In this document: piece after piece, positions 1 through 64,000 of the stretch
Layout of the letters: the number at the start of each line of letters is the position of its first letter
Numbering within the stretch: the stretch's first letter is position 1
Source: an uncultured Gammaproteobacteria bacterium
GTDB taxonomy: Bacteria > Patescibacteriota > Microgenomatia > Levybacterales > UBA12049
DNA length: 64,000 nucleotides
Assembly: GCA_964564035.1 (NCBI GenBank)
Contig: CAZLZN010000004.1
Location: 10,632-74,631 of the forward strand
Reading direction: 5' to 3'
Notes under the pieces: generated by a model
Databases searched by the model: none
The model's input: only the letters and a program-made list of their open reading frames with translations
Told to the model about the DNA's origin: nothing
Position numbers and translations under genes: made by a program

Positions 1-3000
1 AAAAAATTCTGGAAAAGTACAAAATTCAGGTTCTGGGCACGCCTATATCCGCAATACTCTTAACGGAGGACAGACAAAAATTCGCGAAGCATTTGAGCAA
101 AATAGGCATCCCTACCCCGGGATCCAAGGTAGCTACAAACCAAAAAGAAGCGATAAAAATTGTGGAGGAGATTGGATTTCCTGTCATGATACGCGCCGGA
201 TTTGCTTTGGGAGGACAGGGCAGCGGTGTCGCCAGGAACCATGCCGATCTTGAAAAAATAGTACAAAATGCACTGGCATTTGCTCCTCAGGTGCTGATCG
301 AAAAATATCTTCATCACTTCAAGGAAATTGAGTATGAAGTTGTGAGGGATAAATTTGATAACTGCATAACGGTCTGCAACATGGAAAATATGGATCCGCT
401 TGGTATTCATACCGGAGAGTCGGTGGTAGTGGCGCCAAGCCAAACGCTTACAAATGATGAATATCACGCACTGAGGACCGCGTCGATAGATATTGTAAGA
501 AGTCTCGGCATAATCGGAGAATGCAACGTGCAATTCGCGCTAAACCCCCACCCGCAACGCCGGCAAGCTGATTTACGTGGCGGGCGGGCCAACTCACGTA
601 CAAATTCTTCTAATTCTTCAAGCACAATCGACTATTATGTTATCGAGGTAAACGCCCGCCTGTCGCGCTCGAGCGCGCTTGCTTCCAAAGCCACCGGCTA
701 TCCGCTGGCATATATCGCGGCCAAGCTCGCTCTCGGCTATAACTTAACAAATCTGCAGAATAAGGTCACGGGAGTAACTCAGGCCTGTTTTGAACCCGCG
801 CTTGATTATATTGTAGTCAAAATACCGAGATGGGATTTTGAGAAATTCAAGGGCGCAAGCCAAAAACTCGGAAGCAGTATGAAGTCTGTAGGCGAAGTAA
901 TGGGAATCGGGCGGACATTTGAAGAGGCTTATCAAAAAGCTATACGAATGCTCGATCTGGAATTTGAAGGAGCTACGTCAGAGAGACTATTTGACGAAGA
1001 AGATAATATCAGGACGCACTTAAGCGATGCCACTCCAAAGCGAATGTTTTTGCTCGCAAAAGCCCTGCGCGGCGGCATAACTATAGATGAGATTTATAAG
1101 CTTTCGGGAGTTGATCCATGGTTTCTGAATAGAATTAAAAATATAGTTGACGCAGAGGAGTCGCTCAGGAAAAGATATGAAAAATATGCAGGCGCCAAAA
1201 AAATTAAATCGATAGATCTCAGCAAAATATTAGATCGCGGACAGCTTCTGAGCTTGAAGCAATTGGGTTTCTCGGATAAAAAGATCGGGGAACTGACTGG
1301 GACTACAGGGCTTGAAATAAGAAAATTCAGAAAAAGCCTGACCGTCATTCCGTCCATCCTTCAAATCGATACTCTGGCCGCGGAATTTCCGGCAAAAACA
1401 AATTATTTGTATATGACATACAACGCAAACCATAGCGATATAAAAAATATCGGTAAGGGAGGGATAATAGTCTTGGGCTCCGGGCCATACCGAATAGGTT
1501 CGTCGGTCGAGTTCGATTGGTGCAGTGTCAATACAATATTCGGACTTAAGGAATACGGAAAAAAATCAGTAGTAATTAATTGTAATCCGGAAACAGTTTC
1601 AACGGATTATGACATTTCGGACAGATTATATTTTGAAGAGCTAACTTTTGAGAGGATAACCGATATTTATGAATTTGAGTCGCCTCTGGGAATTATCGTA
1701 TCTGTCGGCGGTCAAACCCCGAATAACAGGGCAAAGGCTTTGCATGATTTTGGACTTAAGATACTCGGCACGAATCCTAATGACATTGACAGGGCTGAAA
1801 ACAGAAGTAAGTTCTCGGCAATGCTTGACCAGCTAAACATCAAACAACCGGCGTGGGAAGCGTTTTCTACACTCGAAGACGCCGAGAGGTTTGCCGAAAA
1901 AGTCGGATTTCCAGTAATCATCAGGCCATCATATGTGCTGTCCGGGGCGGCCATGAATTTATGCTTCAGCAATAAAGACTTGGAAAAATATATAAATGAA
2001 GCAACCAAAATATCGCAGGAATATCCTGTTACGGTATCAAAGTTTTTCGACCGGGCAAAAGAAATTGAACTGGATGCTGTCGCGCAAAACGGTGAGGTAA
2101 AAGCCGCAATAATATCCGAACATATCGAATATGCAGGTGTTCATTCGGGAGACGCGAGCATAATGCTTCCGCCTCAAACTCTCCGGCGTGACATGCAAAA
2201 TAGAATGCACGCGGCAGGGGAGAACATCGCGAAAGTCCTCAAAATAACAGGGCCGTTTAATATACAGTTTTTACTTAAAGATGATGAGATTTATATAATA
2301 GAGACAAACTTGAGAGCGTCGAGAACTTTTCCTTTTATCGCAAAAGTGACAGGGGTTAACCTGATTACTTTATTTACAAAATCTTTGTTTGAAAAATATA
2401 TTCCGAAAGTAGCAATGCCTATTTATAAATTTTGCGCTGTTAAAGTTCCGCAGTTTTCTTTCGCCAGGCTTACCGGCGCGGAGCCAAAGGTCGGAATCGA
2501 AATGGCCTCGACAGGAGAAGTGGCGTGCTTCGGCGAAGACATAGAAGAAGCTTATTTGAAAGCTCTGCTTTCAGTTTCGCCAAAAATTCCTGAAAAGGGG
2601 ATTTTTGTCAGTATAGGCGGAGATGATAAAAAGGCGGCATTTTTGAAAACTGCCAAATTATTACCTGAACTCAAAAGGCCAATCTATGCTACAGAAAAAA
2701 CTCATAAATTTTTGACCGAAAACGGTATTAGAGCAAAGATGCTTTATAAAATCCATGAGCAAAAGTCGCCAAACATAATTGATGAATTCCAGGCGAATAA
2801 AATTGACCTCTGCATAAATATTACAGATAAAAATGTTAAGAAAGAGGTTAATGACGATTACATGATCAGACGAACAGCCGCCGATAATAATATCTTTGTA
2901 TTTACAAAGATCAAAACGACACAGCTCTTTATTTCCTCCATGGTCAAAAAAGGGTTGAGTGGTCTCAAAATCAAATCATGGAACGATTATTTGAAAGCCA

Positions 3001-3005
3001 CTTGA
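1..3005 (+). CDS. carB: carbamoyl-phosphate synthase large subunit (5' end outside window)
   Basis: The frame of ORF 93..3005 stays open back to nt 3 (KILEKYKIQVLGTPISAILLTEDRQKF..), so the TTG at 93 is internal. Two ATP-grasp halves are present (..YYVIEVNARLSRSSALASKATGYPLA.. and ..IYIIETNLRASRTFPFIAKVTG..), plus a C-terminal MGS-like domain. TGA stop at 3003-3005. Confidence 0.95.
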   Translation, partial: KILEKYKIQVLGTPISAILLTEDRQKFAKHLSKIGIPTPGSKVATNQKEAIKIVEEIGFPVMIRAGFALGGQGSGVARNHADLEKIVQNALAFAPQVLIEKYLHHFKEIEYEVVRDKFDNCITVCNMENMDPLGIHTGESVVVAPSQTLTNDEYHALRTASIDIVRSLGIIGECNVQFALNPHPQRRQADLRGGRANSRTNSSNSSSTIDYYVIEVNARLSRSSALASKATGYPLAYIAAKLALGYNLTNLQNKVTGVTQACFEPALDYIVVKIPRWDFEKFKGASQKLGSSMKSVGEVMGIGRTFEEAYQKAIRMLDLEFEGATSERLFDEEDNIRTHLSDATPKRMFLLAKALRGGITIDEIYKLSGVDPWFLNRIKNIVDAEESLRKRYEKYAGAKKIKSIDLSKILDRGQLLSLKQLGFSDKKIGELTGTTGLEIRKFRKSLTVIPSILQIDTLAAEFPAKTNYLYMTYNANHSDIKNIGKGGIIVLGSGPYRIGSSVEFDWCSVNTIFGLKEYGKKSVVINCNPETVSTDYDISDRLYFEELTFERITDIYEFESPLGIIVSVGGQTPNNRAKALHDFGLKILGTNPNDIDRAENRSKFSAMLDQLNIKQPAWEAFSTLEDAERFAEKVGFPVIIRPSYVLSGAAMNLCFSNKDLEKYINEATKISQEYPVTVSKFFDRAKEIELDAVAQNGEVKAAIISEHIEYAGVHSGDASIMLPPQTLRRDMQNRMHAAGENIAKVLKITGPFNIQFLLKDDEIYIIETNLRASRTFPFIAKVTGVNLITLFTKSLFEKYIPKVAMPIYKFCAVKVPQFSFARLTGAEPKVGIEMASTGEVACFGEDIEEAYLKALLSVSPKIPEKGIFVSIGGDDKKAAFLKTAKLLPELKRPIYATEKTHKFLTENGIRAKMLYKIHEQKSPNIIDEFQANKIDLCINITDKNVKKEVNDDYMIRRTAADNNIFVFTKIKTTQLFISSMVKKGLSGLKIKSWNDYLKAT

Positions 3006-3030
3006 AATTTAGCTAAAAATATCCTATAAT

Positions 3031-3696
3031 ATGCCAATGAGAAAACTGTTAGCCATATTCGCACTTTTTTTATCGGTCTTTTTTATATTCAGCCTCAAAG
3101 CTGAAGCGAATGAGGGAGTGATCGAGCTTGACAGTGCCAGAGATACAAATCCCAGATGTTTTGTGATGTCAACGCTTGTAAACCGCTCTAGGACATATAA
3201 TCTCCTAGTAACTTGCAAGAATCTTATTTACCCGGTCGAGGATAACGGCAGATATTATATTCTATGGTCAGTTCCTGAGCCGGATCCGGATAAGCGCGAA
3301 AATGATAGACAAAACGAACGCGCAGAACGGCCGGAACGAATAGGGGATATAAAATTCGGCAAAGAGATGTTCAAGACGAGAAAACCTTTTAGTGAACTTT
3401 TTATAACTGTCGAGAACGAAAGATCACCCAGAGAGCCATCAAATAACAGGATAATGGAAGGCTTCGTTGATAATGTTGATTTTTTGGATAGCACTGGACT
3501 TGAAGACGAAGAGGAATCACAACTGACGCCTACACCATCGATTTCGCCTGCTTTATCGGTGACTCCGACTAAAGAGCCTGAGAATCGAAGCGGAGGGATT
3601 TTCCCCGCAGTTATTACAATAATTGTGCTCGTAATAACGATAATATTTATTATGGGAATCGTAATATATATCGTAAATAAAGTCCGCAATTCCTGA
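3031..3696 (+). CDS. hypothetical surface-anchored protein (signal-like N-terminus, C-terminal TM helix)
   Basis: N-terminus MPMRKLLAIFALFLSVFFIFSLKAEA, an acidic and Pro/Thr/Ser-rich linker, and a C-terminal hydrophobic helix AVITIIVLVITIIFIMGIVIYIV. No family recognised. Confidence 0.6.
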   Translation: MPMRKLLAIFALFLSVFFIFSLKAEANEGVIELDSARDTNPRCFVMSTLVNRSRTYNLLVTCKNLIYPVEDNGRYYILWSVPEPDPDKRENDRQNERAERPERIGDIKFGKEMFKTRKPFSELFITVENERSPREPSNNRIMEGFVDNVDFLDSTGLEDEEESQLTPTPSISPALSVTPTKEPENRSGGIFPAVITIIVLVITIIFIMGIVIYIVNKVRNS

Positions 3697-3733
3697 TCAT
3701 TGTCAATTGGTGATTTAATTGTATAATTGATTT

Positions 3734-4783
3734 ATGATCAGACTTCCGGGACTTATTGACCCTCACGTGCACCTCAGGGATCCGGGACAAACCAACAAAG
3801 AAGATTTCGAAACAGGGAGCAAAGCAGCTATCGCGGGGGGTTTTACAACAATTCTGGATATGCCGAATAATGCCGTGCCAATTACTTCAGGGCGTCTGCT
3901 AAATGAGAAAATTAAAATTGCCGAAAAAAAGATTTATTGCGATACGGGTTTTCATTTCGGGTCGCTGGGAGATAATTTCGATGAGTTCAAGAAAGTACAG
4001 GATAAAGTATTTGGTTTGAAAATATATTTGAATGTCACTACAGGCAATTTTCTGGTCGATGAAAATGTGTTTGAAAAAATATGCCAAAATTGGCCCGCGC
4101 AAAAACCTATTTTGGTTCACGCGGAACAGGATGTTCTGGAATCTATTCTGAAAATTGCCGAGGAAAATAATCAGAGAATTCACGTCTGTCATATAAGCTC
4201 CAAAAGCGAACTGGATATTATTTTGAAGGCAAAAGAAAAATATTCCAAAATTACGTGCGGCGTAACCCCGCATCATCTTTTTTTGAATAAAAATGATCTT
4301 TCGCGAATTGGTTCTTACGGCAATGTAAAGCCTTTTCTGAAAACCCCGGAGGATAATAAATATTTATGGGAAAATCTGAAATATATCGATATAATTGAAT
4401 CCGACCATGCACCGCATACAAAGGAGGAAAAGACAAGCAGTAATCCGCCGTTTGGAATCGCGAATCTGGAAACTACACTCGCGCTCCTTGTTACAGAGTT
4501 AAATAATAATAAAATCTCAATTGATGAAATTTTGAGACTGTGTTATTTTGGCCCGGCGAAAATTTTCGGGATAACACGCAATGAAAAAGATACTTTCGTG
4601 CAGGTTGATGAAAGCGAGGAATGGACAGTCGACAGCAGTAAGTTTTTTACAAAGTGCAAAACTTCTCCATATAACGGGATGAAATTGAGGGGGAGAGTGA
4701 AAGAGGTTACGATACGAGGCCATATGGTTTTTGAAGGCGGGAAGTTTCTACTAGATCAGGGAATTGGAAAAATTTTAAAATAG
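3734..4783 (+). CDS. pyrC: dihydroorotase
   Basis: Amidohydrolase metal-ligand motifs are present: LIDPHVHLRDPG near the N-terminus, then ..ILVHAEQ.., ..HVCHISS.. and ..ESDHAPH... It lies in a pyrimidine gene neighbourhood. Confidence 0.9.
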   Translation: MIRLPGLIDPHVHLRDPGQTNKEDFETGSKAAIAGGFTTILDMPNNAVPITSGRLLNEKIKIAEKKIYCDTGFHFGSLGDNFDEFKKVQDKVFGLKIYLNVTTGNFLVDENVFEKICQNWPAQKPILVHAEQDVLESILKIAEENNQRIHVCHISSKSELDIILKAKEKYSKITCGVTPHHLFLNKNDLSRIGSYGNVKPFLKTPEDNKYLWENLKYIDIIESDHAPHTKEEKTSSNPPFGIANLETTLALLVTELNNNKISIDEILRLCYFGPAKIFGITRNEKDTFVQVDESEEWTVDSSKFFTKCKTSPYNGMKLRGRVKEVTIRGHMVFEGGKFLLDQGIGKILK

Positions 4784-4829
4784 AAAAAGTATTGTTAGGA
4801 ATTAATTTAAATGCTAGAATAATCTTCAT

Positions 4830-5048
4830 ATGAAAAAGCAAAGTCTAAATATAATTTCGTGGAAAGAGGACAACATATATATTGCCAAATTATTAGAGCT
4901 TGAACTTGCCAGTCAGGGTAAAACGCAGAAGGAGGCAATAAAAAATCTGTAAGAAGCTTTTAGTCTTTACCTTGAAGATGAAGATACAAGTAAGTTACAA
5001 TTACCCGACATAAAGGAACTGTCTACTCAAATCTTCTCTATTCATTGA
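4830..5048 (+). pseudogene. HicB/UPF0150-like antitoxin gene interrupted by an in-frame TAA
   Basis: ATG 4830 gives MKKQSLNIISWKEDNIYIAKLLELELASQGKTQKEAIKNL, then TAA (4950-4952). The same frame continues EAFSLYLEDEDTSKLQLPDIKELSTQIFSIH to TGA 5046-5048. Read through, it matches the HicB N-domain pattern (..G.T..EA..N..EA..LYLE..). No HicA partner is adjacent. Confidence 0.6.
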
Positions 5049-5084
5049 TGAGCAAGCTTTATTCCGGTCAAAATCATTTATAGT

Positions 5085-6161
5085 ATGAAGACGCCATTTT
5101 ACGATCCGGGGAAAACTTATGATGAAAATTATGACAAGGGGCCGTTTGGGGCTTTTGCCGATAATGAGGTATTTGAGCAAAAAGGAGAGCCAAGGTATGA
5201 TTTTCTGGGTCAAAAAGTGCATCTGCCTTTTGGGATTCCGGCCGGACCGATACTCAATAGCAAATATGTAAAAGCCGCGTTTGAAAAAGGATTTGATCTG
5301 GTTGTATACAAAACAATAAGAAGTGATATATTCCCGTGCCACCCGCTTCCAAATATCGTCCCTCTGGATGTGGAGGGGGATTTGTCATTAAAAAAGCTTC
5401 AGGAACCGTTAGTAACTAAAGATAAATATGATGAGCCTCTAACAATCACAAATTCGTTCGGGGTTCCGTCGAAAAAAGCCGCAGTATGGCAGGATGATGT
5501 CAGAAAAGCGCTTTCGTACGCAGGACGAGGTCAAGTGCTGATACTAAGCTTTATGGGGACAGTTAGACCCAATCAAACTCAGGACGAGTTTGTCGCCGAC
5601 TATATTCTGGCCGGTCAATTGGCGCTCGCGACCGGCGTAAAGATAATAGAGGCCAATTTGTCCTGTCCCAATATCGGCAATGAAGGATTGGTATGCTACA
5701 ACCTGGACGTGACCGAGAAAATCGCTAAAGGTCTTAAAAAGATAAAAAAGGATGTTCCTCTTATTTTGAAAGTCGGGTATTATCAGGATGATAAGCAAAT
5801 TTTCAGACTTGCTAAAATCGCGCATAAATACGCGGATTCTATAGCGGTCATAAATACCCTGCAGGGGACAATTGTTGATAAAAACGGTGATCAGGCGCTA
5901 CCCGGAAAAAACAGATTGCGATCGGGCGTTTGCGGCGCGGCAATCAAGTGGGCCGGGATCGAAATGGTTAAAAAGTTGACCAAGATCAGATCGGGTGAAA
6001 AATATAACTTTTCTATTGAGGGAATCGGCGGCGTTATGACGCCCAGTGATTATGTGGATTACAAAAAGGCCGGGGCAGATTCGGTTATGTCTGCAACAGG
6101 CGCAATGTGGAATCCATATCTCGCGCAAGAAATAAAAAATTCAATCAGAGGGGCTGAGTAG
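5085..6161 (+). CDS. pyrD: dihydroorotate dehydrogenase family protein (class 1-like, Cys active site)
   Basis: DHO_dh TIM-barrel motifs: ..NSFGVPS.., ..IEANLSCPN.. (class 1 Cys loop), and ..GIGGV..DYVDY..AGADSV... Located in the pyr neighbourhood. Confidence 0.85.
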   Translation: MKTPFYDPGKTYDENYDKGPFGAFADNEVFEQKGEPRYDFLGQKVHLPFGIPAGPILNSKYVKAAFEKGFDLVVYKTIRSDIFPCHPLPNIVPLDVEGDLSLKKLQEPLVTKDKYDEPLTITNSFGVPSKKAAVWQDDVRKALSYAGRGQVLILSFMGTVRPNQTQDEFVADYILAGQLALATGVKIIEANLSCPNIGNEGLVCYNLDVTEKIAKGLKKIKKDVPLILKVGYYQDDKQIFRLAKIAHKYADSIAVINTLQGTIVDKNGDQALPGKNRLRSGVCGAAIKWAGIEMVKKLTKIRSGEKYNFSIEGIGGVMTPSDYVDYKKAGADSVMSATGAMWNPYLAQEIKNSIRGAE

Positions 6162-6918
6162 GGACCGGTGTATAAGTGGGCAAAAATCTAGGCGCCTTAT
6201 CATAGCCGAAAATAATCACTATGTCCGCGTCATTAGGTCTGATTTCTCCCGCCGGATAATTAGAAATTTCTATTCCCATAGAATCCGCCAATTCCTGAGC
6301 ATCCGCTCGAGCATTTTGGTTAACCGGGATCACAACCGATGACGAATATGTGTTTACCGATGCGTTTTCGCGCCTCAGGATCAGAGCGTCAGGAAGAGCC
6401 AATTTGACGTCCTGCTCATATGTATTGGTCAAGCCGGACACTGCGGTTCCGTTTCTCAAAACAATTTTTGTTTGCTCCGCTTCGCTTGCTTTTGCCTGAT
6501 CTATACCGTTATTTATGTTCATGCTTAGCGAGGTCACTTCAATCAATTTACCCGTAGACGGGCGATAAAGGTAAGCCTTGCGGGATTTTTCGTAAATCAG
6601 CACCTTATCGCCGTTTTCGCTTCTGATAAAAAACTCCTGATCCTTGAGCTTGGCTTTATCGGACACAGTAGCCAGGACAGGCTCTTCGCCAACCGGCAAC
6701 TCGATCAGACGGGAAATTTTGGCAGTCAGCATTCTGGCTTCTTCCAGAGCCGCTTCCTGTGAGTTTTTTTTCAGATTCTGATACTGACTATAGAAATAGT
6801 ATGAGGGAATAAAGGCCAAAATTATTATAGCGACTGCGGATATCGAAATTATAATAGTTATTTTCTTATTTAGTTTTGGTTTGAATTTTTGGATTTTGGA
6901 ATATAATCGCCTGAGCAT
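6145..6918 (-). CDS. membrane-anchored LytR_C domain protein
   Basis: The C-terminal part (KIVLRNGTAVSGLTNTYEQ..ADAQELADSMGI..DADIVIIFGYD) looks like a LytR_C domain. There is an N-terminal signal-anchor helix. I prefer ATG 6918 (MLRRLYSKIQKF..) to the TTG at 6984 used by the ORF track. The 3' end overlaps pyrD by 17 nt (convergent). Confidence 0.65.
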   Translation of the reverse strand: MLRRLYSKIQKFKPKLNKKITIIISISAVAIIILAFIPSYYFYSQYQNLKKNSQEAALEEARMLTAKISRLIELPVGEEPVLATVSDKAKLKDQEFFIRSENGDKVLIYEKSRKAYLYRPSTGKLIEVTSLSMNINNGIDQAKASEAEQTKIVLRNGTAVSGLTNTYEQDVKLALPDALILRRENASVNTYSSSVVIPVNQNARADAQELADSMGIEISNYPAGEIRPNDADIVIIFGYDKAPRFLPTYTPVPTQPL

Positions 6919-7021
6919 AGCTAAATAATCATAATAACTATAAAATAAAAAGTCAATTTGAATCAACAGCTTGACAAACGGCAATACATGAGCTTATTAT
7001 TAAAATAGAGTTAACTCATAT

Positions 7022-10000
7022 ATGATTCACTTGCTCAAATTCTTATATCTCCTGCCATTTAATCTTCTTATTTTCACCCTCATCACTTCCTCAATAATAC
7101 CTTCCGTTCACGCGGCGGACGGCACAGGCACGTGGACACAGATTTCCGATATGCCATCATCTCATTCCAATGCAAGCGGTATAATTACTTTAAATAGCGG
7201 AAAGGTACTTATAACTACGGGTACAGGCCAGAACGGAATTACAAGCAAAAGCGAGCTGTTTGATCCATTGACACGCACATGGTCCTCAACCGGAGACGTT
7301 AATGAGGGGCGTAATTTATACGGCAATGCAATTGTAAAGCTACCTGATGGGAATATAATGATTGCAGGCGGTGAAGGACCGGGTGTTACAGATATAGGAT
7401 CGGTTGAGATCTATGATCCACAAACAGAAAGCTGGTCATTTACTGATCCTCTAGCAACACCCAGGCGTTACGCAGCTATAGTTCTTGAAAACGGCAAAGT
7501 GCTTGTTACGGCGGGCGCCAATGGAATTCCAAATAATGACCGTTTTCTCTCCTCAACCGAAATTTATGATCCGGCAACAGACACATGGTCATCCTCGGGC
7601 GCTCTGAATGTAGCCCGTGAAGGAGTAATCGATATTGTTTTACTCAAAAACGGAAAAGTACTTCTCGCAGGAGGATATACCCTAAATGATAAAATGACAA
7701 ACATCGCTGAAATATATGATCCGGCTACCGGAATTTGGTCAACATCACAAATACCTGTTGAGGGCGGCTGGAGCGGAGGCTCTATGACTGTTCTTGAAAA
7801 CGGCAAAGTACTACTGGCCGGAGGAGTAATTGGCTACTGGACAAATAATACTACAGCTACAAATAAATCGTGGCTTTACGATCCATCCAACAACACTTGG
7901 TCCATGACAGGCTCTATGAGTACAAACCGTAACGGACATAGCAGTGCGCTTCTCGCCGACGGTAAAGTATTGATGATAGGTGGAGGATCAAATCAAACAA
8001 ATATATATGATCCGGCACGCGGAACATGGGCTCTTTCAAAGACTACCAAATATCCGGCGTACAATGGCATCGCTAGCCTGCAAAATGGCGATGTGCTTGC
8101 AATAGGAGGAGATCCTGAGGGTAAATCCGCCGAGCTATTCACAAACGAGCCTGTTCTTCCGACACCGACAAGCACCCCAACCCCCACAGCAACTCCTACT
8201 CCTACCCCCAAACTCCCGGTCATCCTGATACCGGGCATCATGGGAAGTGAATTTGAAGTGAAAGAAACAATTGCTAATTCAGGGATAAAACAGTGCCTCA
8301 ATCCGCTTGAGGATTATGAGTATAATCAAGGAGATACTGTGTGGCTTAATCAGGATATTAATATACTCAGAGATAATATTTTATGCGGTAAATATCTTGA
8401 CATATTAAAAATGGATGAGAATGGCAACGAGATATATCCACAAATAGGATTAAAAAATAATTTGGTAACAGCAAAAATTTTTGAACAGCATATTGGCTAC
8501 TACGATACCATTCCTTTCTTTTTGGAAAAAGGGTACATGCTTAACAAAGACTTCTTCATTTTTCCCTATGACTGGCGCAAAGACCTGACAGATAATATAT
8601 TTCTGCTCGATGAAAAAATAAATAACGCCACAACCAGCGCCGGAACAACCAAAGCACAAATTGTTGCCCACAGCATGGGTGGACTTATAGCGCGTGACTT
8701 TATCCGCGACCCTGAACGTGCTGAGAAAGTAGATGCCATAATTGAACTCGGTACGCCTCATGCAGGAACACCAGCCTTTCTTGCACATTTACTATATGAT
8801 AAATGCATTAAGCACTTTGGAGTTTGCATAATTAATGGAGAGAAGATTAACAGTCTTGTACAGAACTTTCCCGGTGCTCACCAGCTCATGCCTAGTAAAC
8901 TATATTATGAACTATACTTTCGTCCTCAAGATTATCCGTTTAAAGACAGCCGGGATATTGACGGAAACGGAGTAAAAGACGCATTAAATTACGATCAAGC
9001 AAATATATTGTTATCTAATTTGGGAAAGAACATGAATCTGATTAACAAAGCCGAATTGTACCACGATTCACTGGACACAACATATGGCAATACTAATGGT
9101 GTAAAAACCTATATAATTGCAGGCTCTGGGCAGCCAACCATTGGACAGATCCATGATTATTACGGTTTTACTCTCTGGAATAACAGGTTAGAGCTTCCCT
9201 TTGGAGAGCCAAAATTAGATGCAGATGCGATAAACGGAGATGATACAGTGCCGATTCTGAGCGCTACCCTTGGAAAACTTAGTAATGTCTTTTATGTGAA
9301 TCAGGGCCATAACAGCCTCCCGACAGGAACTGCTATGAGTTTGGCCTACAATCTTCTTACTGCTCAATCTACCGATATTCCGGGAGTAAGCACAATACCT
9401 TTCGCATTTAGCGGACAAATAATATCTGTACATAGCCCTGTCCTTCTTCACGCGTACGACAGCGAAGGACGCCATACCGGCCCCAGAGATGACGGAACAA
9501 TTGAGCTAGGTATCCCCGGCTCGTCCTATGACTATCTGAGGGATTCTAAATTTATCTATCTGCCGGAAGGCGAAAACTATAATATCAAAACAAAAGCAAC
9601 AGACGAGGGAAGCTTTGACCTCAAGATCAAGAAATACTCGGAAAGCGCTCTAACCAAAGAACATATCTTCCTAGCTATTCCTCAGACAGATGAAACAACG
9701 TCTTTCATGGTGCTAAATACAGATACTCCTGAACTTCAGGTGGATAAGGATAACAACGGCACAGTAGACCTTACTCTCACCTCGTCAAGCACTCTCACAG
9801 GCGATGATCTTACTGACACTCAAGCCCCTGTCACAACAGCTGCGCTAAACGGATCACAAGGCGCAAATGACTGGCACACATCAGATGTAACACTTTCATT
9901 TACAGGTGAAGACTCGGGCGCAGGAATACTAAAGACGTATTATTACAAGGACACGGATCAAGTCCTGCATGATGCAGACGCGCCAATAACTATCAATACC

Positions 10001-10564
10001 GAAGGTATAACTAAGCTCCGTTACTTCTCAATTGACAGAGCAGGAAATATGGAAGAGTCTAAAGAAATAACAATCAAAATAGATAAAACAGCGCCCGAGC
10101 TTATCATGCAGTTTGATCCTCAAACAAAAAAACTTGTAGGATCGGGAGAAGACATACATAGCGGAATTGAAAACGTAAATCAAACACAAACAGATTTAAC
10201 CGTAACAGACAAAGCAGGAAACACCTCACAATTTAGCTTTACATCTAAAACTGCAACAGTTCTGAAAATAACTACTCAGACAATGACTATTACAGAGCTC
10301 AAATATAACGATATTACAACGACTATCCCGAAAAGCTCGATCGCTGTAGCATGGACAGCGGGTAGCACAAATGAAATCAAATATCTGCTTCAGACATATC
10401 TTATCTCAAAACAGGAAGGAATCATTGCTCTTTACAATGCCGAAAAAAGCAAAACAACATCAATTGAGAAAACCGTCGGAAGCAATGTTACAAAAACAAC
10501 CGCGCCGGATATGAGTATCATAAAACTCAAATGCATTAACGGCTCGGTTAAGCTTTCATACTAG
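7022..10564 (+). CDS. large secreted multidomain protein: Kelch-type beta-propeller + LCAT/PGAP1-like alpha/beta-hydrolase lipase + Ig-like C-terminal domains
   Basis: Signal peptide (..IIPSVHAADG). Repeated ..YDP.T..WS..G.. Kelch-like blades. PT linker (PTPTSTPTPTATPTPTP). Lipase core: LPVILIPGIMGSEF, nucleophile elbow AHSMGG, then GDDTVP and NQGHNSLP as candidate Asp/His. The C-terminus has ..D.QAPVT..SGAGI..Y..IDRAGN.E..IDKTAPE.. Ig-like repeats. Confidence 0.8.
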   Translation: MIHLLKFLYLLPFNLLIFTLITSSIIPSVHAADGTGTWTQISDMPSSHSNASGIITLNSGKVLITTGTGQNGITSKSELFDPLTRTWSSTGDVNEGRNLYGNAIVKLPDGNIMIAGGEGPGVTDIGSVEIYDPQTESWSFTDPLATPRRYAAIVLENGKVLVTAGANGIPNNDRFLSSTEIYDPATDTWSSSGALNVAREGVIDIVLLKNGKVLLAGGYTLNDKMTNIAEIYDPATGIWSTSQIPVEGGWSGGSMTVLENGKVLLAGGVIGYWTNNTTATNKSWLYDPSNNTWSMTGSMSTNRNGHSSALLADGKVLMIGGGSNQTNIYDPARGTWALSKTTKYPAYNGIASLQNGDVLAIGGDPEGKSAELFTNEPVLPTPTSTPTPTATPTPTPKLPVILIPGIMGSEFEVKETIANSGIKQCLNPLEDYEYNQGDTVWLNQDINILRDNILCGKYLDILKMDENGNEIYPQIGLKNNLVTAKIFEQHIGYYDTIPFFLEKGYMLNKDFFIFPYDWRKDLTDNIFLLDEKINNATTSAGTTKAQIVAHSMGGLIARDFIRDPERAEKVDAIIELGTPHAGTPAFLAHLLYDKCIKHFGVCIINGEKINSLVQNFPGAHQLMPSKLYYELYFRPQDYPFKDSRDIDGNGVKDALNYDQANILLSNLGKNMNLINKAELYHDSLDTTYGNTNGVKTYIIAGSGQPTIGQIHDYYGFTLWNNRLELPFGEPKLDADAINGDDTVPILSATLGKLSNVFYVNQGHNSLPTGTAMSLAYNLLTAQSTDIPGVSTIPFAFSGQIISVHSPVLLHAYDSEGRHTGPRDDGTIELGIPGSSYDYLRDSKFIYLPEGENYNIKTKATDEGSFDLKIKKYSESALTKEHIFLAIPQTDETTSFMVLNTDTPELQVDKDNNGTVDLTLTSSSTLTGDDLTDTQAPVTTAALNGSQGANDWHTSDVTLSFTGEDSGAGILKTYYYKDTDQVLHDADAPITINTEGITKLRYFSIDRAGNMEESKEITIKIDKTAPELIMQFDPQTKKLVGSGEDIHSGIENVNQTQTDLTVTDKAGNTSQFSFTSKTATVLKITTQTMTITELKYNDITTTIPKSSIAVAWTAGSTNEIKYLLQTYLISKQEGIIALYNAEKSKTTSIEKTVGSNVTKTTAPDMSIIKLKCINGSVKLSY

Positions 10565-10643
10565 ACAAAAGATTATGACAATAAACATTTACAAAGAGAG
10601 GGGGTGGACTAAATTATTAAGGTAAACACTTAATAAAATCGTT

Positions 10644-10925
10644 ATGAGTGGCTCACCAATTGACAGTCCTAGTTTCGCAATTATAGTAATCTATTCATTA
10701 GTAGTCGCTCTTATAATCCCATTTCTCGTCGGATTCTTTATTTCTTTTTTTATTCTGAAGCGTGTTTTTATAGATAAAAAAAGCAAAAAGTACCCAATAA
10801 ATAAAAATATTCACATATTAATTATTTTGCTCGTTTCCGGGTTATTTGGATGGCTAACAGTAATATTTTTAGGAAACTATTTCGGAGATATTGGTAATTA
10901 TGTTATCGAATTTACATCAAAATAA
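10644..10925 (+). CDS. small membrane protein, paralog 1 of a local family
   Basis: Two or three TM helices. Shares the motif IPFLVGFFISFFILKRVFIDKKSKKY with ORF 11118..11384 (TPFLVGSLLSFFILKRIFIDKKKKKY). Confidence 0.6.
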   Translation: MSGSPIDSPSFAIIVIYSLVVALIIPFLVGFFISFFILKRVFIDKKSKKYPINKNIHILIILLVSGLFGWLTVIFLGNYFGDIGNYVIEFTSK

Positions 10926-11117
10926 TTGACGTATAATTACCTCGCCGAGCGCGATTACCACGCCATACGAGCATCACGGAACACACGGAAGCATGGATTA
11001 TGCTTGAGAAGATAAACAGGAATTAGTAATCCTGCAACTATTTACGGAGCAAGGAAGACTGAAGTATGGATATTAAGTTTATCAATAAATAGATCAAATG
11101 AGGAGAGGTGATAGCAT

Positions 11118-11384
11118 ATGTTTTTTCCTGGTGAGGAGGGGATTGTATTGATAATCATTGTTGGGTTTCTCTTCGCGATACTAACTCCGTTTCTTGTCGG
11201 ATCTTTACTTTCTTTTTTTATACTGAAACGAATTTTTATCGACAAAAAAAAGAAAAAGTATTTAAAAGACAAACAAGCGCGAATCATAATTTCAATATTT
11301 ATATCAATATTATTTGGATACTTATCAATTGTATTTTTTGGTGAAGAAATAAATAAATATATTATTAATTTATTATCGAGATAA
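11118..11384 (+). CDS. small membrane protein, paralog 2
   Basis: Paralog of 10644..10925 (same PFLVG..SFFILKR.FIDKK.KKY core). A strong SD-like GAGGAGAGGTGA lies 6 nt upstream of the ATG. Confidence 0.6.
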   Translation: MFFPGEEGIVLIIIVGFLFAILTPFLVGSLLSFFILKRIFIDKKKKKYLKDKQARIIISIFISILFGYLSIVFFGEEINKYIINLLSR

Positions 11385-11508
11385 CTACTACCTACTATAC
11401 ATCTGATAATTTGCCTTAGATTTAAGTATAAAATACTAATATTATGTAATATACGGGGAGAGGAGGTGAAGCAAATTATTAGGTAATTAAACCTTAATTT
11501 AAAAAATT

Positions 11509-11753
11509 ATGACTTTAGGATATGGATATGGTATAGCAGTAATATATTCAATTGTAGCGTCCTTGTAATTCCCTTTCTAGTCGGATTCTTTATTTCATTT
11601 TTTATACTGAAGTGCATTCTGTCTCACAAAAAGAATAGATTTTATGTAAGATCACCTAAAAAACGTATTGTATTAGTGCTTGCTCTTGCATCTATAATTG
11701 GATTTTTGTGTTTTTATATACCATACACTTTACGGTTATCGGGATATTTATGA
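11509..11753 (+). pseudogene. small membrane protein, paralog 3, frameshifted
   Basis: ATG 11509 runs into TAA at 11566-11568. The conserved core (VIPFLVGFFISFFILKC..) is read in another frame up to TGA 11751-11753. Alignment to paralog 1 DNA shows a 1-nt deletion (gtagtcgctctt vs gtagcgtcctt). The upstream leader is homologous to that of paralog 1. Confidence 0.55.
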
Positions 11754-11761
11754 TATATAGT

Positions 11762-11984
11762 GATGATGCTATCCAGATCTGGAACGTACTCTTGACCTGC
11801 CCGGTAATAATCAACGCCTATGTGATAAACAGGACAACCACACAGGCCCCAAAGAGGACGGTGCATTAGAAGTCGGTAGCCCCGGTTCGTCATATGACTA
11901 TCTAAGAGGTTCTAAATTTATTGATCTTCCGGAAGGCGGAAACTACACTGTCCAAAACAAAAGCAACAAATGAGGGAAGCTGTG
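11762..11984 (+). pseudogene. decayed fragment homologous to the lipase-domain region of the 7022..10564 gene
   Basis: The DNA aligns by eye to ~9239..9620 of the large gene, with an internal deletion. For example, ccccggttcgtcatatgactatctaagaggttctaaatttattgatcttccggaaggcggaaactac matches ccccggctcgtcctatgactatctgagggattctaaatttatctatctgccggaaggcgaaaactat. The fragment contains stops and has no start. Confidence 0.6.
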
Positions 11985-12059
11985 AAAACTCATACTGTAA
12001 ACGGCATGTTTTTTGCTGCAGCACAAGCTACCACAGGTGGGATATAGAAAATTCGACCC

Positions 12060-14501
12060 TTGATGTCCGCTAAACGACTAGCCATTATCGTCTTGATATG
12101 TGCTATTTGTATCTTGTATGCTGTATGTATGAAGCTGAAGATTCTTCTGGGCCTGGTATTAGTTTTTGTTTTTCTAGGCTCAAAAAATTTTGCATACTCA
12201 CAAAATATAAATATTACCGCATCAGTCAATCCCGACGCGAACGATCTGCAGTTTGATTTTGAAGCCTTAACAGCACAGGAAGTTTTCCCGCAAAACTCTA
12301 CTATTGAATATCAGTTAACTTACGGCTCCAATGCGTTTTCTCCGATACCAATAACTCTGGAGGCAAACTGGGAAGAGGGGACTATCGAGAATACAATGAC
12401 GTCAGTTGGGGTTGTTAATTATGTTGATGGCAGTGCAACAAATGCATATGGAAATACTCAGCCCGTTATAGATTTGATAAATAACAGAATTACCTGGACA
12501 ATTTCGTCCTACCCGGGTCAGACAAATGATGAGATAGTAAAATATAGCGTTAGGACTAATAACTCTTACAAGGGGAGCAATTTGGTAAATTTCTTAAATA
12601 AAGCAAAGCTAACTTCTGTAAGCCTGGAGCTTGCCGAAATAAGTATAGGAAAAAAATATTTATATAACTCATCACTTGAGCCGGCCGCAACTCTTGCGCC
12701 GACCTCAAATCAGGCTTCTCAGAATTCAACCAATGCAACTAATACTCCGGTGCCTGCTATAAATAATCTAAGCCCAACTCTGCCGATCAGGACGCCTGCC
12801 GGTTTTAAGCCGCAAATTACCCAAATCTTACTGCGAACTGTTACGGCTAATATGCTGAAAATTTATATAGAGACGGATACTGGTTCAAGAATGAATTTAT
12901 TTTTTGGGCACGATAAAAGAAGCCTTAATCGGATAATCAATAATCAGCGCTTTACTACAAATAATGAATTTATTATTGAAGATTTGGAACCAGATACCGA
13001 GTACTTTATTATGATTGAAGCGGCAAATCGAAGAGGCGAAGTATTTAAATCAGATATATATACTTTTAGAACTGCAAAAGCATCTGACTACATTAGTATT
13101 GCGGGGAACTCGATAATTATAACCAGCGAAAATAATATACTTACAAATCCCAAGAATCTGGAGGCGAGCAGCATAGGTAATTTACCGGTAATAGTATTGC
13201 CGTCTAACCAAATTTTTGAATTTAAATTCAATCTAGACCGTCTAATCTCTACAAAAAGGGTGCAGATTTTTATCCGCAATAAAGATGTTCTGGGTATAAA
13301 TACGTATTCAAATATGCACAATATGGGCGGGATAATCGCTATAGATGCCATAGAAATATCGCAGGGTGTTTATGCGGGATCCCTAAGCACCCCTGATGCT
13401 CCGGGAAATTATGAGGTAATAGCCAGAATATCCGACCGGGACGGGAATATTATTGAACAAAAATTGGCTGACCTGAGGGTGTCAAAAAAAATGAAAGTAA
13501 TCAATTCCAGTACTAAAAAACCGGTTGAGGGAGCAAGGATCTATTTGAGTTATTTTAATCCAACAAGTAAAAACTATGTGATGCTGCCCTCTCAATTGTT
13601 TCGCTTTAAAAATCCTATGCATACAAACATAAATGGCGAATTAGATATTGCGCTTGCAGAGGGTAAATACCTGGCAGAAGTCAGCGCGATCGGGTATGAA
13701 AATAATAAAACCGAGTTTGTTATCGGAATGAATCCAAACGAGGATTATCCGGAAATTGTGCTCAAGGAGGAACCGTTTAATATATTATCTACATCAATAC
13801 ACTTCTGGTCGATTTTTATAGATGCAGTTAGCGAGACTAAGCAGTATATACAAAATTTATCAAATTCCAACAGGTTTTTTGAATTTAATGCTTTGATTTC
13901 ACTGGGGATTCTTGTCGTTTTTACGATGTACTCATTTTTATCAAAATTTAACATACCATTAGGCTCATTTTTTGCCTATATTACGCATCATACAAAAACC
14001 GCCGCGGGCGATGCCGGTTCACGCGGAATCATTTGGTATAAGCTCTATGATAATATTGTTAAACACGAAATAAGCGGAGCAGATGTTTATTTGATTGATA
14101 AAAATAAAAACAAGGTGTTGAATCACATTAAAACGGATAGTAAAGGCGAATTCAGGCTAGGAGTAATTTGGGACCGGGACTACTTGATTGAAATCATGAA
14201 AGACGGCTATCAACCGTTATTCTACGACGTGGAGCATGCCAAGCCGGATAATGATCACCCAAGCATTATATTCTATAATGATAAAATTTCGATAAATAAA
14301 GCCGTAAAGAACTTAAAAAGAGTATTTAAGAATTTCGCAGGATTTATTTTCGAAATACTTCTCTCAGCTTCTCTGATATTTGAACTATCACTAGGGCTCA
14401 GCCTAGGGTGGATGAAAACTTTGCCATTTATCACTGTTTCAATAATTAATATTCTTATATGGTTTTTGATACTTTATTCTAAAAGACAAGTGTATCGGTA
14501 A
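12060..14501 (+). CDS. large surface/membrane protein with FN3-like and carboxypeptidase-regulatory-like domains and C-terminal TM helices
   Basis: The start is more likely ATG 12129 (MKLKILLGLVLVFVFLGSKNFAYSQ signal peptide). FN3-like segment ..LEPDTEYFIMIEAANRRGEVFKSDIYTFRT... CarboxypepD_reg-like segments (..GARIYLSYFNP..NGELDIALAEGKYLAEVSAIGYE.. and ..GADVYLIDKNK..TDSKGEFRL..). Several hydrophobic helices. Confidence 0.75.
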   Translation: MMSAKRLAIIVLICAICILYAVCMKLKILLGLVLVFVFLGSKNFAYSQNINITASVNPDANDLQFDFEALTAQEVFPQNSTIEYQLTYGSNAFSPIPITLEANWEEGTIENTMTSVGVVNYVDGSATNAYGNTQPVIDLINNRITWTISSYPGQTNDEIVKYSVRTNNSYKGSNLVNFLNKAKLTSVSLELAEISIGKKYLYNSSLEPAATLAPTSNQASQNSTNATNTPVPAINNLSPTLPIRTPAGFKPQITQILLRTVTANMLKIYIETDTGSRMNLFFGHDKRSLNRIINNQRFTTNNEFIIEDLEPDTEYFIMIEAANRRGEVFKSDIYTFRTAKASDYISIAGNSIIITSENNILTNPKNLEASSIGNLPVIVLPSNQIFEFKFNLDRLISTKRVQIFIRNKDVLGINTYSNMHNMGGIIAIDAIEISQGVYAGSLSTPDAPGNYEVIARISDRDGNIIEQKLADLRVSKKMKVINSSTKKPVEGARIYLSYFNPTSKNYVMLPSQLFRFKNPMHTNINGELDIALAEGKYLAEVSAIGYENNKTEFVIGMNPNEDYPEIVLKEEPFNILSTSIHFWSIFIDAVSETKQYIQNLSNSNRFFEFNALISLGILVVFTMYSFLSKFNIPLGSFFAYITHHTKTAAGDAGSRGIIWYKLYDNIVKHEISGADVYLIDKNKNKVLNHIKTDSKGEFRLGVIWDRDYLIEIMKDGYQPLFYDVEHAKPDNDHPSIIFYNDKISINKAVKNLKRVFKNFAGFIFEILLSASLIFELSLGLSLGWMKTLPFITVSIINILIWFLILYSKRQVYR

Positions 14502-14512
14502 ATTGTCGAAAG

Positions 14513-15508
14513 TTAGCGGTCTATAGTAGATACATATTTATATATAGTCCTGGATAAATGTTTCATTCTTTCGCGTGCTGTATTTTCGTCACTTACCGAA
14601 AACATGCACAATAAATACGGCCTTCTGGGTTCATAAACAATTCCACAATCCCTGAAGCCCTGAGTGCCGTCTTTGGCTTCAAAGTCACCAATCTTATGCG
14701 CTACAGGAATTTGAGGGGGGACGCCAGCGGCAAGCTTATCCGAGAATTTGGTTTTTGTAAGTAAGTCCAAAATTTCATTCGAAGAATCTTTGCTCAAAAC
14801 TGACGAGAAATAAAGCGCTTTCAGAATGGATGAGTAGTTCTTAGCCGATATCAACGCTCCGGCGTTATCTGATCTAAGATCAATATCCAAAGCCTGGTAA
14901 ACTTCATTGAAGTCTTCATCTTTGATATACGGAGATAGCATTTTTACTGCGGTATTATCGGATTCTTCAAGTGTTAGCCGAACAACCTCCGATGTTTTTA
15001 ATTTCGTCCCTACTCCTCTCTGCCATAAATCACCAAAGTTTTTATCGATGTGTTCTTCCATCAATACAAGCTCGGGATCTCCCTGCATTTTGGTTCTTTC
15101 TTTGTAATGATAATATGCCATAACTACAGGAACTTTGAATAGAGACGCGGCGTAAAACTCGACTTTCTCATTTACGCCAATTGATGTGCCGGTTGGGAGA
15201 TATTCAAAATAAAAGCCAAAAGTGAGACCATACGGTTTCACCTGCTCACGAAGCTGCGTTCTGAGTTCGAGATAATTTATCAATAGATCCTGGGGAAATT
15301 CCTGATGTATTCTTTTTGAAAGTAATGGATATTTTAGCTCTGCGGCAGATACATTGTTTGCCTGATTAACTTCATCATGGTTGCTGAAATAATATATAAT
15401 AAAACCGATATTGGCAAGCAAGCTGAGGGTTAGTATATAAAGAAAAATATTTTTTTTACGCATAAAAACCGGATGGTTGGCATAGAACTCAGGCCTTAAC
15501 ATCCTCAT
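14513..15508 (-). CDS. membrane-anchored serine hydrolase, class A beta-lactamase-like fold
   Basis: N-terminal TM helix. SxxK (AASLFKV), SDN (EESDNTA) and a KTG-like HKIGD motif occur in the expected order. Confidence 0.7.
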   Translation of the reverse strand: MRMLRPEFYANHPVFMRKKNIFLYILTLSLLANIGFIIYYFSNHDEVNQANNVSAAELKYPLLSKRIHQEFPQDLLINYLELRTQLREQVKPYGLTFGFYFEYLPTGTSIGVNEKVEFYAASLFKVPVVMAYYHYKERTKMQGDPELVLMEEHIDKNFGDLWQRGVGTKLKTSEVVRLTLEESDNTAVKMLSPYIKDEDFNEVYQALDIDLRSDNAGALISAKNYSSILKALYFSSVLSKDSSNEILDLLTKTKFSDKLAAGVPPQIPVAHKIGDFEAKDGTQGFRDCGIVYEPRRPYLLCMFSVSDENTARERMKHLSRTIYKYVSTIDR

Positions 15509-15562
15509 CGATATTTATTATAATCATAAATGTGATGATTTATAAACAGGTAAAATAAGTTC

Positions 15563-16384
15563 ATGAATTTTCTCTATAAACTACAAGCCCTTTCAATAAA
15601 AAACAACTCGCTTGTTTGCGTAGGACTCGACAGTGACGCTAATAAAATACCACAGCAAATTAAAAAAGGTGATTATTCAATTTTTGAATTTAATAAGAGA
15701 ATTATTGACAGTACTCATGACCTTGTATGCGCATATAAGCCGAATTCTGCTTTCTATGAAGCATTTGGAAATAAGGGTCTGGTCGAGTTAAAGATGACTT
15801 GTGATTATATTAAGCATAAATATTCGGAAATACCAATAATCCTGGACGCGAAACGCGCGGATATTGGAAATACAAACAAAGGTTATATCAGATATGCATT
15901 TGATTATCTGGCTGCGGATGCGATTACTTTGAATCCTTATCTTGGCCGCGAGGCTCTAGCGCCGTTTCTTAATCTTTCGGAGAAAGGATGTGTTATTTTA
16001 TGTAAGACGTCTAATGCGGGGGCAGGGGAGCTTCAAGATTTGATTGTGGAGGGCGAACCGTTATATTTAAGAGTTGCCAAAAAAGTCTCATCAGAATGGA
16101 ACAAGAATAATAATTGCCTACTTGTAGCAGGCGCCACTTATCCTACCGAACTTAAGGCTATAAGAGAGGCGGCGGGGGATATGTTTTTGCTCGTTCCTGG
16201 TGTAGGCGCGCAAGGAGGGGATATAAAATCATTTGTTACAGCAGGTTTAAATTCCAAAAACTCAGGCTTGATTATTAATTCTTCAAGAGCTATTATTTAC
16301 GCATCAAGCGGGGAGGATTTTGCGATTAAAGCGCGTGAAGAAGCAAAGAAATTAAGAGATCAGATCAATAAATATCGAATCTGA
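15563..16384 (+). CDS. pyrF: orotidine 5'-phosphate decarboxylase (type 2)
   Basis: ..VCVGLDSD.., ..ILDAKRADIGNT.., and ..LLVPGVGAQGG... Adjacent to pyrE. Confidence 0.9.
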   Translation: MNFLYKLQALSIKNNSLVCVGLDSDANKIPQQIKKGDYSIFEFNKRIIDSTHDLVCAYKPNSAFYEAFGNKGLVELKMTCDYIKHKYSEIPIILDAKRADIGNTNKGYIRYAFDYLAADAITLNPYLGREALAPFLNLSEKGCVILCKTSNAGAGELQDLIVEGEPLYLRVAKKVSSEWNKNNNCLLVAGATYPTELKAIREAAGDMFLLVPGVGAQGGDIKSFVTAGLNSKNSGLIINSSRAIIYASSGEDFAIKAREEAKKLRDQINKYRI

Positions 16385-16409
16385 AAGCCTTAATTAATGA
16401 TTCTAACTT

Positions 16410-17042
16410 ATGGATAACGAGGTTTTAGAAATACTTAAAAAGACAAATACGATTAACGACAATAGTCATTTTGTTTATACATCAGGCAAGCATGCCAAGT
16501 CTTACGTTAATAAAGACGCGATTTTTCCTCATACCAAATACACATCGAGAATCGCGGAGCTTATTGCCGAAAAATTCCGGGACTCTGCAATTGACGTAGT
16601 TGCAGGGCCATCGCTCGGAGGAATTATTTTGTCACAGTGGACAGCCTATCATCTGTCTAAATTAAAGAGCAAAGAAATTCTCAGTGTCTATACAGAAAAA
16701 ACCACTGACAAAGACCAGATATTAACGAGGGGATATGATAAGCTGGTAAAGAATAAAAACGTACTTATAGTTGAGGATATTGTTACAACAGGCGGTTCTG
16801 TAAAAAAAGTTATTAAGAGTATTTTAAGAGCCGGAGGTAAAGTTACAGCGGTTTGTTCAATTGTTAATAAAGATCCAGAACATATTGATCCTGATTATAT
16901 CGGCGCTCCATATGTTTATTTAACGACTTATGACACGCAGGTTTATGATGAAAAAGATTGTCCGCTTTGTAGACAGAATATTCCTATAAATACAACTCTT
17001 GGACATGGAAAAAAATATCTGGAAGGTAAAATAGGTAATTGA
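16410..17042 (+). CDS. pyrE: orotate phosphoribosyltransferase
   Basis: PRPP-binding loop VLIVEDIVTTGGS in a type I PRTase fold. Follows pyrF. Confidence 0.85.
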   Translation: MDNEVLEILKKTNTINDNSHFVYTSGKHAKSYVNKDAIFPHTKYTSRIAELIAEKFRDSAIDVVAGPSLGGIILSQWTAYHLSKLKSKEILSVYTEKTTDKDQILTRGYDKLVKNKNVLIVEDIVTTGGSVKKVIKSILRAGGKVTAVCSIVNKDPEHIDPDYIGAPYVYLTTYDTQVYDEKDCPLCRQNIPINTTLGHGKKYLEGKIGN

Positions 17043-17073
17043 CAAAAGTGAAAAAATATCGTTCAATAGTATT

Positions 17074-17835
17074 ATGCATACTGCCAGCCGACCAATAATC
17101 GTTTCGCTTGTAACAGTTTTATTTGTTTTTATATGTCTTACCTTATTTTTTAAGCTTTTCGGTCCCATCCCGTTTTTTGTCCAGAATGTAACTACGACTA
17201 AAGAGTCACTTTTCATGGCTGAGGGCACCGGTGAAGTTACGATAATTCCGGACACAGCGCTTATCTCATTTGGTGTTACAAAAACAGCTTCAACAGTCGA
17301 ACAGGCTAAAAACGATGTAAATACTATATCTAATAAAATTACAGAGGATTTGAAAAAGCTTGGTGTGGATGTCAAGAATATTAAGACCACAAATTACTCG
17401 GTTAATCCGCAATATGACTATTCCAGAGGGGGCCAAAGGATAACAGGGTACACTGTTGATACCAATATTCAAGTTAAGCTGCAACCAATTGACAAAGCAA
17501 ATGATGCTGTCGATATCGCGACAGCAGACGGCGCAAACCAAGTAGGTGGTATCCAGTTCGTCGTTGACGATAAAAAACAAAAAGAACTGGAAAATGAAGC
17601 GAGAAAGCTTGCGATCGAGGACGCCAAAGACAAAGCAAAAAGTATTGCCGATGCAGCGGGAATTAAGTTGGGTAGAATTGTCGATGTGAGAGTGAACCCG
17701 ATCAATAATTTTGCTCCAATGCCGGTCATGAGAGATCTTGCAATGGGTAACGCAGAAAAAGCTCCCGAGACACAGCTTAATCCCGGCGAGAACAAGGTCA
17801 TGATGACCGTCAGCCTCTCCTACGAGACCTATTAA
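17074..17835 (+). CDS. SIMPL domain (DUF541) protein
   Basis: N-terminal TM helix, then a pattern typical of SIMPL/26 kDa periplasmic immunogenic proteins (..GYTVDTNIQVKL.. ..AKDKAKSIADAAGIKLGRIV..LNPGE..V..V..). Confidence 0.8.
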   Translation: MHTASRPIIVSLVTVLFVFICLTLFFKLFGPIPFFVQNVTTTKESLFMAEGTGEVTIIPDTALISFGVTKTASTVEQAKNDVNTISNKITEDLKKLGVDVKNIKTTNYSVNPQYDYSRGGQRITGYTVDTNIQVKLQPIDKANDAVDIATADGANQVGGIQFVVDDKKQKELENEARKLAIEDAKDKAKSIADAAGIKLGRIVDVRVNPINNFAPMPVMRDLAMGNAEKAPETQLNPGENKVMMTVSLSYETY

Positions 17836-18115
17836 TATTTGTCATTTGCCATTGATCCATCCGGCATTTGCTTATAATTTATTTAATAAACTGCGACTGA
17901 AATTGTTTGTGATTTATTGGAAATATTTTACTTACAATCATGCATTAATGCCTGATCTGAATATATATATTATTTCGTGAATAATCTAAGCGCGTTTATA
18001 TACATTAGAATAAGTAAACTAGAGAGATGGGGGGTAATTATATTTGGGGGATATAATCTATGACTTAACCATTCATCGTTAACAAAGCCGCGGAGAGTAT
18101 TGTAGAATTTAAAAT

Positions 18116-19048
18116 TCACTTGTTTCCGGAATGGAATGTTTTGTGAACTTCTCTTAACTGCTTGTTTGTAATGTGTGTATATATTTGGGTAGTCGCGATG
18201 TTTTTGTGACCGAGCATTTCCTGTACGGATCTAATATCAGCCCCATTGGTCAGTAGATCAGTCGCGAAACTATGTCTCAAAGTATGAACAGTCGCATCAA
18301 CAGGTAAGCGCGCAAGTTTAACATATTTTTTGATTATCCGCTCAACGCTTCTGGGGGTAAGCCTCATCTTCTCTCCGCGGTTTTCTTCATTTTTTTTACC
18401 TGAATAGCGGATAAATAATGGCCTATACGGATCCAGTCTGATTTTCAGATAATTGCCGATCCAGTCCGCAGCCCTGTCGGAAATAAAAACAATTCTCGAT
18501 TTGCCGCCTTTGCCAATCACACCGAATTCTCGTCTTTCTAGATTGATTTGTTCATGATTGAGTTTGGTTAATTCACTCACGCGAAGTCCGGTTGAAAATA
18601 GAAGCTCCATTATTGCCCTGTCCCGGGTGCCTTCTTCCGTTGATGTATCAGGCATTGTAACCAGGCGGTCTATTTGTTCACGCTCTAAAAACTTCAAACT
18701 GCGGCTTTCTGTTTTGGGCAGATCTATCTTGGAGGGCTCAAGCGTATTAATATCATTTTTGATAAGAAATCTGAGAAACGACCTGAGGGCGATAACGTAA
18801 TAATTTTGAGTAACCTTTTTGAGACCTTTTTCTTTGGCGTCTTTTACATTTGATAAATATACCCTATATTTTCTAATACTTTGTAAATTCAAATCAGCCA
18901 GTGTTTTTTGAGGCATTTCGCGCTTAAACCAATTCTCAAAAACCACCAAATAATGCCTGTAGTCTCTGATCGTAAGTTTGCTGCAATTTTTTTCTATCTC
19001 CAGATACTCCAGGAAATTCTGTATGTGTTCTTTTAGCGGATCATTCAT
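18116..19048 (-). CDS. tyrosine site-specific recombinase, XerC/XerD family
   Basis: N-terminal SAM-like core-binding domain. C-terminal catalytic motifs ..GLRVSEL.., ..HTLRHSFATDLLTNGADIRSVQEMLGHKNIATTQIYTH... Confidence 0.9.
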   Translation of the reverse strand: MNDPLKEHIQNFLEYLEIEKNCSKLTIRDYRHYLVVFENWFKREMPQKTLADLNLQSIRKYRVYLSNVKDAKEKGLKKVTQNYYVIALRSFLRFLIKNDINTLEPSKIDLPKTESRSLKFLEREQIDRLVTMPDTSTEEGTRDRAIMELLFSTGLRVSELTKLNHEQINLERREFGVIGKGGKSRIVFISDRAADWIGNYLKIRLDPYRPLFIRYSGKKNEENRGEKMRLTPRSVERIIKKYVKLARLPVDATVHTLRHSFATDLLTNGADIRSVQEMLGHKNIATTQIYTHITNKQLREVHKTFHSGNK

Positions 19049-19157
19049 AGTTTAAAAGACGGCTGATTTAGATAACTTTAACTGATACCTGACAAAAAAG
19101 TCAATATTTTGTTTGATTTCTGTCAAGTAGTTTAATTTTATTTAATTTAATCTTAGG

Positions 19158-21164
19158 ATGCCAAAATTATACTTTTTTATGATTTACCCGGCAATTGATA
19201 GTTCGACAACTATTTTTCAAAGGAGGGGAGAGAGAAAAATAATTTTTAAAGAAATTGTTGAATTATCCCCATTGCCGGTATTGATTGTGAATGCTGCTAC
19301 AAATGAGATTGAATACGCTAATGGTGCATGGGAACAGGCAACCGGATACACACTGGACGAAGTAAAGGGTAGAAATCCCAATATTCTAAAAAGCGGCCGA
19401 ACACCAAAGGAAATTCATAACCAAATCCGCAAGCACCTGAGAGAAGGCAGAATTTATAAAACAGAACTGTTATTTGATAAACGCAAAGACGGAAGCGAAT
19501 TTCAATTATCATCTACTTTTTATCCAATCCAACAGGATGAGAGAAATATTTTTTATGTACAGATAGAGCATGATATAACTGCGCGAAAAATTAAAGAAAA
19601 ATTCAAAACAATGCATATTAATATCGCGCTTTTACTTGCCGCGTCTGAAGACATTCTGAGTGCGGTACCTAAGACGCTTGAATATTTGTGCGAAGGAACA
19701 GGTTGGGAAATTGGGGAGCTGTGGCTTCTATCACGTGACAGCCGGGAGATGCAGTATGTTGGTGCGTGGCATAGTCCCAATTTAAATGTAAAAGAATACA
19801 TTGATAAAACTACTATCAAAACTTTTATGAAAGGAAAAGGCTTACCGGGTCGTGTATGGCAAACGGGAAAACCTGCATGGTATATAAATTCTCCGAATAA
19901 TTTATTTTTTAAAAATATTGAGAAATCATTTTCTTTCGGAATAAATACAGCTTTAGCATTTCCAATTCAAATAAATTTAAAAACTACAGGTGTACTAACA
20001 TTTTTTGCACGAGAAACTCATAAGCCGGACAATGAACTGCTTGAAACAATGAATATCCTGGGCAATCATCTCGGGCATTTCATTGAGCATAAACGTATGG
20101 AAGAAAAACTGGCTAATATGACCGTGAAACAGCGCTTGCTTCTTAATGCGATCGGACAAGGCGTATATGGAGTAGATACCAAAGGCAAACTGACGTTTAT
20201 TAACCCAGCTGCCGAAAATATGCTCGGATGGAGCACCGATGAACTTAAAGGCAAACGAATACACGATATTATTCATCACACAAAATCAGATACCGTAACG
20301 CCTTTAAAATATTATCAGTGTCCGAATGTAAAGGTCAGAAAAAAAATAGGAAATCCAATACAAATTGATAAAGAAATATTTTGGAGGAAAGACGGAACTT
20401 ATTTTCCGGTAGAGTATGTAGTAACACCAATCCCTGAAAACAACAAAATTATCGGATCTGTTGTTACGTTCAGCGACATAACAAAAAGAAAACAGCTGGA
20501 AGAACTAAAAAAAGAGTTTTTGGCAACAGCGGCACATGAACTGAAAACTCCTATTACGTCATTAAAACTGCTGAGTCAATTACAACTAACAAAAATTAAA
20601 AATAATAAACCTGTAAATATTGAAGAGATGGCAAAAATAAATAATGAGCTTGAACGATTGACGCGAATAATAAACGATATTTTAGATGATCAAAGAATTG
20701 AAACCGGAAAGTTAAGTATTACAAAAAATAAAATAGATTTGTCTGTCTTGGTCAAAGATACAGTCGATCAAATTTCCAGTATATTCGGTAAAGTAAAAAT
20801 AATTTGCAAAGTCACACCCGGCATACTCGTGTTCGCGGATAGCGACAGGATCAGACAAGTAGTAACAAATTTGCTTACAAACGCAATCAAATATTCTTCC
20901 GATGATTCCGAAATTTTGGCCGAAGTTAAAAAAGCCAACAATAAGGCTCTGGTATCTATTTCTGATAAAGGGATAGGGATAAGTTCGGGGAAACAAGAAA
21001 AAATATTTGACCGCTTCTTTCAAATTCAGGAGGGCAAATCCGGATTTGGGCTCGGCCTTTACATATCAAAACAAATAATTAATCTGCATAATGGAAAAAT
21101 TTGGGTAAAATCAAGAGAAGGGGAGGGGAGTACTTTCCATTTCACGCTCACGCTGTTACAATAA
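19158..21164 (+). CDS. sensor histidine kinase (PAS-GAF-PAS-HisKA-HATPase_c), no adjacent response regulator
   Basis: H-box AAHELKTPITSL. N/G boxes ..LTNAIKYS.., ..DKGIGIS.., ..GFGLGLYISK... Upstream PAS (..GRNPNILKSG..) and GAF-like segments. The exact start is uncertain. Confidence 0.85.
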   Translation: MPKLYFFMIYPAIDSSTTIFQRRGERKIIFKEIVELSPLPVLIVNAATNEIEYANGAWEQATGYTLDEVKGRNPNILKSGRTPKEIHNQIRKHLREGRIYKTELLFDKRKDGSEFQLSSTFYPIQQDERNIFYVQIEHDITARKIKEKFKTMHINIALLLAASEDILSAVPKTLEYLCEGTGWEIGELWLLSRDSREMQYVGAWHSPNLNVKEYIDKTTIKTFMKGKGLPGRVWQTGKPAWYINSPNNLFFKNIEKSFSFGINTALAFPIQINLKTTGVLTFFARETHKPDNELLETMNILGNHLGHFIEHKRMEEKLANMTVKQRLLLNAIGQGVYGVDTKGKLTFINPAAENMLGWSTDELKGKRIHDIIHHTKSDTVTPLKYYQCPNVKVRKKIGNPIQIDKEIFWRKDGTYFPVEYVVTPIPENNKIIGSVVTFSDITKRKQLEELKKEFLATAAHELKTPITSLKLLSQLQLTKIKNNKPVNIEEMAKINNELERLTRIINDILDDQRIETGKLSITKNKIDLSVLVKDTVDQISSIFGKVKIICKVTPGILVFADSDRIRQVVTNLLTNAIKYSSDDSEILAEVKKANNKALVSISDKGIGISSGKQEKIFDRFFQIQEGKSGFGLGLYISKQIINLHNGKIWVKSREGEGSTFHFTLTLLQ

Positions 21165-21206
21165 ACCAAATAATCTCATCTAACGGATTATTCCTCTTTT
21201 ATAAAT

Positions 21207-22643
21207 ATGATTAGCGATCAATATCAGGATTGCCTGAAATACATAGATAAGTATTGGGAAAGGATTATTTTCAGGCCATCCAAAATGAAGCTCAGAAGCG
21301 GGTTAAAAAATGTACCCATCCTTATATCCAGCGTTAATCATAAGCTTTTTAAAAATAAAAAAATTAACAGGCTGTATGTTGAAATCCCCCATTATTATTT
21401 TGTTCCGAATGACAGAAAGTTCAAATATATTTTCTATTGGGATAGTTATTTTATGTTCAAGGGATTAGTCGGAACTAAACGTGAATGGCTTATGAAGGAA
21501 ATGGTCGAGAATTTTATATATCTATTTAACTATCTTCAGATAGTGCCTAATTTCAGCTCCAGGGCCGCGCTGGGACGCTCACAGCCGCCGTTCCTGTCTT
21601 CTATGATACTTGAGACATACAAGGCCCCCATAAACCGCAATAACTATTACAATTACGTAGGCAGTCTCCGGGGATTTATATACAGATTGTATTACAAGAG
21701 ATGGCTCAATAGATCAATGGATATAGCAAGGCAGGAGTATGAACTTGTCTGGATCGATAAAGACTGCTCATATAATCACAGTGTGCCCGGATATAAGCTA
21801 TCACGATACGGCGACCGGGACATAGGCTACGCGCACTCATCCGAGCTTGAATCAGGATGGGATATGACATCGAGATTTTACAGTAGATGTAATGAGTTTT
21901 TACCTGTTGATCTGAACTCTTATCTATATAAATATGAAATGGATTTTGCGGAATCCGCAAAAATTCTGGAAAACAAAGAAGATTTTGATTATTGGACTAA
22001 AAAAGCAAAAGAGAGACAAAGTGAGATAAATAAATATATGTGGGATGAACATACAGGGTTTTTTTATGATTACGGTTATTATTATAAAAGGCTTAGTAAA
22101 TTCTTATCTCTGGCCGGTTTTATGCCAATGTGGGCCGGGATAGCAACACCCGAGCAAGCCGAGCGCATGGTTAAAAAACTGCCAAAATTTGAAACCAAAT
22201 ACGGTCTTGCCATAACAGCTAAGGAGTCGCTCGCGCATCAAATAGATCTATCTAAAATTCAAACAAGGTTCAGATCCGCGATTGAATCTATTATTAAGCC
22301 CAAACAGTGGGATTATCCGAATATATGGTCTCCGCTTGAATATCTGACTGTTATTGGCTTACTGCGGTATGGATATATAAACGAGGCAAAAAGAATCATG
22401 ACTAATTCTATAAATGCTCATGCCGCCGCATATAGAAAGCACAAAACTTTTTTTGAAAAGCTAAATGGCGAAACCGGTGAATCCGGCTCAGGGGCTTTGT
22501 ACCGCGACCAGGACGGCTTTGGCTGGACAAATGCTGTATTTTACCGTTATATAAAACTACTTGAAGATATAGAGAGCTTAAAAACTATTTATGAAGAACC
22601 TCTTCAAGCCGAGCCTCCATATAACCTGGCTATCCTACACTAA
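21207..22643 (+). CDS. alpha,alpha-trehalase (GH37), cytoplasmic type
   Basis: Trehalase signature-like motifs PNDRKFKYIFYWDSYF and QWDYPNIWSPL, plus RSQPPFLSSM. No signal peptide. Confidence 0.85.
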   Translation: MISDQYQDCLKYIDKYWERIIFRPSKMKLRSGLKNVPILISSVNHKLFKNKKINRLYVEIPHYYFVPNDRKFKYIFYWDSYFMFKGLVGTKREWLMKEMVENFIYLFNYLQIVPNFSSRAALGRSQPPFLSSMILETYKAPINRNNYYNYVGSLRGFIYRLYYKRWLNRSMDIARQEYELVWIDKDCSYNHSVPGYKLSRYGDRDIGYAHSSELESGWDMTSRFYSRCNEFLPVDLNSYLYKYEMDFAESAKILENKEDFDYWTKKAKERQSEINKYMWDEHTGFFYDYGYYYKRLSKFLSLAGFMPMWAGIATPEQAERMVKKLPKFETKYGLAITAKESLAHQIDLSKIQTRFRSAIESIIKPKQWDYPNIWSPLEYLTVIGLLRYGYINEAKRIMTNSINAHAAAYRKHKTFFEKLNGETGESGSGALYRDQDGFGWTNAVFYRYIKLLEDIESLKTIYEEPLQAEPPYNLAILH

Positions 22644-23370
22644 TCCGACTCCCCTGCCTGAACCAAAGCGGGGAGAGGAGCACGGCAGGAATTACGAAGC
22701 TAATAAAAAAGCAGACAACTGTTCTTTGTGAAAAAAATGTTAAATATAGTCCCATAATATGTTATTGTGAATGTAACGAGTTAATTAAAAAAGGTACATG
22801 AATAACGGGAGAGCATTAATATACGACGCGGTATCATACGAATAATTAATTTAATTTTGAGGCATAAATGATAAAAATATTTAAGAGCTCCCCCGGCTTT
22901 CGTGCCTGCATGACGTCGTAAAAGTATTATTGTGCGACGTGATAAGATTGTTGTCCTCCGGTGCCTACCGGGCTTATTTTAATCGTATTTAAGTACGATG
23001 TATTTCTAATCATAAAAGACGGGAGAATTGCTTCCGAATGACGAATGACTACTGGCCATGACCGAAAAACGTATATTTTTAATTCAAGTACAATTGTTAA
23101 ATTACGGCTTACCTCCGACGTAAGAGCGGTCTATTATGTAGGTAAACACAGCAAGTCTTAAGCGCCTGCCGATTGTCCAGAAATTTATTAAATTTAAAAT
23201 TTTGTATACACATGTATAGAGAAGGCGTTATATTATGCGAAATTTATTTGCTTGCCAATAATGGTCAATATATTGTTTTTGAGTAAATGTTTTGTTTATT
23301 AAATGGTTCGTTGTAGCTCCTAAATATTTGAGGGGCCTTGTAGGGCTTTATATTGACAAGTAGTTTTAGG

Positions 23371-23382
23371 TTGATATATCAA
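23371..23382. repeat. perfect 12-bp palindrome TTGATATATCAA (copy 1), inside a ~38-bp repeat unit
   Basis: TTGATATATCAA is its own reverse complement. The unit ggttgatatatcaatctaaactcgttattttagcttca (23369-23406) recurs as gcttgatatatcaatataaacatgctattttgaggcta (23744-23781). A TTGACA hexamer lies at 23353-23358, so the palindrome overlaps a possible -10. Confidence 0.7.
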
Positions 23383-23745
23383 TCTAAACTCGTTATTTTA
23401 GCTTCATTAATAATATACATCTTATAAATTGGGCTTTCGTATTTTTTTCGAGCGACTCGAAACGCGCTATCAAGAGTACAACGAGATCAATATTTGTTAT
23501 TGTAAGACCATGTTTATTTATAAGATTAAGTATAAAAATATATCAAGATAATATTAAACTAGTTAACCAGTGAGAGTAAAATACATTTTATAGCTTAACA
23601 AGATAATAACTAATGATCAATAGTTTAGCTTGTAATTACGATATAAAGTTATATTTCTGAGGCTAATTTTCGATAATTTATTAGAATATATATTTTAAGC
23701 TTCCTCAATAAGCTATAGGAAAAGTAAATTCTCGTGCAATTTTGC

Positions 23746-23757
23746 TTGATATATCAA
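23746..23757. repeat. perfect 12-bp palindrome TTGATATATCAA (copy 2)
   Basis: An identical 12-mer lies 375 bp from copy 1, with similar flanks (see copy 1). Confidence 0.7.
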
Positions 23758-23947
23758 TATAAACATGCTATTTTGAGGCTAATATTTTCAAATTAATGCT
23801 TTTTTGTTACGGAGAGCAGTATCTGTGTTGTACGAGCTGAGAGCACACGTGGTCTTATAGTATATAGGCTTTAATGCAAACAGGCTTATTTAAGGCTATT
23901 TCTATGCTATTAGCACTGTGAAAAGTAGTAATATAGGCTGTGAAAAG

Positions 23948-23956
23948 TTATCCACA
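23948..23956 (+). promoter_or_regulatory. perfect DnaA-box consensus TTATCCACA, flanked by repeats
   Basis: TTATCCACA at 23948-23956. It is immediately preceded by the direct repeat ctgtgaaaagt (23916-23926 and 23938-23948). It is followed by the tandem 10-mer aactatatca x2 (23958-23977). This is the only perfect box I found, so its function is unproven. Confidence 0.3.
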
Positions 23957-24051
23957 TAACTATATCAAACTATATCATTTATGTTATAGGATCTACTCTA
24001 TTTTGATTATACTACTCTCTTATACTCTCTCCTCTTCCCTGCTCTTTTAGC

Positions 24052-24903
24052 TCATCCTGAAAAAACTATTAAAACAAAAATAACAATGAAACCAACCCAT
24101 GCATATTCCCATAAAATTCCTTTGAAAAATCTTTTTTCGAACCATATATGAGAGAGTCCGGCGACTATATAGAAAAAGCCTGTCAGGAAGAGCGATATAA
24201 TAGCCGGCTTGCTGGGCCAAAACCATAATATTGCGGCTAACTCTACAATGCATAGGGTTAATGCCAAAACCCAAATTGCCAAAGGTTGAGTGATTTTCTG
24301 AAGCGCATAGGTCCATAAAGAATGATAAAAAAGCAGATAAGTATACGCGAATAATAATAGCAATATCGGAAGTATGTTGACGCGCAGAGTATACAGTACG
24401 TTGGTTAACAGAAAAAAAGATACCAGGGTGACTACGAAGGAAACAATTCTGGCACCGGACAGTAAAGCAATAGTACGAGTTGAAGAGACAACCAAAATAT
24501 TTTGACTGAGGTAAAGTGAGTAAAGACCGAACGCGTATACAACTGCTAAAATAATTTTATAAATAAAATTCGGCGTCAAAAAGCAAAACAGGCCGAATGA
24601 TAAACTATAAAAGAATGGCAAAATAAAAATTTCATACATGAATTTATCTTTGATGTCTTTGTATAGGCCCCAAAAGAGGAAAGCATCTGTCAGGATAGCG
24701 AGTATAAACGATGTAATAATTCCCGATCTGTTGAACTGGAATTCTGTAAAAAGAAGACCAATAGTTAATATAAGGACACCGATAACGAACTTCTGTCTCT
24801 TCCCTATTGTTATGCTTAGTGACTTTCTAGCTCTTTTGGTTCTTGTCAGCAGTTTGCCAATATTCAGAAAATTACCGGCTGTAGTTCTATTTTTTAGACT
24901 CAT
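24052..24903 (-). CDS. hypothetical polytopic membrane protein
   Basis: 283 aa with roughly eight hydrophobic helices. No recognised motif. Confidence 0.6.
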   Translation of the reverse strand: MSLKNRTTAGNFLNIGKLLTRTKRARKSLSITIGKRQKFVIGVLILTIGLLFTEFQFNRSGIITSFILAILTDAFLFWGLYKDIKDKFMYEIFILPFFYSLSFGLFCFLTPNFIYKIILAVVYAFGLYSLYLSQNILVVSSTRTIALLSGARIVSFVVTLVSFFLLTNVLYTLRVNILPILLLLFAYTYLLFYHSLWTYALQKITQPLAIWVLALTLCIVELAAILWFWPSKPAIISLFLTGFFYIVAGLSHIWFEKRFFKGILWEYAWVGFIVIFVLIVFSG

Positions 24904-24918
24904 TAATTATATTTTAAA

Positions 24919-25653
24919 TCAATTTTCAGCAATATCAAAATTTGTATAAACTTTCTGTATATCGTTTAAGTCTTCCATTTTCTCTATAAATGCTATAGTT
25001 TTGTCTATGATCGACTTGTCGCCTACAGTCATTAACGTCAGCGGTTTATAGGTTAACTCAGCTTGTTTTATTTTGATACCGCCTGTTTGCAGAGCAGTTC
25101 TGATCTTATCCAGTTCTTCCGGCTTGGTATAAATTACCACTTCACTCCCCTCTTCTTCTACATCCTGCGCTCCTGCGTCAACTGCGGTTAAAAAAATATC
25201 ATCAAATGATTTATTTTCTTTGTCTATTATTAAAATCCCCGCTCTCTGGAACTGGTACATAACTGAGCCTTGGGCGCCCATAGTGCCCCCGTTCTTGTCG
25301 AACGCATTTTTTACTTCGGCTACAGTTCTTTGTTTATTGTCGGTCAAGCCTTCAACGACCACTGAAATACCGCCCGGACCAAAGCCTTCATAAACTACCT
25401 CTTCCAAGCTTGTGTCTTGCTTACCTGAGGCCCTGGCGATAGCGCGCTCAATATTGTCTTTGGGCATATTTGAATTTCTGGCCGCTTCTATCGCGATCCT
25501 GAGCCGGAAATTACTTTCAGGGTCCGCGATGTTTCCGCCTTGTTTAACGGCCATAGTAATAGCGTTCGAGAGCTTGGTAAAGGCCTGTCCGCGCTTCATG
25601 TCGTTCGCACCTTTTTGGCGCTTGATCGTTGACCACTTTGAATGTCCTGACAT
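24919..25653 (-). CDS. yebC: YebC/PmpR family DNA-binding transcriptional regulator
   Basis: N-terminus MSGHSKWSTIKRQKGANDMKRGQAFTKL is the family hallmark. I start at this Met (25653) rather than the ORF-track Met at 25662. Confidence 0.9.
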   Translation of the reverse strand: MSGHSKWSTIKRQKGANDMKRGQAFTKLSNAITMAVKQGGNIADPESNFRLRIAIEAARNSNMPKDNIERAIARASGKQDTSLEEVVYEGFGPGGISVVVEGLTDNKQRTVAEVKNAFDKNGGTMGAQGSVMYQFQRAGILIIDKENKSFDDIFLTAVDAGAQDVEEEGSEVVIYTKPEELDKIRTALQTGGIKIKQAELTYKPLTLMTVGDKSIIDKTIAFIEKMEDLNDIQKVYTNFDIAEN

Positions 25654-25724
25654 AATTCTCAATTATAACTTTCCGTATTGACATTTGCAATAAATGGTTG
25701 TAGAATCTCATGCAACCCTAAGAC

Positions 25725-26417
25725 ATGACTTATCTGAAATCTCAAGCCATTCAGACTGCCTTGGCAGGAGATTGGGAAAATGCTATATCATTAAATCAGC
25801 AAATTCTTATTGAAGAGCCTGAAGATATAGATACCCTCAACCGCTTAGCCTACGCATATCTCAGCCAAGGATGTATCAAGGAATCCAAAACTATCTACCA
25901 AAGAGTACTGACTCTTGACATGAAAAATCCAATAGCGCTTAGGAACCTCAAGAGATTAAATGAATCTAATGTAAAAAAAGTAAATTGTCTGGTTAGTAAT
26001 TTGTTCATTGAGGAACCGGGAAAGACAAAGGTAATTGAGCTTATAAATGTTGCGGATAAAAAAATCGTAGCACATCTGAGACCCGGTGAGAAGCTTTTGC
26101 TAAGTATAAAAAGGATGAAAATATTTGCTTTGGATCAGGAAAATAATTATATCGGTATGCTTCCTGATGACGTTTGTAAAAGACTGATTAAATTCATTAA
26201 CGGCGGAAACAAATACGAAGCTTATGCGAGGACAACAGACAGCAACAGGCTTAGTATTTTTATAAGAGAGCTGAAAAGAGTAAAGCGATATGAAAATCAG
26301 CCTTCATTTGTGTACTCGGACAAACCAAAGATTTCTCTGGACAACAATATAAATACCTTAAAAAGTCAGTCAAACAGCAAGAACGGTAAAAGCTCCAATG
26401 TAGAAAGTTCCGCTTAA
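25725..26417 (+). CDS. hypothetical protein with N-terminal TPR-like repeats
   Basis: TPR-like helices (..GDWENAISLNQQIL..DIDTLNRLAYAYLSQG..ESKTIYQRVLTLD..). A TTGACA-N17-TAGAAT promoter-like sequence lies at 25677-25705. Confidence 0.6.
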   Translation: MTYLKSQAIQTALAGDWENAISLNQQILIEEPEDIDTLNRLAYAYLSQGCIKESKTIYQRVLTLDMKNPIALRNLKRLNESNVKKVNCLVSNLFIEEPGKTKVIELINVADKKIVAHLRPGEKLLLSIKRMKIFALDQENNYIGMLPDDVCKRLIKFINGGNKYEAYARTTDSNRLSIFIRELKRVKRYENQPSFVYSDKPKISLDNNINTLKSQSNSKNGKSSNVESSA

Positions 26418-27235
26418 AATATATTTGTTTTTTTATTATCCTCGCCTACTGTGATCACAATATTGGCTATGCCTTGTTTAGGCAATTTTTCGAGCTTGAA
26501 CTGCAGTAATTTAGCTATTTTGTTTAGAGTATAAGAATCTTCCTGATCATAATATGATATTTTCGAAACCGCGGATGTTTCCGGCGCAGTTTGAATTGAT
26601 ACTATATTGCCGCCCATATTTGTTAAAACTCTTTCAAGCCTCGCGCCGAGGCCTGTGACGCCAGCCGCGTTTATTATCTGCAAGCTTAAGTTTTCACTCG
26701 CGATCTTCTCATCCGGAAAAAGCAAGGCTATATTTTTATCTATATCCGAACGGCTGACATTTTTACCGATCTCCCGAATGTTAATTGTGCTTGATGGTAT
26801 TTTAGTTGAGTATAGCCATATCTGAAACATGTCATATGCTGTGATATTTTTTTTGCTTGTATGCAACTGCCAAAATACAGACTGAATTACGGCGGGCACA
26901 GGATCATCCAGATCGGGAAGCGAATCCGACATTATATAGCCGTCGGGAATTAAGCCTAACCGCGCGTTCATCTTATCAACCTGTATAAGAAAATCCGGCC
27001 TGATTTTCAATATAGACAGAGACGATGTTGAAGGTTCGAATGAAATTATTCCTTTTAATTTTCCTTCGTGAGCCATTGCCACTGTAAAGCGATTTTCGCC
27101 GTCGAAATTACTATTATTTATTACTGAAATTGCCCTAAATATAAAAGCGGTAATAATCAAAGACAAGACAAGCGCGAAGTAGACCAAAAGCATTTTCAGA
27201 CTTGTTCCTTCGCGGGTATTTTTTTTATTTTTCAT
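26414..27235 (-). CDS. membrane-anchored LytR_C domain protein
   Basis: N-terminal TM helix. The C-terminus LSLQIINAAGVTGLGARLERVLTNMGGNIVSIQTAPETSAVSKISYYD matches the LytR_C pattern. Confidence 0.65.
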   Translation of the reverse strand: MKNKKNTREGTSLKMLLVYFALVLSLIITAFIFRAISVINNSNFDGENRFTVAMAHEGKLKGIISFEPSTSSLSILKIRPDFLIQVDKMNARLGLIPDGYIMSDSLPDLDDPVPAVIQSVFWQLHTSKKNITAYDMFQIWLYSTKIPSSTINIREIGKNVSRSDIDKNIALLFPDEKIASENLSLQIINAAGVTGLGARLERVLTNMGGNIVSIQTAPETSAVSKISYYDQEDSYTLNKIAKLLQFKLEKLPKQGIANIVITVGEDNKKTNIF

Positions 27236-27986
27236 ATATCGCTTCCCATGGGTCAGTTAAAGAGCTCAACTCCGGCGGAAGAGGACTCTCAAATGTCATT
27301 TTAATGCCGCTGCGGGGGTGAAGCAGCGCAAGTTTGGCGGCATGAAGAAATACTCTTCCCAGTATTTTGCGGTCACTTCGCGCTGTTTTACGTCCGGCAT
27401 ATAAAAAATCCGAGAAAATCGGCCGGCCTATATATTTGAGATGAACTCTGATCTGATGCGTGCGGCCTGATTTGGGATACAGCTCAACTAGTGAATATTT
27501 TTCGTTTTTCTTGTCTTTAAATATTTTTAATACTTCGTAGTGGGTTATGGATTCCCGCCCGCCGGGTACTACACCGAACTGCATTCTGCTCCATTCCAGC
27601 CTGCCGACAGGAACATTGATCTCCCCTATTCTGGGCGCGATTTCACCATGTGAAAGCGCGATATATGTTTTTTCTATTATTCTTTCTTTGAACTGCCGCT
27701 GGAGTTCTAAAAAAGAAGCGGGATCTTTGGCCAAAACTAAAACGCCTGAGGTTTCTTTATCAATCCTATGCACTACTCCCCCTCTTTTAAAAAAGTCATT
27801 GCCGTATTCACCGACCGGCAAAGGCTTTTCATCCGCTGGATCCATTTTCAAATTTATCTTTTTTTCCGCCCAATCCTGAACTGTAATTTCATTTCTTGTC
27901 GTATCCGCCCTGTTAACCGTAATACCGGCAGGCTTATCGATAATCAAAATAAAATCGTCTTCAAAAATAATTTTGATATCATTCAT
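27225..27986 (-). CDS. RluA family pseudouridine synthase
   Basis: ..IIDKPAGITV.., ..HRIDKETSGVLVLAK.. (catalytic Asp) and ..GRTHQIRVHL... The start could instead be ATG 28013; ATG 27986 avoids overlap with the upstream gene. Confidence 0.9.
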   Translation of the reverse strand: MNDIKIIFEDDFILIIDKPAGITVNRADTTRNEITVQDWAEKKINLKMDPADEKPLPVGEYGNDFFKRGGVVHRIDKETSGVLVLAKDPASFLELQRQFKERIIEKTYIALSHGEIAPRIGEINVPVGRLEWSRMQFGVVPGGRESITHYEVLKIFKDKKNEKYSLVELYPKSGRTHQIRVHLKYIGRPIFSDFLYAGRKTARSDRKILGRVFLHAAKLALLHPRSGIKMTFESPLPPELSSLTDPWEAIYEK

Positions 27987-27987
27987 A

Positions 27988-28668
27988 TTAATTTGCTTTT
28001 CGCTTAATAGCATATTTGCGGTCTATGCGGATAATGATGATTATACCGGCGATCAGAATTAACAATAAAAGCAAATCTTCAAGGGATATAATAAATTTTT
28101 TGTCAACGATGCGCAGTATAACGACAGCAAGCAGGCTTGCCGATGAAAATAGTGTCATGAAAAAACTACTGACAGTCCCCTCTCTGAGCTTGTTTTTATT
28201 AATTCCGGGAAGAAGATATTTCCAAAATAAAAAGCCCGTAACCGTATAAAAAATCCCAAGTACTAAGAAAATATAAATAACCGGAGATTTTAAGAATATC
28301 GTGTTCAACAGGTACCATAAAGGCAGGGCAGATAGATACGAAATGCTGACATAATCAAACATCCTGCCAAGAGGATATTTTTTGTTTTTTCCAATAATAT
28401 AAAAAGAAAGAAAACTGCCGATAAAAAAGATCGTCAAGGAAAAAGATAATCCCGAATTATAACTAAAAGGAGAGGGTATTTTTATGCTGTCTAATAAAAA
28501 CGAAAACAAACCGGTCAGTATCAAGCCCATTAAAGTTCCTAAAAAAGAAAAATCGAAAACCTGTTCCATGGAAATATTTTTCCTGATCAAAATATAATCA
28601 TCTTTGCACAATAAATAAATCGTGAAAATAAATATAATAAAACAAATTATTCCAATAATTATTTGCAT
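27988..28668 (-). CDS. hypothetical polytopic membrane protein
   Basis: 226 aa, six or seven hydrophobic helices, no diagnostic motif. An Lgt-like role was considered but not supported. Confidence 0.55.
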   Translation of the reverse strand: MQIIIGIICFIIFIFTIYLLCKDDYILIRKNISMEQVFDFSFLGTLMGLILTGLFSFLLDSIKIPSPFSYNSGLSFSLTIFFIGSFLSFYIIGKNKKYPLGRMFDYVSISYLSALPLWYLLNTIFLKSPVIYIFLVLGIFYTVTGFLFWKYLLPGINKNKLREGTVSSFFMTLFSSASLLAVVILRIVDKKFIISLEDLLLLLILIAGIIIIIRIDRKYAIKRKAN

Positions 28669-28672
28669 ATTT

Positions 28673-29938
28673 TTATCTGAAGACTACTCTAAGTATACCA
28701 AGTGACAAAAGAAAAAAACCTATACCGGTAAGTACTGCACCTACTCCGATAATATCAGCCAAACCGCCTACAATTATTACGGGCAAGAGTGAAAGTACGC
28801 CCACAAAGGCATTGAGAAATCCGTAAACCTTGCCTCTGAATTCTTCATTAGTTTTTTCCTGTAAAATTGTATTTGCAGGTACAAATACCAAAGAATTGGA
28901 AACACCGAGTATGAACGCTACAAAAACAACGATATGTAAAATATCTATTTCCAGAATTCCCGGTAAATATTGATTCAGGGTTATAACAAAGTCCCTAGAG
29001 GCAACTTTGGAGCCATATGGAAGAAGAAGCATTGACGCTGAAGACAAAAAAATGCCGATTGTTATGAGTATATTTTTGGGATGATTTTGAAAATAATATA
29101 TTAACACAGCGGCACCTGCAACAGTACCAAGCGCAGCAGGGGCGACGAAAAGCAAAGGAAACTGCACAATCGGGATCTTGAGAACTGAGGCCGCGTATCC
29201 CGGCGCTATAGTCGCTACAACAAGGATCAAGGTCTGAGTCAAGGCGAGAAAAAATATTGACGTGAGGACATCTTTGGTTCTGGACATCAGTGACATTGTG
29301 TATTTTAGATCCTCAAAGATATTTGCTTCTTCAAATGCTTTTTCCAAATGGATATTTTTGGCGTATTTGAGTTTTATGAAGAAAATAAAAATTGAAGAAA
29401 TTACAAGCAAAACGGACAAAAGCATTACGGCGCCCATTGAGCCGAGAAGTATTATAAGCGGGCCGGCTAAAACATATGAAATGAGAATCGATCCGTATAT
29501 TGCCATGCCAAACAGCGCATTGGCCGAATACAGATTTTTTTTCTCGACAATCAACGGCAAAATCGGAAGCTCCGCGGGGATGAAAAATTGTGTAATAAAT
29601 GAAAATATAAACGATACCGTATAAAGAAAAAACAAATTATCAACATTAAATGCCAATATAATCAGCAACAAAGAGCGGGCTATATTTACGGTAATGAGTA
29701 CTTTTTTTTTATTCCATCTGTCAACGAATGCTCCGGCTATAATACCGAATATTATTGAGGGAACAGTTATGGTCAGCACCACCAGTGCATCGGCAGTATT
29801 CGATTTAGTTAGTTCAAAAACTATAAGTATGATGGTAAAGTTGAAAATGTGGGTTGCAATGAGAGTGAATATCTCGCCTATCCAAGCATATAGAAAGGAC
29901 CTTTCAGAAAGGGCGCTGAATAGATTATTGGTTTTCAT
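28673..29938 (-). CDS. MFS transporter
   Basis: 421 aa with ~12 TM helices. Has the loop motif ..GAFVDRWNKKKV.. typical of MFS loop 2-3. Confidence 0.8.
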   Translation of the reverse strand: MKTNNLFSALSERSFLYAWIGEIFTLIATHIFNFTIILIVFELTKSNTADALVVLTITVPSIIFGIIAGAFVDRWNKKKVLITVNIARSLLLIILAFNVDNLFFLYTVSFIFSFITQFFIPAELPILPLIVEKKNLYSANALFGMAIYGSILISYVLAGPLIILLGSMGAVMLLSVLLVISSIFIFFIKLKYAKNIHLEKAFEEANIFEDLKYTMSLMSRTKDVLTSIFFLALTQTLILVVATIAPGYAASVLKIPIVQFPLLFVAPAALGTVAGAAVLIYYFQNHPKNILITIGIFLSSASMLLLPYGSKVASRDFVITLNQYLPGILEIDILHIVVFVAFILGVSNSLVFVPANTILQEKTNEEFRGKVYGFLNAFVGVLSLLPVIIVGGLADIIGVGAVLTGIGFFLLSLGILRVVFR

Positions 29939-29953
29939 GTTGGAACTTACAAA

Positions 29954-30508
29954 TCAGGCTTTTTCGCAATAGGCCCCGGTCCTTGTGTCCACGCGGATTG
30001 ATTCTCCGGTGTCAATAAAAAGAGGCACTTTGGTTTTGATGCCGTTTTCAAGCATTGCCTCTTTGAAGACATTGGTAGCTGAATTGCCTTTGATACCCGG
30101 CGCGGTTTCGGCAACTTTGAAAACCATTTTGGGCGGCAGTAGAACGGATAGAGGCTCCCCTTCCATTATGCTAACAGTGAAGGTTTCGCCTTCTTTCAGA
30201 TATAAATAATCGGGAACTATTTTAAGCGGAATATTTACTTGCTCATACGTCTTTGGATCCATAAAATATACAAAATCTTCGTCACGATACAAATACTGCA
30301 TATCTTTTTTGTTCACCATTACTTCGTCAACGCGAGCACCGTTAATATAGCTTTTATCGATGATGGATCCTGATTTTACATTGCGGACTTTGACTTTGAT
30401 GTTTGCGCTGCCCCGGCCCATTTTAATATGTTCGTATGAAATTACCGTATAGTAACTGCCGTCTTCTTTGTATGTTGTTCCTGCTCTAAGCTCTGTAACT
30501 GAAATCAT
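29954..30508 (-). CDS. efp: elongation factor P
   Basis: MISVTELRAGTTY..YEHIKMGRGSANIKVKVRNVKSG.. The 184-aa three-domain EF-P layout. Confidence 0.95.
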   Translation of the reverse strand: MISVTELRAGTTYKEDGSYYTVISYEHIKMGRGSANIKVKVRNVKSGSIIDKSYINGARVDEVMVNKKDMQYLYRDEDFVYFMDPKTYEQVNIPLKIVPDYLYLKEGETFTVSIMEGEPLSVLLPPKMVFKVAETAPGIKGNSATNVFKEAMLENGIKTKVPLFIDTGESIRVDTRTGAYCEKA

Positions 30509-30515
30509 AAGATTA

Positions 30516-30543
30516 ATTTATCATTTGCCATTTGCCATTTGTT
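30516..30543. repeat. heptamer array atttatc atttgcc atttgcc atttgtt, directly upstream of the efp start
   Basis: Four 7-nt units in phase, starting 8 nt from the efp start codon (30508). Confidence 0.7.
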
Positions 30544-30638
30544 CTAAATTGGGCGAAGTAATTCAGGCAAATAAAATGAGTACGTTATATTTTAGCATTT
30601 TAGACAAAAATTTTAAATACCTCATCAATTGAAGATTT

Positions 30639-32156
30639 TTACTTCCTGAGGTAGTTCAGGAGCATGCGTACCCCGAAGCCTGTTGCGCCTTTGGGACTGA
30701 TGTCGCTTGCTTTGGATTGGAATGCTGATCCGGCGATGTCTAAATGAGCCCATGGCACATCTGACACAAACTCTTCTAAAAATAATGCTGCAGTTATCGT
30801 ACCGCCGTATCTGGTGTTTGGAATATTACAAATATCCGCGATGTCGCTTTTGTTCATTTTCTTATATTCTTCAACGAGCGGCAGTTCCCAGATTTTTTCT
30901 CCGGCTTCAAATGCTGAGGATTTGAGTTTGCGTGCCAAATCGGCATTGTTTGAAAATAACGCGCTTATATCCGGCCCCAGCGCAACCATAACTGCCCCGG
31001 TGAGAGTTGCGAGGTCTACAATTTCAGTTGCACCTTTCTGTACTGCATAACTGAGACTGTCAGCCAATGTTACCCTGCCTTCAGCATCGGTATCAAGAAT
31101 TTCAATCGTTTTACCGTTGAGGGCTTTTGCTACGTCGCCGGGAAGCGTCGAGTCTGCAGAGATCAAGTTCGGGGTGGCCGCAATCAAGCCTAACACATCA
31201 TGATCAGGTGCAATCTCCGAGATAACCGAAAATACCCCTAAGACAGCGGCAGCGCCTGCCATGTCCATTTTCATATCGATCATACTGCTTCCTGTTTTGA
31301 CATTTATGCCTCCGGAATCAAACGTAATCCCCTTGCCTACCAGCGCGATTTTCTTTTTTGATTTTTTATTTTCCGGAATATATTCAAGGTGGATAAACTT
31401 AGGCGGGATCTTGCTATGAGCGGCTTTGGCTATAGAAAAGAAAGCTCCCATCCCCATTTTGCGGACCTGTTCTATGTCCATGATTTTGCATATTATATGA
31501 TTTGGATTTTTTTTTGCTATATCAAGCGCAATATTTGCCAGGTACTCCGGAGTCGCTATAGCAGCTTGTTCATTTACCAGATCGCGTGCCAAAACTGCAG
31601 CCTTTGAATATAATTTCGCCTCTTTTATAGCGGATTCCATGACTTTCTTATCACCCTCCCCGCTATATGAGATAATTACCGACGCGAAATCACGTTCATT
31701 TTCGGTTTTTTTGTATTTGGCAAATTCGTATTTTCCGAGCATAAAACCTTCTGTGAACGCATGTATGATAGTTTTTAAATCGAATAACTTTTTGAAATCA
31801 TCGGGTATACTCAATGAAGCGGAATCAATTTTGTTTTTAAAATTTTGTGTAAATTTACCGGCCGCGCGTCTAAGAACATCTGCTGTGAAGTTAGATTTTT
31901 TTCCAAGACCGATCAATACAATACGTGAGTATAGGGTTTGTTTTGAGGTAATAATCGTCAGAATATCGCCTGTTTTTGCTTTGTATTTATCCAGTTCGCA
32001 AATTTTTGAGATCTGAGAATTAAGATCTGTATCAAGTTTTTTGAAATCTTCAAAATATGTAATTGTGCCGTTTTTGTCCGCACTTTCGAATACAAAAAGC
32101 AGAAGAGCGTCTGAGGAAATGTTGTCGATTTTATGGGAAGTTAATTCGAAATTCAT
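30639..32156 (-). CDS. pepA: leucyl aminopeptidase (M17)
   Basis: ..VGKGITFDSGG.., ..DTDAEGRVTLAD.. and ..GATGFGVR... Start set at MNFELTSHKI (32156). The ORF-track extension to 32375 runs antisense through the tRNA-Leu gene. Confidence 0.9.
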   Translation of the reverse strand: MNFELTSHKIDNISSDALLLFVFESADKNGTITYFEDFKKLDTDLNSQISKICELDKYKAKTGDILTIITSKQTLYSRIVLIGLGKKSNFTADVLRRAAGKFTQNFKNKIDSASLSIPDDFKKLFDLKTIIHAFTEGFMLGKYEFAKYKKTENERDFASVIISYSGEGDKKVMESAIKEAKLYSKAAVLARDLVNEQAAIATPEYLANIALDIAKKNPNHIICKIMDIEQVRKMGMGAFFSIAKAAHSKIPPKFIHLEYIPENKKSKKKIALVGKGITFDSGGINVKTGSSMIDMKMDMAGAAAVLGVFSVISEIAPDHDVLGLIAATPNLISADSTLPGDVAKALNGKTIEILDTDAEGRVTLADSLSYAVQKGATEIVDLATLTGAVMVALGPDISALFSNNADLARKLKSSAFEAGEKIWELPLVEEYKKMNKSDIADICNIPNTRYGGTITAALFLEEFVSDVPWAHLDIAGSAFQSKASDISPKGATGFGVRMLLNYLRK

Positions 32157-32231
32157 GGATTTTATTCTAGCATTTTCGGTGCTAAAAATAAAGATAAATG
32201 CTATAATAAATTGATTTTTTAAAAGATTTAG

Positions 32232-32316
32232 GCCGAGGTGGTGGAATGGCAGACACGAAGGTCTCAAAAACCTTTGAGGATTACACCTCGTGGGGGTTCG
32301 ACTCCCCCTCTCGGCA
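32232..32316 (+). tRNA. tRNA-Leu (anticodon CAA), class II with long variable arm
   Basis: Acceptor GCCGAGG/TCTCGGC. D arm GTG-GAATGGCAGA-CAC. Anticodon stem-loop AAGGT-CTCAAAA-ACCTT. Variable arm with GAGG..CCTC stem. T arm GGGGG-TTCGACT-CCCCC. Discriminator A. CCA is not encoded. Confidence 0.9.
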
Positions 32317-32358
32317 CAAATTGGGGAGGAGAAGTTTATCCTGAGCCAGGCCGAAGGA

Positions 32359-32375
32359 ACTCCCCCTCTCGGCAC
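32359..32375 (+). repeat. 17-nt exact duplicate of the tRNA-Leu 3' end (actccccctctcggcac)
   Basis: 32301-32317 (T-arm 3' half plus acceptor 3' strand) is repeated exactly at 32359-32375, abutting the stop codon of the convergent gene. Confidence 0.85.
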
Positions 32376-33938
32376 TCAGGTATTTGCTATCTCGTGGAAG
32401 TTAACTTTGTCGATCGCGACCCACGGGGCGTGGGTTATCTCATCTGATGCCCAGTTGATAGTCGGTTTTTGGTTGTCCGCAATACCTATAATATTTTTTG
32501 CCATTTGTCCTATATTGTCTTCAAGGCGCAGAGTATTCGGCAAGATCGGATCAGCTAATTTGCCATTTTTTATGGTGTAACACTCCGCAATAGCTGTACC
32601 TGTAATAATCCCTGAAGAGTATCCGCCTATCGGATAGGTGTACCATAATCTTCCGATAAAAATCCCGTCTTCGACTTTTTTCAGTAATTCTTCAGGCGAA
32701 TCGGGTTTGGGAGAGTCGATAACTAAATTAGTGGCATGAATTCCGACTGTTGCCGACGCGACTCTACCTCCTCCCCTCGCAAAACGAAACCCGTTGCGGG
32801 GATCGAGAGCTTGTCTAATCGCGTGCGGGTCCGCGCCCAATATTTGATGTGCACGATCATTTTTGCCTAATAATTTATTCAGAGTCCTGCTGTCCGAGAG
32901 GTAACCTACTAATTTGCCGCTATCTATAAGAAGCGTTTTGCCTGCAGGATAGCCTTCGCAGGTAATTTTTTTACTTCCCGCTCCACCGGGCAATGTAGAG
33001 TCATCATAAATTGTAAGTAATTTTGAAGCAACTTGCTTGCCGTATTTGCCGGTAAATAATGAAGCTCCGAGATCAAGCATTCCCAGATTTAAGTGCGGTG
33101 CGTATAAACTGCCAAATAGTTCTGTTACGGCCTGATGCCCGAACACTACTTTGTATTTTCCGCCTTTTATTCTTTGCCCGCCTATGCCGTTTATTGCCGA
33201 CAGCGAAGCCTGCTTACCATAGTCATAAGCCGAATAATCAACTCCCTGAAGTATTTGCGCCCCCCATGCTGAGCCTTTGGATTTTTCTTTTTCTAGCATG
33301 GCCGTTATAAAAGTCAGGACTATTTGGGTTTCATCATAATCAAGAATGCCGCTTGTTGTTGCCAAAGCCATGCGTTCTTTGATAATGAAATTGTCGCCAT
33401 TTAAAATAAACGCTATATCGCCCAAGTCGAGATTTTTTTGTTTCGCGTAAGCTTCAAGAGGTTCGATCGCGCCCTCTACAGTTTCCCAGCCTAGTTTTAC
33501 TATCAGCTCGGATTCTTCCTGGTGGCTTAAGTCGCGTTTGGGATTTTTAAGGGTGCTCTCCGGTGAAGGAGTATTTTTTTCGCTTTTGATATCATCGGGC
33601 TTGAGAAAACCGTTAAAATCTTTGTCTTCGACGGCGTCGCGCCTGGCTTTTTCTATAGCCCGTTTTACGGCATCTTTGGATAATTCATTGGCTTCGTGGC
33701 CCATGCCGAGCATTCTTTTACCGTCTTTCTCGAACCAAATTTCAACACTGACTCCGAAATCGGAATCCGACTTGGGCTCTTCCAACCCCGAGCAGGGCAA
33801 ATGAGTCATGTAAACGATCCTGCCGATTATACGCTCATTGGCTGAGGCATAAACAACGCCTTCCAAAATACCTTTTTCTTTTTTCAGGATCTCGAGACCT
33901 TCTTTTGTAATTTTTTTAAGTGTATTAATGTCTACCAT
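32376..33938 (-). CDS. TldD/PmbA family metallopeptidase (PmbA/TldE-like partner)
   Basis: 520 aa. Family-typical C-terminal region (..GRLWYTYPIGG..GIITGT..) without the HExxxH motif. Lies 4 nt downstream of the TldD-like gene. Confidence 0.8.
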   Translation of the reverse strand: MVDINTLKKITKEGLEILKKEKGILEGVVYASANERIIGRIVYMTHLPCSGLEEPKSDSDFGVSVEIWFEKDGKRMLGMGHEANELSKDAVKRAIEKARRDAVEDKDFNGFLKPDDIKSEKNTPSPESTLKNPKRDLSHQEESELIVKLGWETVEGAIEPLEAYAKQKNLDLGDIAFILNGDNFIIKERMALATTSGILDYDETQIVLTFITAMLEKEKSKGSAWGAQILQGVDYSAYDYGKQASLSAINGIGGQRIKGGKYKVVFGHQAVTELFGSLYAPHLNLGMLDLGASLFTGKYGKQVASKLLTIYDDSTLPGGAGSKKITCEGYPAGKTLLIDSGKLVGYLSDSRTLNKLLGKNDRAHQILGADPHAIRQALDPRNGFRFARGGGRVASATVGIHATNLVIDSPKPDSPEELLKKVEDGIFIGRLWYTYPIGGYSSGIITGTAIAECYTIKNGKLADPILPNTLRLEDNIGQMAKNIIGIADNQKPTINWASDEITHAPWVAIDKVNFHEIANT

Positions 33939-33942
33939 AAAT

Positions 33943-35508
33943 TTAGTTTCCGCGCGCTATTTTGGCAAGACCACGAGCGGTCGGGCCGCCGTTTCCTACC
34001 TGCTTGGACTGCATGGGCTGTCCTTTGCCGCAATTCGGGATCGGGAATATTTTGAAATCAGTCCCCAGTGCGTCAATTGACATAAAAAAGCTTTTTGAAT
34101 CGTTTGTTATCCTTCCGTTTCTGTAGACCTGCCCTAATTTTCCATTTTTAATTTCGTATATTAGTCTGGGTGCAATCTGGAAATTTTCTCTGGATTCTGA
34201 AATGGACGGGATCCTGTGGCCGACGGCATAGAAGCCGTTTTCAACTTCGGATATTATTTTGGATGGATTGCTTCTGCCCGGGGCAATTGCTGACACCGAC
34301 ATGCGGATTACAGGCACTACAGAGGCGTCGTTAGCTTTGTAGTGGCCATTGGGTTCAGCGCCATAAATTGATGCTGTTGCCCTGCTATTCATGAAATCCT
34401 GATAAACGCCGTCTTTGATATGATATACGCGTTTTGCCTTGGTGCCTTCGTCGTCGAACATATAATGGCCGTAACCGCCTTTGAGATTCGGGTCTGAAAA
34501 TGCTGTCAATATAGGAGAACCGACCATTTTGCCGACCATATTGTTCTGCATATCATTGAAAAACCAGGATCTTCCCGCGTAGCCGGTTTCCCATTTCAGC
34601 GCACGGTCAAGCTCCGAGGGGTGCCCGATAATTTCGTGAGCAAACAGAGCGACAAGGTCGGGGTCCAAAACTACCGTAACAGGTTTTTCCGTCGCGGGAG
34701 CTGGTTTGGCATTACAAAGCAAAACGGTTTCGTTGGCGATTTGCGCCGCGAAATCTTCAAACCGCAGACCGTGAGCATTTTGCCCCTGTGTCAGTGCCTC
34801 AAGCCCTAATTGATTGCCGGTATGATGGTAGAGGTCAACAGGCATATCGCCTTTGTCATTGGCAGACACGACAAATACAGTACCGCCGCTTGAGCAGTAC
34901 CACTGATCTATTATTGAACCTTCGGATGAAATAAATAAATTTCTACTTATTGATGTACTCATCGCCACCTCAACGCGCTTAATAAAAGAATGATAATTTT
35001 TGGCAGCAGCAGCCGATCGCATCGCATATGATGTTATTTGTTCAGGCGTTACCGTACGGGGATCAATCTTGAATTCGGGTTCAACTATTGTATTGTGGAT
35101 TTCGATCGGAGCCAGATCTACGCCATGAATTGGCTTACCGAACAATTTATAGCTGTTTTTAAATACGGATTTATATTTGGAATTGTAGATCGAACGTTCT
35201 CTCGCGATCTGAATAGCATCAATAAGTACATTTTGAAAATTTTTAAAATCAATAAGACCTAGCGGTTTGCCATAAAAACCTGATGCGGTTATCGAATCAC
35301 CCGCTATAACACGAACTCCGAGAGATAGCCCCCAGTCTTTGCTCGCCTGACGAGGGCTTTCGTCTTCGACATAAGCTCCGACTCCTTCTGTTGCCTCGAG
35401 TCTGATATCCAGGTATTTTACATGCGCGGCTTTTTTGGCGTCAGACACGATATTTACAGCATCTTGTTTAATATTGTCTAAATCTGTAACCTGAAGGGCG
35501 TTTTGCAT
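33943..35508 (-). CDS. tldD: TldD family metallopeptidase
   Basis: The HExxxH-type motif FAHEIIGHPSELDR and overall family pattern (..GGTVFVVS.., ..PNCGKGQP..). Confidence 0.85.
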   Translation of the reverse strand: MQNALQVTDLDNIKQDAVNIVSDAKKAAHVKYLDIRLEATEGVGAYVEDESPRQASKDWGLSLGVRVIAGDSITASGFYGKPLGLIDFKNFQNVLIDAIQIARERSIYNSKYKSVFKNSYKLFGKPIHGVDLAPIEIHNTIVEPEFKIDPRTVTPEQITSYAMRSAAAAKNYHSFIKRVEVAMSTSISRNLFISSEGSIIDQWYCSSGGTVFVVSANDKGDMPVDLYHHTGNQLGLEALTQGQNAHGLRFEDFAAQIANETVLLCNAKPAPATEKPVTVVLDPDLVALFAHEIIGHPSELDRALKWETGYAGRSWFFNDMQNNMVGKMVGSPILTAFSDPNLKGGYGHYMFDDEGTKAKRVYHIKDGVYQDFMNSRATASIYGAEPNGHYKANDASVVPVIRMSVSAIAPGRSNPSKIISEVENGFYAVGHRIPSISESRENFQIAPRLIYEIKNGKLGQVYRNGRITNDSKSFFMSIDALGTDFKIFPIPNCGKGQPMQSKQVGNGGPTARGLAKIARGN

Positions 35509-35546
35509 ATCTCTTTTTTATCACAGACGTAATTATTATACAATGA

Positions 35547-36323
35547 TTATTTTAGTAAATATTTCTCAATAACATCTGCGACCCCGTCGTCTTCGACTGT
35601 GGGGGCAATGTAATCGGCAATTGCTTTGAGTTCCGGTACAGCATTTCCCATAGCCACGCGAAGTCCGCAGGCCATCAGGAGAGGGAAATCGTTATAGCCG
35701 TCCCCTACTCCGATTATTTCATGAGTTTCGATACCCAAAAATTTTGCTACTTCAAAAATCCCGTGCTGTTTGGATGCTTCGTTATGAGTTATGGATAGCC
35801 ACACAACTTCCGGATTTGTCCAGCTTACGGTTTTATGGACTGCAAGTTCATTGTATTTTCTGAGTTGTTTCACGAATAAGTCGCTTTGGTCGACCGGTAC
35901 ATCCACAATCGAGATCTGCATCGGATTAATTGGAGAATTATTTTTATCATAGACGATATTTTCCAGATAATAATCGTTGTCGTCGATCCAAATCTCAAAG
36001 TTGTTATTCATTTTTTCAATTATTTCATTCGCAATTGCTGTCGGGATAAATTTGGACCACAATATTTGACCTGTACTCATGTCACGGATTTCAGCTCCTC
36101 CGGAAACAACTGACGGGCCTTTTAAATCCAGAGCATGAGCAATTTGCCGTGTATGCGCATACCGTCTCGCGGTTGCCAAGCTGATATGTACTAAGCTGTT
36201 TGCTTTTGTAACTGCATTAATTACAGCAGGCGATGGCTTGCCGGTTCTTCCATTTGGAACCGTCGTACCGTCTATGTCCAGCATGAGCGCTTTATATTTT
36301 TTATTGTTTTTAATTATTATCAT
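35547..36323 (-). CDS. Cof-type HAD-IIB phosphatase
   Basis: Motif I MLDIDGTTV and motif IV GVGDGYNDFPLL. Confidence 0.85.
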   Translation of the reverse strand: MIIIKNNKKYKALMLDIDGTTVPNGRTGKPSPAVINAVTKANSLVHISLATARRYAHTRQIAHALDLKGPSVVSGGAEIRDMSTGQILWSKFIPTAIANEIIEKMNNNFEIWIDDNDYYLENIVYDKNNSPINPMQISIVDVPVDQSDLFVKQLRKYNELAVHKTVSWTNPEVVWLSITHNEASKQHGIFEVAKFLGIETHEIIGVGDGYNDFPLLMACGLRVAMGNAVPELKAIADYIAPTVEDDGVADVIEKYLLK

Positions 36324-36371
36324 CTATGTATATCCGAGTATAATGGTATACAGGAAAAATTATTAACAAAA

Positions 36372-36962
36372 CTAAAGTATTTTTAAACCGAATTTATGTA
36401 ACTCCTTTGCTAGTGCAAATAATGGAAGGCCGACTATATTGAAATAATCACCTTCAATTTTTTCTACAAAAACCGATGCTTTCCCTTGTATCGCATAAGC
36501 GCCTGCTTTGTCCGATAATTTTTCGGACCTGGCGTAACTGTTTATTTCGCGGTCGCGGATTTTTCTAAAATAAACGTTTGTAATTTCCGATTTAGTAATT
36601 TTTTTGTTTGATTTTGAATCTATAACAGTAAAAGCTGTAATGACCTGATGTTTCCTACCGCTTAGTTTTTTCAGCATTATTTTCGCGTCAATAATATTTT
36701 TGGGTTTACCCAGGACTTCGTCCCCTACCGCAATTATCGTGTCGGCTGCAATTATTATAAAGTCGCCAATGTTTTTCCGTTTATAAACTTCGTAAACAGC
36801 GTCTGCTTTCAATTCCGAAAGATTTTCAGCCTGCCCCCTGGGTTTTAGCCGCGGGTTTAAGGTTTCTTTAACGGAACTAGGAAATACAATAAAATTTAAT
36901 CCGATTTGTTTGAGCAAGGATTTACGGCGGGGAGATTTTGATGCGAGGATTATCTGTGTCAT
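36372..36962 (-). CDS. maf: Maf family nucleoside triphosphate pyrophosphatase
   Basis: IILASKSPRRKSLLKQIGL.. ..AADTIIAV.. ..KAGAYAIQG... Confidence 0.9.
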   Translation of the reverse strand: MTQIILASKSPRRKSLLKQIGLNFIVFPSSVKETLNPRLKPRGQAENLSELKADAVYEVYKRKNIGDFIIIAADTIIAVGDEVLGKPKNIIDAKIMLKKLSGRKHQVITAFTVIDSKSNKKITKSEITNVYFRKIRDREINSYARSEKLSDKAGAYAIQGKASVFVEKIEGDYFNIVGLPLFALAKELHKFGLKIL

Positions 36963-37029
36963 ATAAAAAATATTATACTATAAATATATAGATATTTATT
37001 TAATATAAAAATTTATATATACTTATAAT

Positions 37030-37923
37030 ATGTCTGAAATTGGCGTTAAGGGTGAGGGTATAATTGATTCTATTGATAATCAAGGAAATAATCCGGAGCA
37101 AAATCGTTTACACAATGAATTACCTAAAATGATAATTGCAGGTAAGGATGAGGCTAATCCCCATGATTCCCTAGTAGCAATAGCACGTTTTGAGACGAAA
37201 GAACAGGGTGAAAATAATAAACTCCCGGTTCCGGTATATGATGCTAATTCACAAATAAAACCCCCTTATAACGAAGAGGATAGTTACTATAGAAATCCTG
37301 GACTATACGCAATAGCAGTTGAATATACAAGGCAAGCGCATGAATTAGCCGCTAAAACAGATATACCTATAACTGCTTCCGGAGGACTAGGACTTGAATG
37401 GGCTGTAGACCATACGCCAAATGAAATTGGCAGCCATTTTGATGTTCATGGCTTTGGAGCAAAAACGGATTTATCAGATCTTGATAAAATTCTTACGGAC
37501 GGCATCCATTCTGACCGAACTTTATTTACTATGCCTTTTATACGCGGTGAAGAAGGAATGGAGGCGTTTGGCGCAGAATTACCTAAAAGAGAAAGAGGTA
37601 TATATTTAATTTCGGATTATGGTAAGAAAATAACTGAAAAGGACGGCGGAATAAAATATGTAGGCGTAGGTGAGGAGTACGTAAACGCAATTGATGAAAT
37701 GAAAAGGCAGTGGCCCGGAGTTGAGATTGTCCCCTGGCATGATCTACCGAAGGTTTTGACAGAGAGTTATAACTTACATACCGGAGAGAATAAGTCTTAT
37801 CAAGCACTGAACGAAGAAAATAAACCGCGTTATACACCTAAAAAATTTAGAGCTTCAGTTTCCAATGATGATAAACCAGTCCTTATTCCAGGCGCGAGTT
37901 CCGAGGGCAACGAGGTGTGGTAG
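37030..37923 (+). CDS. hypothetical protein (orphan, opposite strand to neighbours)
   Basis: 297-aa ORF with no TM or signal and no motif I recognise. A TATAAT directly abuts the ATG in a very AT-rich upstream region. Confidence 0.55.
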   Translation: MSEIGVKGEGIIDSIDNQGNNPEQNRLHNELPKMIIAGKDEANPHDSLVAIARFETKEQGENNKLPVPVYDANSQIKPPYNEEDSYYRNPGLYAIAVEYTRQAHELAAKTDIPITASGGLGLEWAVDHTPNEIGSHFDVHGFGAKTDLSDLDKILTDGIHSDRTLFTMPFIRGEEGMEAFGAELPKRERGIYLISDYGKKITEKDGGIKYVGVGEEYVNAIDEMKRQWPGVEIVPWHDLPKVLTESYNLHTGENKSYQALNEENKPRYTPKKFRASVSNDDKPVLIPGASSEGNEVW

Positions 37924-37955
37924 AACAGCACAATATAAATTTGTTAATTTAAATA

Positions 37956-39062
37956 TTAATTAAAAGAAGTTTTTAGAAGATTTTGCTTATCATACCTTAA
38001 AATTGCTAATTCTATTAACCTGTCGATTAAATCTGAATAATTTAAACCGCTTGCTTCCCAAAGCTTGGGATACATCGAGATATTAGTAAATCCGGGAATG
38101 GGGTTTATTTCATTAATAAATGGTTTGTTTTGTTTGTTAACAAAAAAATCCACGCGTGAAAAACCCTCACAACAAAGTGTTTTAAATGTCTTTATGGCAA
38201 GCTCTTGAATTTGCTTTGTAAGTTTTTGAGGGAGTTTGGCGGGTATTTCTATTGAAGCCCCTTGTTCATCAATATACTTTGCCTCATAGTCATAAAATTC
38301 ATGTGTTGGAATTACTTCTCCAAGAACTGAAGCTTTTGGGTTATCATTTCCCAGAATCCCGCATTCAATTTCGCGGCCGTCTATAAATTCTTCAAATAAT
38401 ATTTTTGTATCATACTGAAAAACGGTATCAACTGCCTTTTTAAAGTCTTCTTTGTTTTTTACTTTGCTTACACCTACTGATGATCCAAGCGTTGGAGGTT
38501 TACAGAAAAACGGCAACCCGAGTTTTTTAACAATTGCGTTGAAATTTATATTGTCTTTTTCATAATACTGAAATACTAAAAAATCAGGAACGGGCAGGCC
38601 TGAATCACGAAGTAATCTTTTGGCGACATCCTTGTCCATTGTAATTGCTGAACCCAATATCGAAGGGCCCACAAAGGGGATATTCAATAGCTTCAATAAT
38701 CCCTGTATTGTCCCGTCTTCGATGTTCGGGCCATGAACCACCGGAAAGATCACGTCTATTTTTCCGATATTGTATTGATCGGAAATTGTTACTAATTGTC
38801 CATTTTTATCGGCGGGGGTAATCGCTATTGGCTTTGCAGAGCTATTAAGAGATATTAATTTTGGATTTTCGGAATTTAAAAGATATCTTGCTTCATCTTG
38901 CAGCATCCACCGTCCGTTTTTATCGATACCGATTAATACAGCTTCATACTTGCTTCTGTCTAGCGAATTTATAACATTTTTCGCCGATTGAAGTGATACT
39001 TCGTGCTCCGCGGATTTGCCGCCGAAAAGAATCGCAACTTTTATTTTTTGATTACCTGCCAT
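37956..39062 (-). CDS. ddl: D-alanine--D-alanine ligase
   Basis: ..VAILFGGKSAEHEVSLQSA.. and an ATP-grasp C-terminal part (..EINPIPGFT..SMYPKLW..). Confidence 0.95.
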   Translation of the reverse strand: MAGNQKIKVAILFGGKSAEHEVSLQSAKNVINSLDRSKYEAVLIGIDKNGRWMLQDEARYLLNSENPKLISLNSSAKPIAITPADKNGQLVTISDQYNIGKIDVIFPVVHGPNIEDGTIQGLLKLLNIPFVGPSILGSAITMDKDVAKRLLRDSGLPVPDFLVFQYYEKDNINFNAIVKKLGLPFFCKPPTLGSSVGVSKVKNKEDFKKAVDTVFQYDTKILFEEFIDGREIECGILGNDNPKASVLGEVIPTHEFYDYEAKYIDEQGASIEIPAKLPQKLTKQIQELAIKTFKTLCCEGFSRVDFFVNKQNKPFINEINPIPGFTNISMYPKLWEASGLNYSDLIDRLIELAILRYDKQNLLKTSFN

Positions 39063-40203
39063 AAATGTAAGTATTGGTGCCGTTTAAATAATTGGAAAAT
39101 CTCTCCATTCCCGCGACCAAGTTCTCTTCCCGTCTGCCAAAACAAATCCTAACATGCCCCTCTCCCCCGGGACCGAAGTCACTGCCGGGGACGACCGCTA
39201 CTTTGGCAGTTTTTAATAGGTCCATGCAGAAAGCTTGTGTGTTGTTTATACCTTTTAGTTTGGGGAAAAAATAGTATGACCCTTTGGGCATAGTATAACT
39301 AATCATGCCGTTGAGGCGGTCCAAATACTCTGCCACCAGCAGTCTGTGTTTTTTATATATTTCTAAATTGTTGGCTAGAATTTCGTTCTGATTTTTGATT
39401 GCCGAAATCGCGGCATATTGGGAAACAACCGGCGCGCAATTGACAATCGAATCATGAACGGGAAGTATTTTTTCAATAACCGAAATATCGGAGTGCAGAT
39501 ATCCGATCCTCCAGCCTGTCAGCGAAAAATCTTTTGAGAAGCTAACAACTCTGATAACATTTTTTTTAAATTCTTTTTCAGTAGCCGGGGTATAAAAATC
39601 CGCGTCGTCGAATATCATATTTTTATATACCTCATCAACTATTAGAAAAATTTTTAATTCCTTGGCGAGTTTTGCCAGTTCGATCAGGGTTTCCCGGGAA
39701 TATACGGATCCGGTCGGATTATTAGGGTTGCAGAGCAAAATTGCGGCTGTTCTTTTGGATATTGTTTTTTTTAGCAATTTTAAATCCAGTTCCCAGTTTC
39801 TTATTTCATTTAGAGGAACAGGCAATGCTTTGCCGCCTGCCATTTTGACGATTCTGAAATATGCAGAATACGCGGGTGTCGGTATGATCACTTCGTTTTT
39901 TGATTTTTTTAAAATACTTAAGAATACAGAACTTAGTCCTTCTATCGCGCCGGCTGTGACCATTATTTCGTCACTTGAGTAATTCATCTTCTCCTCGGAC
40001 AATGACTTACTAATGATATTTCTCAGCTCGATCACTCCTCGGGGGTCGGAATATTTATCTACTAAATTTGAGGAGATCGCGCTAAAAACATCCTCCCGGA
40101 TTATATTTTCGGAGTTCATATACGGGATTCCCTGACTCAAGGAAATTATACCTTCATTATATCTCGCGTAATTTTCCATTTGTTTTATAGCATTCAATTT
40201 CAT
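39052..40203 (-). CDS. class I/II pyridoxal-phosphate-dependent aminotransferase
   Basis: ..NPNNPTG.. and PLP-lysine motif SFSKDFSLTGWRIGY. Overlaps ddl by 11 nt (operon). Confidence 0.9.
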   Translation of the reverse strand: MKLNAIKQMENYARYNEGIISLSQGIPYMNSENIIREDVFSAISSNLVDKYSDPRGVIELRNIISKSLSEEKMNYSSDEIMVTAGAIEGLSSVFLSILKKSKNEVIIPTPAYSAYFRIVKMAGGKALPVPLNEIRNWELDLKLLKKTISKRTAAILLCNPNNPTGSVYSRETLIELAKLAKELKIFLIVDEVYKNMIFDDADFYTPATEKEFKKNVIRVVSFSKDFSLTGWRIGYLHSDISVIEKILPVHDSIVNCAPVVSQYAAISAIKNQNEILANNLEIYKKHRLLVAEYLDRLNGMISYTMPKGSYYFFPKLKGINNTQAFCMDLLKTAKVAVVPGSDFGPGGEGHVRICFGRREENLVAGMERFSNYLNGTNTYIYGR

Positions 40204-40206
40204 TGA

Positions 40207-40325
40207 GAATTAAGAATTAAGAATTAAGAATTAAGAGTTTAGAATTCAGAAGTAAATTTAGAATGTAGAATAATTTTAAACTCTAAATTCTATCTGAATT
40301 TTGAATTATGAATTCTAAATTTGAT
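40207..40325. repeat. 119-bp array with strict 7-nt periodicity (gaattaa x4, then ~13 degenerate heptads); the halves are partly inverted
   Basis: In one phase from 40207: gaattaa x4, gagttta, gaattca, gaagtaa, atttaga, atgtaga, ataattt, taaactc, taaattc, tatctga, attttga, attatga, attctaa, atttgat. It starts 4 nt from the aminotransferase start codon. agagtttagaatt can pair with aattttaaactct. Confidence 0.8.
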
Positions 40326-40336
40326 TATAAAATGTA

Positions 40337-40352
40337 TTTGAATATATTCAAA
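40337..40352. promoter_or_regulatory. perfect 16-bp palindrome TTTGAATATATTCAAA in a divergent promoter region
   Basis: Self-complementary 16-mer ~110 nt upstream of the TrmB-like regulator gene (40461). An operator-like role is inferred only. Confidence 0.4.
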
Positions 40353-40460
40353 AATTTTATAATTTTATAAGCGCTCCAGCTTTGAATCAGCCTCACATAA
40401 ATATTCGTCCAATTGTGGTAGATTTTGTAATGAAATAAGATTATAATACGTCCAAGATCT

Positions 40461-41213
40461 ATGGACAAAATTATCAGAGACGCGCTGACTGATCTGGGGT
40501 GTTCGGATAAAGAGATAAAGTTTTTCATCACAAATTACCGTTCAGGCGCGCTTACAATCAATGAAATAGCTAAAATAGCAAAGATCGAGAGATCTACCGC
40601 CTATTTGATAGCCCAAAGCCTCATTAGCAAGGGCCTGATTATTGAGGACTTGAAACAATATAAAAAATCACTCGTGACTATTGAGCCGAAAACACTTCTT
40701 CGAATGCTGTCCGCGAAACAAAGACAAATCGGGAGACATGAACTGACGCTTAAGGAAAATCTAAGCGCGCTTGAGTCCCTTTATTTGACATCAGAATACA
40801 GACCGACGGTCAAAACTTATGACGGAAATAACGGTTTACTCGCGATTTGGAAAGATATTTTGTCAAAATCCCAGGAGGTTCTGCTTTGGACAAATCAGGA
40901 TACCGAGAGTAATTTTTTTACGAAGAATTATCATCATCTTTTTATCAAAGAAAGGTTTAAAAAGAATATACCTGTTCGCGTACTGGCTGTTAATAATTCA
41001 AAAGGACAGGAGCTTATCAAAAACGATAGTGAATCGCTTAGAAAAACAAAAATTCTCCCGGATGGCGTAGTATTCAGCGCGGAAACATATATTTACGGCG
41101 ATAAGGTCGCTATTCTGGACTATAATAAAGACATAATTGGCGTAATTATTAAAAGCGATCAGATTGCCGGATCGCAGAGGGCAATATTCGAGATGAACTG
41201 GGGAGTTTTATAA
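40461..41213 (+). CDS. TrmB-like helix-turn-helix transcriptional regulator
   Basis: The N-terminal winged-HTH (..LGCSDKEIKFFITNYRSGALTINEIAKIAKIERSTAYLIAQSLISKGLI..) resembles the TrmB family. The C-terminal domain is unassigned. Confidence 0.7.
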   Translation: MDKIIRDALTDLGCSDKEIKFFITNYRSGALTINEIAKIAKIERSTAYLIAQSLISKGLIIEDLKQYKKSLVTIEPKTLLRMLSAKQRQIGRHELTLKENLSALESLYLTSEYRPTVKTYDGNNGLLAIWKDILSKSQEVLLWTNQDTESNFFTKNYHHLFIKERFKKNIPVRVLAVNNSKGQELIKNDSESLRKTKILPDGVVFSAETYIYGDKVAILDYNKDIIGVIIKSDQIAGSQRAIFEMNWGVL

Positions 41214-42536
41214 TGACCGTCTGCGTTTTTTGTCCCAAAAATCTCCTCTTCTCGGCAATAAATCCGCATCCTTTTTTTCATTTAATAAACTTTCAATTAT
41301 ATCTTCCAAATACATAGACGCGGAGGCCTTGAATAAAATCCTCTCCCCTCCCCTGATGTTTTCTTTTATAAAATCTAATACTTCTTCGCGATTCGAAAAT
41401 TTAATCACTTGATCATTTGACCCTTTTTCATTTTTAATTTTTGAATTATTATTTTGATCTTTGATCTTTGATCTTTGATCTAATATTTGGAAGGTATATT
41501 CCCCTACTCTCTTCCCTACCAAAATAATCCGCTCCAAATCCATCTCACTCAACAACCTGCCCAGCTTCTCATGCTCTTCACGCTCCTTCTCTCCAAGCTC
41601 GAGCATGTCGCCCAGTACTACCCATTTTTTATCTCCGGGCATTTTGGAGAACATGTCCAGAACTGCTTTCATGGAAGACAGATTGGCGTTGTAGGAGCTG
41701 TCGATAAGCAGAGTGTTTTTTATGCCTTGTAAAATATTGCTTCTGCCGGGCGGCATTTTTAACCGGCTAAATTTCTTATCAAAAGGTAATTTCAAATACC
41801 CGCACACCTCGCGGCACATGACGATCGAATAGAATATCTCTTCGGGTAATAACTGACTAAATTTATATTCTTCACCTTTTATTTCAAATATCGTGCTGTT
41901 TGTGGTCAAATTATATTTGTTTAAATAAATCTCTTTTGATACCTCTATGACTTGATTCCTGCTTCGCACTACATGCTTCTTCATGAACTCCGAATCAGCG
42001 TTGATCACAGACAAACTTTGACAGCGTTCAAGAAAATGTCCGAAGTCATGCGCAATCGCTTCATCTACTGATTTAAAACCTAAATGCTTGATTTTTAAAG
42101 CCTGTTCAAAATTCTGGCTGTGCGTTCTGCCGACACTTGTCCAAAGCACGACTTCGGGTTTGAGAAATTCAGCCAGGAATTTACCTTCTCCCCATCTGTC
42201 GGTATCTGCTTCTGCTACGAATATTTTTTCATGAGGGGGGTTTTTAAATGAGTTAATAGGCGCTGTTAAGAACAATTTCAGCCATTCTACATAGCTGAAG
42301 GTTTCTCTATGCAGATCCAGGATGAAAAACGGTATTCCGTACGCGCTGTTCGCGTGATGTGAGTAAACAGCCTTGTCGCCCAGCTGGGATTCAAGCATAT
42401 GCAGGAGAGTTGTTTTTCCGCTAGAACCGGTTACGACAACTACTCTAGGACTCCATCTGCGAAGCTTTATCCCCGCCCAGAATCGGAAATATTTTGCGAT
42501 AAATAAATAGAGTGATTTTTTGAGTTTGTTTATCAT
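41208..42536 (-). CDS. murF: Mur ligase family protein (MurF-like)
   Basis: P-loop VVVVTGSSGKTT, Mur ligase central and C-terminal patterns (..IDSSYNAN.., ..VLGDMLELG..). Contains the low-complexity insert DQRSKIKDQNNNSKIKNEKGS. Confidence 0.8.
   Translation of the reverse strand: MINKLKKSLYLFIAKYFRFWAGIKLRRWSPRVVVVTGSSGKTTLLHMLESQLGDKAVYSHHANSAYGIPFFILDLHRETFSYVEWLKLFLTAPINSFKNPPHEKIFVAEADTDRWGEGKFLAEFLKPEVVLWTSVGRTHSQNFEQALKIKHLGFKSVDEAIAHDFGHFLERCQSLSVINADSEFMKKHVVRSRNQVIEVSKEIYLNKYNLTTNSTIFEIKGEEYKFSQLLPEEIFYSIVMCREVCGYLKLPFDKKFSRLKMPPGRSNILQGIKNTLLIDSSYNANLSSMKAVLDMFSKMPGDKKWVVLGDMLELGEKEREEHEKLGRLLSEMDLERIILVGKRVGEYTFQILDQRSKIKDQNNNSKIKNEKGSNDQVIKFSNREEVLDFIKENIRGGERILFKASASMYLEDIIESLLNEKKDADLLPRRGDFWDKKRRRSL
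41424..41481. repeat. 7-nt-periodic array inside the murF-like CDS (ends with ttgatct x4)
   Basis: In phase: tttttca tttttaa tttttga attatta ttttgat ctttgat ctttgat ctttgat. On the coding strand this encodes the Lys/Asn/Gln-rich insert. Confidence 0.8.
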
Positions 42537-42669
42537 TTTTGTTTTAGGAAAAAGCCCGGACAGAGTACATTCTCAGCGATAAGGTATTATACTATATAAT
42601 TTGTTATTAAGCTTAATTTTTTGGTAATTCACGAAAATATTAAGTTTATGTAATAAAATCACTATAGGC

Positions 42670-42699
42670 TTGACATTTGGTAATGTGTCGTGCTAAAAT
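42670..42699 (+). promoter_or_regulatory. sigma70-type promoter (TTGACA-N18-TAAAAT), 8 nt upstream of ATG 42708
   Basis: ttgaca at 42670-42675 and taaaat at 42694-42699. There is no SD, and only gacaacat separates the -10 from the ATG, which suggests a leaderless or near-leaderless mRNA. Confidence 0.6.
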
Positions 42700-42707
42700 G
42701 ACAACAT

Positions 42708-43118
42708 ATGCCAAGCTTGAGAGAAATGGGGATACGACCTGATGTAAACGGCCTTAGATTGGTAAGACCAGACAAAAGTGCAAAAGTTGTTAAGGTGACT
42801 GAGTCTCCCATAGTGGGCGATGAGCGTAAATTATTTAATTTCAGAAAACCTGCAAAAAGAGAAAAGAAATCAGAATCTCCAGCGACAGTGAAACTAGAAG
42901 ATCCAACAGAAACCAAAGTAAGAAGCGTAGATGTTTATAGCAGATACGCAAGTAGAAAAGTGACCAAAGCTTTGGCCGAGCAACACCCTACGTTGAGAAA
43001 AGTGCATCTTATGAACGCCGCGGCAGCATTAGAACAGGCAAAAGTTGTAACACCAGGCGGCATAGATGAAATGCACAAGCTTCATACTATATATGAGGCG
43101 ATTAACACGCTGAAATAA
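42708..43118 (+). CDS. hypothetical basic protein (orphan operon gene 1)
   Basis: 136 aa with a Lys/Arg-rich, disordered-looking N-terminal half and a helical C-terminal half. No recognised motif. Its stop is 1 nt from the next ATG. Confidence 0.6.
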   Translation: MPSLREMGIRPDVNGLRLVRPDKSAKVVKVTESPIVGDERKLFNFRKPAKREKKSESPATVKLEDPTETKVRSVDVYSRYASRKVTKALAEQHPTLRKVHLMNAAAALEQAKVVTPGGIDEMHKLHTIYEAINTLK

Positions 43119-43119
43119 T

Positions 43120-43428
43120 ATGGCAGAGAATTTATTTAAGCAAATAACAAGGTATATAGGTTCAAATATTGTGCTTGAGTGCAATATCACCCGTGAACAA
43201 GAAGAAAAAACAAAAAAAGCCGCTCGCAGAAAAATATTCTACGACGACGAACATCGTTCCAGAAGCGGATTTAATGGAGACTCGCCGAGTACTTATGCTG
43301 CTGCAGAGGCGAATATCAAAGCTCTGAGAGCGTCTTTTGCTGATAGCGGGATAAAAGAATTACGAGAGATACCGGCAAAAGTAGATCGAGAGAGAATTTT
43401 AAATATTAGAAAACTGTTCGAGCATTGA
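43120..43428 (+). CDS. hypothetical protein (orphan operon gene 2)
   Basis: 102 aa, charged and helical. Translationally coupled spacing to gene 1 (TAA-t-ATG). Confidence 0.55.
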   Translation: MAENLFKQITRYIGSNIVLECNITREQEEKTKKAARRKIFYDDEHRSRSGFNGDSPSTYAAAEANIKALRASFADSGIKELREIPAKVDRERILNIRKLFEH

Positions 43429-43573
43429 CCCACTAATACCTTACTACCGAACCAATTCATTTATAATCTAAGCATCATATATATTTATCGTATTTATGAT
43501 AAAAAGATTACTTTATTTATGCGGCAGGGTTCATTGACAGCGCTAAGTTATTATAATAAGCTGAATAGAGATT

Positions 43574-45589
43574 ATGGAACAGGATAAAGGGCAAAAGGGA
43601 GAAATTTCGACGCCGCAAATCGATTTTAGTCTGGAGATGGTTCGAAACTCGGCGCTTGATCATAGATTGAGGGCCAAAGCAGCTGACGCGGTGATTCTGG
43701 GTTCCAGAATTGACAGCATAATTAGCTTATCTGAGATAAGCAACATTGAAGATATAACCGGAAAAGATGGCAGGTTCTATAGAGACCGAGCTCTTGAAAA
43801 GATATCCGATAAACTAAAAGATAAATCATTAAGTAAACCGGAGATAATAGAACTTCGAGAAATTGAGGCAAAAACAGCACTTCAGCAGGCATTGGAGCCT
43901 GAAGATAACTTTGACTGGCGCTCCAAGTTGAGCGACTTTGCCAACAATCAAGATCCTCAAATAGAAATAAACGAAAAAACCAGGTGTGAGCTGCGAAAAC
44001 TTGCGCATGGACCAACTGACACTGTTTGGACTGGCAGAATAAGATCTATAACACATAATCTGTTTACGGGAAAAGAAAATAATTTGTTTATTAAAGTTAT
44101 GCCGATCGTTACCAGGAATCCGGACGGATCACGTACGCCTTATAGCTATTACGCACAAGCTGTTGAGGCAACAATTGATGCGGAGATGCGGAGATCACCT
44201 AACCCTGATTATAAGCCGGTTTTGGAGAGCATGAAAGAACGTTTTTCCGAAGCATCGTATGAAAATCATACTGCATATCTTAAATCACTTGAACATATTA
44301 CCCCGGAAATGCGCGAGGCGCTGAGTGAAGATACTGAATACAGGACAGCTCTGGCAGAAAAATTTATGCAAAACAAAGAATTTCACAAGGCAGAGAGCCT
44401 GATGGATAAGCTTGCGAATAATGACAGAATAAGAGCTCTCAGGACGAGGAATTATCTTTTTCTGGCAGAGCAGGCAGATAAATCCGAAGACGCTTCCAAA
44501 TATATCAGAGAAGCGATGACAAGCTCCGTAGCACTTGAAGTCATACCTGTAATCGGGGGCGAAGGAATTGGTAAATACACCAGGGAAATTGCAAATAAAT
44601 ATCCTAATCAACCAGAACTTATTAGGCCACTACAGATTATGGAAGCCAGAAGCTTTTTGGGGCGCGCAAATCCCGATACGGAAGCGGCGGGCAGAAAAAT
44701 AAAAGAAGCACTTGGCGCACCGAACGATTTTGATATTTCTAATACCGATGTCTTTGTTGAAAAAACAGAACAAATAGTCGATAAAAAAGTCCGGCAGTCA
44801 TTGATTCTTGCTTCGATAGAATACTTATCAGCCAAATCCAAAACAGAAAGCGCGGAAAAGAGCGCCGGCAAATATACCGCACAAATTGAATCATTGGCGA
44901 CCCAATTACAGACGAGCTTCATGGAGTCTTATGCCGAAAAATCGACTGAGCGCAAACACGATAATCTGAGACTGGATGTATCGGATACGTTGAGCAGAGT
45001 TTGGGGTCTACAGGTTGAATCAGGCTGTGATATAACGCGGCTCAAGGAAAATATAATTCACGGTGCCGACAAATTGGGTCTAGATATCCCTGAAATACCT
45101 GCTATAAAGAGGATCAATGAATTAGAAGACAAAGTCCAGCAGGAAAGGCACAAATCAGAACTAACAGGCAGACTTTCGAGAATTACCGATAATCTCGATT
45201 CTGCAAGCATTGAAGATTTGAATTTTACATTGGGACATGCGGATAAAATTGAAAAAGAAAAATTGAAAGATATTACTGATAAAGCACGAAATAAAGTTGA
45301 AATATCCGATGGAGAGCTAAAAAATAACGGGATTGAAGTTATTAAATTACTTGATGCTTATATGACCCAGTTCCAAAATGCCCGAGCGGATGAGAAAGAG
45401 AGCCGCAGAATACCGGGTCTGATAAACAGTATATTGCCGTTTGCGCAGGCAGTCTACGCGGCAACATATCAAGACGAAGCCAAATCTCAAAAAATTGCGA
45501 AAGCTATTGTTGAATTAAATAATGCCAAGGATGTTTTGCCTACAGTTAAGAAGGGCGGGTCATTTTTCAGAAGATTTTTGAAGCGGTAA
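43574..45589 (+). CDS. hypothetical 671-aa all-helical cytoplasmic protein (orphan operon gene 3)
   Basis: Long ORF with coding-like composition. No TM, signal or catalytic motif recognised. Its stop is 2 nt from the convergent dnaB stop. Confidence 0.7.
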   Translation: MEQDKGQKGEISTPQIDFSLEMVRNSALDHRLRAKAADAVILGSRIDSIISLSEISNIEDITGKDGRFYRDRALEKISDKLKDKSLSKPEIIELREIEAKTALQQALEPEDNFDWRSKLSDFANNQDPQIEINEKTRCELRKLAHGPTDTVWTGRIRSITHNLFTGKENNLFIKVMPIVTRNPDGSRTPYSYYAQAVEATIDAEMRRSPNPDYKPVLESMKERFSEASYENHTAYLKSLEHITPEMREALSEDTEYRTALAEKFMQNKEFHKAESLMDKLANNDRIRALRTRNYLFLAEQADKSEDASKYIREAMTSSVALEVIPVIGGEGIGKYTREIANKYPNQPELIRPLQIMEARSFLGRANPDTEAAGRKIKEALGAPNDFDISNTDVFVEKTEQIVDKKVRQSLILASIEYLSAKSKTESAEKSAGKYTAQIESLATQLQTSFMESYAEKSTERKHDNLRLDVSDTLSRVWGLQVESGCDITRLKENIIHGADKLGLDIPEIPAIKRINELEDKVQQERHKSELTGRLSRITDNLDSASIEDLNFTLGHADKIEKEKLKDITDKARNKVEISDGELKNNGIEVIKLLDAYMTQFQNARADEKESRRIPGLINSILPFAQAVYAATYQDEAKSQKIAKAIVELNNAKDVLPTVKKGGSFFRRFLKR

Positions 45590-45591
45590 AA

Positions 45592-46917
45592 TTAATTTTC
45601 TGCCGGACGGGATTTTTCGATATTACTAAACCTGATCCTGTTACCCATAAACATGAGATCTATCTCCCCTGTCGGGCCGTTGCGGTGCTTGGCGATCAAT
45701 AATTTAACGGGAACCTGAGGAGTTGTGACTTCCGCGTCGGGGCGGTAAATAAACATAACAACGTCCGCGTCCTGCTCGATAGCGCCGGACTCACGAAGGT
45801 CTGCCAGCTGGGGACGACGCTCTCCCCTATGCTCGACGGCACGCGATAACTGTGACGCCGCGAGTACGGGGACGTTTAGCTCACGAGCGAGATTCTTGAG
45901 GGCCTGAGAGACCATTGAAACCTCCTGCACCCTATTGTCGTATTTCCGACCGGGATCGACGAGCTGTAAGTAATCGACGATCAAAAGCCCCAGTTTGTTT
46001 TCCATTTGCAGACGACGGGCTTTGCTTCTCATTTCAAGTATTGTTAGACCCGGGGTGTCATCTATATAAAGAGGCGCGTCCGCAAGCTCCCCCATTGCTT
46101 TGGAGAGCTTGATAAAGTCATCCTCAGTCAGGCGGCCTGTTTTGAGACGCCATGCATCGATATCCGATTGTGAAATCAAAAACCTGTCGACAAGCTCTTC
46201 CTTGCTCATTTCAAGTGAAAATATACCGACCGGGACTTTGTCACGAAGTGCTATGTGCTGTGCGATATTTAGTACAAGAGCGGTTTTGCCCTGACCCGGC
46301 CTTGCGGCGAGAATGAGTAAATTGCTTTTTTGCATACCGGACAAGATATTGTCCAAATCATAAAATCCCGTTCTGACTCCGCGCATTCCACTGCCATGTT
46401 TTTGAAGTTCATCAATTCTATCAAAACTTTCGGTAAGCGTTGACTTGATCGGGACAAAGCCTCCTTTGAGATGTTTTTGTGATATGGAAAAAATCGAAGA
46501 CTCGGCAACATCCAAAATTTCTTTGACATCTTTTTCCTCGGAATATCCCATTTCCATAACTCCGTTACCGGCATGGATAAGTTCTCTTTTGGTCGAGTTT
46601 TCTTTGACTATTTTGGCATAAGACTCGACATTGACCGCCGTTACGACGGAATCGGCTAGATCTGTAATATATTGTGTTTCTACTTTTTTGATAGTTTTGT
46701 TTTTTTTGATAGCTTCGGTGAGCGTGAGCAAGTCGATCGGTTGTCTTACTTCATAAAGTGCAAGCATTGCTTCATAAATTGCGGAGTTCATTTCCGAGTA
46801 AAAATCCTTGGGAAGAAGAATTTCGGACACCGGGACGATAGCGTCTTTGTCAATCAAAATCGCGCCCAGAACGTTCTGTTCGGCAGTTTCATTGTGAGGT
46901 AAGGATCGGATGGCCAT
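45592..46917 (-). CDS. dnaB: replicative DNA helicase
   Basis: N-terminus ..LPHNETAEQNVLGAIL... Walker A ARPGQGKTALVLN. ..LLIVDYLQL.. and ..SQLSRAVE.. motifs. No intein. Confidence 0.95.
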   Translation of the reverse strand: MAIRSLPHNETAEQNVLGAILIDKDAIVPVSEILLPKDFYSEMNSAIYEAMLALYEVRQPIDLLTLTEAIKKNKTIKKVETQYITDLADSVVTAVNVESYAKIVKENSTKRELIHAGNGVMEMGYSEEKDVKEILDVAESSIFSISQKHLKGGFVPIKSTLTESFDRIDELQKHGSGMRGVRTGFYDLDNILSGMQKSNLLILAARPGQGKTALVLNIAQHIALRDKVPVGIFSLEMSKEELVDRFLISQSDIDAWRLKTGRLTEDDFIKLSKAMGELADAPLYIDDTPGLTILEMRSKARRLQMENKLGLLIVDYLQLVDPGRKYDNRVQEVSMVSQALKNLARELNVPVLAASQLSRAVEHRGERRPQLADLRESGAIEQDADVVMFIYRPDAEVTTPQVPVKLLIAKHRNGPTGEIDLMFMGNRIRFSNIEKSRPAEN

Positions 46918-46920
46918 AAA

Positions 46921-46976
46921 TAAAAATCAAAACTCAAAGTGCAAAATGCAAAACTACAAATCAAAATTTAAAAACT
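46921..46976. repeat. heptamer array (taaaaat caaaact caaagtg caaaatg caaaact acaaatc aaaattt aaaaact) forming the dnaB 5' leader
   Basis: Eight 7-nt units in phase, beginning 4 nt from the dnaB start codon. No SD sequence is present. Confidence 0.8.
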
Positions 46977-47070
46977 AAATCCATATTCAAACTATTCATC
47001 ACTGCTTCAGATCAATGTGTTTTTTGGATGTTCAGGCTATTTGCTTAAATTGAAACGTATAATTTGCAAC

Positions 47071-47583
47071 TTATTCCAGTATTATTGTCTCCACTTCTTG
47101 CGGTAGTTTATCAAGAGTGATGACGTATTTATCGGTTGCTTGAGAGCTGCCTTTGCCGAATGAGGCAGCCAGATCTTTTGAGTGACTGCCATAAAAAAGA
47201 ACCGTATTGGAGGCAAGGGACGTAACAAATGAAGAGTTGGTCATGGCGTCAGCATAAGATATGACAATATTGTGTTCGTTTAATTTGTGCTGAAGTTTTT
47301 CGAGCGAAGTTATTGAGCCAAGCAGAATTTCGATGCCGTCAATAATAACGGTGTAGACCATACCGCTTGTGCTTCTGAGTCCGCTGATTTTCGCTCCGCC
47401 TACTTCATATTCTCCGGGGCCGTATATGAACAGCGTTTCGGGATTTTTGGCACTCAGCTTGTCTTGAGGAAGATTCAGCAGTATGACAGCCGGAGTATTT
47501 ATTTTGTCGGCAGAGTCTACAGCAATTGATACTTTTTTGCCTTTTATTTTTAAAGAATTACCATTTACGAGCGCAATTTCCAT
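47071..47583 (-). CDS. hypothetical protein (possibly a degenerate MBL-fold-like protein)
   Basis: 170 aa. ..IYGPGEYEVGGAKISGL.. resembles UPF0173/MBL-fold family members, but no HxHxDH motif is present. Confidence 0.5.
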   Translation of the reverse strand: MEIALVNGNSLKIKGKKVSIAVDSADKINTPAVILLNLPQDKLSAKNPETLFIYGPGEYEVGGAKISGLRSTSGMVYTVIIDGIEILLGSITSLEKLQHKLNEHNIVISYADAMTNSSFVTSLASNTVLFYGSHSKDLAASFGKGSSQATDKYVITLDKLPQEVETIILE

Positions 47584-47682
47584 GTATTACATCCTAACAT
47601 ATACTCCCCATTATTGACAATAGGATGCATTTGACGTATCATCAACTCGAGATTAATTTTTCTGCACCGCCGGTTATTTCCT

Positions 47683-48120
47683 ATGAAACTCGAGAAAGTT
47701 ATTTTGTCTGTTATTGCTATTATTGTCGGTCTTATCGCGGCCGCGATTGCCTTCTATTTGTATCAAATGACCAAGACGCTTCCTGAATCAGATAACAAAC
47801 CTATAACCGTAAATAATACAATAAACACCCCTACACCAACACCCAATGATGATAATTTTCTAACCGTAGACAATCCGAAAGACGAAAGCGTTTATGATAC
47901 TAAGACAATTAAAATATCGGGCAAGACTTTACCGAACTCGACAGTAATAGTTTCCAGCGAAAGCAACAGTCAGGTAGTAACTCCGGCGCAAAATGGAGAC
48001 TTCAGCTTGAATGAGACTATCGGAGAAGGGACGAGTATAATTAAAATAACGTCAATATTTCCAAACGGTGAAGAAAAACAAGTAACCAGAACGGTAACTT
48101 ATACTACATCTAATTTCTAA
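47683..48120 (+). CDS. hypothetical membrane-anchored extracytoplasmic protein
   Basis: N-terminal TM helix (VILSVIAIIVGLIAAAIAFYLY), a PTPTP linker and a beta-rich C-terminal domain. Confidence 0.6.
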   Translation: MKLEKVILSVIAIIVGLIAAAIAFYLYQMTKTLPESDNKPITVNNTINTPTPTPNDDNFLTVDNPKDESVYDTKTIKISGKTLPNSTVIVSSESNSQVVTPAQNGDFSLNETIGEGTSIIKITSIFPNGEEKQVTRTVTYTTSNF

Positions 48121-48122
48121 AT

Positions 48123-48896
48123 ATGAAAAAAATAATCGGAATAAATTTGATTTTGGTTTTAATTTTATTTACAAGCGCGTCTTGCGCCAAAGCGGCTGTA
48201 CCCTCGGAAAAACCTGTCGTCTCTACCGCATCGGCACAAAAGGATGTTGGAGAAAAATTGAATCAGCAAATCAATCAGTTAAAAGAGCGCATCGCGTCAC
48301 GCGTAGCAGAGCTTAATCTGGTTGAGAAGAGAGGGTTTATAGGAACAGTAACAGAAGCATCTGACACACAAGTCAAACTAACAGACTTAAATGGGAAAAC
48401 CAGATTCATTGACGTAGATGAGATAACAAAATTTACATCTCCGGATGACAAGAATTTTGGAATATCGGATCTCTCAAAAAATACCAGAGTCAGCGTAGTC
48501 GGACTTTATAACAAACAATCACAAAGAATATTAGCCCGATTTATCGATGAGGTTAGCATGCCGGCATTCTTGTCGGGAACTATAACAGAAGTTGATAAAA
48601 AGAATTTTGTAGTCACTATTTCGACTATGGATAATAAAGAAAAACGTATAGATATAGAAACGTCAACAAAGATCAATTCCTATTCAAAGGAATCAGATAT
48701 AGAGCGAAGCGGTTTTTCAAAGCTGCAAGCCGGGGACAGAATCATAGCGACCGGATTTGAGAATAAAAACGATAAAGATCTCTATACCGGCACATTGATC
48801 CTCCAGCTTCCGGATGCTCCTCAGGATCCAAAAATCAAACTAGCGCAACCAACAACTGCTGAAAAAACAAAAGCGGCTACAAAATCCGGGAGATAA
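48123..48896 (+). CDS. hypothetical secreted protein
   Basis: Signal peptide MKKIIGINLILVLILFTSASCAKA. Lies 2 nt after the previous gene. Confidence 0.6.
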   Translation: MKKIIGINLILVLILFTSASCAKAAVPSEKPVVSTASAQKDVGEKLNQQINQLKERIASRVAELNLVEKRGFIGTVTEASDTQVKLTDLNGKTRFIDVDEITKFTSPDDKNFGISDLSKNTRVSVVGLYNKQSQRILARFIDEVSMPAFLSGTITEVDKKNFVVTISTMDNKEKRIDIETSTKINSYSKESDIERSGFSKLQAGDRIIATGFENKNDKDLYTGTLILQLPDAPQDPKIKLAQPTTAEKTKAATKSGR

Positions 48897-48900
48897 ACAT

Positions 48901-49689
48901 TTAGGATCCGTGATTAATATAAGCAGTTTTTATAATCTCAGCAATCTCTTCAGGATCATCGGATAACTTAATCAAATTATAGTCATCCTCATTAATTTTC
49001 CCGGTCGCGAGGACTTTGTGCTTGATCCAATCGAGAAGTCCCGACCAGTAATCCTTGCCGAATAAAATAAGCGGGAAATTGTGAATTTTTTTTGTCTCAA
49101 TAAGAGTCAGTGACTCGAAAAGTTCATCCAGCGTACCGAAGCCGCCGGGGAAAATAACAAAAGCTTCGGCGTATTTTACGAACATCATTTTGCGGACAAA
49201 AAAATAATGGAATTTTATAGAAATGTCGAGATACTTATTTTCGGATTGCTCAAAGGGTAAATCAATATTACAGCCTATCGAAACACCTCCTGCTTCGCGG
49301 GCACCTTTGTTCGCGGCCTCCATGGCTCCGGGACCGCCGCCGGTAATGATACCAAATCCTGCCTGCGCGACCAGTTTGGCAGTGCGTGTAATTTTGTCAT
49401 ACATCGGATCTTCGCGGTCAAGTCTGGCGGAGCCAAAAAAGGTAACTGAGGGAGGAATGCTTGACAGAGCCCCATACCCGCTTACCATTTCGCTCATGAC
49501 ACGCAGTACCCGCCAGGGATCCGTCTCGGTAAAGTCCATATGCAGGAGTTTTTCTCGTTCATCTATTTCGTGATCAAGTTGTTCTCTAAATTCGGGACTA
49601 TCAATGTGGACCAAGGGTTTTTTTGGACGCCTGAGTGATTTTTCGTCTTCGGTGAGGTGTCTTCTGTCTGTTCGTCTAAACGAGGGCAT
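48901..49689 (-). CDS. LOG family (TIGR00730) nucleotide phosphoribohydrolase
   Basis: ..ITGGGPGAMEAANKGA.. and ..PGGFGTLDELFE.. motifs. Confidence 0.85.
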   Translation of the reverse strand: MPSFRRTDRRHLTEDEKSLRRPKKPLVHIDSPEFREQLDHEIDEREKLLHMDFTETDPWRVLRVMSEMVSGYGALSSIPPSVTFFGSARLDREDPMYDKITRTAKLVAQAGFGIITGGGPGAMEAANKGAREAGGVSIGCNIDLPFEQSENKYLDISIKFHYFFVRKMMFVKYAEAFVIFPGGFGTLDELFESLTLIETKKIHNFPLILFGKDYWSGLLDWIKHKVLATGKINEDDYNLIKLSDDPEEIAEIIKTAYINHGS

Positions 49690-49727
49690 GAATTAATTAT
49701 AGATCTTATTGAATACTATTTCTACTA

Positions 49728-50333
49728 TCAAGACCAAGACCTGAAGCCTTTGTCTAAGCGGCCAGGATAAGTTGCAAATCCGGGAACAGCATATATACCC
49801 GCAGTGCTAAAGGTTTTTAGAACTTCAGCTACACATCCGTATAAGTGGTATTTTTTTCTTAATGGATGACTATTACACAAAGGCATTGCGATATCTCTTC
49901 TTTTTAACCACAAATTACTGCCTGAAACTGTGGCCCTTCTAAGCCCTGCATCTTTTAATTTTCTGGAAAAGTCCAATAGATCGGTTCCCTGCGGCATAGG
50001 ATCTGCATGCTTAGTTTCCACCATATAAATATCAGCCGGCTCTACTTTCAGGCGTTTAAATATAACCCCCAAACCGTCGCTTATGGGATGACCTTCCATG
50101 AATACGATGGGTATTTTTAAACTTTGGTATTTTGAAACAGATTTTTCTAGTCTCTCTCTATAAACTGCATAATTATTAGTGAGACCATGCGTAATTTCAG
50201 GGAAAAAAGGATGAACGATAATTAATGCAGATCCATTTGAACTTTCTAAAGATTTCTGAAAATTCGCTATGCCTGCCGTATTTATTAGATCGCGCTTCTT
50301 ATCAACTAGCACTGATGCAGGTAACTTTTCCAT
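49728..50333 (-). CDS. hypothetical protein
   Basis: 201-aa ORF, no motif recognised. Confidence 0.5.
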   Translation of the reverse strand: MEKLPASVLVDKKRDLINTAGIANFQKSLESSNGSALIIVHPFFPEITHGLTNNYAVYRERLEKSVSKYQSLKIPIVFMEGHPISDGLGVIFKRLKVEPADIYMVETKHADPMPQGTDLLDFSRKLKDAGLRRATVSGSNLWLKRRDIAMPLCNSHPLRKKYHLYGCVAEVLKTFSTAGIYAVPGFATYPGRLDKGFRSWS

Positions 50334-50402
50334 GTCTCATAGTATATCTCATGACCGGCTTTTTGACAATTTATTCTTGAATTTGATAAAGTCATTCTAA
50401 AT

Positions 50403-51512
50403 ATGAACAGATATTTGAAGCAAAGAATATTTGAGCTTAGAAAACTAATGAATACCCAGGCGACCGGCGCTGTGCTAATCTCGTCGGTTCCCGACATAAT
50501 TTATTTGACTGATTTTTCCTATTTCTCAAACGCTGAGCGGGAGGGGTATTTATTTATTACAAAAAACGCGCAGTATATTTTGACCGACGGGCGGTATTCT
50601 CATGCAGTACGCGAAAATGTAAAAGACTTTGAACTGATCGAGATTAGCACGAAGAATAGATTTAATGACATAATAAAACGTCTATGTGACGATCATAAAA
50701 TAGAAAAGCTTGGGATTGACGAGCAAAGCCTAAGCGTTTTTGAGCATAAAAAACTTAATGGAATAAATACTCAGCATTTCACAATAAGTTCCTTAAGGGC
50801 AATTAAGGATGTTGCAGAAATTGAATGTATAAAAAAAGCATGCGAAATCGGAGACAGGGCTTTTTCGAAAATAGTAAATCATCTAAAGACCGGAATTACA
50901 GAGAAAGAAATTGAGATAAGTCTGGAAAGAATAATCAAAGAAGATATTGCGGAGTTTTCTTTTCCGGCAATTGTCGCGTTTGGTGAAAATTCTGCTGTTC
51001 CTCATCACAAAACAGGCAACCGGAAGCTGAAAATGAATGAGTTTGTGCTAATTGATTTTGGTGTTAAGTATAAAAATTATTGTTCGGACATGACAAGAAC
51101 GGTGTTCTACGGACGGGCAAGCGAGGAGCAAAAAAAGGTATATCAAACTGTTTTAGAAGCCCAACAAGAAGCAATTCAAATTTTCAATTTTCAATTTTCA
51201 ATTTTCAATAAAAAAAATAAATTACTAAAAGCATCAAAACTAGATAATGCTGCAAGAAGTTATATAATAGAACATGATTACTCCACAATCCCCCACTCAC
51301 TCGGGCACGGTATCGGGCTTGAAGTTCATGAATCGCCATCGTTGTCTCCGAATTCTAAAGACGAATTGAGGAACGGGATGGTTTTTTCGATCGAGCCGGG
51401 GATATATTTTCCCGGTAAATATGGAGTCAGGATTGAGGACTTGTACGCGGTGCAAGACGATAAACTAGTAAGCTTGACGAGGTCCGACAAGGAACTCATG
51501 AGCTTTATGTAA
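50403..51512 (+). CDS. pepP: Xaa-Pro aminopeptidase (M24B)
   Basis: Metal ligands are in the expected order: ..LIDFG..YCSDMTRT.., ..HSLGHGIGLEVHE.., ..FSIEPG.. and ..VRIEDL... Contains the odd insert IFNFQFSIFNKKNK. Confidence 0.9.
   Translation: MNRYLKQRIFELRKLMNTQATGAVLISSVPDIIYLTDFSYFSNAEREGYLFITKNAQYILTDGRYSHAVRENVKDFELIEISTKNRFNDIIKRLCDDHKIEKLGIDEQSLSVFEHKKLNGINTQHFTISSLRAIKDVAEIECIKKACEIGDRAFSKIVNHLKTGITEKEIEISLERIIKEDIAEFSFPAIVAFGENSAVPHHKTGNRKLKMNEFVLIDFGVKYKNYCSDMTRTVFYGRASEEQKKVYQTVLEAQQEAIQIFNFQFSIFNKKNKLLKASKLDNAARSYIIEHDYSTIPHSLGHGIGLEVHESPSLSPNSKDELRNGMVFSIEPGIYFPGKYGVRIEDLYAVQDDKLVSLTRSDKELMSFM
51174..51208. repeat. heptamer array inside pepP (attcaaa + ttttcaa x4)
   Basis: Exact ttttcaa x4 at 51181-51208, followed by an A8 run. 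Translated as FNFQFSIFN. Confidence 0.85.
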
Positions 51513-51791
51513 GAGCGTTTTTTTCCTCGGCAGCTCATGATGAAAACGCACTCTTTCTCTTCGAACGCTATACTTCGCGTAAAGCATTCCTGCATAATGG
51601 CCTGTGATATCGTGCTGATTAATTTCATCACGGCCTTTCAACTCTATGAAAGAACCTTTGTGGCTGTAAACTATAGTATCCGGAGATGTAACATTGAGGA
51701 GGTGATCTGACCAAGCCCTTTTTTTGCCGACCGGTAATTCCCTGGACCAAACGGGTAGTTTTCCTAAATAAAAAGTTTCGTGGATGCTCAT
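51465..51791 (-). CDS. hypothetical protein (weak call)
   Basis: 108-aa ORF divergent from hisS. Its last 48 nt overlap the pepP 3' end. No motif recognised. Confidence 0.3.
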   Translation of the reverse strand: MSIHETFYLGKLPVWSRELPVGKKRAWSDHLLNVTSPDTIVYSHKGSFIELKGRDEINQHDITGHYAGMLYAKYSVRRERVRFHHELPRKKTLLHKAHEFLVGPRQAY

Positions 51792-51963
51792 TGTGCCGCC
51801 TCCTCTTAGATATTTGGCAACAGCCTGATCATATCACAACTATGCAGTTTCGCAAGTAGTACTGTATTTCGCAAATTTTTACTATGCCATTTGCTAGAAA
51901 TAAAGTATTTTCAACGTATATCAGATTACAAGCCGAAAAACATTTACGAAATACAGCAATAGC

Positions 51964-53193
51964 ATGTATAATAATCTCATGATAACTCCTAAGACTCTCA
52001 AAGGATTCAGGGATTTTCTGCCAAATGAAGCGCGAAAAAGACAATATGTAATCGGTATTTTAAAGTCTGTTTTTGAGCTATATGGATTCGAGCCGCTCGA
52101 GACGCCCGTACTCGAGTATGAAGAGATACTGACAGGCAAATATGGCGATGAGGGAGATAAGCTGATGTACCGGTTTGAAGATCATGGCAAGCGCAGAGTA
52201 GCTATGAGATATGACCAAACAGTGCCGCTTGCACGGGTCGCTTCCCAACACCAGAATGAAATTGTTTTTCCTTTTAAAAGATACCAGATTTCTCCGGTGT
52301 GGAGAGCAGAAAATACGCAGAAGGGGCGGTATCGAGAGTTTTTGCAGTGCGATATTGATACCGTCGGAACCGATTCCATATTATCCGACGCGGAGATTAT
52401 CGCAACCGCAGCAAAAAGCTTGGAAAAACTAGGATTTAAAGAATACAGAATTCTTATAAATGACAGGAAAGTGTTTAAAGGGATAGATCTAAAAGCTGTT
52501 TTGATAATTGATAAGCTGAAAAAAATCGGTGAAGAGGGAGTCAAAAATCAGCTGAATGAAGCCGGGTTTGATCATAAATTATTTGATGAAGTAAAGAATT
52601 CTACAATAAGCGACGGGTTGTCTTCGATTATTCAGCTAGTCAAAAAATCAGGTATTGGAGAAAAAAATCTGGTTTACTCCCCTACTCTTGCCCGGGGGCT
52701 TGATTATTATACAGGTATGATTTTTGAGATAGAAATTGACGGTTTTGCTACCGGATCAATTGGCGGGGGGGGGCGATATAATAATTTGATAGGGATCTTC
52801 GCGGGGCATGAGATACCGGCTATCGGGTTTGCTTTCGGGTTTGACAGAACAATCGAAGCAATGGATGCGCTTAACCTTTTCCCCGAATATTTAGCAGAGT
52901 CATCATCTGGATTGCTTGTGACGATTTTTTCCGATGAGTTGAGAAATAAGTCATTGGAGATTTGCAATCAACTTCGCGCGAATAAAATTAATTGTGAAAT
53001 ATTTATGTGTGAGATCAAGGAAAAAAACCCGCTTGAGAAACAACTCAAATACGCAGATCAGAAAAAGATACCGTATGCTTTGATCGTAGGTCCTGAGGAA
53101 GCTGAAAAAAATGTGTATACTCTAAAAAATTTGAAAACACGCGAGCAGACGCAGTACAACGCCGATCAGCTAATTTCATTTCTCCGGAAATAA
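51964..53193 (+). CDS. hisS: histidine--tRNA ligase
   Basis: ..LKGFRDFLP.., ..YRFEDHGKRRVAMRYDQTVPLAR.., ..RYREFLQCDID.. and ..GGGGRYNNL... The start may be ATG 51979 (MITPKTLKG..), which lies 6 nt after a TATAAT (51967-51972). Confidence 0.95.
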   Translation: MYNNLMITPKTLKGFRDFLPNEARKRQYVIGILKSVFELYGFEPLETPVLEYEEILTGKYGDEGDKLMYRFEDHGKRRVAMRYDQTVPLARVASQHQNEIVFPFKRYQISPVWRAENTQKGRYREFLQCDIDTVGTDSILSDAEIIATAAKSLEKLGFKEYRILINDRKVFKGIDLKAVLIIDKLKKIGEEGVKNQLNEAGFDHKLFDEVKNSTISDGLSSIIQLVKKSGIGEKNLVYSPTLARGLDYYTGMIFEIEIDGFATGSIGGGGRYNNLIGIFAGHEIPAIGFAFGFDRTIEAMDALNLFPEYLAESSSGLLVTIFSDELRNKSLEICNQLRANKINCEIFMCEIKEKNPLEKQLKYADQKKIPYALIVGPEEAEKNVYTLKNLKTREQTQYNADQLISFLRK

Positions 53194-53223
53194 GTGCTAT
53201 ATTGGTATTAGTCTTCATTTTTT

Positions 53224-54168
53224 ATGAAATTATCCAAAATTCAGCTTGCGGTTATCGCCTTAATTATTACTAACATGATTTGGGGCGCGGCGTCGCCTAT
53301 TTTCAAATGGTCGCTTGAAGAGATTTCTCCTTTTACTCTCGCTTTTTTGAGATTTTCAATCGCGGCATTGATACTGCTTCCATTTATACGCAAAAATATG
53401 AAACTCAAGCGTGAGGATATTCCCTATATCGTATTTTTGTCGGTGATAGGTCTCACATTTCATATCGCGTATTATTTTACGGGACTGAGGCTGTCTTCGA
53501 GCATAAATGTTCCTATCATTTCGTCAGCGGCACCGATTTTTTTGATAATCGGTTCCACTTTGTTTCTGCATGAGAAGATCAAGAAAAAAGTAATATTCGG
53601 AATGACAGTAAGCCTGGCCGGCGTCGTCCTGATAATCCTGAGGCCTATATTTGAAACCGGTGTTGACAGTTCGCTGATCGGAAATTTGTTGTTTACAGTG
53701 TCGATGGGGCTTTCGGTATTTTATACTCTAATGCTGAAGGAAATTTCTCCAAAATACAACCCGCTGACGCTGACGTTTTGGATTTTTGTAATTTCATCAA
53801 TAAGTTTTATACCCCTCGTAATATTTGAAACCGGCGGCTTATATCTCAATTTTAGTTGGGACGCGAAATCTATGATCGGGATTGGATTCGGAGCGGTTTT
53901 ATGCTCTGTTGTCGCGTATTCGCTGCATGCATTCGCGATAAAATATATATCGGCAAGCGAAGTCGCGCTTTTTGCGTATGTTGATCCTGTTATCGCGATG
54001 CTTATCGCGAGGCCTTTGCTTGGCGAAACGATTACTTCAACATTCTTGGTTGGAGCGGTTCTTATATTTTTTGGGATTTTTTTGGCTGAAGGCCGACTTC
54101 ATTACCACCCAATACATTTGCTGAACCGTAAAGATTATTCGAATATGGATTTTAAAACTAAAGAATAA
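53224..54168 (+). CDS. DMT superfamily transporter (two EamA domains)
   Basis: 314 aa with 10 TM helices in an EamA-like duplicated pattern. Confidence 0.85.
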   Translation: MKLSKIQLAVIALIITNMIWGAASPIFKWSLEEISPFTLAFLRFSIAALILLPFIRKNMKLKREDIPYIVFLSVIGLTFHIAYYFTGLRLSSSINVPIISSAAPIFLIIGSTLFLHEKIKKKVIFGMTVSLAGVVLIILRPIFETGVDSSLIGNLLFTVSMGLSVFYTLMLKEISPKYNPLTLTFWIFVISSISFIPLVIFETGGLYLNFSWDAKSMIGIGFGAVLCSVVAYSLHAFAIKYISASEVALFAYVDPVIAMLIARPLLGETITSTFLVGAVLIFFGIFLAEGRLHYHPIHLLNRKDYSNMDFKTKE

Positions 54169-54471
54169 CTATTTTGCTTTGACGCCTTTGCGATCTAATC
54201 CGTAGCTAACGATACGTCTGCCGGTGTAATATTTAAGTAAACCTAACCAATATCTATCCATAGCGGTGTTATTCGCAGACAAACATATAGCGCCTTGGTT
54301 GTCTTTGTCTACCCCAGGCTCCATTGAAATTGCTCTTTCGCAATGATGAGTTACATAATCCAAGTCTTTAAACATAAATGTTCCAATAGCAAGCAATCCG
54401 GATGCCTGAATACCTGAGCCAACTGCAACAATTGACTTATTTAAGAATTCTCTTCTTGAAATTTTTTCCAT
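54169..54471 (-). CDS. small protein with twin-arginine (Tat) signal-like N-terminus
   Basis: Start taken at MEKISRREFLNKSIVAVGSGIQASGLLAIG (SRREFL matches S-R-R-x-F-L). ~100 aa with HHC and ICL Cys sites. The ORF-track start at 54540 would cover the rpmE promoter. Confidence 0.5.
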   Translation of the reverse strand: MEKISRREFLNKSIVAVGSGIQASGLLAIGTFMFKDLDYVTHHCERAISMEPGVDKDNQGAICLSANNTAMDRYWLGLLKYYTGRRIVSYGLDRKGVKAK

Positions 54472-54533
54472 ATCAGTTTTTTCATTGTAACAATTTAATA
54501 TATTAAAGTCAATACTATAAGCCTTTTTGAGGC

Positions 54534-54562
54534 TTGTCAATCGGATTTATTTCAGTTATAAT
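54534..54562 (+). promoter_or_regulatory. sigma70-type promoter TTGTCA-N17-TATAAT, 6 nt upstream of the rpmE ATG
   Basis: ttgtca at 54534-54539 and tataat at 54557-54562, followed by agtgac and then ATG 54569. No SD. Leaderless architecture is inferred. Confidence 0.6.
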
Positions 54563-54568
54563 AGTGAC

Positions 54569-54868
54569 ATGAAAACAGCAATACACCCTCAATTTTATGA
54601 CGAAGCGCAGGTAATATGCGTTTGCGGCAATAAGTTTACGACCGGATCGACGCAGGAAAAGATCCATGTCGAGTTGTGTCATAAATGCCACCCATTCTAT
54701 ACAGGAAACCAAAAATTTGTCGACACAGGATCCCTGATCAAAAAATTCCAGACAAAACAGGAAAACGCTCAAAAATATCAGACCACCAAGAAAAAGAAGA
54801 TCGAAGAGAAGAAGAAATCACAAGAAGGCCCCAAAACACTCCGCGAAATGCTCATGGGACTGAAGTAG
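54569..54868 (+). CDS. rpmE: 50S ribosomal protein L31 (Zn-ribbon type A) with Lys-rich C-terminal tail
   Basis: [36 protein letters not shown].. Started at Met 54569, not the upstream ORF-track codon 54527. Confidence 0.9.
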
Positions 54869-54933
54869 CATACCTCTAATCTATTCTAGAACTTTATAGA
54901 TCTGCTATGAAAAATAACCTTTCTCTTATAATA

Positions 54934-55056
54934 AAAAATCAAAATGCAAAATTAAAAACGCAAAATGCTAAATAACAACGTAATAGATAAAATAATTTTA
55001 TTTTTTTATATATAAACTGTTATTTTGCATTTTGCGCTTTACGCTTTTAAATTTTT
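54934..55056. repeat. two heptamer arrays in inverted orientation, forming a 19-bp-stem hairpin between rpmE and prfA
   Basis: A-rich heptads at 54934-54975 (aaaaatc aaaatgc aaaatta aaaacgc aaaatgc taaataa). T-rich heptads at 55021-55055 (tattttg cattttg cgcttta cgctttt aaatttt). Arm cgcaaaatgctaaataaca (54959-54977) is complementary to tgttattttgcattttgcg (55018-55036) at 18 of 19 positions. Confidence 0.8.
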
Positions 55057-55944
55057 ATGGCCGATTATAGATTAGTACAATTACAGGAGCTTGAACAGAA
55101 GATCGAAGAGACGAAAGTACTTCTCTCCGATCCAACCCTCGCGGAGCTAACACAGCAAGAGCTTGCTGAATTGGAGGCCCAAAAGAAAACGATCGAAGAG
55201 AGTCTGCAGGCATCCAAGGAGAAAAACGAAGATAATTTTGATGAGCGCAATATAATACTTGAAGTCAAGGGAGCGGCCGGAGGAGATGAGGCCAAGCTTT
55301 GGGCTGAAGAGCTTGTAAGAATGTATTCCAGATTTTCACAAAGAAGAGGCTTTGTGGTTGAGCGGCTCGACGAATATGTCATCAAACTTAGCGGCAGAAA
55401 CGCGTTCGGCGAGCTAAAATACGAGGCGGGAGTTCATAGAGTCCAGAGAATTCCTGCGACTGAAAAACGAGGAAGAGTACATACGTCGACGGCGACTGTT
55501 TCGATACTACCCGAACTTGAAGATATCGATCTGCATATTGCTCCGGAGGATATTGATTTTGAGGCATTCAGAAGCGGCGGACACGGCGGCCAGAATGTTA
55601 ATAAGGTTTCGACGGCTGTGAGGATCGTACATAAGCCGAGCGGGATTGTCGTTACAGCATCGGCTGAGCGGTCTCAGGGACAAAACCGGGAAAATGCAAT
55701 GAAATTGCTTCGCGCAAAACTTTGGGAGATAGAAGTCGAAAAACAGCAGACACAACTCGCCTCGCTAAGATCAACACAGGTCGGACGCGGAATGAGAGCC
55801 GAGAAGATAAAAACTTACAATTTCCCTCAAGATAGATTGACCGATCACAGAATTAACAGATCATGGAAAAATCTGCCGGAAATACTGGATGGAGATATAC
55901 CGAACGAGCATCCTCAGGACGAAGCGATAATAAAGACAGATTAA
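55057..55944 (+). CDS. prfA: peptide chain release factor 1 (compact, 295 aa)
   Basis: PAT tripeptide ([14 protein letters not shown]) and GGQ motif ([21 protein letters not shown]). The N-terminal domain is shorter than in E. coli RF1. Confidence 0.9.
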
Positions 55945-56633
55945 AATGCCTTGAGGTCGCGGGCTTTGTAATTTTCGATAAGCTCCAGATGATTCTTGTC
56001 TACAATTATTTTGGCGACGTGCCTGCCGCCTGCCAAATGAGGCATGACCACATAATCGGCACCTGCCTTGTACAAATCCATTGCATCAATTTTTTCCAAT
56101 GCGCTTACAACGACAATTGCCTTTTTGTTTCTGCGTTTCAAACTTTCGAGTATCAGTAAGTTATCTTCAACGTCCGGAACAGTCGAAACAATAATATGAG
56201 CGTGTTCAAGGCCGGCTATATCTTGAATATCCGTATCCGAGATGTCGCCGTAAACACAATCCACTTTGCCTGTTAATCTCTTGATAACTTCGGGATCAAA
56301 ATCTACCACCACGAGCTTGTGGTGATTGGTCTGAAGTGCTTCCATTATATGCTCCCCCATTCTGTTTGCACCTACTAAAATAATGTGATTTTTTAATTGA
56401 TCTTTATTTAATTCGATCTCGTGTATGTTTTTCCTTTCAAAAACATTAAGAGCAGGCTCTAAAAATTTATATAAACGCTTGCCGTTCATGATCATATAAG
56501 TAGACAAAACAAAAGTAATTGCTCCCGCTAAAGTAATAATAGATACCACCTCATCGGGAACATGGTTTATTTTGTTACCCATAAATACAACGATTATGCT
56601 GAACTCGGAAATTTGAGCAACTGTCAGACCCAC
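55941..56633 (-). CDS. C-terminal part of a Kef-type cation/proton antiporter (last TM helices + RCK/TrkA-N domain); split gene
   Basis: ..[15 protein letters not shown].. then Rossmann [17 protein letters not shown]. The ORF begins at an internal GTG and continues the upstream ORF after a frame change at the A7 tract (see findings). Confidence 0.75.
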
Positions 56634-57610
56634 GAGAAAAGATGTTTTTTTCTATAACCAAAAAAGCCAAGGATACTTGTTAAAATTATCGGATTTCCAA
56701 TCAGTACATATGCTGCCAGAATAACAGCAGGCAGCCATATTGCGCCTATGTTGTTTATAAGCAAACTCATTCCAAGCGTCACGAAGAAAATCGTTATAAA
56801 AAAATCTCTGAGCGCTTTGACTTTGGAGACAATCTGAAAATTTTCAGCGGAATTGGCGAGCGCGAGTCCAGCCAGAAATCCTCCGATCTCGATCGAGAAA
56901 CCTACGTACGGAGAGCTAACCAAGGCGGACATGCCGAAAGCCCACGCCAAGCTGAAGAGAAAAAGTATTTCGGACGAACGGGCGATTTTCTCGACAAGCT
57001 TGGGCAGAAGAGTATTGCTAAAAACTATGACCCAGCCGAATAGAACAATTGCCTTGAGAAATAGAAGCACAAAACTAACGACGCTAACCTGCTCTCCGCC
57101 ATTTTGGAAACCGGACAATATAATAAGCGCAAAAATCGCGACAAAATCCTGAACCAATAAAATTCCGACTGCAATTTTGCCATATAAACTGTTCAGATCT
57201 TTTTTGTCCGACAATAATTTCACAATGATAATCGTGCTTGAGAAAGTGAGCGCTATGGCCATATACAGAGACGTGAGTGACGAAAATCCGAGCGAGATAC
57301 AGATAAGATACCCTACTGCGGTTGTAAATAATATTTGTCCTGTGCCCGTTATTACAGCAACACGTCCTACGGAGCGCAATTCTTTTAGACGGAGCTCAAG
57401 TCCGAGCATGAAAAGCAGTAAAGTTATGCCTATTTGCCCTAGCGAACTCATAACTTCGCCGCTATCCAGCCTGATAAAACCTACCGGCCCAACAATAATG
57501 CCTGTTATAATATAGGCAAGAATTGCTGGCTGTTTGAAAAATTTGAATATAATGGATAGTACAGAGGCTATACAAATGATAATTGTAATTTCAAAAAAAA
57601 CTTTTTCCAT
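56624..57610 (-). CDS. N-terminal part of a Kef-type cation/proton antiporter (Na_H_Exchanger TM domain); split gene
   Basis: 328 aa with ~10 TM helices, typical CPA2 (..GIIVGPVGF.., ..LLFMLGLELRL..). Ends ..[11 protein letters not shown] just after an A7 run (plus-strand T7 at 56645-56651). Confidence 0.75.
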   Translation of the reverse strand: MEKVFFEITIIICIASVLSIIFKFFKQPAILAYIITGIIVGPVGFIRLDSGEVMSSLGQIGITLLLFMLGLELRLKELRSVGRVAVITGTGQILFTTAVGYLICISLGFSSLTSLYMAIALTFSSTIIIVKLLSDKKDLNSLYGKIAVGILLVQDFVAIFALIILSGFQNGGEQVSVVSFVLLFLKAIVLFGWVIVFSNTLLPKLVEKIARSSEILFLFSLAWAFGMSALVSSPYVGFSIEIGGFLAGLALANSAENFQIVSKVKALRDFFITIFFVTLGMSLLINNIGAIWLPAVILAAYVLIGNPIILTSILGFFGYRKKHLFSWV

Positions 57611-57988
57611 AGGCAGATAATTTTATTGTAGCACAATTATTGATCAGTAAATATAAAAAAAAGTAATATGATAAGGGTAAACGGTTCTAAAGCCGGCAAT
57701 AATTTATTCAAATGAAGATTTCAATTAGATTAATTTTCTGATTTTTCTTTGATATTTAATGAGCCTAGATGTGTTTGTAAATTCTTTTCTAATCTCAAAA
57801 ATGTTTTATCAATAATTTTTTCCAATTCAATTAATATTAGTTTTTTCTCCTTCGCGCTAAAATTAAACATAAAAAAAGTATAACAAGATAATTTTCAGTT
57901 ACAATATTGCAATTTGTATCATTTTATTTAATTAGACGACATCTTGCCCAGAATGATACATAATGATATAATTTGTACATATAATAAT

Positions 57989-58999
57989 ATGTCAAAAAGC
58001 GAATTAAAGCCTGGCGCCGGAAACCTGGAAAACACAACTAATCTTAAAGTGTTAGGAGTTAAACAAGTAGAATTTAGACGCGGAATAAAATTTGGCGACA
58101 TAAAACAAGTCGGGGAAGCCATGAAGACGCTGGCTTCCGGCTTACGCACTACTACCCTTAGGAGAGAAAGTAATATTACATTCATTAATGGAATAATAGA
58201 GTCCGCAAATAGTGCCATGGACACGCAAAAGGGTTTTTATAGTAATTTATTTTTAAGCGGGGCTGAAGGGACATCTTTTCAAAATTCGGGATTTGCTGTC
58301 CAACGCATTGACGATAGTGAGGGGTTTTTACTGCAAGTAACTCAGGGAATAAAGCCAAGTAAAAATGGTGATTATGATAGGCGAAGAGAAATTAAGCTCG
58401 CAAAGGAATTAACTGTTGAGAGAGCATTATTTTCGAGAGACGTTTTGATCACATTGGATCCTGAGGGGCAGAAATTTAACTTAGACATCGCAGAAGTGGC
58501 TAAACGATTGAATGAAGGTGGAGTCAGTAACATGCTTACAACTATTTATGCGGTGGATAATAAAAGTGACGGACAGCATAGAAACAACTTAATTGATGGT
58601 CGCAGAATAGTCGACCAGCTTTTTGACCCTGAAACTATTCATAAACATATTGAGCAAACTTTTAAAGATAAACAGCATTATAGCGCTGATTTGGGCCGCA
58701 TATCTGATAATTTAGTAGGGCATGTTGGATTAATTGGTGGACGAAGATTTAGATGGCATTTTAGAGGCAATACAGGAACAAGAGGAGCGGACCAATGGAC
58801 ACGCGATGACACTGTTATTTCGGGTCCTTCCGCAAAAGCAAAAGACAAGAGCGGATATAGGGCATATCTGGCAATTGGGTTGCACAGAAGAGCTCTAAAC
58901 TCACCCGATCATCTGATGCCACTAAATGATGAACAGTTAAAAACTACAGATGTATTTGTTGCAAAAACAAACAGTGCATTTCCGGTAACGTGCAGTTAG
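57989..58999 (+). CDS. hypothetical protein with Arg-rich C-terminal region (orphan)
   Basis: Start preferred at MSKSELKPG (57989), preceded by gatataat/tataat boxes; the ORF track starts at 57944. No TM or signal. ..GGRRFRWHFRGNTGTRGADQWTRDD... No family recognised. Confidence 0.6.
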   Translation: MSKSELKPGAGNLENTTNLKVLGVKQVEFRRGIKFGDIKQVGEAMKTLASGLRTTTLRRESNITFINGIIESANSAMDTQKGFYSNLFLSGAEGTSFQNSGFAVQRIDDSEGFLLQVTQGIKPSKNGDYDRRREIKLAKELTVERALFSRDVLITLDPEGQKFNLDIAEVAKRLNEGGVSNMLTTIYAVDNKSDGQHRNNLIDGRRIVDQLFDPETIHKHIEQTFKDKQHYSADLGRISDNLVGHVGLIGGRRFRWHFRGNTGTRGADQWTRDDTVISGPSAKAKDKSGYRAYLAIGLHRRALNSPDHLMPLNDEQLKTTDVFVAKTNSAFPVTCS

Positions 59000-59062
59000 A
59001 GACTCCAAATTTTACAAAATTATAAAAATAATCTACAATATCCCCCTGCGGCTAGTAGCGCA

Positions 59063-60541
59063 ATGCAAATAGCCAACAGCCAATATATGCTGCCGGAGAA
59101 AATTGCTTTTGTTGATATCGAAACGACGGGGTTGCGGGCCTTTTATGACCGCATAATTGAAATTGCAATACACCGCGTTGAGAACAATAAGATCTCACGA
59201 TCGTTCCATACACTTATAAACCCCCAATCTCATCTGCCGCCAGAAATCACCATGATAACAGGTATTACAGCCGGAGATCTGGAAAACGCGCCGACTTTCA
59301 GGCAAATAAAAGATGATGTCCTCGAAATCATGGACGGATGCGTCTTCGCTGCACACAACGTCAGATTTGATTATGGTTTTATCAAAAGCGAATTTCAGAG
59401 ACTTGAATATACTTTTAAAACCAAGCACTTTTGCACCGTACGTCTGTCGAGAGCGCTATATCCTCAATTTAAACATCATAATCTTGACAGTTTGATCGAA
59501 CGGTTTAAATTTGAGTGCGAAAATCGTCACCGAGCTTTTGATGACGCGAGAATTTTGTTTTCTTTTTATGAAAAAATTTTGGGAGAGTTTCCTATTGAAA
59601 AAATTGCCAAAGCTATCAATATCGGACTCAAAAAACCAAATGTTCCAATTAAGCTTAAAACCAATCTCAAAGATATTCCCGAAAAACCCGGAGTGTATAT
59701 TTTTTATGGTGATAACGGCACGCCATTGTATGTTGGTAAAAGTATAAATTTGTACGAGCGGGTGATGTCACATTTTTCGGCGGATATCCACTCCCCTGTC
59801 GAGATGAAAATTTCGCAACAGATTGAGAGCCTGGAGACCATTACGACTGCCGGAGAACTGGGGGCACTGCTTCTGGAATCAGAGCTTATAAAAAAGATGC
59901 TTCCTTTGTATAATAAAAAATCCAGGATAAAACATGAGCTCATTGCGCTGAAGAAGCAAATTAACAAGGAAGGATATGAAACGGCTCAATTAATGCCGAT
60001 TTCGAATCCCCAATTTGAATACAATACAGATAAAATGGACGAATTGTCCAGACTGTTTGGTTTTTTTAAATCGCGAAAGCAGGCTAAGAGTTTTCTTGCC
60101 GATGCTGCCAAAGAATACGGTTTGTGCGAGAAGCTGTTGGGACTTGAAAAAACAAACGGCGCCTGTTTTGCATATAGACTCGGCAGATGCCGCGGGGCAT
60201 GCACAGGACATGAACAAGCCGCTGCTTATAATATTCGTTTTCTGAGTGCGTTTGCGGGATTTAATATCAAGCCCTGGCCATTCCCCGGCATGATCGCGAT
60301 CGAAGAAGCTGATGGAAACGTAAAAGAATTGATTCTCGTCGACAAATGGTGTCTGCTGGGCAGGATCAAGCTAGATACGGCCGGCAATAGTAACGCTCAA
60401 ATATTGCCGAATACATACTTTGACCTCGATACATATAAGATCATAAAGCAGTATGTATACCGTGAGCAAAATTTGAATAAGATCAGGCTTTTAAAAGGTG
60501 ACGAGATTAACGCGCTTACGGGTAATTCCAGCGTATATTAG
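59063..60541 (+). CDS. DnaQ-like 3'-5' exonuclease fused to a GIY-YIG (UvrC/Cho-like) nuclease domain
   Basis: Exo motifs FVDIETTGL, FAAHNVRFDYGFI and HRAFDDARIL. GIY-YIG: PGVYIFYGDNGTPLYVGKSINLYERVMSHF. The same fusion type as mycobacterial Cho-like proteins (from memory). Confidence 0.85.
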   Translation: MQIANSQYMLPEKIAFVDIETTGLRAFYDRIIEIAIHRVENNKISRSFHTLINPQSHLPPEITMITGITAGDLENAPTFRQIKDDVLEIMDGCVFAAHNVRFDYGFIKSEFQRLEYTFKTKHFCTVRLSRALYPQFKHHNLDSLIERFKFECENRHRAFDDARILFSFYEKILGEFPIEKIAKAINIGLKKPNVPIKLKTNLKDIPEKPGVYIFYGDNGTPLYVGKSINLYERVMSHFSADIHSPVEMKISQQIESLETITTAGELGALLLESELIKKMLPLYNKKSRIKHELIALKKQINKEGYETAQLMPISNPQFEYNTDKMDELSRLFGFFKSRKQAKSFLADAAKEYGLCEKLLGLEKTNGACFAYRLGRCRGACTGHEQAAAYNIRFLSAFAGFNIKPWPFPGMIAIEEADGNVKELILVDKWCLLGRIKLDTAGNSNAQILPNTYFDLDTYKIIKQYVYREQNLNKIRLLKGDEINALTGNSSVY

Positions 60542-60566
60542 AAAATCGAATTATTTGCGGTTCTGA

Positions 60567-60734
60567 TTAATAGAAGAGCATTAGACCGAAAACTATAAGC
60601 ACAAATGCTCCACCGACGATCAAAATAAATTCTTTATCAACGCCCCAGACGTGGTTCTTGCTATTTGTTTTGACAGCTTTTACTGATTTTTTCGCGCTTA
60701 CGGCCTTTGCTTTTTTGGCAGTTTTTTTCTTCAC
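60567..60734 (-). CDS. small Lys-rich protein with C-terminal TM helix
   Basis: GTG start at 60734, preceded by GAGGAGGTGATAAC (strong SD). VKKKTAKKAKAVSAKKSVKAV.. then FILIVGGAFVLIVFGLMLFY. Confidence 0.55.
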   Translation of the reverse strand: MKKKTAKKAKAVSAKKSVKAVKTNSKNHVWGVDKEFILIVGGAFVLIVFGLMLFY

Positions 60735-60839
60735 GTTATCACCTCCTCTCATTATAATAATACTCATAAATGCACGATAATTGTCAAGAGGCTATAAGTT
60801 TAGGTATGGTGAATAAGAGTTGCGGCGGGAATAATATGA

Positions 60840-61613
60840 TTAATAATTAACGAATTTGGTGATGTTGGATTTTTTCTCAAGCTGAGCAAACCAATCCTGG
60901 GCTTTTTGAGGGAGCTGAGATTTTTTGAGTTGTTCACGAGCTTCTTTTCTGAGATCAGCTTCTTTTTTGTCTTTGGGTAAAAATTCTTTATTTTCCTCGA
61001 TATATTTGTCTACGTCCTGTTCGGAGACTTTGATTCCGTCGCCTACCATTTTGGTAACCAATAGATCCAGACGGACAATTCTTTGCAAGTCAGATCGTGT
61101 CATACCCTGAAGTTTGAGCATCTGATCAATATTTTGACCCTGAGAGGAAAGATTTTTTTCGATATCTTTGATCTGGTCATTTAGTTCTTTATCGCTTATG
61201 GTGATGTTTTGTTTACGCGCTTCCTGCTCAACAAGCACTGTCCTGACAGCAGAGTCCAAGACCTGCTTGCCGCTTGCCTTTTCTGCTTCGCTAACTATTT
61301 CGAGCCTGCTGATCGGCTGGCCGTTTACAACCGCGGCAACCAATAAGCCCCGGCCAAAATATAACAGTGCTCCGAGTGCGATTATTGCTACGGCAATTAT
61401 AAGTGTCGTTTTGTGAATTCTAAAAGCTTTCGGTCCGACTGTTGATTTTTCAGCTTGCGGCGCGCTATTGGCTTCGGCGGTTTCAGGTGTTTTTTTTACC
61501 GCAGCAGGTTTTATTGACTTGCTTCCGGTAGAGGCTTTAGCAGGTCTGGATTTTGCGGTCGAGCTGTTTTTTGCAGATACCGGAGTTTTTTTTGTTTTAG
61601 TTTTAGTCGCCAT
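60840..61613 (-). CDS. membrane-anchored SurA N-terminal-domain-like chaperone (no PPIase domain seen)
   Basis: Lys/Ala/Thr-rich N-terminus, a TM helix, then ..VVNGQPISRLEIVSEAEK..VLDSAVRTVLVEQEARK.., which resembles the SurA_N/PrsA N-domain. Confidence 0.6.
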   Translation of the reverse strand: MATKTKTKKTPVSAKNSSTAKSRPAKASTGSKSIKPAAVKKTPETAEANSAPQAEKSTVGPKAFRIHKTTLIIAVAIIALGALLYFGRGLLVAAVVNGQPISRLEIVSEAEKASGKQVLDSAVRTVLVEQEARKQNITISDKELNDQIKDIEKNLSSQGQNIDQMLKLQGMTRSDLQRIVRLDLLVTKMVGDGIKVSEQDVDKYIEENKEFLPKDKKEADLRKEAREQLKKSQLPQKAQDWFAQLEKKSNITKFVNY

Positions 61614-61712
61614 ATTTTGTAATGAATTGATAATTTGTTATATATTATTATATATTAACGATTAACCGAAATGCAATAGGAATTTCGACAGCATTTTAAG
61701 ATAAATCGGGAA

Positions 61713-62894
61713 TTACTGCTCTGATGCTGATTCCAGTGTTGCCGTCAGATCAAGGGTTTCGTCTCCTCTGTAAACAACAATAGCAATTGTATCGCCTACT
61801 TTTTTCTTGCTGATTATAGTTGAGAGCTGATTGTCTTCGGTAATTCTCTGACCGTCGATCCTGGTTATTATATCTCCGCGGCGGAGGCCCGCCTTGGACG
61901 CGGCGGAATCTGCAACAACTGTTTGTATATAAGCTCCTTCCGGTATTTCGTTTATGATCGCCAGATCTTTGGAAATCAGCCTGTATGTAATTCCTAAAAA
62001 GGGACGGTTGAACTGCCCGGTTTGGTTAAAATTGTCAAGCGAGTCCTTGATTATATTGATGGGAATGGCAAATCCGATATTTTCTCCACTGCTTGATACC
62101 GCGGTATTTACTCCAATTACCTGGCCTTTGGAATTCAGGAGCGGTCCGCCGCTGTTGCCGGGATTTATTGCGGCGTCTGTTTGTATAACATTGTCCAAAC
62201 GCTCGACGGAACCTTCGAAAGGACTGCCCGCCGTGATACCTCTGCCAAGTCCGGAGATAATACCAGTCGTCACTGTATTGCGGAATTCACCAAGAGCTGT
62301 TCCTATAGCCGCGACATACTGACCAACCTGCAATCGCGAGGAATCACCCAAATCTACGGGCTTTAGTTGTGTTCCCTGATTTTCAGAGGGATTAATTTTG
62401 AGGAGCGCAACGTCATTTAGGGGATCCCGGTATATCTGCGAAACGTTATATTTTTTGTCATCGCTTGTAACTACGAGATACTTGCCCTGCGGATCCGAGA
62501 CCACATGTTTGTTGGTTACAATCAATCCCTGATCAGTAATTATAAAACCTGTTCCGATATCCTGCGGTTCCTGCGGAGACAGGTCTTCTTCGCCAAATGG
62601 CAATCCAAAGAACGGATCAGGTCCGAATTCAAAAAACGGACTTCTTGCCTGGGGTCTGCCGGATAGATCTTCCGAGATGGTGACCACAGATGGCCCGACT
62701 TTTTTGACTATATCAATAGTTACCGATTCTTCCGAGAAAACCCTGACTGTTTCACGATCCTCTGTAATTGTTGGAATAAGCGCGCCTGTATTTTCGGAAA
62801 TGAAGTTGGATAATCCGGGTATATACCTCTGGCCGGAGCTTAGCAGATATAAAATTGCTATCAAAATAAAAGCTAATAACAAGAGTTTTCTCAT
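61713..62894 (-). CDS. HtrA/DegP family serine protease with PDZ domain
   Basis: Catalytic triad context TNKHVV, NDVALLK and GNSGGPLLN. C-terminal PDZ (..GLRRGDIITRIDGQ..). Confidence 0.9.
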   Translation of the reverse strand: MRKLLLLAFILIAILYLLSSGQRYIPGLSNFISENTGALIPTITEDRETVRVFSEESVTIDIVKKVGPSVVTISEDLSGRPQARSPFFEFGPDPFFGLPFGEEDLSPQEPQDIGTGFIITDQGLIVTNKHVVSDPQGKYLVVTSDDKKYNVSQIYRDPLNDVALLKINPSENQGTQLKPVDLGDSSRLQVGQYVAAIGTALGEFRNTVTTGIISGLGRGITAGSPFEGSVERLDNVIQTDAAINPGNSGGPLLNSKGQVIGVNTAVSSSGENIGFAIPINIIKDSLDNFNQTGQFNRPFLGITYRLISKDLAIINEIPEGAYIQTVVADSAASKAGLRRGDIITRIDGQRITEDNQLSTIISKKKVGDTIAIVVYRGDETLDLTATLESASEQ

Positions 62895-62903
62895 ATTGTA
62901 GAA

Positions 62904-64000
62904 CTAGTTTGCCTGATTTAAAGTCTCTTCAATTGCTTTTTCGAGCTGAATGTCGTGACTTTGATCTTTGGTGTCGGGTTCTATTTCGACATCCGGCTTC
63001 AGACCCTCCTGATGAACCCAAGTGCCATTGGGAGTCAGCCATTTGGCAATTGTGATATGAATTCCCGCTCCCCCGCCAAGATCTTCCGCCTGCTGGATAG
63101 TACCCTTGCCGAATGAGGTTTCGCCGACTAGCACGGCTCTATTATAATCCCGCAGTGCACCGGCAACAATTTCGCTCGCTGAGGCTGATCCCTTGTTGAT
63201 GAGTATCGTCAGGGGCACTTCATAAAGCAAACCCTGACCGGTCACCTTGAATGATGTCTGGTCTCCGTTTCGGTCTTCCTGTGAAACCACATAGCCTTCT
63301 TTGATAAATTCCGACGCGATGCTGACTGCATCCGTTAAATAACCTCCGGGGTTGTTTCTCAGATCGAATACTATTCCTTTTATTGATTTATCGGCTTTTA
63401 ACTGCCTGTCAGCTTCGGCTGTAATACTCTGCCATTCTTTGTTGGCCGTGTCCCCGAACTGAGAAAGCCTGATGTATATAATTTTGTTATTTATGTTCGG
63501 CTTGAGAACAGAAGAATCTTTTTTGATCTCGTCGATATCTTTGATGCTTTTGACCCAATATGTTACGCTTTTGACTTGGATAGTATCACGCACGATGTTT
63601 AGCTCCCTGGGCTGGGATTCGTCTTTGGGTAGTATTGTCAGGGTCACTTCCGTACCTTTTTCACCTCTTATGTGTTCGACTGCTTTGTTTAGTGACCATC
63701 CGCTTGTAATGTCATCATTTACTTTCAGTATCGCGTCTCCCGGGCGCAAACCTGCTTTTTTGGCGGGACTTCCGTCCAGCGGCGCGACTACTATGATCTG
63801 TTTTCCTTTCATACCGAGCTCTGCTCCAATGCCTTCAAATTTGCCGGCGAGTCCCTGTTTGAAGTCTGTATTTTTGGCAGGCGGCAGATAAACGGTATAT
63901 GGATCATCAAGACTATTTACCATACCCTCTATTGCGCCATTCAGGAACTCCTGACTATCGAGAGCATTTTTGTCATAGTAATTTTGGTTTATTTTATCAA
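62904..64000 (-). CDS. S41 carboxyl-terminal processing protease (5' end outside window)
   Basis: PDZ (..GLRPGDAILKVND..) and catalytic region ..INKGSASASEIVAGAL.. ..TFGKGT... The frame stays open upstream of Met 63923 to the window edge (..YYDKNALDSQEFLNGAIEG..). Confidence 0.9.
   Translation of the reverse strand, partial: DKINQNYYDKNALDSQEFLNGAIEGMVNSLDDPYTVYLPPAKNTDFKQGLAGKFEGIGAELGMKGKQIIVVAPLDGSPAKKAGLRPGDAILKVNDDITSGWSLNKAVEHIRGEKGTEVTLTILPKDESQPRELNIVRDTIQVKSVTYWVKSIKDIDEIKKDSSVLKPNINNKIIYIRLSQFGDTANKEWQSITAEADRQLKADKSIKGIVFDLRNNPGGYLTDAVSIASEFIKEGYVVSQEDRNGDQTSFKVTGQGLLYEVPLTILINKGSASASEIVAGALRDYNRAVLVGETSFGKGTIQQAEDLGGGAGIHITIAKWLTPNGTWVHQEGLKPDVEIEPDTKDQSHDIQLEKAIEETLNQAN

Follow-up and report, generated by a model that had tools for sequence, protein, structure and literature searches.

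What are three orphan genes doing between dnaB and a murF-like gene in the genome of a Levybacteria (CPR/Microgenomates) bacterium, and do the three belong together? An earlier note on this DNA—a stretch of 64,000 nt that we call the window—took them for a single plus-strand operon with a leaderless-type promoter, and named them its best protein-coding candidate for an undescribed system. We read the locus otherwise, as two adjacent, independently promoted, lineage-restricted accessory units in an insertion of ~3 kb that separates dnaB from the murF-like gene, and we put the odds of this reading at somewhat better than even (roughly 55%). The features concerned are as follows, with coordinates in the window:

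41208..42536, minus strand: murF-like Mur ligase gene (Pfam Mur_ligase_C 2.8e-15, Mur_ligase_M 7.6e-12)
42537..42707, no strand: divergent intergenic region between the murF-like gene and gene A (84% identity to the sister genome)
42670..42699, plus strand: promoter P1 (TTGACA-N18-TG-extended TAAAAT)
42708..43118, plus strand: gene A (ORF of 136 aa)
43120..43428, plus strand: gene B (ORF of 102 aa)
43515..43529, no strand: 15-nt site ATTTATGCGGCAGGG in the B–C spacer, flanking an IS/MITE-like insertion in population variants
43534..43562, plus strand: promoter P2 of gene C (TTGACA-N17-TAAGCT)
43574..45589, plus strand: gene C (ORF of 671 aa)
45592..46917, minus strand: dnaB replicative helicase gene (Pfam DnaB_C 6.1e-101, DnaB 1.6e-29)

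Much of the layout first described is accurate. The ORFs of A, B and C are all present on the plus strand with the lengths and coordinates then given; the B–C spacer is 145 nt long; C and dnaB converge, with their stop codons 2 nt apart; and no plus-strand terminator-like site is found at that junction. B starts 1 nt past the stop codon of A (TAA-t-ATG). That the cluster runs against a prevailing minus-strand direction holds for the 18 kb upstream, but not for the window as a whole, which has 24 genes on the plus strand and 27 on the minus strand, and the genes flanking the locus alternate. The murF-like gene matches the NCBIfam murF subfamily at 2.3e-49, under that model's cut-off. The intergenic region between it and A shares 84% identity with its counterpart in the sister genome despite the saturation of synonymous sites; we rejected the idea that this is special, other promoter-proximal intergenic regions being conserved equally, and Rfam has no match for it.

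P1 is indeed near-consensus: TTGACA (42670–42675), 18 nt, and TAAAAT (42694–42699) with TG before the −10, a match of 11/12. Between this −10 and the ATG of A lie 8 nt, a leaderless-type arrangement, and no Shine–Dalgarno (SD) motif is found upstream of A, B or C. The window contains nine promoter matches of at least 11/12 where 1.97 ± 1.44 are expected, so P1 exceeds chance, and its hexamers, its TG and the 8-nt GACAACAT are all kept in the sister genome. The layout that results is correctly described; that it is distinctive is not. Only one gene in 51 has an SD-like motif, and 13 of the 51 have a promoter in leaderless position (a match of at least 9/12 ending 4–13 nt upstream of the start codon), versus 2.6% at random positions. 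P1 (8 nt) and P2 (11 nt) both fall within that range, and both lack an SD. Leaderless promoters, missing SDs and missing terminators are the normal expression style of this genome, then, and not the marks of a special system. Our literature searches turned up nothing on whether Levybacteria use SDs.

C has a promoter of its own. P2 comprises TTGACA (43534–43539), N17 and TAAGCT, with 11 nt from the end of the −10 to the ATG of C; the last ~45 nt of the spacer, which hold P2, are conserved in the sister species (L001), whereas the remainder of the spacer is unalignable. In a third genome (L088) C is present without A and B, among other neighbours, and there too it carries its own promoter (TTGACA-N18-TGcTACGAT-7 nt-ATG). 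In part of the natural population, an IS/MITE-like insertion, flanked on both sides by the 15-nt ATTTATGCGGCAGGG and absent from the window, lies between B and P2 and separates C from A–B. A and B are coupled in the window, as proposed, but the coupling is not a conserved trait, for in L001 the gap between them is 31 nt rather than 1 nt. Because C owns a promoter, and the sister genome keeps it in a spacer that otherwise cannot be aligned, the locus, judged by its sequence, comprises two independently promoted transcription units (P1–A–B and P2–C), and not the three-gene operon of the earlier note, which the C-only genome and the natural insertion also contradict. Unit 1 would yield a leaderless bicistronic mRNA and, from it, two basic, hydrophilic proteins of small size, which are only weakly constrained; from unit 2 would come a leaderless or near-leaderless mRNA and an alpha-solenoid, acidic and cytoplasmic, that evolves under normal purifying selection.

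The distribution of the three genes is narrow. Searched exhaustively, 1.84 billion representative proteins yielded only P0001 and P0005; a word-indexed search of 5.8 billion clusters returned C itself and P0002 for C, and for A and B only themselves. C is known in only three genomes, its homologs being P0002 (75%) and P0005 (~30%), and A and B in two, those of the window organism and L001. Co-occurrence, suggested earlier as a check, gives a weak result: the trio recurs in the same order in one sister species, L001, and only there, whereas in L088 C stands alone. A, B and C are absent from all 80 related Levybacteria/Microgenomates dnaB loci; the window contains no paralogs of them; and neither the C alignment nor the conserved P1 DNA found a match in metagenome contigs. 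In eight relatives (L008, L012, L027, L026, L045, L011, L019 and L014) the murF-like gene follows 46–690 nt after dnaB on the same strand, and the ~3 kb block in the window is therefore an insertion into conserved synteny. The same junction has inserts elsewhere: 1.6 kb in L010, 2.7 kb in L037 and four orphan genes in L088. Profile–profile comparisons among A, B, C and the L088 orphans g238, g322 and HEAT973 gave probabilities below 1% throughout.

Patescibacteria are rich in lineage-specific unknown genes (283,874 genes, and 45,788 species-level clusters; PMC9132574). The restricted genes of the AGNOSTOS catalogue (Vanni et al. 2022, PMC9132574) resemble A, B and C in being confined to the species-to-genus level, in having no homologs or domains, and in being embedded among the housekeeping genes of a CPR genome; here, in contrast to the catalogue, selection, synteny and promoter structure are resolved for an individual locus.

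Did a mobile element or prophage once land downstream of dnaB, at a variable spot, with the block as its cargo or its remains? It breaks conserved synteny, the dnaB–murF junction of L010, L037 and L088 holds other inserts, and an IS-like element is active at the B–C spacer itself. Yet we find no integrase, transposase, tRNA or meaningful flanking repeats—only short chance repeat matches, and a 32-nt pair, D1, that lies within two coding regions. The GC content of the block (0.35–0.43) matches that of its flanks, and its composition is native. A, B, C and the end of the IS found no match among viral contigs, a tblastn search found none in phages and plasmids, and the link to mobile elements that had been thought worth checking was not found. 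The dS of the block equals that of its neighbours, from which it follows that the block was already in place when the two species parted. We consider a mobile origin highly improbable.

A and B are small and basic, as the earlier note had it. A (pI 9.95) is hydrophilic, with a variable, indel-rich N-terminal half and a conserved C-terminal part of ~57 aa. B (pI 9.4) is predicted, with low confidence, to form three helices; its single-sequence AF2 model (pLDDT 62, pTM 0.28) is too poor for a fold search. Neither matches Pfam, PHROGs, PADLOC or NCBIfam at or near threshold, and B has no match among PDB sequence profiles. Among PDB profiles A matched only eL20 (E 0.009), which we put down to the composition of a basic stretch. 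Might A, B or both be non-coding, either chance ORFs in a leader transcribed ahead of C or a gene for an RNA? They are very poorly conserved, lack homologs and have a basic composition of low complexity. In L001, however, ORFs of similar length occupy conserved start positions even though the nucleotides are essentially unalignable: 112 aa for A (37% identity over 57 aa, E 4e-9) and 107 aa for B (33% identity over 104 aa, E 6e-20). For both genes pN is lower than pS (dN 0.70, pN 0.45 and pS 0.80 for A; dN 0.58 for B), and Rfam has no match even at E <1. Since ORFs, start codons and significant similarity persist across a sister genome with saturated synonymous sites, and since pN < pS, A and B are real protein-coding genes, and the non-coding alternative is scarcely credible.

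C is a different kind of protein. It is acidic (pI 5.9) and, as described earlier, all-helical with no transmembrane segment: hydropathy over 19 residues peaks at 1.23, and DSSP finds only helices in the AF2 model, save for one hairpin. The model, of medium quality and built from a two-sequence alignment, has pLDDT 64 and pTM 0.48, with residues 250–655 at pLDDT 75–90 and many short antiparallel helix pairs in residues ~250–480. Against L001 its dN is 0.15 and its dS 1.2, an omega (dN/dS) of 0.12, similar to that of its neighbours (0.15 for the murF-like gene, 0.13 for PepM24); C is a real gene under normal purifying selection. It has no match among PDB sequence profiles, and neither C nor P0005 matches a Pfam, PHROGs, PADLOC or NCBIfam family at or near threshold, P0005 having one sub-threshold match to TPR_19 (E 0.028, 15 bits versus a cut-off of 25). 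Foldseek returned only TPR/HEAT solenoids for C (spliceosomal HAT-repeat proteins, TTC7, APC/C TPR subunits, Ctr9, Naa15 and importin-beta were among the top matches), generic fold matches with probability up to 0.97 and TM-scores of only 0.1–0.2. C differs from these solenoids in matching no Pfam repeat model at threshold, in belonging to a family of three known members, and in its N-terminal 250 residues, which are poorly modelled, contain the most conserved motifs (PEDxFxWR, ITH and TxYxYY), and could hide an enzymatic or binding domain. Going by the model, C is probably a cytoplasmic, TPR/HEAT-like, all-helical protein, and its most likely role would be that of a scaffold for protein–protein interaction, which its basic, amphipathic C-terminal helix may hold at the membrane. 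We dropped the notion of a helicase loader for dnaB next door: C is missing from nearly all relatives, the 80 related dnaB loci included, and no domain of the replicative helicase loaders DciA, DnaC or DnaI was found in it with Pfam or NCBIfam. Profile and PDB-sequence searches placed none of the three proteins in a recognizable family, let alone a housekeeping one. Their orphan status, as reported earlier, stands, and by the measure of these searches A, B and C are true orphans for which a housekeeping assignment is excluded.

Do the three proteins work together even so? One might suppose that the three make up one functional unit of a new type, for conflict or for host interaction, in which fast-evolving small basic proteins of an effector-, immunity- or anti-defence-like kind work with, or are presented by, a conserved acidic solenoid. 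The A–B–C order is conserved in two species; A and B evolve 4–10 times as fast as any neighbour, yet retain a strong promoter; they are basic whereas C is acidic; and the distribution is patchy and the genes dispensable. Set against this are L088, which has C without A and B, and the tolerance in nature of an IS-like insertion between B and C. Signs of defence are missing too: PADLOC gives zero matches for A, B or C at E up to 1, PHROGs gives none, and the neighbours—dnaB, the murF-like gene, TrmB, ddl, an aminotransferase and a LOG-family gene—are housekeeping genes, not a defence island. Nor does the divergence of A and B (dN 0.6–0.7, dS ~1) need positive selection, fitting relaxed constraint instead, and in a strain whose murF-like gene carries 10 SNPs both are identical, the sole variant of B differing by 2 residues. 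We dropped the idea of a hypervariable A/B cassette on these grounds: relaxed constraint at saturated dS, identity in that strain, and so small a difference in the B variant. A type II toxin–antitoxin pair comes to mind, with two small genes side by side, the stop codon of one abutting the start codon of the next, and a strong promoter upstream, but Pfam, NCBIfam and PADLOC recognize neither a toxin nor an antitoxin domain in A and B, both are basic, and their coupling is not conserved; toxin–antitoxin systems, moreover, are broadly and patchily distributed and often mobile, whereas the A/B pair is found in only two genomes. The adjacency of A–B and C in two species, together with their opposite net charges, could reflect a functional link, and any interaction between them would be our inference from these features. 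On balance a single conflict module seems unlikely to us, and the toxin–antitoxin, defence, cytoskeletal and effector roles that the earlier note listed would be guesses. We hold a more specific version to be very doubtful: a module of episymbiotic CPR bacteria, for conflict or host interaction and of a kind not seen before, in which the N-terminal region of C would be a new functional domain, and A and B would be highly expressed, rapidly diverging clients or partners of a conserved acidic solenoid.

C might, alternatively, be a lineage-specific scaffold for the cell envelope or for division: anchored to the membrane by its C-terminal helix, it would act together with the neighbouring genes for peptidoglycan precursors (murF-like, ddl and, in L088, FemAB). 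C adjoins the murF-like gene in all three genomes. Its tail, KKGGSFFRRFLKR, is basic and amphipathic, with the highest hydrophobic moment in the protein (0.78–0.81), and it resembles a membrane-targeting sequence of the MinD type. The tail is present in the window protein and in that of L001 (muH 0.75–0.81) but absent from the L088 homolog; the rest of C, unlike MinD and FtsA, has no ATPase or actin-like domain, and any binding of the tail to the membrane would be a prediction. Most relatives own the mur/ddl cluster without C, however, C lies on the opposite strand with its own promoter, and in a compact genome position counts for little as evidence. This reading, too, we think unlikely.

Unless we misjudge the locus, A, B and C are ordinary lineage-specific accessory genes. 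The proposal that they make up one distinctive, undescribed system lacks support: C occurs alone in L088, and the features listed in its favour are genome-wide. Were it true that the three cooperate, they would represent a new kind of module in CPR bacteria, small proteins joined with a solenoid; the findings do not require this. The locus serves, instead, as a calibration case. Near-consensus sigma-70 promoters abutting start codons, and the absence of SDs, are typical throughout this Levybacteria genome, and being normal there they are unfit for flagging unusual loci in genomes of this sort. Orphan genes that lie side by side can be under very different constraint, with an omega of ~0.12 for C and near-neutral evolution for its companions, and the conserved dnaB–murF junction is a place where lineage-specific helical proteins gather.

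Three genes on the plus strand, A, B and C, lie between a murF-like gene and dnaB, both on the minus strand:

41208-42536, minus strand, murF-like Mur ligase gene, flanking A-B-C on one side
42670, plus strand, P1, promoter of A: TTGACA at 42670, N18, TAAAAT at 42694, with a TG extension and 8 nt from the -10 end to the ATG
42708-43118, plus strand, A, ORF of 136 aa
43120-43428, plus strand, B, ORF of 102 aa
43515-43529, 15-mer ATTTATGCGGCAGGG in the B-C spacer, flanking a putative insertion on both sides in part of the natural population; the window carries the empty site
43534, plus strand, P2, promoter of C: TTGACA at 43534, N17, TAAGCT at 43557, with 11 nt from the -10 end to the ATG
43574-45589, plus strand, C, ORF of 671 aa
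45592-46917, minus strand, dnaB, flanking A-B-C on the other side

C and dnaB are convergent: 2 nt separate their stop codons in the window (45589-45594), and in L001, a sister genome that also carries A-B-C, the two genes overlap by 4 nt (12022-12025). No terminator is recognisable nearby on either strand, and so their transcripts should overlap antisense. In such particulars—ORF coordinates, TTGACA-N18-TAAAAT, the 8 nt, the 145-nt B-C spacer, the 2-nt stop gap, the lack of a plus-strand terminator—the earlier note was accurate. It was right, too, that the proteins belong to no recognisable family: none matches Pfam, NCBIfam, PHROGs, PADLOC or PDB sequences, and the families are undescribed.

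C has only two relatives among 5.8 billion clusters (word-indexed search) and 1.84 billion representatives (exhaustive HMMER search): P0002, 75% identical, from the syntenic L001, and P0005, 793 aa and ~30% identical across its full length, from L088, a locus with a C homolog but no A or B. A and B each retrieve themselves alone; their L001 orthologs, of 112 and 107 aa respectively, are 33–37% identical to the window proteins, with pairwise E-values of 4e-9 (A) and 6e-20 (B). The three are unrelated to one another and have no paralogs in the window. With dnaB as query, 80 related loci were recovered, nearly all of them bearing the label Levybacteria, Microgenomates or Patescibacteria. Identity peaks at 76%, so the window comes from a lineage of Levybacteria for which no closely related species is represented. 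Neither tblastn nor HMMs built from known members found A, B or C in these 80 loci, and the locus genes match no phage or plasmid records, viral contigs or JGI metagenome contigs.

In the nearest relatives (L008, L012, L027, L026, L045, L011, L019, L014) the murF-like gene follows dnaB directly, 46–690 nt away on the same strand, and this conserved synteny marks the A-B-C block as an insertion of ~3 kb in the opposite orientation. Other inserts occupy the junction in L010 and L037, and in L088 (9102-16379) it holds four orphan genes—g238, the C homolog, g322 and one for a 973-aa HEAT-repeat protein—none related to A or B. The junction thus seems to collect lineage-specific helical proteins. 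The composition of A-B-C is native, and the locus lacks integrase and transposase genes, tRNA genes and meaningful flanking repeats. In a neighbour-joining tree of DnaB, the window and L001 are sister to a group holding L088 plus genomes without C, so that C, as far as a single-gene tree can indicate, is patchy and dispensable in this clade of ~10 members.

A leaderless promoter without SD, which the earlier note took to be distinctive, proves commonplace here. An SD-like motif precedes only one of the window's 51 gene starts, against 9% of random positions. A -10 box matching at least 5/6 and ending 4–13 nt before the start codon is found at 13/51 starts (8.7% at random positions), and a full sigma-70-type promoter matching at least 9/12 in that place likewise at 13/51 (2.6% at random positions). 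Genes of this Levybacteria genome, housekeeping neighbours included, seem as a rule to be expressed from leaderless or very short-leader mRNAs. Promoter matches of at least 11/12 number nine in the window, where ~2 are expected; P1 is therefore no chance match, yet it is not unique. The divergent g170/g145 spacer (47584-47682) is 99% identical to L001, including TTGACA-N17-TATCAT at 47614, and is far more conserved than the synonymous sites of the surrounding coding DNA; conserved promoter-proximal intergenic DNA is likewise general in this genome. The 170-, 145- and 257-aa genes flanking that spacer are conserved dnaB neighbours in ~70 of 87 related loci. A stretch of ~180 nt of non-coding DNA (~51780-51963), upstream of the HisRS gene (51964), is ~95% identical to L001, with synonymous sites saturated, and matches nothing in Rfam even at E < 1; it may encode a leader or regulatory RNA of hisS that has not been described before. 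A tandem 7-nt repeat (40204-40245; GAATTAA/AGAATTA units, ~5 copies), partly conserved in L001, lies in the intergenic region that separates the aminotransferase and TrmB genes.

The earlier note joined A, B and C in one operon. Four observations argue, instead, for two transcription units, A-B and C. Within the B-C spacer, conservation in L001 is confined to the final ~45 nt, which carry P2; upstream of these the spacer is unalignable and of different length. In L088 the C homolog occurs by itself, behind a promoter of its own, TTGACA-N18-TGcTACGAT-7 nt-ATG. The translational coupling proposed for A and B is present in the window, as TAA-t-ATG, but is not kept in L001. Finally, independent assemblies of the same organism, elsewhere 100% identical, have an insertion between B and C. 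Contigs carrying A-B (L092, L093, L094, L096) run at their 3' ends into foreign sequence immediately past ATTTATGCGGCAGGG, and those carrying C (L005, L006) begin at their 5' ends with different foreign sequence immediately before it; both junctions are present in one sample. As an inverted repeat, the two foreign ends match at 17/21 positions; the contigs break 28–29 nt into them, as expected of a multi-copy repeat. Our reading is that part of the natural population carries an IS/MITE-like element, present in multiple copies, inserted 4 nt before the -35 box of C. A related end (25/28) occurs in L019 at 9812-9839. The same locus has a 27-nt inverted repeat (6230-6256 and 9735-9761; 93% complementary, arms 3.5 kb apart), one arm of which lies at the start of a small basic ORF (82 aa, 9526-9774, minus strand) adjoining the IS-like end. 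The arrangement points to a small repeated gene or element that is present in the L019 genome as two inverted copies.

Divergence between the window and L001 (synonymous sites near saturation, dS 0.7–1.6)
DnaB: aa identity 97.7%, dN 0.017, dN/dS 0.02
Neighbouring genes: aa identity 75–93%, dN/dS 0.03–0.25
C: aa identity 75%, dN 0.15, dN/dS 0.12
murF-like gene: aa identity 78%, dN 0.13, dN/dS 0.15
PepM24: aa identity 75%, dN 0.17, dN/dS 0.13
A: aa identity 33%, dN 0.70, dN/dS not computable
B: aa identity 36%, dN 0.58, dN/dS not computable

With a dN/dS of 0.12, C is a normally constrained protein, level with the murF-like gene and PepM24. For A and B, pS is past saturation and dN is 4–10 times that of any neighbour; pN (0.40–0.45) is below pS (0.79), ORFs and start positions are retained, and blocks of residues are conserved. 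By these signs A and B are genuine, though weakly constrained, genes. Neither positive selection nor cassette exchange is required by the data. A strain that differs by 10 SNPs in its murF-like gene carries identical A and B, and in the sole B variant two residues are changed.

C is a hydrophilic, acidic protein (pI 5.9) lacking TM segments. AlphaFold2, given a two-sequence alignment, predicts it to be all-helical but for one hairpin (pLDDT 64, pTM 0.48), with residues 250-655 at 75–90 and residues 1-69, 106-194 and 226-252 below 50. Foldseek of this model against PDB and BFVD finds TPR/HEAT/HAT solenoids only (TM 0.1–0.2; best E 1.1e-3), none at E ≤ 1e-3. The best-conserved motifs among the three family members, PEDxFxWR, ITH and TxYxYY, lie in the poorly modelled N-terminal part; DKLxN...LRT, ARxFLG and DxKxRQS follow further along. 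The C terminus, KKGGSFFRRFLKR, has the highest hydrophobic moment in the protein and is absent from the L088 homolog. The two small proteins are hydrophilic too, with a pI of 9.95 for A and 9.4 for B; a single-sequence model of B gives three helices at low confidence.

Conceivably, A or B binds C, or the set is a new conflict module. An obligate three-part system, however, is at odds with the presence of C without A and B in L088, with the tolerated IS-like insertion between B and C, and with a neighbourhood of housekeeping genes. Of the toxin-antitoxin, known-defence, mobile-cargo, helicase-loader and non-coding readings, none passes every direct test. Neither the distinctiveness claimed for the locus nor its reading as a single operon is supported. 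The families are new to description, but nothing points to an unusual mechanism. The best-supported reading is that A, B and C are ordinary lineage-specific accessory genes: C most likely a helical-repeat interaction scaffold, and A and B small, basic and young, under weak constraint and driven by a strong promoter.
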